This document shows, in pieces, positions 1-11,163 of a DNA stretch of 11,163 nucleotides. The DNA is from a virus. The translations under genes were made by a program, and so were the position numbers. The stretch is from UHGV virus genome UHGV-1347585. The stretch is one strand, 5' to 3'. Positions within the stretch are counted from its first letter, which is position 1. Each line of letters begins with the position of its first letter. The notes under the pieces were generated by a model, which was not told the DNA's origin, ran no database searches, and worked only from the letters and a program-made list of their open reading frames with translations.

Positions 1-72
1 AAGCCGATTGAATATTGAGCAGTAGAAAATATCTGGATTGACAGTATTACAAGGGATTGGAGAACGTCAGAA

Positions 73-102
73 GAGGTATTTTGGCGGAAGATCACAGGAG
101 TC
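73..102. repeat. Distal att direct repeat; contains a duplicated 21-nt selC 3' end fragment
   Basis: gaggtattttggcggaagatcacaggagtc at 73..102 matches 11101..11130 at 29 of 30 positions. Bases 82..102 are the reverse complement of the tRNA-Sec 3' end (gactcctgtgatcttccgcca). Confidence 0.85.
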
Positions 103-230
103 AAAATTGCCATATAACCACTTGATTCAAATCGTTTATATTTTTCTATTCTAATTCATTTATACACTTCCTTATACATATAATATCTATCGATTAATTG
201 TTACACGTATCTTCACGCACGTTAACTCAG

Positions 231-532
231 GAAAAAAATTTTTTTTCGGAAGAACTGTTCACACTGTTCACCTTTCTGTTTTTTCCTTTTATTTCAGTTG
301 GATAGGTGGTGAATAATGGGTGAAGGGTGAACATTCGATTCTTCACCTCCGGCATTCTGCCGGTGTGACTTGTGCAGGGGATTAATCCTCCGCACTGAAA
401 TCACACCGGAAGAAAAAAGTTTTTTTTGATTTGATTGTTCACACTGTTCACCTTTCGTTTTTCTCTTTTAATTTCAGTGTGATAACGGGTGAACATACGG
501 TGAAGGGTGAACAGTGGATTGTTCACCTTCGG
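231..532. repeat. crr-like cis replication region: two ~120-bp direct repeats carrying TGTTCACC-type iterons
   Basis: Units at about 231..352 and 409..532 are near-identical with a 180-bp period (tgttcacactgttcacctttc at 256..276 and 436..456). Each holds several GGTGAACA/TGTTCACC octamers in both orientations. The position just downstream of alpha matches P4 crr. Confidence 0.8.
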
Positions 533-544
533 GGGATTCAGGGA

Positions 545-570
545 TAAAAAAAGACCGGCAGATGCCGGTC
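545..570 (-). terminator. Rho-independent terminator downstream of alpha
   Basis: Inverted repeat gaccggc/gccggtc (553..559 and 564..570) with a 4-nt loop. On the minus strand it is followed by a run of U (plus-strand A run at 545..552). It lies 17 bp past the alpha stop codon. Confidence 0.65.
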
Positions 571-586
571 AGATGAGTCATGAGGG

Positions 587-2920
587 TCAGACTGTTGCAG
601 GGTCGTCACATTTTGGCAGCCAGTCGCCGTAGCTTTCCTCTTTCAGCGTCAGGTTGGTCTGTATCCCCTGTTTGGTATGGCGCTTCTCGTAATTCAGTCC
701 GTATTCCTTCAGCATCACCGGCAGCCCCAGCCCGAACATTTTCAGACTGAGTACGTTCCGGTAGCCGTTTGCCTCCATGTAGGCCAGATAGGCGTGATAG
801 AGGTATTTACGGTAATTACGCGGGATGATACTGGCGTTCCCCATATACATGCCGCTGGTCTGCGGCAGGGTTTCCAGATAGCCGATAAAATCAAACGTCG
901 GGTCGGCATCCCGTTTGATGTTCAGCGCCTCGTCTGAGTTCTGCTGGGACTGAAGCAGTGACCGGGCGAGCATCGGGTCGCTGAACTTCTGCATCAGGTG
1001 ACGCACGATGACCGCCAGCTCGCGGGTGATTTTGTCCTTAAGCTGCGGGTCGCGCTCCTGCGGGGCTATCTGTTCCGGGAAGTGAATAATCACCCGCCGG
1101 CGTGACACGCCGCCGCTGCGGTCGGTGAAGCGCATCGGGTTATTGTTCACGGCCAGAATCACCGCCGGGATGTGCGTGGAGTACGCATCCCGGTATTTCG
1201 GGTCAACGGACACCGCATCGCCGCCGGTGATGGCCTTGAGTCCGGCTCCGTCGCCGCTCCATTTTTCCTGGTCCGGCAGGCGTATCAGTGAGAAGCCAGT
1301 TAACGCGGCACGTTCACGCGGGGATTCCAGCGTCTCAATGGTGGCCGATGTGGCGTTATCCTCCCCGGCCAGCAGGGTGGCTATTTCGGCCATGATACTT
1401 TTGCCGCTGCCGCCGGGACCGGTCACCTCCAGAAAGAGCTGCCAGTCGTAGCGGTTTGCCAGCACCATAAACAGTGCGGCCAGAATCACGTCGCGTTTTT
1501 CCGCACGGCCACCGGCGGCACGGTCAAGCCAGCGCCAGAACGCGGGGGCGTGGGTTTCCAGCGTTTCCCCTTCCACCGGCGGGGTGAAATCCACATCGCA
1601 CAGGGTGCGCATCCAGTGTGACGGACTGTGCGGGTGGAACGTGCCGTTCTGCGTGTCGAGCACGCCGTTACGAAAGCCAATCAGGCGGCGGGAGGGGGCT
1701 TCCTGCTGCGGAATAATCAGCTTCAGGGTGTCCACCACGGAGGCCACCTTCCCGGAGGAGAACGGCGCGCGCAGACGCTGAAACAGCCCGGCCACATCCC
1801 GGGCAAAGTCCTGTGGCGGCAGCACCTTCCAGACACCATTTTCATAGCGGGACAGAAGCTGGCCGTTGGCATCGACCGCGAGCGCCTCGCCGTAATGCTC
1901 ATAGATACGCATGGCCTTTTCGCTGGTACTCATGGCGGAAAACTCCGCTTCGCTCATGGTGTCGAACGGGCTTTCAGCCGGTGGCCGGATGGCATCATAA
2001 ATGGCCTTACGGGTGGCTTCCCCGCCGTACTGCGTGAAGGCATCATTCCAGTCACCGAAGACCGGCGGCAGGGCAACAACACCTTCACACGCATCTGCGG
2101 CTGCGGCGGCTTTTTTCTGGCCGTCACCGCTGAGGTCACGGTCAGCAGCAAGGACAATCTGACAGGCCGGATGCTTCTGCCGGGCAAGGCTGGCCAGAGA
2201 AAGGAGGTTCACGGAAGAAAGCGCCACCATCACCGTTTCACCGGTCAGGTGATGTACGGTAAGTGCGGTCGCGTATCCCTCCGCTATCCACAGACGTTTT
2301 CCGGCCTGATTCTGTCCTTCAAGGATGTGACAGGTGCCCCTGACCTGTCCGCCTTTCAGGGTGCGCTTACGGCCGTCAGCACTGATTAACTGAAGGTTAA
2401 CCAGTTCGCCGCTGTCGTCATACAGTGGCACCACAAGGTCACCGGCACGCCAGCTCACGCCACCGGCTCTGTGTGTGCCGGTCAGCATCCGGCATTCCCG
2501 GCCGGGAAAGCCCTTGCGGGTCAGGTAGGCGTTACCGGTTCCGGGACGGGTTTTCGCCATCAGGGTTTGTGCCAGTGCGGCGGCGTTCTTCCGGGCGGCT
2601 TCTGTTTCAGCACCGGCGGCGGCCGTCACTGCCGGGTCAGCCGGGGGCAGGCAGCCGGTCACGGCAGCCACCTTTGCGGCCGCGTCGGACGGGGAAACAC
2701 CAAACACCTTTTCAACCAGTTTCAGGCCGTCACCGGCACCACACTGATTGCAGTACCAGGTGCCGCGCCCCTCCCTGTCATCAAAACGGAAGCGGTCACT
2801 TCCGCCACAGACCGGACAGGGCTGATGACGGTTTTTCAGCACCTGAATCCCCAGCGCCGGGAGAATACGCGGCCAGTGGCCGAGCGCATGGCTGACGGTG
2901 GCGGTTACGTTCATTTTCAT
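587..2920 (-). CDS. alpha: P4 alpha-type bifunctional primase-helicase (zinc-finger primase, TOPRIM, SF3-type helicase)
   Basis: 777-aa ORF, the length I recall for P4 alpha. N-terminal CPVCGG...YCNQCG zinc-binding motif, TOPRIM-like WIAEGYATA, Walker A GPGGSGKS. AAGGAG Shine-Dalgarno 9 nt upstream of the ATG at 2920. Iteron regions (crr, ori) are present in cis. Confidence 0.93.
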   Translation of the reverse strand: MKMNVTATVSHALGHWPRILPALGIQVLKNRHQPCPVCGGSDRFRFDDREGRGTWYCNQCGAGDGLKLVEKVFGVSPSDAAAKVAAVTGCLPPADPAVTAAAGAETEAARKNAAALAQTLMAKTRPGTGNAYLTRKGFPGRECRMLTGTHRAGGVSWRAGDLVVPLYDDSGELVNLQLISADGRKRTLKGGQVRGTCHILEGQNQAGKRLWIAEGYATALTVHHLTGETVMVALSSVNLLSLASLARQKHPACQIVLAADRDLSGDGQKKAAAAADACEGVVALPPVFGDWNDAFTQYGGEATRKAIYDAIRPPAESPFDTMSEAEFSAMSTSEKAMRIYEHYGEALAVDANGQLLSRYENGVWKVLPPQDFARDVAGLFQRLRAPFSSGKVASVVDTLKLIIPQQEAPSRRLIGFRNGVLDTQNGTFHPHSPSHWMRTLCDVDFTPPVEGETLETHAPAFWRWLDRAAGGRAEKRDVILAALFMVLANRYDWQLFLEVTGPGGSGKSIMAEIATLLAGEDNATSATIETLESPRERAALTGFSLIRLPDQEKWSGDGAGLKAITGGDAVSVDPKYRDAYSTHIPAVILAVNNNPMRFTDRSGGVSRRRVIIHFPEQIAPQERDPQLKDKITRELAVIVRHLMQKFSDPMLARSLLQSQQNSDEALNIKRDADPTFDFIGYLETLPQTSGMYMGNASIIPRNYRKYLYHAYLAYMEANGYRNVLSLKMFGLGLPVMLKEYGLNYEKRHTKQGIQTNLTLKEESYGDWLPKCDDPATV

Positions 2921-2934
2921 GGTGTTGTTCTCCT

Positions 2935-3255
2935 TCAGTGCAGTACCGGCGCTTTTATGTGACGGGCACAGAGTTCATCCATCACAACCAGCCCGAGAAA
3001 GGACAGCGACGGCGCGGCCTTCAGGGGGCCGGATTCCATTAAATCTTCCAGCAGGGCACAGGCTATCTGACGCCCTTTTTCCTCACCGTGCTGGCGCAGA
3101 TAAAAGCCCTCCAGCTCAGCGGCGATGGCCGCCTCCAGTGATTCAAGGGTGAGATGCGGGTAGCGGTGCTGACGTTCGCACACGGTCAGCCAGGCACAGG
3201 CGACAGCGCGACGGTAAAGGGCTGCGCGTAAGACGGGCGGTAAGGGTGTTTTCAT
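2935..3255 (-). CDS. Hypothetical protein, 106 aa, in the P4 left operon between orf151 and alpha
   Basis: ORF with a GGAGG Shine-Dalgarno 7 nt upstream of the ATG at 3255. Sits immediately upstream of alpha in the same orientation. No recognisable motif. Confidence 0.6.
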
Positions 3256-3390
3256 TTGCTTTCCTCCCTGTGACAGATGACTGCATTCCGTGCCGGTTGC
3301 ATTAACTGATAAGGCATATCTGCGTCTCCTGAAGACGTGCGTATCCCTGCGCGAATACGCACATTTAATTTTTCGGGTGTCGTTTTTTAA

Positions 3391-3846
3391 TTACAGATAA
3401 TTGCGGTAACTGTTATCCGGGGTGGTTTCCGGGTCAGGCTCCGTGCGGGGAATTTCCCGCCATTCCCGCGCCACCGGTGCCGCCCGGCTGACCGGAACAG
3501 GGTCCTGCGGGTAAATATCCAGATATTTCTCCCGCCATTTCTGTAATTCCGGGTCTCCGGCCATTTCTTTCAGTACCGCATGCCGGTTTACGGGGCTGCG
3601 TTTGAACAGGTCAGGACGGTCACAGGTAAATTCCCGCAGAAAACGCCCCAGCGGGATGTCTGTGGTGCGCCCGTCGGCGAGGATACGCACAAGGATACTG
3701 AATTTACGGCGGTACGGGTTCCAGACAATTTCCGGGCAGCGGTACGGCATTTCCCACGGAATACCGTCTTCCAGAATGCCGACCACGGCCACATCGGGAA
3801 AACCGGCAGAACGGTAAATCTCACCGGGCTGGGGAAAATCAAACAT
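3391..3846 (-). CDS. P4 orf151-like protein of unknown function
   Basis: 151-aa ORF at the position of P4 orf151 in the left operon. Its ATG overlaps the stop of the upstream ORF (ATGTTTGA), suggesting translational coupling. Confidence 0.7.
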   Translation of the reverse strand: MFDFPQPGEIYRSAGFPDVAVVGILEDGIPWEMPYRCPEIVWNPYRRKFSILVRILADGRTTDIPLGRFLREFTCDRPDLFKRSPVNRHAVLKEMAGDPELQKWREKYLDIYPQDPVPVSRAAPVAREWREIPRTEPDPETTPDNSYRNYL

Positions 3847-4126
3847 GCGTCCTGTCTCCCCGGTCTTTCTGCTGGGCGAGAAAATCGCGGCACAGGCCTT
3901 TGGCTTTCAGCTCATTCAGCACAAAATCAATATCTTCATTCAGGTAGCTGAAAATATGCGGAATATAGAGCTGATGCAGGCCGGAGAGTTCACGGTGAAT
4001 CAAATCACCCCCAACAAACTGGGATACGGCGCTGGCGCGGTTGAGCTTATGGTAAGCCTCAATGCTGAGGTGTTCACGGGCGTCATGACGCGCTGAGACG
4101 GTCTGAGGGGCTTTTTTATTACGCAC
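3839..4126 (-). CDS. Small protein, 95 aa, at the position of P4 epsilon (helper derepression); GTG start
   Basis: The in-frame part of the 177-aa ORF has no internal ATG, but a GTG at 4126 sits 6 nt after a GGAGG Shine-Dalgarno (4133..4137). The 95-aa product is immediately upstream of and coupled to orf151. The epsilon assignment is by position only. Confidence 0.5.
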
Positions 4127-4316
4127 GGGACACCTCCACAACCGGCAGACGGGCAGCAAGGGAGAGCACATAGTCACGGACAAGGGAACGGCGGGCGCTG
4201 CGTTCATCACCGGCGACGGTGCGAAGCATACAGATACGGGGATGACGGTCTGCGCGACGGACAGCCGCAAACACAAAGACAAATTCAGGGTGTGAGGGGG
4301 TAAGGGTTGTAGCCAT
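4119..4316 (-). CDS. Small hypothetical protein, 65 aa, immunity-region ORF with RBS embedded in the seqC-like element
   Basis: ATG at 4316 preceded by a strong AAGGAGG Shine-Dalgarno (4325..4331) with 8-nt spacing. It is the C-terminal portion of the 199-aa track ORF. Function unknown. Confidence 0.45.
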
Positions 4317-4373
4317 GATGGCAGCCTCCTTGAAGTAACAGTTACAGCTACCACTAGAGTTCCTACGCTCATG

Positions 4374-4452
4374 GGTGGTAGCCCGGACGGGGGTAGGAAT
4401 ACCGGCCTTCAAGGAAACCGGCCAGCCCGAAGGCTGCCCCGCCCGGACCACC
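4374..4452 (-). ncRNA. Candidate P4 CI-like immunity RNA containing the seqB-like element
   Basis: Minus-strand transcript with 5' GGUGGU and 3' ACCACC able to form a closing stem. Contains a cagcc-UUCG-ggctg tetraloop hairpin and a seqB-like segment (plus 4393..4414) complementary to the repeated elements at 4328..4368 (seqC-like) and 4548..4576 (seqA-like). Boundaries are approximate. Confidence 0.4.
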
Positions 4453-4604
4453 ATTATCTGACAGAGGCTACGGTTTAAAAACCACAGCCAGAAAAACAGG
4501 TGTGCCGAAGCAACGACGTAAAAAAAGACGCATGGCGCGTCATATGTCGCCTTGAAGTAACTCGGGTTCCTACGCCCGGCTGCCGATTTTGCGGCAGCGG
4601 AAAA

Positions 4605-4634
4605 ACTATATCCGCAAATGCCGGAAAAAGGCAA
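4605..4634 (-). promoter_or_regulatory. Candidate sigma70 promoter (P_LE-like) driving the immunity/left operon
   Basis: Minus-strand TTGCCT (4634..4629), 18-nt spacer, TATAGT (4610..4605). Located between vis and the seqA-like element. Confidence 0.45.
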
Positions 4635-4669
4635 GCCAGAAAAAGGGAGTTTTTGCAGAGCGGGCATCA

Positions 4670-4936
4670 TCATGCGTCGTACCCCCGTTTGCGTACGGCA
4701 ATGCGCCCGGCCATCCATGCGGTGACTTCAGAGTGCAGCCAGGCCACATTTTTACCGCCAAGACTCACCTGCGGCGGAAATTCCCCCTTACGGATAAGTT
4801 CATAGATGGTCGAGCGTGACAGGCCGCACAGGTGCATCACTTCCGGCAGACGTAAAAAACGCTCCTGCGTGATGTCCGGCAGCGGCATCAGTGGCGTCAC
4901 AGGGGCGGGAGACGGGGAAGAAAAAACAGCTTGCAT
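4670..4936 (-). CDS. vis: AlpA/Vis-family small DNA-binding regulator/excisionase
   Basis: 88-aa ORF with an AlpA-type helix-turn-helix core (FLRLPEV...[17 protein letters not shown]...W). GAGG Shine-Dalgarno 7 nt upstream of the ATG. Position downstream of the leftward late promoter matches P4 vis (orf88). Confidence 0.75.
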
Positions 4937-5058
4937 CGGGCTACCTCGTTAATGTCCATACAGCACCGGATAAGTCCGTCCGGCTTCGGGTAGCGCTTTA
5001 TTTTGTGAATATTTTTGGCAGACGCAACAGGGGGAATTTGTTCCGGCAACCTTACAAT

Positions 5059-5076
5059 GGCTGTGTGTTTTTTATC
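5059..5076. promoter_or_regulatory. TGT-N12-ACA dyad: Delta/Ogr activator box of the leftward late promoter (PLL-like)
   Basis: tgttccggcaaccttaca is an exact TGT-N12-ACA element about 120 bp upstream of the vis start (which is on the minus strand). Confidence 0.55.
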
Positions 5077-5099
5077 CATCCGGACTGGAAGGGTCTCAA

Positions 5100-5320
5100 A
5101 GGGTTCTGAAGGACCTGGAATTTTTTATAGTGAAATGCAAATTATTTTTTCTTATTTATTTCAGTTAATTAATAAAAATAAACAGTAATAAACAGCATAA
5201 AAAGCCCATCAACGGGTGAACAGTGGTGAACAGACGGTGAACAGTCATTACTGCGATTGTTCACCCTTTAACTTACTGTATTACTTATCTTTTTTATTAA
5301 GGTGAACAGAGGTGAACAGT
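5100..5320. repeat. ori-like region: AT-rich tract followed by a cluster of GGTGAACA iterons
   Basis: 5100..5210 is strongly AT-rich. 5214..5320 holds five direct GGTGAACAG copies (three tandem, then two) plus an inverted TGTTCACC. The same octamer occurs in the crr-like repeats about 4.7 kb away. Confidence 0.75.
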
Positions 5321-5398
5321 AAAATATAAAAAAAACAAACAGTAAGCCGGTTTTTCCTGCGACCTTTTCCTGGCTTGCCGGTCTGAGGATGAGTCTCC

Positions 5399-5416
5399 TG
5401 TGTCAGGGCTGGCACA
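5399..5416. promoter_or_regulatory. TGT-N12-ACA dyad: Delta/Ogr activator box of the sid promoter (Psid-like)
   Basis: tgtgtcagggctggcaca is an exact TGT-N12-ACA element about 80 bp upstream of the sid ATG, with a weak -10-like cacaat at 5451..5456. Confidence 0.6.
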
Positions 5417-5488
5417 TCTGCAATGCGTCGTGTTGTTGTCCGGTGTACGTCACAATTTTCTTAACCTGAAGTGACGAGGAGCCGGAAA

Positions 5489-6223
5489 ATGTCTGACAAC
5501 ACCATCCCTGAATATCTGCAACCCGCGCTGGCACAACTGGAAAAGGCCAGAGCCGCCCATCTTGAGAACGCCCGCCTGATGGATGAGACCGTCACGGCCA
5601 TTGAACGGGCAGAGCAGGAAAAAAATGCGCTGGCGCAGGCCGACGGAAACGACGCTGACGACTGGCGCACGGCCTTTCGTGCAGCCGGTGGTGTCCTGAG
5701 CGACGAGCTGAAACAGCGCCACATTGAGCGCGTGGCACGCCGGGAGCTGGTACAGGAATATGACAATCTGGCCGTGGTGCTGAATTTCGAACGTGAACGC
5801 CTGAAAGGGACGTGTGACAGCACGGCCACCGCCTACCGGAAGGCACATCATCACCTGCTGAGTCTGTATGCAGAGCATGAGCTGGAACACGCCCTGAATG
5901 AAACCTGTGAGGCGCTTGTCCGGGCAATGCATCTGAGCATCCTGGTACAGGAAAATCCGCTCGCCAACACCACCGGCCATCAGGGCTACGTCGCGCCGGA
6001 AAAGGCTGTCATGCAGCAGGTGAAATCATCGCTGGAACAGAAAATAAAACAGATGCAAATCAGCCTCACCGGCGAGCCGGTTATCCGGCTGACCGGACTG
6101 TCAGCGGCAACACTCCCGCACATGGATTATGAGGTGGCAGGCACACCGGCACAGCGCAAGGTGTGGCAGGACAAAATAGACCAGCAGGGAGCAGAGCTTA
6201 AGGCCAGAGGACTGCTGTCATGA
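5489..6223 (+). CDS. sid: Sid-like external scaffold / capsid size determination protein
   Basis: The track ORF starts at an upstream GTG (5471). The ATG at 5489 has a GAGGAG Shine-Dalgarno 7 nt upstream and gives 244 aa, the length I recall for P4 Sid. First gene of a sid-delta-psu operon; its stop overlaps the delta start (ATGA). Confidence 0.8.
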   Translation: MSDNTIPEYLQPALAQLEKARAAHLENARLMDETVTAIERAEQEKNALAQADGNDADDWRTAFRAAGGVLSDELKQRHIERVARRELVQEYDNLAVVLNFERERLKGTCDSTATAYRKAHHHLLSLYAEHELEHALNETCEALVRAMHLSILVQENPLANTTGHQGYVAPEKAVMQQVKSSLEQKIKQMQISLTGEPVIRLTGLSAATLPHMDYEVAGTPAQRKVWQDKIDQQGAELKARGLLS

Positions 6224-6720
6224 TTTACTGCCCGTCGTGTGGACATGTTGCTCACACCCGTCGCGCACATTTCATGGACGATGGCACCAAGATAATGATT
6301 GCACAGTGCCGGAATATTTATTGCTCTGCGACATTTGAAGCGAGTGAAAGCTTTTTCTCTGACTGTAAAGATTCAGGAATGGAATACATTTCAGGCAAAC
6401 AGAGATACCGCGATTCACTGACGTCAGCCTCCGGCAGTATGAAACGCCAGAAAAGAATGCTTGTTACCGGATATTGTTGTCGGAGATGTAAAGGCCTTGC
6501 ACTGTCAAGAACATCGCGGCGTCTGTCTCAGGAAGTCACCGAGCGTTTTTATGTGTGCACGGATCCGGGCTGTGGTCTGGTGTTTAAAACGCTTCAGACC
6601 ATCAACCGCTTCATTGTCCGCCCGGTCACGCCGGACGAACTGGCAGAAAGCCTGCATGAAAAACAGGAACTGCCGCCAGTACGGTTAAAAACACAATCAT
6701 ATTCGCTGCGTCTGGAATGA
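6220..6720 (+). CDS. delta: Delta-like late transcription activator: tandem Ogr-type zinc-finger domains
   Basis: 166 aa. The N-terminus MIYCPSCGHVAHTRR...CRNIYCSATF is a clear Ogr-family C4 zinc-finger signature. A second copy of the motif (YCCRRCKG...CTDPGCGLVF) matches the duplicated-Ogr architecture of P4 Delta. Confidence 0.9.
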   Translation: MIYCPSCGHVAHTRRAHFMDDGTKIMIAQCRNIYCSATFEASESFFSDCKDSGMEYISGKQRYRDSLTSASGSMKRQKRMLVTGYCCRRCKGLALSRTSRRLSQEVTERFYVCTDPGCGLVFKTLQTINRFIVRPVTPDELAESLHEKQELPPVRLKTQSYSLRLE

Positions 6721-6793
6721 GGGCTGCCGGTTAACCCCGGCCGTCGCCGCACACCGTATTTTTATTCTTCAGCATGATGAGAAAGAGATAACG

Positions 6794-7366
6794 ATGGAAA
6801 GCACAGCCTTACAGCAGGCCTTTGACACCTGTCAGAATAACAAAGCAGCATGGCTGCAACGCAAAAATGAGCTGGCAGCGGCCGAACAGGAATATCTGCG
6901 GCTTCTGTCAGGAGAAGGCAGAAACGTCAGCCGCCTGGACGAATTACGCAATATTATCGAAGTCAGAAAATGGCAGGTGAATCAGGCCGCCGGTCGTTAT
7001 ATTCGTTCGCATGAAGCCGTTCAGCACATCAGCATCCGCGACCGGCTGAATGATTTTATGCAGCAGCACGGCACAGCACTGGCGGCGGCACTGGCACCGG
7101 AGCTGATGGGCTACAGTGAGCTGACGGCCATTGCCCGAAACTGTGCCATACAGCGTGCCACAGATGCCCTGCGTGAAGCCCTTCTGTCCTGGCTTGCGAA
7201 GGGGGAAAAAATTAATTATTCCGCACAGGATAGCGACATTTTAACGACCATCGGATTCAGGCCTGACGCGGCTTCGATGGATGACAGCCGTGAAAAATTC
7301 ACCCCTGCGCAGAACATGATTTTTTCGCGTAAAAGTGCGCAACTGGCATCACATCAGTCTGTGTAA
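6794..7366 (+). CDS. psu: Psu-like polarity suppression / capsid decoration protein
   Basis: 190-aa ORF, the length I recall for P4 Psu, directly downstream of delta and followed by a terminator. Assignment is by length and synteny. Confidence 0.75.
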   Translation: MESTALQQAFDTCQNNKAAWLQRKNELAAAEQEYLRLLSGEGRNVSRLDELRNIIEVRKWQVNQAAGRYIRSHEAVQHISIRDRLNDFMQQHGTALAAALAPELMGYSELTAIARNCAIQRATDALREALLSWLAKGEKINYSAQDSDILTTIGFRPDAASMDDSREKFTPAQNMIFSRKSAQLASHQSV

Positions 7367-7402
7367 AACTCCCCGAAAATCCGCCCGTTTTTACTGAAAA
7401 AA

Positions 7403-7430
7403 GCCATGCATCGATAAGGTGCATGGCTTT
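7403..7430 (+). terminator. Rho-independent terminator ending the sid-delta-psu operon
   Basis: Stem gccatgca/tgcatggc (7403..7410 and 7420..7427) with a 9-nt loop, followed by ttt and a further T-rich stretch. Confidence 0.6.
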
Positions 7431-7603
7431 GCATGCGTTTTCCTGCCTCATTTTCTGCAAACCGCGCCATTCCCGGCGCGGCCTGAGCGTGTCAGTGAAA
7501 CTGCATTAAAACCGCCCCGCAAAGCGGGCGGGCGTGGCGGGGAGAGCATTGCGCGCAAGCTGGGTAATTTTAGTTTCGTACATTTCTTGGTGGCAGGTAT
7601 ACT

Positions 7604-9718
7604 TTGACCGCATTTGCCGGGCAACATGTATATTGTATGAAGGATTTTAAAGATATAGTGTTTGCATTAGAAATGAATAAACCAGATGAGCAGATATCAG
7701 CATTAATTGCAAAAAAGGACATTACCATGCAGATAATAAGTGGCGAAACTAATATAAATGATGTTGGCATAAAAAAGAGATTTAAAAATTGCGAGCCATT
7801 TCAGTGTATTGTTGAGTTAGCATGGAATGGATTTGATGCCAAAGCTCGGAATGTCACTATTGAGGTGCGTAGAACTGATTTAGGCGGCCTGTCATCGGTT
7901 TATATTCTTGATGATGGTGATGGTATAGATTTTAATCACTTTGATTTGAACTTTAATAGATTTGATGATTCACTAAAAAAAGATAATATTGAATTACATG
8001 GCTCACAAGGAAGAGGAAGGCTTGCATTTCATAAGCTCAGCCGTCAAGCTATATGGTTTACTAAATATAACGATATAAATGCTAAAATAGAAATTGATGA
8101 TGCTGATCTTAAAAATTATCAAGCTTATATTAATATTCCGTATCAAGAGCAGCATTCAACATTAATCGGACAAAAAAGTGGCACATGTGTCATGTTGAAT
8201 CATTTTCATAATGATTTACCAAGTGATAATGAAATAATAAAAAGATTACAGAGTGAGTTTTGCTGTCACTTAGCACTGAACGAGCAGATAACGTTATCTT
8301 ATAATGGGGTTGTTATAACGGCACCAGAACATGATTCTCACTCATTAGAAAAAGAATTTGATGGAAGTTCATTTTCAATCAAGGCTCTCCGATGGGATGA
8401 AAAACCCTCTAAAGAAAGATCGTATGTATATTTGGTAAATTCGCAGGGTAAAAAAGTCCACGAAGTTCCAAGTAAATTTAATCAGAAAAAAGATTTCTAC
8501 CTTTCTATATTTGTCAGTTCTGACTGGGCTGATAACTTTAGTAATAAAGGCGATGATATATTTTCAGATGCTAAGTATAATGCTGACTCAAAAGTTTGGA
8601 AAGATGTCATAAAATTTGTTTGGGGATTATCAAAAAAGATATATGATGATTTCCTTCAAAAGAAAATCGACGAAACTTTAGAGCGTTATCAACAAGAGGG
8701 AGTATTCCCTTCTTATAGCGAATATTCAGATCCTAAATATGCTGAGTGGCGCTTGAATAATATCAAGGCTATCGTTCGTGATATATATATAGCCGAGCCA
8801 GCCATGCTCGATAATTTGAATACAAAACAAAGAAAGGTTTTTGTAAGGCTATTGGATAAACTATCTTCATCAAATAATAATGAGGATTTATTTAATATAC
8901 TTGAAAGCGTTTTAGATTTGAGTAAAGAGGGTTTGTCAAAACTTTCTAATCAATTAAGAATTACAAAACTTGATAATATAATTAGCGCGATTGAAGAACT
9001 ACAAAAAAGAAGGCTTGTAGTGGACAAGCTTCGTTATTTAATGGATCATCATTATAAGGAAATAAGAGAGACTCCAGATCTTCAAAAAATAATTGAAAAC
9101 AACACATGGTTGTTCGGTGAACGCTATGAAACTATCGGGGCTGAGGAAGATACTTTTACCAAAATAGCATTAGAATTAAGGAATAGTGTTAAACATATCA
9201 ACGATATTGATGAAGATGATGTTGAGAATGAGGCAGAATTAGCTGGTTCAAAACGGCAGACAGATCTATTTTTAGCCAGAAAGTACCCAGCCCTTGATTC
9301 CAATGGTAACCCATATTACAAATGCATTATCATTGAGATAAAAAGACCAAGTATTTCATTAAATATAAAACATCTAAGACAGCTTGATGATTATGCGGCA
9401 ATAATTCAAAGACATCCGGGGTTTAGTAGTCAAAATTTGCATTTTGAGCTCATACTCATAGGTCGTAAAATATCTAAAGATAGTTTCGAAATAGAAAGTA
9501 GATTGAATTCACATATACAAAAAGGTGATATGGGATTAGTTGGGGATGATCCTAGGATGAAGCGCTACGTTAAAAACTGGTATACCATTTTTGATGGTTT
9601 CGAACTCACTAATAGATTTATGCTTGATAAATTGAAATTAGAAAGAGATAGCTTAGAACTTGGTGAAATATGTTCGAAAGAAATTGTTTCAGAATTACAA
9701 GGTAACTTAAGTAAATAA
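7604..9718 (+). CDS. Cargo protein: N-terminal GHKL/Bergerat-fold ATPase fused to a C-terminal PD-(D/E)xK-like nuclease motif; candidate single-gene anti-phage defence protein
   Basis: 704-aa ORF from a TTG; internal ATGs at 7637, 7673 and 7727, the last with an AAGGA Shine-Dalgarno, are plausible true starts. N-box ELAWNGFDA, G1 box DDGDGI and G2 box GSQGRG occur in canonical order and spacing. The C-terminus has TDLF...IIEIKR (D...ExK). The gene is visibly AT-rich (roughly one third GC by eye) against a GC-richer backbone and occupies the psu-int slot. Confidence 0.85.
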   Translation: MTAFAGQHVYCMKDFKDIVFALEMNKPDEQISALIAKKDITMQIISGETNINDVGIKKRFKNCEPFQCIVELAWNGFDAKARNVTIEVRRTDLGGLSSVYILDDGDGIDFNHFDLNFNRFDDSLKKDNIELHGSQGRGRLAFHKLSRQAIWFTKYNDINAKIEIDDADLKNYQAYINIPYQEQHSTLIGQKSGTCVMLNHFHNDLPSDNEIIKRLQSEFCCHLALNEQITLSYNGVVITAPEHDSHSLEKEFDGSSFSIKALRWDEKPSKERSYVYLVNSQGKKVHEVPSKFNQKKDFYLSIFVSSDWADNFSNKGDDIFSDAKYNADSKVWKDVIKFVWGLSKKIYDDFLQKKIDETLERYQQEGVFPSYSEYSDPKYAEWRLNNIKAIVRDIYIAEPAMLDNLNTKQRKVFVRLLDKLSSSNNNEDLFNILESVLDLSKEGLSKLSNQLRITKLDNIISAIEELQKRRLVVDKLRYLMDHHYKEIRETPDLQKIIENNTWLFGERYETIGAEEDTFTKIALELRNSVKHINDIDEDDVENEAELAGSKRQTDLFLARKYPALDSNGNPYYKCIIIEIKRPSISLNIKHLRQLDDYAAIIQRHPGFSSQNLHFELILIGRKISKDSFEIESRLNSHIQKGDMGLVGDDPRMKRYVKNWYTIFDGFELTNRFMLDKLKLERDSLELGEICSKEIVSELQGNLSK

Positions 9719-9721
9719 TAT

Positions 9722-9755
9722 GCATATTGCATCGGTGAAATACTGATGCAATATG
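9722..9755. terminator. Hairpin between the convergent cargo gene and int; possible bidirectional terminator
   Basis: 11-bp perfect stem catattgcatc/gatgcaatatg with an 11-nt loop, flanked by AT-rich sequence, lying between the two convergent stop codons (9718 and 9770). Confidence 0.5.
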
Positions 9756-9769
9756 TTAGCATATAATAA

Positions 9770-10948
9770 TTATATTATGGCTGTTGTTAATAGGAAATCA
9801 CTATACCATTGCAACATTATTTTTCGATTTTCAATATATTGTGCATGATTGTATGTTCCACGAATGCTGTTCTTATCTACATGTGCAAGCTGCATCTCAA
9901 TCCACGCACTTTCAAATCCTTGTTCATGTAAGATCGTTGACATTGTGTGTCTGAATCCGTGACCTGTCGCACGTCCTTTGTAGCCCAGTAATTCAATTAC
10001 CTGCGACACACTTTCTTTAGAGATCGGTTTACTACGATTATTTCTACCAATAAAAATGTAGGGATAATGGCCGGTAATAGGTTTGAGCTGCTTAAATAGC
10101 TCAACTACCTGAGTAGATAAAGGAACAATGTGAGGCCTACGCATTTTCATCCGTTCTGCTGGTATTTCCCATATACTTTTCTCAAGGTCAACCTCATCCC
10201 ATGTAGCAAAGCGCATCTCTTGGGTTCGTACACCGGTCAGCATGACGATTTTTGTCGCATTCTTAGTGATAATGCTGCCGGTATACGCTTCAAGATCCCG
10301 AATAAAATGAGGTAACTCTTCAGCGGATAAAAATGGATGATGCTTTTGCTTCGGAACGGCCAAAGCAATAGCCAAATCAGGAGCAGGATTGTATTCTGCG
10401 CGGCCAGTTATAATTGCATAGCGATAGACCTCGCCGCATCTTTGGCGCACTTTTCTGGTCTTCTCTAGCGCTCCACGCTTCTCTATTCGCCGCAATACTT
10501 CAAGCAGTTCTAACGGTTTGATTTCACTGATAGGGCGTTTACCAATGAACGGGAACACATCTTGTTCAAATGTCTTAATGATTTCTTCGCGATAGGCCAC
10601 TGTCCAGCGGTCAGCTTTGTTGGTGTGCCATTCTCGACATATGGCTTCGAATGAATTCTCTGTTGAGAGTTGCTGTGCCAGCTTTTGGGCTTTACGTTCT
10701 TCTACTGGGTCTATGCCGTTTGCTACCTGCTTACGAGCTGTATCGCGTTTCTCACGTGCTTCTGCGAGGCTCACAAGGTCGTAGCTGCCAAATGACATTA
10801 GCCGTGCTTTACCGGCAAAACGAAAGCGGAAGCGCCAGCCCTTTGAGCCGTCTGGATTGATGAGTAATGACAGGCCTTGTCCATCGTTCAATGTGTAGGG
10901 CTTGTCTTGGGGCTTTGCTCGTTTAATTTGAATGTCTGTGAGTGGCAT
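9770..10948 (-). CDS. int: P4-family tyrosine integrase (site-specific recombinase), selC-specific
   Basis: 392 aa. N-terminus with the P4-integrase-like arm-binding signature (KPYTLNDGQGLSLLINPDGSKGWRFRFRF). C-terminal catalytic motifs HGFRHT and RGTYNHAQY contain the tyrosine nucleophile. Lies next to the selC 3' end in the same orientation. Confidence 0.95.
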   Translation of the reverse strand: MPLTDIQIKRAKPQDKPYTLNDGQGLSLLINPDGSKGWRFRFRFAGKARLMSFGSYDLVSLAEAREKRDTARKQVANGIDPVEERKAQKLAQQLSTENSFEAICREWHTNKADRWTVAYREEIIKTFEQDVFPFIGKRPISEIKPLELLEVLRRIEKRGALEKTRKVRQRCGEVYRYAIITGRAEYNPAPDLAIALAVPKQKHHPFLSAEELPHFIRDLEAYTGSIITKNATKIVMLTGVRTQEMRFATWDEVDLEKSIWEIPAERMKMRRPHIVPLSTQVVELFKQLKPITGHYPYIFIGRNNRSKPISKESVSQVIELLGYKGRATGHGFRHTMSTILHEQGFESAWIEMQLAHVDKNSIRGTYNHAQYIENRKIMLQWYSDFLLTTAII

Positions 10949-11100
10949 ATGTATAAGTCAAAAATATGTATAAAAGATCTATACACATCACTATACATAT
11001 TTTTCACGGATTCAGGGAGAACTTGTCGGACGGTTACGGATGAGTGATTTACTATGTATACTGAAAATAAAGGATTTTTAGACGTTCTCGGATAGCGGCG

Positions 11101-11130
11101 GAGGAATTTTGGCGGAAGATCACAGGAGTC
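11101..11130. repeat. Proximal att direct repeat overlapping the 3' end of selC
   Basis: gaggaattttggcggaagatcacaggagtc matches 73..102 with one mismatch. It covers the last 21 nt of the tRNA and 9 nt downstream of its CCA end. Confidence 0.85.
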
Positions 11131-11163
11131 GAACCTGCCCGGGACCGCTGGCGGCCCCAACTG
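11110..11163 (-). tRNA. selC: tRNA-Sec (selC), 3' portion only; 5' part lies beyond the window edge
   Basis: The reverse complement of 11110..11163 reads CAGTTGGGGCCGCCAGCGGTCCCGGGCAGGTTCGACTCCTGTGATCTTCCGCCA. That is the T-arm (GGTTCGACTCC), long acceptor stem and CCA end of enterobacterial tRNA-Sec as I recall it. Confidence 0.85.

Follow-up and report, generated by a model that had tools for sequence, protein, structure and literature searches.

The P4-like element phiR73 lies at the selenocystyl-tRNA locus; P2 infection leads to its packaging, and it inserts again at that locus (Sun, Inouye & Inouye 1991; Inouye et al. 1991). P4-like satellites at selC instead of leuX have thus been a known kind since the description of phiR73 in 1991. 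In addition, the slot between psu and int of P4-like satellites has been described as a hotspot for defence genes (Rousset et al. 2022; de Sousa & Rocha 2022).

Here we analyze a window (the whole stretch of DNA under study, 11,163 nt) that comes from the chromosome of E. coli. Our main reading, to which we assign a probability of about 0.9, is that it contains a phiR73-type P4-family satellite, complete and about 11.0 kb long, put into selC by its own tyrosine integrase. As in other elements of this type, the insertion is in the 3' end of selC and the tRNA gene is regenerated. An earlier note on this DNA had proposed a P4-like satellite carrying a defence cargo and inserted at selC rather than at a leucine tRNA gene. 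The insertion at selC is confirmed, and P4 itself does use a leucine tRNA gene (the P4 attP core consists of the last 20 nt of leuX). However, any reading of the use of selC as a departure from what is known has to be abandoned, since both phiR73 and a sibling element in O157:H7 already sit there. The swapping of integrases and cargo genes in P4-like satellites has also been described at scale. As a discovery this locus carries little weight; its value is that of a clean worked example, with the boundaries mapped to the base and the empty site known.

Boundaries of the element at selC

The element is 11,028 bp long and extends between attR (positions 73-102, minus strand) and attL (11101-11130, minus strand). 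The chromosomal sequence on the side of selC that faces setC (1-72, unstranded) matches the selC-setC intergenic region of K-12 and runs on into a RhuM-family pseudogene fragment (yicT in K-12), the end of which is placed at window position 3 by the PGAP annotation. At the opposite side, the 3' 54 nt of selC occupy positions 11110-11163 on the minus strand, and the gene extends past the window to 11204. ARAGORN reported no tRNA, as the window ends at 11163, within selC; in an identical RefSeq record, tRNA-Sec is annotated at the equivalent of 11110-11204, minus strand. The earlier note had made its reading depend on this tRNA being selC once seen in full and on the repeat coinciding with the junction to an empty site. 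The full sequence is indeed that of selC, and the regenerated gene is identical to K-12 selC at 95 of 95 positions. The repeat also coincides with the junction: an attB site rebuilt from window positions 1-102 and 11131-11163 matches unoccupied selC loci of many E. coli genomes over 135 of 135 positions, the site being uninterrupted in 2565 of 5426 genomes.

The two direct repeats, 73-102 and 11101-11130, are identical at 29 of 30 positions, with a sole mismatch between T at 77 and A at 11105. The exact core comprises 25 nt (78-102 and 11106-11130), and the number of 25-mers repeated by chance in a window of such size is expected to be about 5.5e-8. Within attR, the final 21 nt of selC, now displaced, span positions 82-102, and the 9 nt natively found downstream of the gene, contiguous with it in empty sites, span 73-81. 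Within attL, the element supplies the selC 3' end with its CCA (11110-11130), and its arm begins with 9 nt (11101-11109) that agree with the native chromosomal flank at 8 of 9 positions. Thus the coordinates of the 30-bp repeat given earlier and its division into 21 nt of selC and 9 nt of downstream sequence held up. The identity block runs from the T-loop to the tRNA 3' end, with TTC-GACTCC...CCA in this element and TTC-GAGTCC...CCA in P4 and leuX.

By analogy with P4, the 21 nt that end selC would be present in the element as well, so that insertion would regenerate the tRNA gene at attL and displace the original selC 3' end to attR. The predicted attP junction is ...GCGGCGGAGGAATTTTGGCGGAAGATCACAGGAGTCAAAATTGCCATATAACC... 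and the predicted attB junction is ...CAGAAGAGGTATTTTGGCGGAAGATCACAGGAGTCGAACCTGCC....

Both att arms contain short repeated motifs. The arm on the far side from int, which separates the core from crr (103-232, unstranded), is nearly identical among sibling elements and has TATACA at positions 161 and 173, which are candidate arm-type Int sites. The integrase-proximal arm (10949-11100, unstranded) overlaps the int upstream region and has TATACA or TGTATA at 10950, 10967, 10980, 10992 and 11055. Altogether, 7 of the 11 such motifs in the window are within the two arms.

Similarity beyond the tRNA end

Comparison with other occupied sites indicates that the 9 nt beyond the CCA were not duplicated through integration, and instead reflect a likeness of the integrase-side arm of the element to the chromosomal flank. 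Sibling elements share only 1-2 nt with the host flank past the CCA. Repeat lengths were compared within E. coli only, because no second att copy was found in the loci of other genera within 10-kb flanks with up to 4 mismatches allowed. Position 77 is chromosomal and is T or C depending on the host, while position 11105 is element-borne and is A in both contexts, from which we infer that strand exchange probably takes place on the selC side of the mismatch position.

The second of these contexts is provided by strain A25, in which the same element (99.6% identical) occurs at selC in front of the LEE island. In this copy, the attR flank differs from that of the window by C in place of T, and attL keeps A. 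Its position before LEE suggests that the A25 and window copies are separate integrations, though in principle the A25 copy could have arrived by homologous recombination instead of by Int. A satellite stacked before the LEE pathogenicity island also shows selC accumulating tandem elements.

The post-CCA bases are non-random over 22 distinct integrase-side arms adjoining selC, with A at +1 in 19 of 22, T at +5 in 16, C at +6 in 17, and T at +8 and C at +9 in all 22. The chromosomal flank follows the same base pattern, and a chance match at 8 of 9 positions has a p value of about 1e-4. These figures favour an explanation in which the functional att site takes in all 30 bp of the repeat: Int or an accessory protein would read past the tRNA end into the 9 nt after the CCA, and attP would be under selection to agree with the flank of the host there. 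We nevertheless consider it unlikely, since siblings with 94-95% identical Int use the same site despite a flank match of 1-2 nt, the host flank varies at +2 to +5 in occupied and empty sites alike, P4 has no identity past the CCA, and the post-CCA region is at least 14 nt away from the likely overlap. A smaller possibility is that the invariant T+8 and C+9 just past the selC CCA would be a functional part of the att site or of selC 3'-end formation.

Shared ancestry could also account for the likeness, and we put this slightly above even odds. Either the 'empty' E. coli flank would be what an older selC island with a related integrase-side arm left behind, or attP would have once taken up host flank through imprecise excision; the flank sequence at issue as relic or native is AAATGCCTCTCC. 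The presence of the RhuM-family pseudogene fragment in the flank agrees with such an origin. In addition, the E. coli flank alleles ATTAGCCTCTTCTGAC and ATTTGCCTCTTCTGAC agree at 14 of 16 positions with Citrobacter arms (loci L022 and L080) next to integrases about 70% identical to that of the element, and the LEE-side and K-12 flanks are alike for 15 nt after the CCA and divergent beyond. However, the similarity is weak over 60 nt (z of 1.5-2.7 against shuffles), with clear likeness limited to the first 16 nt, the K-12 flank has no blastn or tblastx match to Citrobacter-type islands, and these comparisons fit the relic and capture directions equally. As a sub-hypothesis, the E. coli flank may have originated as a relic of a Citrobacter-type island.

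Integrase, P4 backbone and variable slot

Integration by the element's own enzyme is supported by the int gene (9770-10948, minus strand), which encodes a P4-type tyrosine integrase of 392 aa, classified as selC-specific. [quoted passage not shown] The protein has the same Pfam domain set as P4 Int (Arm-DNA-bind_3, Phage_int_M and Phage_integrase). A comparison with P4 Int, which the earlier note had called for, gave 38% identity over 405 columns covering the conserved VR..E.RFA.WDE, GHGFR and R..Y blocks, and places it among P4-type tyrosine recombinases.

The proposed selC specificity of this P4-family integrase agrees with the setting of its relatives. In other genera, tRNA-Sec adjoins all 17 sampled loci with Int of at least 69% identity, with the same spacing, while none of the loci with Int of at most 66% identity are at tRNA-Sec, and Arg, Thr, Gly or Ser tRNAs are found instead. 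This clade therefore has a sharp specificity limit, with selC used at 69% identity and above. P4 genes come next in most loci with Int of at least 81% identity. A phage collection contained no close relative of the int DNA, the best protein matches there being about 48% identical, and the name phiR73 was absent from the Int homologues found. Taken together with the backbone described below, the sequence comparisons point to a swap of the integrase module (int and both att arms) by which a backbone otherwise identical to P4 came to target selC instead of leuX.

The P4-like backbone proposed earlier is borne out by 97.4% identity to P4 over positions 233-7530. None of the P4 core genes and RNAs is disrupted, and the core set defined by de Sousa & Rocha (int, psu, delta, sid, alpA/vis, epsilon and alpha) is present in full (7/7) and in P4 order. 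The gene order, int-(cargo)-cos-psu-delta-sid-...-vis-CI RNA-epsilon-orf151-cnr-alpha-crr, is that of the P4 prophage. The cis-required replication region crr (233-532, plus strand) has two 120-bp direct repeats 180 bp apart and matches the P4 crr annotation. On the minus strand, it is followed by the alpha primase-helicase (587-2920, 777 aa; homologous to P4 alpha, with Pfam domains Zn_Ribbon_Prim, Toprim_3, D5_N, DUF5906 and Pox_D5), the copy-number control gene orf106/cnr (2935-3255; DUF5375, from Pfam and P4 annotation), orf151 (3391-3846, from P4 homology) and epsilon, encoding the helper derepression protein (3839-4126, from annotation and P4 homology). The CI immunity RNA of the C4 antisense RNA family (4371-4458, minus strand) has its target and isrK-type leader at 4521-4611, and the Rfam matches here are RF01695 with 86.1 bits, RF01394 with 73.4 and RF03163 with 49.6. 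Next is vis (4670-4936, minus strand), an AlpA-family excisionase/regulator of 88 aa (Phage_AlpA, 7e-21) corresponding to P4 ORF88. The plus-strand genes include the capsid size determination gene sid (5489-6223, from P4 homology), the Ogr/Delta zinc-finger transactivator gene delta (6220-6720, from Pfam) and psu for polarity suppression and capsid decoration (6794-7366; Pfam Psu, 2e-88). The P4 homology ends exactly at the P4 right end, by a cos-like cohesive-end site, GGCGTGGCGGGGAGAGCAT (7531-7549, plus strand), which is identical to the P4 left end at 16 of 19 positions and has conserved flanking sequence. It is a putative P2/P4-type cos site for helper-dependent packaging.

Mobilisation would need a helper of the P2/186 type, and the element encodes epsilon, delta, sid and psu in addition to the cos-like site. 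A search of viral, metagenome and genome contigs with a degenerate attP-junction pattern gave no match to excised or packaged forms. The two IMG/VR matches to the attR pattern proved to be integrated prophages. Among the copies 100% identical to the element, most (fifteen) share one set of coordinates in the chromosome and could be clonal. Such copies, and an attP junction found nowhere searched, would fit a fixed cryptic remnant that is immobile and spreads by clonal descent and homologous recombination of the selC region. We regard this as improbable, since no damage is seen in the core genes, the two att sites, cos or crr, the element occurs in two different left-flank contexts, its 11.0 kb fits P4-size packaging, and phiR73, which is of the same kind, is experimentally mobile. 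A complete satellite integrated by its own Int thus remains our preferred reading.

The slot between psu and int is allelic among the sibling E. coli elements at selC, the Int proteins of which are 93.6-95.3% identical to that of the window; the siblings carry RT+SLATT, GapS4 or dCTP deaminase in the same slot. In the window, the cargo is a single plus-strand gene (7637-9718) for a MORC-like GHKL ATPase (HATPase_c_3, 2e-15) with a C-terminal PD-(D/E)xK/QxxxY nuclease motif. Its true start is likely at 7727, giving 663 aa. The nuclease-motif residues D513, E537-x-K539 and Q552-xxx-Y556 are invariant in 38 homologues. In the structural model, the N-terminal 380 residues have pLDDT of about 80-90 and the C-terminal part is of low confidence. 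The best PDB matches of the model in Foldseek were MORC3, MORC4 and MORC2 (E about 1e-10), followed by Hsp90, GyrB and MutL, while a PDB sequence search returned nothing significant. The modelled protein appears to combine the GHKL Bergerat fold with an S5-like transducer, as in MORC and paraMORC proteins. No match to curated defence families was obtained, and no Pfam match to DUF4263 even at E of 10 or below. An identity as Shedu (SduA) was rejected, the PADLOC SduA match (E 0.0016, 15.7 bits) being outside the nuclease motif.

The published table of hotspot loci lists an 'HATPase_c_3' cargo, WP_089563614, with WP_047615349 (Rousset et al. 2022; de Sousa & Rocha 2022). Judging from the accession neighbourhood and the Pfam label, WP_089563614 is probably the same protein as the cargo. 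In the examined portion of the hotspot paper's text, no mention of testing for the HATPase_c_3 cargo was found. The earlier description of the gene as defence cargo agrees with its place in the psu-int hotspot slot, while the defence function is deduced only from position and domains; it would most likely serve the lysogen as an anti-phage gene. Tentatively, and at somewhat less than even odds, we propose that the cargo (7727-9718), with its MORC-like GHKL ATPase joined to a PD-(D/E)xK/QxxxY nuclease, would form a new anti-phage system that works on its own and is carried through Enterobacterales and Burkholderiales by P4-like satellites targeting selC and by other small islands. It is the sole part of the element that could lead to something new.

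Comparison with described satellites

As in the psu-int defence hotspot, the cargo of this element is located between psu/cos and int. The P4-like prophage beside LEE at selC in O157:H7, called 933L in the literature, has the same site, the same P4 gene set and an Int 93.6% identical to that of the window, and differs in its cargo (an anti-phage dCTP deaminase) and in a shorter exact att repeat with the flank.

P4 shares the gene order, the backbone from crr to cos (97.4% identical), and an att core that runs from the same T-loop position of a tRNA gene to the CCA. In contrast, its Int is only 38% identical and targets leuX instead of selC, its arm motif is GGGGGCAT instead of TATACA, its repeat identity ends at the CCA, and its gop-beta-cII cargo is replaced in our element. 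The size of P4 is 11,624 bp, compared to 11,028 bp here.

By its description, phiR73 is the same in being P4-like, in residing in selC, in having its own integrase and in being mobilised by P2. It is reported to be 12.7 kb long, with 29-bp direct repeats and an integrase about 40% identical to P4 Int; the corresponding values of the present element (11.0 kb, 25-30 bp and 38%) fit these figures. The difference is in the variable slot, which contains retron Ec73 in phiR73 and the GHKL ATPase-nuclease gene here.

Junctions at selC and the attachment repeat

The window is a segment of Escherichia coli chromosome, matched over its full length at 100% identity in at least 15 complete RefSeq genomes (e.g. 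NZ_AP021935.1, 72156-83318). In that genome, setC, yicL, and nlpA lie beyond the left end of the window, and selC, yicJ, and yicI beyond the right end. Its yicI gene (alpha-xylosidase), just beyond selC and yicJ and about 2.3 kb past the right end of the window, is interrupted by an ISEcp1-blaCTX-M-14 unit (17480-19163 in L001, the locus from this genome). The window contains the 3' part of selC (11110-11163, minus strand), and the gene is cut by the window end, so ARAGORN did not call it there. The RefSeq record annotates tRNA-Sec at the window-equivalent positions 11110-11204 on the minus strand, and the regenerated gene is identical to K-12 selC at 95 of 95 positions.

In K-12, the DNA downstream of selC is continuous with the sequence of window positions 1-81. 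We joined window positions 1-102 to 11131-11163 as a predicted attB of 135 nt, which is present at 135/135 in unoccupied sites of many E. coli genomes, some of them sharing an isolate series with carriers; an uninterrupted selC site was found in 2565 of 5426 complete E. coli genomes. The earlier note had named two outcomes that would count against its reading, a repeat lying away from the junction with the empty site and a right-end tRNA other than selC. Since the empty site matches, with the repeat at the junction, and the tRNA is selC, neither was observed. About 135 nt resembling E. coli selC and its flank (96-98% identity) also appear in two Campylobacter phage records, MG065686.1 and MG065691.1 (matches H31 and H32), and could be contamination or acquired host DNA.

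The repeat finder reported the pair 73-111 and 11101-11139. At the level of single bases, 78-102 and 11106-11130 are exactly the same over 25 nt (about 5.5e-8 such chance 25-mers are expected for this window size), while 73-102 (attR) and 11101-11130 (attL) agree at 29 of 30 positions, the sole mismatch being T at 77 versus A at 11105. The 30-bp repeat described earlier does combine the final 21 nt of selC with the 9 nt that follow it, but it is not perfect, as the mismatch falls within these 9 nt. The shared tRNA block is 21 nt long, starting in the T-loop (TTC|GACT) and ending at CCA. P4 has an annotated 20-bp attP core, GAGTCCGGCCTTCGGCACCA, made up of the final 20 nt of leuX, from TTC|GAGT in the T-loop to CCA, in agreement with the earlier note, according to which P4 itself uses a leucine tRNA gene. 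Because the P4 core begins at the same T-loop position, we infer that strand exchange would take place near the T-loop end of the shared block. In contrast to the present repeat, the identity in P4 stops at CCA, and P4 and leuX share no bases beyond it. The direct repeats of other selC islands in the literature range from 16 to 24 bp.

Origin of the bases past the CCA

That integration did not create the 9 nt past the CCA is shown by three observations. First, sibling elements at selC in other E. coli, with integrases 94-95% identical, have only 1-2 nt in common with the host flank past the CCA, and their exact repeats measure 22-23 nt. Second, the mismatch position fits a host origin of 73-81 and an element origin of 11101-11109: at attR it is T in the window and C in both K-12 and strain A25 (NZ_CP028750.1), a second carrier, while at attL it is A in both carriers. 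Third, the 9 nt form the start of the integrase-side arm, a stretch partly kept across the clade. Counting from the first base after CCA, T at +8 and C at +9 are invariant in 22 of 22 distinct arms (window 11092-11109 and selC-adjoining integrase loci L004-L023, L041, and L080), with A at +1 in 19, T at +5 in 16, and C at +6 in 17. The segment from +5 to +13, TCCTCCGCC in the window, has a direct-repeat likeness to the selC acceptor-stem strand TCTTCCGCC. It is possible, though unlikely, that the segment past the CCA has a function.

The chromosomal flank follows the same post-CCA base pattern as the integrase-side arms. Under the sub-hypothesis that we favor, the 'empty' flank may be what is left of an older island, or else an attP may once have captured host flank. 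The flank (window 1-81; 2317-2560 in the K-12 locus L002) is more than plain intergenic DNA, since it carries a RhuM-family pseudogene fragment, yicT. Its alleles at +1 to +5 in different E. coli strains (AAATG, AAATA, ATTAG, and ATTTG) reappear in arms beside Citrobacter integrases of about 70% identity, agreeing at 14 of the first 16 nt. However, the signal is weak over 60 nt, and the K-12 flank had no blast match to the Citrobacter islands.

Integrase, backbone, and cargo

The integrase (9770-10948, minus strand; 392 aa) contains the domains Arm-DNA-bind_3, Phage_int_M, and Phage_integrase, of the same type as in P4 Int, with which it shares 38% identity and aligned catalytic blocks. Clustering at 90% places it in a group of 2979 members, drawn from E. 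coli, Citrobacter, Salmonella, Enterobacter, and Klebsiella, with thousands more relatives beyond. Among the 5426 E. coli genomes, megablast found integrase-family DNA in 347 (18 at ≥99% and 281 at 80-90% identity). To survey specificity, one genome per species was scanned with the integrase protein and ARAGORN was run on the loci. In 17 of 17 loci with at least 69% identity (Serratia, Kluyvera, Mangrovibacter, Phytobacter, Yersinia, Yokenella, Providencia, Citrobacter, and Entomohabitans), tRNA-Sec lies upstream of int at the same spacing, whereas loci at or below 66% have tRNA-Arg(CCT), Thr(CGT), Gly(CCC), Ser(TGA), or Arg(TCT) in its place. The split between selC and other tRNAs is sharp, and the proposal of a P4-family integrase with selC specificity is upheld. 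P4 genes come next at most loci whose integrase is at least 81% identical. In a Kluyvera MAG contig (L012), an integrase with 90% identity has two tRNA-Sec genes upstream of it (9289-9381 and 9744-9838), which are 455 nt apart.

Of the window's 11 TATACA/TGTATA motifs, the two att arms hold seven, which are candidate arm-type sites; five of the seven are in the int upstream region. In contrast, arms beside the approximately 70%-identical selC integrases of L022, L023, and L080 (~9940-9990) carry GGGGGCAT repeats like the P4 arm-type sites (3940-3965 in the P4 sequence, L003); thus the type of arm site does not track the target tRNA.

The backbone (233-7530) is 97.4% identical to P4, stopping exactly at the P4 right cohesive end, and its close resemblance to P4 is borne out by intact parts: the genes alpha, orf106/cnr, orf151, epsilon, vis, sid, delta, and psu; crr with its two 120-bp repeats; the CI immunity RNA and target region (Rfam C4 at 86 bits, isrK, c4-a1b1); and a cos-like site, GGCGTGGCGGGGAGAGCAT (7531-7549), identical to P4 cos at 16 of 19 positions. 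The starts of the two att copies are separated by 11,028 bp, compared with a P4 length of 11,624 bp. The element departs from P4 in the att-site module, which comprises int, the two arms, and the cargo lying between cos and int. Judged by sequence, the element has all the features of a P4-like satellite and is predicted to work like P4. The RefSeq 'ash family protein' pseudogene (4341-4718) covers the Rfam CI/C4 RNA and isrK-type leader, and is probably an annotation carry-over of the old P4 'cI' reading frame. In the sibling carrying GapS4 (L005, 8294-8866), psu is annotated with an internal stop; hence not all P4-like elements at selC are intact.

The cargo (7637-9718) is the sole gene between cos and int. 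Its start is uncertain within 7604-7727: the ORF listing gives 704 aa (TTG start) and RefSeq 693 aa, while most homologues have 663 aa, which points to 7727. The protein contains an HATPase_c_3 domain. With a mean pLDDT of 72, the AlphaFold model is of moderate quality as a whole and of good quality over the N-terminal 380 residues, for which Foldseek placed the MORC3, MORC4, and MORC2 ATPase modules closest, with Hsp90, GyrB, and MutL behind. In the C-terminal part, D513, E537-x-K539, and Q552-xxx-Y556 are invariant across 38 aligned homologues, the most distant at 48% identity; these residues form a PD-(D/E)xK nuclease signature together with a QxxxY motif of the RecB type. No match was found to curated defense families (PADLOC SduA scored 15.7 bits; DUF4263 gave no match) or, by sequence search, to the PDB, and public names are generic. 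A Salmonella homologue (58%) stands alone in a small island with integrases. The P4 hotspot loci listed by Rousset et al. include an 'HATPase_c_3' cargo (WP_089563614, once with WP_047615349), whose accession numbers neighbor those of this element's proteins. Considering its position and domains, a defense role for the cargo is a reasonable inference.

Related elements and mobility at selC

At the protein level, sibling integrases at selC are 93.6-95.3% identical, and sibling cargo in the same slot comprises an RT and SLATT pair, GapS4a/b, or an anti-phage dCTP deaminase (in O157:H7). Strain A25 (L093, 1-6100) has the same element at selC, 99.6% identical over window positions 67-11163, with the espF end of a LEE island (type III secretion) as its left neighbor in place of the setC-side flank. 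The LEE-side and K-12 flanks have 15 nt in common after CCA and diverge thereafter. Because one element has two left contexts, the A25 and window copies point to separate integrations, and the tandem array in A25 (selC, satellite, LEE) means that selC accumulates tandem elements. A search for the excised form by its attP-junction pattern gave no match in viral, metagenome, and genome contig collections. A direct precedent is the retronphage phiR73 (Sun et al. 1991), located at the selenocystyl-tRNA locus, for which infectious particles after P2 infection and subsequent re-integration at that locus have been described.

The earlier reading of this element is right, yet the arrangement is already known; published work covers both the swapping of integrases between P4-like satellites and the turnover of their psu-int cargo. 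The element belongs to the selC-integrating branch typified by phiR73, which is reportedly 12.7 kb long, flanked by 29-bp direct repeats, and equipped with an integrase about 40% identical to that of P4.

Follow-up and report, generated by a model that had tools for sequence, protein, structure and literature searches.

A P4-type antisense RNA locus, very probably an immunity switch with a specificity of its own, in a satellite prophage of Escherichia coli

Introduction

Is the stretch between orf88 and epsilon of a P4-like element a protein-coding region, as its RefSeq annotation has it, or does it encode an antisense RNA together with the targets of this RNA? The question is raised by a DNA of 11,163 nt (UHGV virus genome UHGV-1347585; this entire stretch is referred to as the window, and all positions are counted from its first nucleotide). 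A reading made from the letters alone, here called the sequence-only reading, had proposed a P4-style RNA immunity locus at 4326..4576, consisting of two near-identical elements on the minus strand, a complementary segment between them and a structured, presumably processed RNA around this segment. Matches to three Rfam models (C4, isrK and c4-a1b1), a P4-like left operon and covariation in 97 loci bear out this proposal. We regard it as very probable that the locus is an RNA-based immunity switch, i.e. one that maintains lysogeny, of a P4-like satellite prophage, and that its specificity is unlike that of P4. Four features go beyond the earlier proposal: boxes that differ from those of P4, a t1-like terminator directly after seqA, a seqC element located on the kil ribosome-binding site, and the position of the whole locus within the eta reading frame. 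The system as such is already known; the locus is one instance of it, with its own specificity and a shorter spacer.

The element, its host and its gene content

Judged by its sequence matches, the window is a P4-like satellite prophage residing at selC in E. coli. DNA alignment of P4 (X51522 / NC_001609) with window positions 233..7530 gave 97.4% identity, and according to the P4 annotation this region corresponds to crr, alpha, ORF106, ORF151, epsilon, the old 'cI' CDS, ORF88, ori, sid, delta and psu. Open reading frames of 777, 106, 151, 88, 166 and 190 aa are equal in length to those of P4, and the one over sid comprises 250 aa versus 244 aa in P4. Pfam domains detected in the window include the primase-helicase, the 'Derepression' family of epsilon, the AlpA-type ORF88 and a tyrosine integrase. 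The P4 core genes are complete and of full length (alpha with 777 aa, epsilon with 95 aa, sid, delta, psu and int). A search of a phage collection with the window returned P4 records only.

A 511-nt stretch at the locus is 100% identical in E. coli WP2-W18-ESBL-10, where the element adjoins tRNA-Sec (selC) and is found between yicJ and setC. This stretch was matched at some level in 1,798 of 5,426 complete E. coli genomes, and no fewer than 110 complete E. coli genome records contain the locus with an identity of 99% or above.

As in the left operon of P4, epsilon and the alpha primase follow downstream of the locus, and sid-delta-psu is oriented divergently. On the minus strand the locus is preceded by orf88 (4670..4936), which encodes an AlpA-family HTH protein (Pfam Phage_AlpA, 74.3 bits) and occupies the place that ORF88 has in P4; the eta start codons ATGATGATG overlap with its stop codon. 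The genes expected to be under control of the immunity switch span 587..4126, likewise on the minus strand. They comprise epsilon (3839..4126; ORF list, P4 annotation and Pfam Derepression), orf151 (3391..3846) and orf106 (2935..3255), both identified by the ORF list and the P4 annotation, and the alpha primase-helicase (587..2920; Pfam primase/D5 domains).

The integrase gene (9770..11163, 392 aa) is without a DNA match to P4 int, and the final ~60 nt of the window (11102..11163) match chromosomal DNA of Salmonella and E. coli. In the matching RefSeq record, tRNA-Sec (selC) is located 162 nt past the int start, so that the window probably ends within the attachment site, in the 3' part of selC. 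ARAGORN reported no tRNA in the 11,163 nt because the tRNA gene is truncated at the window end; the attachment site is therefore taken from the matching RefSeq record. Between psu and int, in a known P4 defence hotspot, a 704-aa ORF (7604..9718, plus strand) stands in place of the gop-beta-cII cargo of P4. Its N-terminus carries a GHKL-type ATPase domain (HATPase_c_3, 57.6 bits, aa 66-194), aa 427-509 show a weak likeness to the Shedu nuclease domain (PADLOC SduA/DUF4263, E = 0.0016), and a search for sequence relatives in the PDB returned none. This ORF may represent an uncharacterised anti-phage gene.

A C4-type antisense RNA

The Rfam model of the C4 antisense RNA (RF01695) matched 4371..4458 on the minus strand with 86.1 bits (gathering score 45, E = 2.5e-16), and the match covers model positions 1-87 of 87. 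The same segment is predicted to fold with -53.3 kcal/mol (z = -5.0), a stability reached by none of 200 shuffled sequences. Both the covariance-model search and the folding, which had been suggested as checks on the original proposal, thus turned out in its favour. On the basis of the Rfam match, the fold and the covariation described below, the mature CI RNA of ~79 nt is predicted to comprise 4374..4452 on the minus strand; its ends at 4452 and 4374 are taken over from P4 and would have to be read as such.

The closing stem of the structure measures 17 bp. It encloses a hairpin capped by UUCG and a second one that carries the b' box in its loop, with the a' box lying in a single-stranded joint. 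A GGUGGU/ACCACC stem and a UUCG tetraloop hairpin had already been pointed out within 4374..4452, and both are present, the former as part of the closing stem (GGUGGU at 4452..4447, ACCACC at 4379..4374). In 97 related loci the closing stem is 99.9% paired and includes 5 compensated pairs; the inner hairpins are fixed by the 27-nt core that was used for searching and carry no covariation information. A conserved CCACC near the CI 3' end is compatible with processing by RNase P, and CI RNA is listed among the substrates of this enzyme (PMC5499578).

The segment of CI that recognizes its targets, seqB, is located at 4393..4415 on the minus strand, as delimited by repeats, a composite motif and covariation. 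It harbours the b' box (U)CCUUGAAG at 4415..4407 and the a' box UUCCUAC at 4399..4393. In the minimum-energy structure of the window allele, the second hairpin is lengthened by three pairs into the b' loop, which could reduce the accessibility of b' in this particular allele. Two of these three pairs are kept in only 35-56% of loci, in agreement with the open 12-nt loop of the Rfam model.

The leader: promoter, seqA and terminator

A promoter scan predicted a PLE-like constitutive promoter at 4605..4634 on the minus strand, with the -35 element TTGCCT (4634..4629), an 18-nt spacer and the -10 element TATAGT (4610..4605). The promoter stretch shows no difference from P4 (alignment A1). Transcription would start near G4598, and 4598 is also the position at which the isrK model starts. 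The leader RNA (4521..4598, minus strand) is a homologue of IsrK/seqA: the isrK model (RF01394) matched 4521..4598 over its full length with 73.4 bits (gathering score 50), and the c4-a1b1 model (RF03163) matched 4559..4611 with 49.6 bits (gathering score 46.7), both on the minus strand.

The leader folds into hairpin I (4598..4579) and hairpin II (4578..4562), the latter presenting the a-box GUAGGAA in its loop, followed by the single-stranded b-box and then the terminator t1. Its helices are 94.6% paired in the 97 loci, with compensatory change at 8 pairs. The upstream target seqA (4550..4575, minus strand), defined by the repeats, the composite motif and covariation with seqB, contains the a-box at 4573..4567 and the b-box CUUCAAGG at 4557..4550. 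A t1-like intrinsic terminator was found by a terminator scan at 4520..4541 and corresponds to the terminator hairpin of the isrK model; it is formed by the hairpin GACGCG-CCA-UGCGUC (4541..4527, minus strand) and a subsequent stretch of U7, and its stem shows a GC-to-CG swap in 43 of 97 loci. We take 4541..4520 to be the counterpart of P4 t1. A seqA element and an intrinsic terminator downstream of a predicted constitutive promoter are thus arranged here as in P4.

The minimum-energy structure of the leader forms t1 even without CI, so that a boost of t1 termination by pairing at seqA is not accounted for by the folds. An antiterminator formed by the b-box region and the 5' arm of t1, to be dissolved by CI, was considered and rejected, as the full-leader minimum-energy structure forms t1 anyway. 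In a truncated nascent leader, folding revealed weak GGCG/CGCC pairing.

The spacer between t1 and the CI RNA (4459..4520, minus strand) has a length of 62 nt in the window and in most relatives, versus 107 nt in P4 (8508..8614); the 45 nt by which they differ leave the eta frame intact. Spacer lengths of 68 or 80 nt, found in other relatives, likewise deviate by multiples of three. Some variants have an a' box shortened by 1 nt, and these also lack 2 nt just past the RNA, by which the eta frame is restored.

Complementarity and covariation at three sites

The two near-identical minus-strand elements of the sequence-only reading were recovered as direct repeats of 16 nt (4353-4368/4560-4575, 88% identity, spacing 207 nt) and 12 nt (4328-4339/4550-4561, 100% identity, spacing 222 nt). 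Inverted repeats tie both target copies to 4388-4415, that is, to seqB, which lies between them as the complementary segment. The limits of the direct repeats place seqA at 4550..4575; the earlier estimate of 4548..4576 was hence 1-2 nt too wide at each end, and those for seqC (4328..4368) and seqB (4393..4414) were exact.

In the window the two-box motif GUAGGAA...CUUCAAGG singles out three sites: it is present in seqA and seqC and, in complementary form, in seqB. When formulated as GTAGGAA-N(4-30)-CTTCAAGG, it matched the 11,163 nt exactly three times, with seqA and seqC on the minus strand and the seqB complement on the plus strand; 200 shuffles that preserved dinucleotides gave a mean of 0.00 and a maximum of 0. 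The a' and b' boxes match both targets perfectly over 7 nt and 8-9 nt, respectively. Duplexes are predicted to form with -33.7 kcal/mol for seqB:seqA and with -29.4 kcal/mol for seqB:seqC; shuffled seqB sequences gave means of -16.4 (seqA) and -16.0 kcal/mol (seqC) with a standard deviation of 3.1, and none of 1000 was as good. The proposed complementarity is therefore far better than expected by chance.

For comparison we collected nine divergent E. coli variants and 120 species-representative loci with the exact 27-nt RNA core. Usable loci amounted to 125, and alignment A2, extending from the leader to the kil ATG, comprises 97 distinct sequences; owing to the selection by an exact core, this sample leans to close relatives. 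A perfect complement of at least 7 nt to a locus's own a' box is present upstream in all 125 loci and downstream in 123 of them, and for the own b' box the corresponding numbers are 112 and 117. With the boxes of foreign loci, the complement averages just 4-5 nt.

In the 97 sequences, seqA:seqB involves 15 pairs, with 99.6% of the cells paired and 13 pairs changed on both sides, and seqC:seqB involves 16 pairs, with 97.4% of the cells paired and 14 pairs changed on both sides. The covariation scores were 0.798 versus 0.215 (seqA:seqB) and 0.722 versus 0.204 (seqC:seqB) for real and shuffled alignments, the shuffling being a control that ignores phylogeny. When the partners were slid against each other, only 37-51% (seqA:seqB) and 37-48% (seqC:seqB) remained paired. 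In view of this slid-partner control and the many independent pair types, the conclusion of pairing in trans is safe. Such covariation throughout the family documents trans RNA-RNA pairing with unusual clarity, and it could guide the choice of orthogonal antisense repressor/target pairs.

Among the 125 loci we counted 11 a' alleles and 43 b' alleles in 57 combinations, with the a and b boxes assorting independently; the combination of the window, UUCCUAC + CCUUGAAG, occurs 4 times in the sample. We see an even chance that P4-type immunity works with a modular RNA address code of two boxes, in which many specificities exist naturally and each change is mirrored at three sites within an open frame. 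The principle is already established for P1/P7, and for P4/phiR73 as well, so that any novelty would lie in the scale and the combinatorial assortment. If the types are mutually orthogonal, nature would have provided a large set of RNA repressors that do not cross-react, and with it a record of how satellites exclude one another.

The exact 27-nt CI core was also encountered outside the Enterobacterales, namely in Ralstonia and Cupriavidus (L015, L028, L053 and L079), Aeromonas (L029) and Motiliproteus (L020). Further matches came from assemblies labelled as Firmicutes (L047 and L073, Vagococcus; L054, L090 and L091, Clostridiales/Bacillota MAGs); they more likely represent contaminating enterobacterial contigs, as several are short and carry P4-type sequence. 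In two E. coli loci (L010, strain 1162C, and L011, strain THO-015) the gene directly upstream of the immunity locus is one annotated as 'P2 family phage major capsid protein' instead of an AlpA-type ORF88, which points to another satellite architecture with the same RNA switch.

seqC, kil and the eta frame

The downstream target seqC (4327..4368, minus strand; repeats, composite motif and covariation with seqB) contains the a-box GUAGGAA at 4366..4360 and the b-box CUUCAAGGA at 4335..4327. The latter overlaps the Shine-Dalgarno sequence AAGGAGG (4331..4325) of kil. This gene (4119..4316, minus strand; ATG at 4316..4314) encodes an Icd-like cell-division inhibitor of 65 aa and is the first gene translated from PLE transcripts. 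The Kil protein is 100% identical to P4 Kil, it was assigned to NCBIfam phage_ICD_like with 73.6 bits, and RefSeq has it as Icd-like protein. At the DNA level, 4119..4331 is 98.6% identical to P4, and from this identity we presume that the P4 terminators t4 and timm, located downstream of seqC, are conserved here.

All of these elements are nested in the eta reading frame (4119..4673, minus strand; 184 aa), which starts with ATGATGATG, passes in frame through PLE, seqA, t1, the CI RNA and seqC, and ends as kil. The P4-type arrangement, with seqC over the translation initiation region of kil and within eta, is thus found here. The homologous P4 frame from the same ATGs comprises 199 aa, and the eta gene reportedly has 197-199 aa. 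A 199-aa ORF starting at 4718 was also considered as eta; 4718 is probably not a real start, and ATGATGATG at 4673 fits P4 as well as the PGAP calls in relatives. Kil has been described as a truncated Eta that is translated on read-through (PMC10111431).

Could the region, then, be mainly protein-coding, as an 'Ash' or long Icd-like protein in the eta frame, with the repeats being incidental? The 184-aa ORF covers the whole locus, Pfam Phage_ASH matches its aa 22-131 with 118 bits, and the NCBIfam Icd-like model matches aa 131-178. Of 96 loci, 82 keep the eta frame open throughout the RNA locus (12 and 5 do so for the other two frames), and in 83 of 95 the stretch from the leader to the kil ATG has a length of 2 modulo 3, with indels keeping the frame. 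RefSeq, moreover, holds only coding features at the locus, an 'ash family protein' pseudogene and the Icd-like CDS, and the RNA gene is without annotation. However, a coding constraint leaves unexplained the three-way compensatory changes at sites 130-220 nt apart, and likewise the compensated pairs in the RNA and terminator stems and the matches to three structural models of Rfam. Coding constraint cannot give rise to covariation in trans, and we therefore reject a protein-only reading as the exclusive explanation and consider it highly improbable. It is only as an exclusive explanation that coding fails, since translation of eta is part of the known mechanism. The Phage_ASH family is in effect a translation of the RNA locus, i.e. 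of the RNA, its targets and the terminator. For annotation this means that the region should be described as a regulatory RNA locus, for which RefSeq currently labels proteins only.

Proposed mechanism

For the immunity switch that we favour, the course of events can be outlined by analogy with P4 genetics. The constitutive promoter PLE (4634..4605) would drive leftward transcription, and the leader would expose seqA, with the a-box in a hairpin loop and the b-box single-stranded, directly followed by t1. After read-through past t1, the ~79-nt segment 4452..4374 would be cut out as the stable CI RNA, presumably with participation of RNase P, which is involved in this step in P4. The b' box in the hairpin loop and the a' box in the joint of CI would then pair in trans with seqA of new transcripts; this pairing is expected to enhance termination at t1 and would thereby make CI autoregulatory. 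By pairing with seqC, the same boxes would cover the Shine-Dalgarno sequence of kil. With kil untranslated, transcription would end before epsilon, orf151, orf106 and alpha, such that the prophage would stay quiescent and repression would extend to a superinfecting satellite carrying the same boxes. Transcripts from an upstream late promoter, by contrast, would escape this repression because ribosomes translating eta would run through the entire region.

An alternative is that the leader acts mainly in trans, either as a decoy, with the PLE-to-t1 transcript titrating the CI RNA, or as a small RNA that opens the kil ribosome-binding site by binding to the long mRNA, an action known from IsrK on orf45-anrP in Gifsy-1. 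The leader matches the isrK model with its terminator included (73.4 bits, see above), and IsrK has a dual function as sRNA and mRNA, with the SeqA RNA of P4 being its structural homologue (Hershko-Shalev et al., PMC4825925). For P1 a1/b1, a competition (decoy) proposal was recounted by Weinberg et al. (PMC2864571), and IsrK-like elements of P4-like prophages were required in S. Typhi according to TraDIS (Barquist et al., PMC3632133). On the other hand, the seqA and seqC boxes are alike, so that the leader is not complementary to seqC or the ribosome-binding site, and an opening of this site in the manner of IsrK is not evident from the sequence. In P4, CI RNA reportedly enhanced termination at t1 in vitro in a seqA-dependent manner, which counts against a mainly trans-acting leader. 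A decoy role would add to the CI switch and not replace it, and as the main function of the leader we consider action in trans very unlikely. Least credible of all, in our view, is that the prophage is cryptic and the locus within it a decaying relic whose sequence persists without its regulatory function: many P4-like elements of E. coli are indeed defective, but here the P4 core genes are all intact and of full length, the three box sites match perfectly, the promoter stretch is the same as in P4, and the locus recurs with at least 99% identity in 110 or more E. coli genome records.

The current understanding of P4 immunity remains unchanged by these results. Knowing the box sequences would permit the prediction of which P4-like satellites exclude each other in a strain.

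Comparison with known systems

The closest known system is that of P4 itself, in which the order, spacing and structure of all immunity elements are the same as in the window. The Rfam C4 model scores 74.9 bits on the cI of P4 and isrK scores 60.8 bits on its seqA, both regions having been defined by experiment, and the eta frame of P4 starts with the same ATGATGATG. The a and b boxes, however, are not identical. The a-box pair is GUAGGAA/UUCCUAC in the window and GUGAGAA/UUCUCAC in P4, and the b-box pair is CUUCAAGG/CCUUGAAG in the window and UUCACAGG/CCUGUGAA in P4. In the pairwise alignment these box changes are compensated at seqA, seqB and seqC, and the flanks are nearly invariant; the closing stem of CI also shows compensated substitutions relative to P4. 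In addition, the integrase module (selC, 392 aa) and the psu-int cargo of the window are unlike those of P4.

With both boxes altered and the alterations compensated at three sites, the window element is predicted to be heteroimmune to P4. Duplex predictions gave -23.2 and -22.1 kcal/mol for the window seqB on the P4 targets, and -18.8 and -17.2 kcal/mol for the P4 seqB on the window targets. Such non-cognate duplexes are 6 to 19 kcal/mol weaker than the cognate ones, but are still predicted at -17 to -23 kcal/mol.

Heteroimmunity to P4 has been reported for the retronphage phiR73, a P4-like satellite, which reportedly has compensated differences from P4 in seqA, seqB and seqC. The tRNA-Sec gene (selC), at which the window element is located, is presumably also the phiR73 attachment site. 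Differing from phiR73, the window is without a retron, its cargo being the 704-aa GHKL-type ATPase gene.

In the literature, the IsrK and C4 homologues of P4-like prophages have been equated with seqA and the CI RNA of P4 (Barquist et al. 2013, PMC3632133), and the old annotation of a P4 'cI protein' has been replaced by the RNA (PMC3632133; PMC10111431). The IsrK sRNA of Salmonella Gifsy-1 (RF01394) shares its model with the window leader 4598..4521, including the two hairpins and the terminator. IsrK has been described as an sRNA that binds Hfq and switches on the translation of orf45-anrP from the long isoform (PMC4825925), whereas the IsrK-like element of the window lies in a P4 left operon upstream of the CI RNA, of which it is expected to be a target that enhances termination. 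The P4 SeqA RNA was recognized as a structural homologue of IsrK, and the mechanism summarised, by Hershko-Shalev et al. (PMC4825925).

The C4 antisense RNA of P1/P7 (RF01695), which acts on a1/b1 and a2/b2 and controls icd-ant, belongs to the same Rfam family and clan as the window RNA; the definition of the C4 and a1b1 motifs, like the a'/b' nomenclature, goes back to Weinberg et al. (PMC2864571). As in the window, a' and b' pair with targets upstream and downstream of the RNA gene, the downstream one being located at a ribosome-binding site, and the first downstream gene is Icd-like. P1/P7 are plasmid prophages with the antirepressor Ant, whereas the window is a satellite in which replication functions (epsilon and alpha) are under control, and in sequence it is much closer to P4 than to P1.

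Follow-up and report, generated by a model that had tools for sequence, protein, structure and literature searches.

A cos-adjacent cargo slot of a P4-type satellite holds a single gene for a predicted paraMORC3 / type I-D Shedu-like nuclease

The AT-rich stretch described here is the variable cargo slot of a P4-type satellite, located between cos/psu and int, and corresponds to the psu-int anti-phage hotspot that Rousset et al. (2022, PMC9122126) described next to cos. The content of this slot is swapped between satellites and, in the DNA that we analyzed (UHGV virus genome UHGV-1347585; 11,163 nucleotides, hereafter the window), consists of a single gene that probably encodes an anti-phage nuclease of the predicted paraMORC3 / type I-D Shedu kind. 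The window comprises a complete P4-like satellite that is inserted at tRNA-Sec in E. coli; its backbone is 97.4% identical to that of P4 across 233-7530. The cargo gene lies between psu and the integrase in the following arrangement.

6794..7366, + strand: psu, final gene of the backbone ahead of the hotspot; 190-aa ORF, 'phage polarity suppression protein' in RefSeq
7400..7435, + strand: hairpin 3' of psu; 13-bp stem, -21.5 kcal/mol, z -4.25
7531..7549, no strand assigned: cos cohesive-end 19-mer GGCGTGGCGGGGAGAGCAT, of the 186/Eganvirus type plus G14
7557..7726, + strand: cargo-specific upstream region; GC 0.353, with an AAGGA Shine-Dalgarno sequence at 7715-7719
7727..9718, + strand: cargo gene; 663 aa, GHKL ATPase-S5-helical-PD-(D/E)xK nuclease, predicted paraMORC3 / type I-D Shedu-like
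9718..9764, no strand assigned: AT-rich hairpin where the cargo and int genes converge; -21.7 kcal/mol, z -4.44 (+ strand)
9770..10948, - strand: tyrosine integrase, right bound of the hotspot; 392-aa ORF, annotated as integrase

Four sister satellites, likewise inserted at this tRNA-Sec site, provide evidence for exchange. From base 1 to 7555-7568 they share 97.8-98.2% identity with the window; beyond that they are unrelated to it, until homology returns at 9789-9803, inside the end of int. The intervening cargos are GapS4a/b, RT+SLATT, an anti-phage dCTP deaminase and a P-loop NTPase, four unrelated solutions in four sisters. P4 itself carries gop, beta and cII in the same slot (P4 positions 247-2540, between cos and int), a similarly AT-rich module (GC 0.357) that differs from the window cargo in having three genes rather than one and in encoding unrelated proteins. 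Because the sisters share flanks but differ in cargo, the main idea of an earlier note on this DNA, that a cassette has been swapped at a satellite hotspot in place of the accessory genes of P4, holds. The alignments to P4-like relatives that it proposed do break and resume at the positions given above, but show no break at 7431. Moreover, the cargo gene was found in 18 of 5,426 E. coli genomes and is absent from most P4-like elements, which contradicts a place in the fixed backbone; it is therefore dispensable for the satellite life cycle. The slot shows no difference in kind from the hotspot of Rousset et al. (PMC9122126), with which it shares the psu-int position next to cos, the conserved flanks and a variable AT-rich cargo of ~2 kb, and the sisters studied here carry known defence genes. 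Loci labelled 'HATPase_c_3' in the P4 slot are listed in Table S1A of that study (PMC9122126); the term is absent from its main text, and its WP_089563614 is not among the accessions listed for the cluster of our cargo protein. We propose that satellites exchange cargos by recombining with one another, with the conserved cos region and the integrase as anchors at either end.

The compositional island is real and far beyond chance. GC is 0.328 in the cargo segment (7557-9769) versus 0.561 in the backbone (587-7556), a difference of ~22 binomial standard errors computed from those two values, and placing a change-point gains 55.8 nats of log-likelihood at the left edge and 26.1 nats at the right. 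GC3 is likewise 0.25 in the cargo ORF versus 0.56-0.71 in psu, sid and alpha. An AT-rich cargo module in a GC-richer P4 backbone is thus confirmed, as is most of the codon dominance (AAA/AAT/GAT/ATT) previously claimed for the gene: GAT (53), AAA (46) and AAT (36) are top codons, but they are joined by ATA (32) and not by ATT, which falls outside the top eight. Low GC had also been read as a sign of recent exchange. This reading fails because every cargo examined at the slot is equally AT-rich, including those of the sisters (0.32-0.34). Further AT-rich troughs occur in the backbone (4951-5400, GC 0.35-0.39; 1-450, GC 0.33-0.37), which would fit a local mutational or selective bias acting on an old, vertically inherited satellite segment instead of horizontal exchange. 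We give this explanation practically no credence, as the alignments already refute it: flanks that are 98% identical in the sisters enclose entirely unrelated slot sequence, and the same gene recurs in other genera, in different elements, at 79-84% amino-acid identity.

The profile places the edges of the island differently from the earlier note, which had set the left edge at the psu terminator (7403-7430) and a sharp right boundary at the second hairpin. A clear step does occur on the left, but GC begins to drop only at ~7557-7623. Bases 7431-7556 have a GC content of 0.635, belong to the conserved backbone and hold the cos site. The left boundary of the island is therefore cos, 126 nt beyond the psu hairpin, and the hairpin, which is identical in all four sister satellites, is conserved backbone and probably the psu terminator. 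On the right there is no sharp step; the best change-point falls at ~9858, and GC then rises gradually through int (0.444 overall, 0.387 in its 3' third). The hairpin at 9718-9764 also folds on the - strand (-16.7 kcal/mol, z -4.30), lacks a canonical U-tract and is possibly a two-way terminator. Both of the hairpins previously described as bounding terminators are thus real structures, but a terminator scan called neither of them, and the left one is not a boundary.

Aligning the cos region with P2, 186-like phages and the sister satellites delimits conserved cos-flanking sequence from ~7457 to 7556, with the slot directly adjoining it: the 19-mer ends at 7549 and variable sequence starts at 7557-7570. 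The linear P4 record ends at window position 7530 and begins with GGCGAGGCGGGGAAAGCAC. Some records annotate a hypothetical 62-aa ORF at 7419-7607; since it runs across this conserved region, we did not count it as a cargo gene. The 186-type cos core differs between the window and its sisters. We considered whether this unusual cos variant travels with the cargo, and rejected this idea: the E1 satellite with a HEPN cargo has the identical variant, which therefore tracks the int lineage. In the int region, identity to the sisters is 84-86%, compared with 98% for the left backbone, and the exact (100%) int allele is confined to the 18 genomes that carry the cargo, the next best match being 90.4%. 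The part that sets this lineage apart from the sisters thus extends beyond the island, as it takes in the cos core and the int allele. Separately, a second, truncated cos remnant lies upstream of the Klebsiella copy of the cargo gene.

The slot contains a single ORF, and RefSeq annotates no further gene there. The protein had been taken as 704 aa, which is the maximal ORF from TTG 7604; homologues, which are 655-675 aa long, support instead a 663-aa product starting at ATG 7727. The region between cos and this start codon (7557-7726) presumably holds the promoter and 5' UTR. In the Klebsiella, Serratia and Yersinia copies, homology begins only at 7711-7713. A promoter scan of the island returned 13 sites versus 11.9 in shuffled sequence, no signal above controls, and a candidate picked by eye, TTGACC(7604)-N19-TATATT, is unsupported. 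An Rfam scan found no family in the island and matched only in the P4 C4/CI immunity RNA region (4371-4611). The gene is under purifying selection: compared with the Klebsiella orthologue, pN is 0.10 and pS is 0.81, with synonymous sites saturated.

An AF2 model of the full-length protein has a pLDDT of 91.4 and, together with family conservation, divides the protein into four parts.

7727..8281, + strand: GHKL ATPase domain, aa 1-185; E30, N34, D62-x-G64-x-G66, G92/G95/G97-R98, G152-T153
8282..8581, + strand: predicted beta-rich second domain, aa 186-285, S5/transducer-like as in MORC, MutL and GyrB (Foldseek, AF2 secondary structure)
8582..9121, + strand: all-helical middle region, aa 286-465, with near-invariant E448; AF2 helices from 289 to 463
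9122..9646, + strand: PD-(D/E)xK nuclease core, aa 466-640; D513, E537, K539, Q552

The N-terminal head belongs to the GHKL superfamily, with all four Bergerat-fold motifs (ExxxN, DxGxG, glycine-rich lid, GT) present and the motif columns invariant or at least 90% conserved among 74-78 family members of 22-84% identity. The Pfam HATPase_c_3 score is 57.7 bits (cut-off 25), each of the 74 members scanned has a match to this model, and a profile search of the PDB finds MutL, PMS2 and Mlh1 at E 6e-8. When PDB sequences were searched with the protein and with profiles of the full length and of the C-terminal part, only GHKL heads matched and no nuclease did. In Foldseek, the full model aligns, through its N-terminal half, with MORC4, MORC2, MORC3, MutL, GyrB and Hsp90 over 310-435 columns (E 7e-12 to 1e-9), and the modelled fold thus suggests that an S5/transducer-like domain follows the head, as in paraMORC3 proteins. 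At the other end, a restriction-endonuclease-fold domain carries the E-D-ExK motif, also a paraMORC3 feature; among 74-78 homologues, D513, E537 and K539 do not vary and E448 is conserved in at least 90%. The closest folds of the nuclease part are all PD-(D/E)xK nucleases, including FokI, N.BspD6I, MspJI and AspBHI, with weak restriction-enzyme matches (E >=0.07) in a Foldseek search of the C-terminal model. The catalytic residues of the cargo protein are intact.

Several sources annotate the protein as a 'DNA mismatch repair protein', and GHKL-S5 modules are known in MutL. In addition, only a little over a third of tested hotspot cargos defended (PMC9122126). These points could suggest a role outside defence, either in the satellite's own affairs (DNA processing, helper exploitation or MutL-like repair) or as a selfish passenger. 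We regard such a role as very unlikely: the similarity to MutL is restricted to the ATPase head and reaches 25 bits against a family cut-off of 180, and close relatives are found outside satellites, in defence islands and in a hotspot of a P2 prophage.

A defensive function is instead suggested by kinship with VcSduA, the type I-D GHKL-ATPase Shedu protein of Vibrio cholerae described by Adams, Blokesch and colleagues (2025, PMC12137116). Its first 399 aa were taken from a preprint supplement and the full-length protein was recovered via homology search; an attempt to find VcSduA among family representatives by the numbering of E27 and K557 matched none. Aligned by hhalign, the profile of the window family and that of the VcSduA family are collinear over 528 columns (probability 98.6%, E 1.3e-15), with D513/E537/K539 paired with D527/E555/K557 of VcSduA. 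Homology to this validated protein is therefore full-length, with catalytic residues aligned, and the two proteins have similar length (663 versus 673 aa) and the same domain order. Identity is low (~17-23%), and pairwise BLASTP is marginal (E 0.002). E27 of VcSduA corresponds to motif-I E30 by motif position, the residue lying just outside the hhalign span. Both E27 and K557 are required for defence by VcSduA (PMC12137116). VcSduA lies beside GrwAB in the VSP-II island, whereas the window cargo lies in a satellite; a Vibrio sagamiensis homologue falls in the clade of the window protein and not in that of VcSduA. The architecture also matches paraMORC3 as described by Iyer, Abhiman and Aravind (2008, PMC2292703), namely GHKL plus S5 plus a C-terminal restriction-endonuclease fold with E-D-ExK, as do the prevalence of the family in Proteobacteria/Bacteroidota, its patchy spread and its often stand-alone genes. 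This assignment rests on described features rather than a score because paraMORC3 was defined computationally and no sequence model was at hand. Sequence comparison thus supports a predicted paraMORC3 / type I-D Shedu architecture and identifies the cargo protein as a distant relative of a proven anti-phage protein.

Standard detectors respond poorly to this architecture. The PADLOC SduA model gives the window protein a non-significant E of 1.5e-3 (15.8 bits), the weak SduA matches being located at aa 386-468, and the protein has no match to the Pfam SduA_C / DUF4263 signature. PADLOC SduA models match ~15 of 74 family members (best E 7.8e-7), and validated VcSduA is likewise without a Pfam or PADLOC match. 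The published VcSduA HMM table (PMC12137116) contains no Escherichia match. Canonical Shedu SduA proteins (B. cereus 8ti8/8ti9; E. coli 8ps4, PD-T4-8) differ in having other N-terminal sensor domains and no GHKL-S5; they are homotetramers, whereas GHKL proteins are usually dimers (PMC12137116).

How such a nuclease might act can be considered in light of these relatives. The cargo could be an abortive-infection toxin whose nuclease destroys host and phage DNA alike, killing the cell and protecting the population. E. coli Shedu PD-T4-8 has been proposed to work in this way (noted by Gu et al.), and the nuclease has no obvious self/non-self discrimination. The sequence itself favours neither mode, but VcSduA, the sole validated protein of the same architecture, protected equally at all MOIs, which its authors read as direct restriction with host survival (PMC12137116); we judge the toxin model improbable. 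A solitary ATP-dependent restriction-type enzyme, either type IV-like and modification-dependent or an orphan R-M nuclease, would recognize sequence or modification rather than an infection signal. The paraMORC families were assigned to R-M contexts by Iyer et al. (2008, PMC2292703), 37 of 74 members have a match to Pfam HSDR_N_2, a nuclease domain of type I R subunits, and the fold neighbours named above include FokI and MspJI. PADLOC 'REase_II' models match 23 of 74 family members, but these matches are confined to the GHKL head (aa 11-163), and we rejected them as evidence for a restriction enzyme. Moreover, the slot encodes no cognate methyltransferase or second gene, the cargo protein has no methylase domain, and Iyer et al. 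noted stand-alone paraMORC3 genes without R-M partners (PMC2292703). We consider a restriction-type enzyme improbable; it overlaps our favoured explanation because both are anti-phage nucleases.

Under that favoured explanation, a paraMORC3 / type I-D Shedu-kind defence nuclease, the cargo protein would dimerize via its ATPase heads, and ATP binding and hydrolysis would gate the nuclease. Once activated, the nuclease may cut invading phage DNA, an activity and a target that we infer from its relatives. The outcome would be protection of the host and the resident satellite against competing phages.

Relatives of the cargo protein are numerous: clustering at 50% identity leaves at least 191 clusters (E up to 1e-30), and relatives occur in at least 567 species genomes. 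In Klebsiella and Serratia they occupy psu-int slots, in Yersinia a P2-like prophage hotspot beside HicAB, and elsewhere integrase islands, one of them beside DarT-NADAR and Peptidase_U49. The family is thus associated with mobile defence loci. PADLOC 2.0 and the VcSduA model both miss the cargo protein. A bolder reading, which we hold tentatively and think unlikely, is that the cargo clade is a functionally distinct defence family missed by current detectors, mobile as a bare ORF and moving between P4 satellites, P2-like helper prophages and integrative islands. If so, the 79% amino-acid identity across P4 and P2 cos-adjacent hotspots would contradict the reported lack of P2-P4 cargo sharing, and its specificity might not be the anti-T1-like one of VcSduA but could, for example, target or spare the helper phage.

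The island itself is nothing new: it illustrates the cos-adjacent P4 hotspot in clean, textbook form. The linkage of cos type, cargo and int allele bears on the mode of hotspot cargo exchange. The value lies in the cargo, a member of a widespread GHKL-ATPase nuclease family that is found in satellites, P2 prophages and defence islands, goes unannotated by common detectors and so far has one distant relative tested, VcSduA. More broadly, this cargo could bring E. coli satellites into the range of the type I-D Shedu / paraMORC3 class and, as a second and divergent protein, help to address how nuclease activity is gated by a GHKL ATPase.

The window (11,163 bases) corresponds to an entire phage satellite of the P4-like kind, which is integrated in E. 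coli at tRNA-Sec (selC), with a setC/rhuM remnant on one side and yicJ on the other, and which has full-length matches of 99.5-100% identity in 17 complete E. coli genomes. Phage P4 is 97.4% identical to the window across 233-7530, a stretch that stops exactly at the cos cut, where the linear P4 record has its right end. The gene order, taken from the RefSeq annotation, is as follows, with the start of the tRNA added.

587-2920, minus strand, alpha primase
left-operon genes, minus strand
sid-like gene, plus strand
6220-6720, plus strand, delta
6794-7366, plus strand, psu
after psu, plus strand, 'ATP-binding protein', the cargo
9770-10948, minus strand, integrase (int)
start near 11110, tRNA

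An Rfam scan of the window places the P4 C4/CI immunity RNA at 4371-4458. In E. coli ZYB62 (L094, 7706-8290), the same satellite occurs in a deleted form, with a gap from the 151-aa ORF to mid-delta. In this form psu, cargo, int and the junction with tRNA-Sec are all still present, and the element is a satellite in decay that has kept its cargo.

The segment between psu and int is a real AT-rich island, because its GC content (0.328 in 7557-9769) differs from that of the backbone (0.561 in 587-7556) by ~22 binomial standard errors. Third-position GC is 0.25 in the cargo ORF versus 0.56-0.71 in psu, sid and alpha, and the most frequent cargo codons are GAT, AAA, AAT and ATA. The Rfam scan matched no family inside the island. 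The earlier note, which had pointed to such an island, began it too early, at 7431 beside a psu terminator: bases 7431-7556 have a GC content of 0.635 and are part of the backbone, conservation breaks at 7556-7568 and a likelihood change-point falls near 7623. Nor does the sequence return sharply to high GC on the right, as had been supposed, since the integrase has a GC content of 0.444 overall and 0.387 in its 3' third, and the right change-point is near 9858. The two hairpins read as bounding terminators do fold well (7400-7435, -21.5 kcal/mol; 9718-9764, -21.7 kcal/mol; z near -4.3 for each), but neither satisfies the criteria of a terminator scan and 126 nt separate the left one from the island boundary. 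The sole terminator-like call near that boundary is at 7512-7531 on the minus strand, in the cos flank (CCGCCCGCTTTGCGGGGCGG then TTTTAATG), and its sequence is kept within the cos region of P2 and 186-like phages. The element has two more AT-rich troughs: 4951-5400 (GC 0.35-0.39), the regulatory region separating the left operon from sid, and 1-450 (GC 0.33-0.37), which is made up of flanking sequence and a section of the crr region, with 120-bp direct repeats at 233-352 and 413-532.

Alignment to related elements defines the island as a slot with exchangeable content. Four sister satellites integrated at the window's chromosomal site share 97.8-98.2% identity with it over bases 1 to 7555-7568, are unrelated to it beyond that point, and become similar again at 9789-9803, in the last codons of int. 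In the sisters the slot is filled by GapS4a/GapS4b, by a reverse transcriptase together with a SLATT protein, by an anti-phage dCTP deaminase or by a P-loop NTPase, and in P4 itself by gop, beta and cII. The conservation break and the modular swapping at a satellite hotspot that had been proposed are thus both borne out, and these alignments refute the alternative that the island is a compositional quirk without horizontal transfer. Low GC, by contrast, characterizes the slot itself and gives no clue to the age of a swap, because every cargo examined there is as AT-rich as the window's (0.32-0.34 in the sisters, 0.357 in P4); the AT-richness taken as a sign of recent exchange therefore loses that meaning. 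Rousset et al. 2022 described a hotspot between psu and int, directly beside cos, with >300 gene arrangements (PMC9122126). The window's slot has the same psu-int position and the same cos adjacency, and because it fits that hotspot, the original reading is supported and the phenomenon is one already known. The island is ordinary in kind, and its interpretation as swapped cargo was essentially right. Loci labelled by domain as 'HATPase_c_3' are listed for the P4 slot in Table S1A of that study, and the label is absent from its main text (PMC9122126).

A P2/P4 cos site lies immediately left of the conservation break. The linear P4 record starts with GGCGAGGCGGGGAAAGCAC, and P4, P2 and the four sisters all have this P2/P4-type cos, whereas the window's 19-mer at 7531-7549, GGCGTGGCGGGGAGAGCAT, belongs to the 186/Eganvirus type (T5, T19) and carries one more change, A to G at position 14; this 19-mer suggests a 186-like helper. 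To the right of the cargo, the int/attP region (9790-11100) is 84-86% identical to the four sisters, as against 98% in the left backbone. The exact int allele is limited to the 18 cargo-bearing genomes, with the next best allele at 90.4%, and the integrase and its neighbouring cargo appear to form a single linked unit. The satellite of strain E1 has the same cos variant (L095, 3468-3486), the closest int (90.7%), a HEPN cargo and a different backbone. Across this handful of elements, the lineage-specific segment probably spans from the cos core through int, and cos type would follow the int lineage rather than the cargo. In a Klebsiella satellite (L010), a P2-type cos is intact at 7556-7574, and a second, truncated cos-like remnant (GCAGGCGGGGAGAACATTGCGCGCAA) occurs ~340 nt further, at ~7840-7940, just upstream of the orthologous cargo; this remnant has the G14/T19 signature in common with the window's cos and may have been left behind by recombination close to cos.

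The maximal cargo ORF, the 704-aa gene of the earlier note, runs from TTG 7604, and RefSeq WP_231528590.1 has 693 aa from ATG 7637. Homologues are 655-675 aa long, and the window's DNA begins to resemble the Klebsiella, Serratia and Yersinia copies at 7711-7713, shortly before an AAGGA Shine-Dalgarno sequence and ATG 7727. Because both observations fit that start, we place the gene at 7727-9718, encoding 663 aa, the length given in many GenBank records. The 170-base region upstream (7557-7726) is peculiar to the window's copy, and a promoter scan of the island gave no convincing promoter there. The gene is under purifying selection: comparison with the orthologue in Klebsiella, which is 82% identical in amino acids, gives pN 0.10 and pS 0.81, with synonymous sites saturated.

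The cargo protein belongs to a large family that maintains a single architecture. Searches found 1324 representatives of 50%-identity clusters at E <= 1e-3, at least 191 of them at E <= 1e-30; among the matches listed, nearly all full-length members have 650-700 aa, and relatives are encoded in at least 567 species genomes of Proteobacteria, Bacteroidota, Firmicutes and Cyanobacteria. Pfam HATPase_c_3 matches residues 25-153 (57.7 bits, cut-off 25) and was also found in all 74 relatives scanned. In a confident AlphaFold model (pLDDT 91.4), the first 285 residues resemble the two-domain ATPase modules of MORC2/3/4, MutL, GyrB and Hsp90 (Foldseek E 7e-12 to 1e-9), followed by a helical region and then an alpha/beta nuclease core. 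The catalytic residues are intact. Over 74-78 members with 22-84% identity to the window protein, the GHKL residues E30, N34, D62, G64, G66, G92, G95, G97, R98, G152 and T153 and the nuclease residues E448, D513, E537, K539 and Q552 are invariant or nearly so. Half of the relatives (37/74) also match Pfam HSDR_N_2, another PD-(D/E)xK domain.

This is exactly the combination of paraMORC3 (Iyer et al. 2008): GHKL, S5 and a C-terminal restriction-fold domain with E-D-ExK. Gu et al. assigned HATPase_c_3-containing proteins to type 1D Shedu, and Blokesch and colleagues reported that VcSduA, a GHKL-ATPase Shedu of V. cholerae, shields E. coli from T1-like phages at all MOIs, protection that E27A or K557A abolishes (PMC12137116). 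For comparison, the first 399 residues of VcSduA came from the preprint supplement and the full-length protein from a homology search. A direct alignment of VcSduA with the window protein shows marginal similarity (23% over 140 aa, E 0.002), with the D...ExK segments aligned. Profile-profile comparison of the two families is collinear across 528 columns (probability 98.6%, E 1.3e-15) and sets D513/E537/K539 opposite D527/E555/K557 of VcSduA. Since the profiles align collinearly with matched catalytic residues, the window protein is distantly homologous, along its full length, to a validated defence protein. HMM-based detectors overlook both VcSduA and the window's clade: VcSduA has no Pfam-A or PADLOC 2.0 match at E <= 0.1, and PADLOC SduA models match ~15 of the 74 relatives (best E 7.8e-7) and the window protein only at E 1.5e-3. 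Escherichia is absent from the published VcSduA model table.

We consider it quite probable that the window gene is cargo of the hotspot and that its product is an anti-phage nuclease of the paraMORC3 / type I-D Shedu-like kind, with most of the remaining doubt attached to function and less to anatomy. By homology, the protein would form dimers through its GHKL heads, and its nuclease would cleave phage DNA under the control of ATP turnover. Competing, less probable readings concern that function: the cargo could be a restriction-type enzyme, although the slot has a single ORF and encodes no methyltransferase, or an abortive-infection toxin, or could serve a function other than defence. The anti-phage nuclease we favor would be a new protein of a class already known, with a predicted role in defence.

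The relatives occupy mobile defence contexts, listed here with their identity to the window protein.

Klebsiella, 82%, psu-int slot in a P4-like satellite distinct from the window's
Serratia, 79%, psu-int slot, likewise in a P4-like satellite distinct from the window's
Yersinia enterocolitica, 79%, P2-like prophage (L100/L101, 4001-5992), between gpA and portal/terminase genes, beside HicAB
Lonsdalea quercina, 84%, integrase/HTH island (L103, 6497-9427)
Salmonella, 58%, integrase/HTH island

A cos-like site (L100, 3162-3219) precedes the Yersinia copy by ~800 nt. The Lonsdalea copy is followed directly downstream by a Peptidase_U49 protein and a DarT-NADAR pair, and the scaffold of the Salmonella island is related to Lonsdalea's (Integrase_1, HTH_35). 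Because the 79%-identical Yersinia copy sits in the P2 hotspot, the cargo family uses both P4 and P2 hotspots, in contrast to a 2026 NAR study that reports no cargo exchange between P2 and P4 (PMC13586616). Common to all of these contexts is the ORF only, and such sharing across mobile loci is what a defence cassette of one gene would be expected to show.

Follow-up and report, generated by a model that had tools for sequence, protein, structure and literature searches.

A GHKL ATPase-nuclease gene of the paraMORC3/GHKL-type Shedu architecture, probably anti-phage, in the psu-int hotspot of a P4-like satellite

The 11,163-nt stretch of DNA analysed here (the window) contains a P4-like satellite, and the single gene carried as exchangeable cargo in its psu-int hotspot is likely to encode a one-protein anti-phage nuclease of the paraMORC3, or GHKL-type (type 1D) Shedu, group. 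The protein is composed of four parts, namely a GHKL ATPase domain, a middle domain, a helical linker and a PD-(D/E)xK nuclease domain (Table 1). This architecture is known; what is new is the particular clade, which lies outside the published hit table of the Vibrio cholerae protein VcSduA and below the threshold of PADLOC v2.

The preliminary description of this DNA had placed the gene in the psu-int hotspot of a P4-like satellite, and the setting was borne out. Pfam recognized the P4-like backbone genes for the alpha primase-helicase, DUF5375, AlpA, Ogr/Delta, Psu and integrase, a C4/CI immunity RNA is present, and the satellite is integrated beside tRNA-Sec in E. coli, with the tRNA just past the integrase. 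In a megablast search, the match to 1080 E. coli genomes ended at window position 7568 and the remainder was carried by only 18 genomes; the alignment with the Klebsiella backbone broke off near 7566. The ATPase-nuclease gene is the sole cargo gene of the 2.2-kb island so delimited (about 7569-9769), and its low GC content marks it as foreign. Of 5426 complete E. coli genomes, 18 have the gene, as do 18 of the 1080 with a match to the backbone sequence beside the hotspot; it therefore does not serve a core P4 function. The inverted repeat between the convergent stops of the cargo gene and int has no T-run, so that a role as terminator is only putative.

Table 1. Features of the psu-int hotspot and of its cargo gene (positions in the window; residues in the 663-aa numbering)
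Feature	Position	Strand	Basis
psu, left border of the hotspot	6794..7366	+	Pfam Psu, E = 2.2e-88; PGAP: phage polarity suppression protein
Variable cargo segment between psu and int	7569..9769	.	GC 32.8% vs 56.1% in the backbone; boundaries of the backbone match
In-frame 5' extension, probably untranslated leader, holding AAGGA 7715-7719	7604..7726	+	No conservation in the Klebsiella orthologue
663-aa GHKL-ATPase/nuclease gene, most likely true coding region (stop included)	7727..9718	+	Starts of homologues, AAGGA, Klebsiella orthologue
GHKL (Bergerat-fold) ATPase domain, residues 1-192	7727..8302	+	Pfam HATPase_c_3, profile matches, motif conservation
Beta-rich middle domain, S5/transducer-like, residues about 193-285	8303..8581	+	Predicted secondary structure, Foldseek
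Helical linker, residues about 286-445	8582..9061	+	Long helices 289-323, 336-356 and 400-445
PD-(D/E)xK nuclease domain, residues about 446-645	9062..9661	+	E448, E465, D513, E537-x-K539, Q552xxxY556
14-nt inverted repeat (stem-loop), possible terminator	9723..9755	.	93% complementary, 5-nt loop; between the convergent stops of the cargo gene and int
P4-type tyrosine integrase, right border of the hotspot	9770..10948	-	Pfam Arm-DNA-bind_3, Phage_int_M, Phage_integrase

The gene had been reported as an ORF of 704 aa counted from TTG 7604. That ORF (7604..9718, + strand) is present, but its start and length appear to be off: judged from sequence, translation most likely begins at ATG 7727 and yields a protein of 663 aa. 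Homologues are 655-675 aa long, their N-termini align at residue 42 of the ORF, and none of them covers the 5' extension. The Shine-Dalgarno sequence AAGGA (7715-7719) lies 7 nt 5' of ATG 7727, and the Klebsiella orthologue begins with MRIISGETN at the equivalent ATG, behind an AAGGA of its own, whereas the DNA further upstream is unrelated. On these three grounds, codons 1-41 of the 704-aa ORF are taken to be non-coding. PGAP chooses a third start (ATG 7637), and deposits of all three versions exist in the databases. A promoter scan of 7569-7726 revealed no convincing sigma-70 site and no excess over shuffled sequence. Residue numbers below refer to the 663-aa protein unless the 704-aa ORF is named.

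The N-terminal part had been read as a Bergerat-fold ATPase from three motifs, ELAWNGFDA (residues 30-38, nt 7814-7840), DDGDGI (residues 62-67, nt 7910-7927) and GSQGRG (residues 92-97, nt 8000-8017). All three are present in that order, and a further motif was found behind them, so that the GHKL motifs run canonically as I (E30xxxN34), II (D62xG64xG66), III (G92xxG95xG97-R98) and IV (G152-T153). Pfam HATPase_c_3 matches with E = 1.9e-15 (57.6 bits; cut-off, 25), and a profile of the family matched PMS1 (4.8e-9) and TopoVI-B (1.7e-7) as well as MLH1, MutL, MORC2 and Hsp90 in the PDB. Structure prediction and fold comparison, which the preliminary description had proposed as a check, gave a concordant result: the best Foldseek matches of the predicted structure were MORC2/3/4, Hsp90/TRAP1, GyrB and MLH1 (E from 1e-10 to 1e-8, over 320-460 columns), the MORC proteins ranking first with E about 1e-10. 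The 107 representatives of the family, at 22-45% identity, show no variation at N34, G95, R98, D513, E537, K539 and Y556, and at least 92% of them keep E30, D62, G64, G66, G97 and Q552 (E30 in 99, D62 and G64 in 106 each, and G66 in 104 of the 107). This conservation of the motifs is far beyond chance. Residues 81-85 and 91-95 have a pLDDT below 50, and the loop 81-95, from its position between motifs II and III, may be a flexible ATP lid.

Sequence similarity of the N-terminal domain is closest to MutL, PMS1 and MLH1, and some database records carry the name 'DNA mismatch repair protein'. Nevertheless, a housekeeping role, be it as a MutL-like repair factor, a factor of the P4 life cycle or one for exploitation of the helper phage, is extremely improbable. 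The C-terminal domain of MutL is absent and a PD-(D/E)xK nuclease stands in its place, the gene is confined to the few E. coli genomes counted above, its GC content is low, and some relatives lie outside satellites. An identity as mismatch-repair MutL was rejected because the NCBIfam equivalog models scored only 17-25 bits against cut-offs of 180-756 (TIGR00585, 25.5 bits against 180; NF0009xx, 17-23 bits against 693-756), with matches spanning only residues 65-131 of the 704-aa ORF. Current database names are generic, 'ATP-binding protein' being used besides the mismatch-repair name.

Between the ATPase and the nuclease, the preliminary description had seen one long K/E/L-rich, possibly coiled-coil, region. 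A helical linker rich in L (13%) and K (11%) does exist, but the beta-rich middle domain in front of it had been missed. In this middle domain, W223 is invariant and F257, S260 and S265 are conserved, and the Foldseek alignments cover the ATPase and middle-domain regions of MORC2/3/4, TRAP1/Hsp90, GyrB and MLH1. On the structural model, its counterparts are the N24 domain described by Gu et al. and the S5 domain of paraMORC3.

At the C-terminus, the restriction-endonuclease-like signature described earlier as TDLF...IIEIKR was substantiated. TDLF (residues 512-515, nt 9260-9271) and IIEIKR (residues 535-540, nt 9329-9346) contain D513, E537 and K539, each of which is kept in 107 of 107 representatives, and together with two motifs not noticed before they make up the set E-D-ExK-QxxxY, that is, I (E465, kept in 102 of 107), II (D513), III (E537-x-K539) and IV (Q552xxxY556). 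In the predicted structure, the nuclease domain resembles that of solved Shedu proteins. No Shedu appeared among the Foldseek matches, and PDB searches with the single sequence and with the profile returned only GHKL proteins and no SduA.

Such a protein could also be an ATP-dependent restriction enzyme acting alone, of a Type IV-like or orphan Type II-like kind, that recognizes a sequence or a modification directly and is not a sensor-regulated nuclease of the Shedu type. PADLOC's REase_II model PDLC03419 is matched by four of 56 close relatives and by 17 of the 72 wider family members (best E = 2.6e-16 among the latter), Pfam HSDR_N_2, which represents the nuclease domain in R subunits of Type I restriction systems, is matched by 38 of the 72 wider relatives, MORC and paraMORC genes lie mostly in restriction-modification contexts (Iyer et al. 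2008, PMC2292703), and Gu et al. propose Type IV-like action for some Shedu classes. However, the REase_II models (PDLC03419/03485) do not match the window protein at E <= 1, there is no methyltransferase in the cargo, the hotspot or the 11,163-nt window, and the HSDR_N_2 matches are confined to generic core strands with the D...ExK residues and fall mostly below threshold. Nuclease-bearing paraMORC3 genes, moreover, stand alone without conserved restriction-modification neighbours (PMC2292703). We consider this restriction-enzyme reading quite unlikely.

Profile models for Shedu gave a mixed picture. Pfam SduA_C (DUF4263, PF14082) has no match to the window protein at E <= 1, and among relatives it matches three of 56 close ones (at E >= 0.018) and none of 72 wider ones at E <= 0.01. 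With the SduA model of PADLOC v2, the window protein gives a sub-threshold E of 1.5e-3; 42 of the 56 close relatives match, the best overall value being 1.3e-5, and one wider relative reaches 7.8e-7. The VcSduA family, too, matches neither Pfam SduA_C nor PADLOC SduA, and since a validated Shedu thus escapes both models, the test does not discriminate. For the same reason, we dropped the absence of SduA_C from all 72 wider relatives, where HSDR_N_2 is found instead, as evidence against Shedu.

The preliminary description could name no matching system and allowed that there might be none; the latter suggestion was wrong. The paraMORC3 family was defined computationally, with no defence role assigned, by Iyer, Abhiman and Aravind (Biol Direct 2008, PMC2292703), and the window protein shows its defining features: an N-terminal GHKL domain with ATP-binding motifs, an S5-type middle domain (assigned here from the predicted structure) and a C-terminal restriction-endonuclease-fold domain with the E-D-ExK residues. 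The paraMORC3 genes are standalone, sporadic, without conserved neighbours and prevalent in proteobacteria and bacteroidetes, and the same holds for the family of the window protein. Type 1D Shedu likewise contains a GHKL class, described as HATPase_c_3 + N24 + DUF4263 (Gu et al., bioRxiv 2023.08.10.552793 / Mol Cell 2025), and VcSduA (PMC12137116) is a distant full-length homologue. For Gu et al., Shedu proteins are operationally those that PSI-BLAST, run to convergence with the DUF4263 domain of B. cereus as query, retrieves. By the preliminary description's own reckoning, these matches refute the novelty of the system and leave its function unrefuted.

VcSduA, a GHKL-type (type I-D) Shedu of the V. 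cholerae WASA lineage, is anti-phage, and its defence is abolished by E27A in the ATPase and by K557A in the nuclease (Adams et al., Nat Microbiol 2025, PMC12137116). An hhalign comparison of the window family with the VcSduA family gave a probability of 99.0 and E = 4.7e-18 over 537 collinear columns, which begin at GHKL motif II and extend through the whole nuclease. Both are single proteins of about 670 aa with collinear GHKL, middle, helical linker and PD-(D/E)xK regions, and both are found on mobile islands (the P4-like satellite and the VSP-II island, respectively). E30 corresponds to E27 of VcSduA, each being the first residue of the motif-I ExxxN, and N34 to N31, D62xGxG to D76xGxG, D513 to D527 and E537xK539-R-P to E555xK557-R-P. 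By this analogy, the window protein probably has an anti-phage role. The two are nevertheless remote, with about 16% identity at profile level and a BLASTP match (E = 3e-4) in the GHKL region only, and the window protein matches Pfam HATPase_c_3 and, weakly, SduA models, whereas VcSduA matches neither. The published hit table (Supplementary Table 5 of bioRxiv 2024.11.23.624991; 543 hits in 45,725 RefSeq genomes, compared over the first ~500 residues of each sequence) includes no Escherichia and none of the N-terminal peptides of the window protein, although the carrier genomes may lie outside that genome set. The published model therefore did not report the window protein, which on sequence grounds is a remote relative outside the VcSduA clade in the sense of that model. 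VcSduA was also sought among the 50%-identity representatives by its E27/K557 numbering, and no Vibrio was found.

With a similarity this remote, the phage range, the trigger and the outcome (direct protection or abortive infection) could differ from those of VcSduA. A triggered nuclease that degrades host and phage DNA alike, so that the infected cell dies, would agree with the abortive action of many P4/P2 hotspot cargos (Rousset 2022) and of the type 1B E. coli Shedu PD-T4-8, which is proposed to be abortive as cited by Gu et al., and with the lack of an evident specificity element in the nuclease. VcSduA, however, protects at every MOI tested and B. cereus Shedu is reported to be non-abortive, and we regard an abortive toxin as highly unlikely.

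The likely GHKL-type Shedu differs in several respects from canonical Shedu, SduA of B. cereus B4264 (PDB 8ti8/8ti9; Gu et al. 2025; Loeff et al. 2025). The latter has an sPC4/Whirly-type N-terminus and forms a homotetramer through its nuclease domain, the N-terminal domains keeping the nuclease auto-inhibited until it is released on activation. In the window protein, an enzymatic GHKL ATPase and a middle domain occupy the N-terminal position, and by analogy ATP dependence is expected. The K-to-Q spacing is 13 residues, against 29 in canonical Shedu, and for VcSduA the tetramer model is poorly supported and a dimer is favoured (Adams et al., PMC12137116). With MORC and the MutL/Hsp90/GyrB-type ATPases, the protein shares the Bergerat fold and the transducer/S5 middle domain, and an ATP-driven dimeric clamp may be expected as in those enzymes. 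It has, however, no CW, coiled-coil or chromatin domains, unlike eukaryotic MORC, and in place of the C-terminal endonuclease/dimerisation domain of MutL it has the fused PD-(D/E)xK nuclease. No solved structure was found for the GHKL-type Shedu/paraMORC3 group.

The clade is common: a cut-off of E <= 1e-30 gives 191 clusters, and 415 contigs carry the 663-aa form of E. coli alone. Relatives were recognized in Pedobacter, C. difficile, Moranbacteria, Deinococcus, Streptomyces and alpha-proteobacteria, and the window protein and its relatives occupy four unrelated gene contexts, those of the relatives being defence-island or mobile-element contexts. This sporadic, cross-phylum distribution fits that of horizontally mobile defence genes. 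A lone HATPase_c_3 hotspot protein was listed by Rousset et al. (2022), its sequence being absent from the systems tested there, and it is probably the window protein. The Domainator paper and a 2026 preprint on the P2/P4 hotspot do not mention the window protein, Shedu or HATPase.

From these comparisons a course of action can be proposed. On binding ATP, two protomers would dimerise through their N-terminal GHKL domains, as GHKL enzymes generally do and as the VcSduA dimer model suggests, and the closed dimer with its S5-like middle domains would form a DNA-binding clamp or cavity. The cycle of ATP binding and hydrolysis, relayed by the helical linker, would license the C-terminal nuclease domains, which would then cleave invading phage DNA by means of E465, D513, E537, K539 and Q552, all present in the protein. 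The host cell would survive, as with VcSduA and B. cereus Shedu. For the discrimination between phage and host DNA, free DNA ends are the leading guess, as reported for canonical Shedu.

The Enterobacterales clade might even be a functionally distinct, prokaryotic MORC-like, ATP-gated DNA-clamp nuclease with its own trigger and phage range, and the nuclease might spare the P2-type helper of the satellite while destroying competing phages. With 16% identity to VcSduA and a position outside the hit table and the PADLOC v2 thresholds, its sensing could differ from that of VcSduA and of the end-sensing canonical Shedu. We hold such a separate system to be rather unlikely.

As a probable Shedu of the GHKL type, the window protein opens no new category of system. 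The GHKL-type Shedu/paraMORC3 group, whose one tested member is VcSduA, gains with it a representative that is native to E. coli and borne on a satellite. Because the clade is absent from the VcSduA hit table and has no significant match in PADLOC v2, censuses of the P4 hotspot may count it as 'unknown'. As a compact single gene from E. coli, it is convenient for studying the gating of a nuclease by a GHKL ATPase, which is also relevant to the action of MORC-type ATPases on DNA.

The architecture of the cargo protein, a GHKL-ATPase/PD-(D/E)xK nuclease fusion encoded between psu and int, is already known from three descriptions. The one by Iyer, Abhiman and Aravind (2008; PMC2292703) defined paraMORC3 proteins, which join GHKL and S5 domains to a C-terminal domain of the restriction-endonuclease fold that bears an E-D-ExK motif, are often standalone, and occur sporadically in proteobacteria and bacteroidetes; all of their defining features are recognized in the cargo protein. 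Gu et al. (bioRxiv 2023.08.10.552793) started PSI-BLAST with the B. cereus DUF4263 domain and iterated it to convergence to gather Shedu homologues, and those with HATPase_c_3 and an 'N24' middle domain constitute their type 1D. The third is VcSduA from the WASA lineage of V. cholerae, which combines GHKL with DUF4263; it confers protection on E. coli against Drexlerviridae and on V. cholerae against phage X29, and this protection is lost in the E27A and K557A mutants (Adams et al. 2025, PMC12137116). Protection by VcSduA was maintained at every MOI tested (PMC12137116); that the cargo protein is an abortive toxin seems quite improbable.

The homology of the cargo-protein and VcSduA families was decided, at the level of sequence, by profile-profile comparison: hhalign aligned 537 collinear columns (Prob 99.0, E = 4.7e-18, 16% identity), which begin at GHKL motif II, span the middle domain and linker, and finish where the nuclease ends. 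The VcSduA sequence was taken from a bioRxiv supplement (2024.11.23.624991) and its full-length family from a protein database; the family motifs (E27, N31, D76xGxG, D527 and E555xK557, numbered on one member, P0322) agree exactly with the publication. Pairwise BLASTP gave a marginal match in the GHKL region (E = 3e-4) and a second, collinear segment, TDLF...IIIEIKRP in the cargo protein and PDLL...TVVEIKRP in VcSduA. Pfam SduA_C matched neither the cargo protein nor any of 72 wider relatives, and only marginally three of 56 close ones; no Shedu was retrieved by Foldseek. The failure of the SduA profiles is uninformative on membership, because the validated VcSduA family itself (P0321-P0440) matches neither Pfam HATPase_c_3, SduA_C nor any PADLOC v2.0.0 model. 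With these profiles alone, the entire GHKL-Shedu group would escape detection. Commoner than SduA-model matches in the 72 wider relatives were HSDR_N_2 (38) and PADLOC REase_II (17; best E = 2.6e-16), the former restricted to generic D...ExK strands; a solitary restriction enzyme is an unlikely reading of the protein. The published VcSduA-model table (543 entries from 45,725 RefSeq genomes, a set that may omit carriers of the gene) contains no Escherichia and none of the cargo protein's N-terminal peptides; the absence of Escherichia fits a distinct clade. From these sequence comparisons we conclude that the protein belongs to the paraMORC3/GHKL-Shedu superfamily, in a clade separate from VcSduA. 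The architecture, which the preliminary description considered possibly novel, is thus of a known kind; the protein appears new within that kind, with a predicted role in defence.

The preliminary description had placed a 704-aa ORF at TTG 7604. That ORF exists, and all five motif strings read from it are present, but its start is wrong. Because homologues are 655–675 aa long and begin at residue 42 of this ORF, an AAGGA precedes ATG 7727 at a distance of 7 nt, and a Klebsiella orthologue (82% identical) begins MRIISGETN behind its own AAGGA, with unrelated DNA further upstream, we assign the gene to 7727-9718 (663 aa). Three start versions (window 7604-7729) exist in public databases, of 663 aa (415 contigs), 693 aa (226 contigs) and 704 aa (49 contigs). 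The 693-aa version is that of PGAP (WP_231528590.1, ATG 7637), and, since orthologue comparison favours ATG 7727, this RefSeq model probably carries 30 codons too many.

Features of the satellite (nucleotides) and of the cargo protein (residues of the 663-aa form)
Feature	Position	Strand	Evidence or motifs
Alpha-type primase-helicase	587-2920	minus	
P4-type immunity region (C4/CI, a1b1 targets, isrK)	4371-4611	minus	Rfam
C4 antisense RNA	4371-4458	minus	Rfam, 86 bits
isrK	4521-4598	minus	Rfam
a1/b1 targets of C4	4559-4611	minus	Rfam
Psu	6794-7366		Pfam, E = 2e-88
Tyrosine integrase	9770-10948	minus	
GHKL ATPase	residues 1-192		I E30xxxN34; II D62xGxG66; III G92xxGxG97-R98; IV G152-T153
Beta-rich middle domain	residues about 193-285		AlphaFold, alignments
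Long helices	residues about 286-445		AlphaFold, alignments
Alpha/beta PD-(D/E)xK domain	residues about 446-645		E448, E465, D513, E537-x-K539, Q552xxxY556

Alignments and two AlphaFold models, one of the full-length protein (pLDDT 78.2) and one of residues 285-663 (pLDDT 77.9), underlie the domain anatomy. The protein matches Pfam HATPase_c_3 (E = 1.9e-15), and its family profile matches PMS1, MLH1, MutL, TopoVI-B, MORC2 and Hsp90 in the PDB, where neither this family nor that of VcSduA has a solved structure. Foldseek ranked MORC2/3/4 first, followed by Hsp90/TRAP1, GyrB and MLH1, over 320–460 columns that in the model correspond to the ATPase plus a transducer/S5-type middle domain. Together with the two conserved catalytic centres, these Bergerat-type relatives bear out the first interpretation as a GHKL ATPase joined to a nuclease; of the region between them, that reading had anticipated the helices but missed the middle domain. 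Residues 81-85 and 91-95 (pLDDT < 50) fall between motifs II and III, and we therefore read them as a probable flexible ATP lid.

When 1.84 billion cluster representatives were searched exhaustively, 1324 relatives had E <= 1e-3 and 191 reached E <= 1e-30; the majority are 650–690 aa long and align over their whole length at 25–35% identity. Among 107 full-length representatives (22–45% identical to the query), N34, G95, R98, W223, W461, D513, E537, K539, Y556 and W618 are invariant, and E30, D62, G64, G66, G97, E448, E465 and Q552 are 92–99% conserved; both catalytic centres are thus subject to strong purifying selection. Eight of the 107 have a natural Gln for the motif-I catalytic Glu at residue 30 (window 7814-7816), and their nuclease triad stays invariant. 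In GHKL enzymes this substitution usually permits ATP binding and blocks hydrolysis.

The family extends to Pedobacter, C. difficile and Candidatus Moranbacteria and, on plasmids, to Deinococcus, Streptomyces and alpha-proteobacteria. Two Pasteurella phages carry a relative (in Pmp3, OR544134.1, at 5962-7920, full-length and 23% identical) as an accessory gene amid tail and baseplate genes, with anti-repressor (Ant) genes on either side. In a Klebsiella P4-like element that is integrated elsewhere on the chromosome, the same psu-int slot holds a relative, and Salmonella has one in an integrase-rich island. Such surroundings are typical of mobile defence genes; for a repair or satellite housekeeping role there is only a very slight chance.

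The window is a P4-like satellite, which also encodes a DUF5375 protein, an AlpA/Vis regulator and an Ogr/Delta zinc-finger protein; its C4, isrK and a1/b1 matches each exceed Rfam gathering thresholds. In E. coli WP2-W18-ESBL-10 an identical element adjoins tRNA-Sec. The psu-int segment (2.2 kb) has 32.8% GC, against 56.1% in the surrounding backbone. Of 5426 complete E. coli genomes, 1080 match the backbone flank through window 7568 and only 18 contain the cargo (100% identity); such rare cargo in a common backbone behaves as is typical of hotspot cargo. The P4 hotspot contents catalogued by Rousset et al. (2022) include a solitary 'HATPase_c_3' protein (WP_089563614), probably the cargo protein itself, because its neighbour's accession lies in the same numerical run as those of the element's psu and int. 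The sequence of this protein is absent among the systems they tested.

Several other features were observed around the gene. Between psu and the cargo, the conserved backbone (7419-7607, 7512-7531) contains a GC-rich hairpin that resembles a terminator, having a T-run on the minus strand, and also a 62-aa ORF, possibly the same as 'hypothetical protein WP_047615349', the neighbour of the HATPase_c_3 protein in the table of Rousset et al. A 14-nt inverted repeat (9723-9755; 93% complementary, loop of 5 nt) sits precisely between the convergent cargo and int stop codons and, despite having no T-run, may be a terminator shared by both genes. At the left end, past the alpha gene, window 1-500 is low in GC (36.6%), is abutted in the genome by a RhuM-family pseudogene fragment, and may represent leftover island DNA at the opposite junction of the satellite. 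In one carrier strain (E. coli NZ_AP021935.1 locus, 18081-20467, outside the window), an ISEcp1-blaCTX-M-14 unit interrupts yicI about 2.5 kb past the satellite integrase and tRNA-Sec.

In short, the solitary gene travels between defence hotspots, and its ATPase and nuclease sites are intact, conserved, and joined by the middle domain and long helices. A mechanism may be inferred from GHKL enzymes generally, the published VcSduA dimer model, and B. cereus Shedu, in which N-terminal and linker domains keep the nuclease auto-inhibited. ATP would drive the GHKL domains to dimerise, closing a clamp lined by the middle domains; the linker would relay DNA capture and the ATP cycle, licensing the PD-(D/E)xK sites, so that the nuclease would cut phage DNA and the cell would survive. 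The restriction-enzyme, toxin and housekeeping readings are all less well supported than this ATP-gated defence nuclease. The protein exposes a gap in the detection models examined (PADLOC v2.0.0 and the published VcSduA-model table), and its practical value is as a single-gene model, native to E. coli, for studying the control of a Shedu-type nuclease by a GHKL ATPase.
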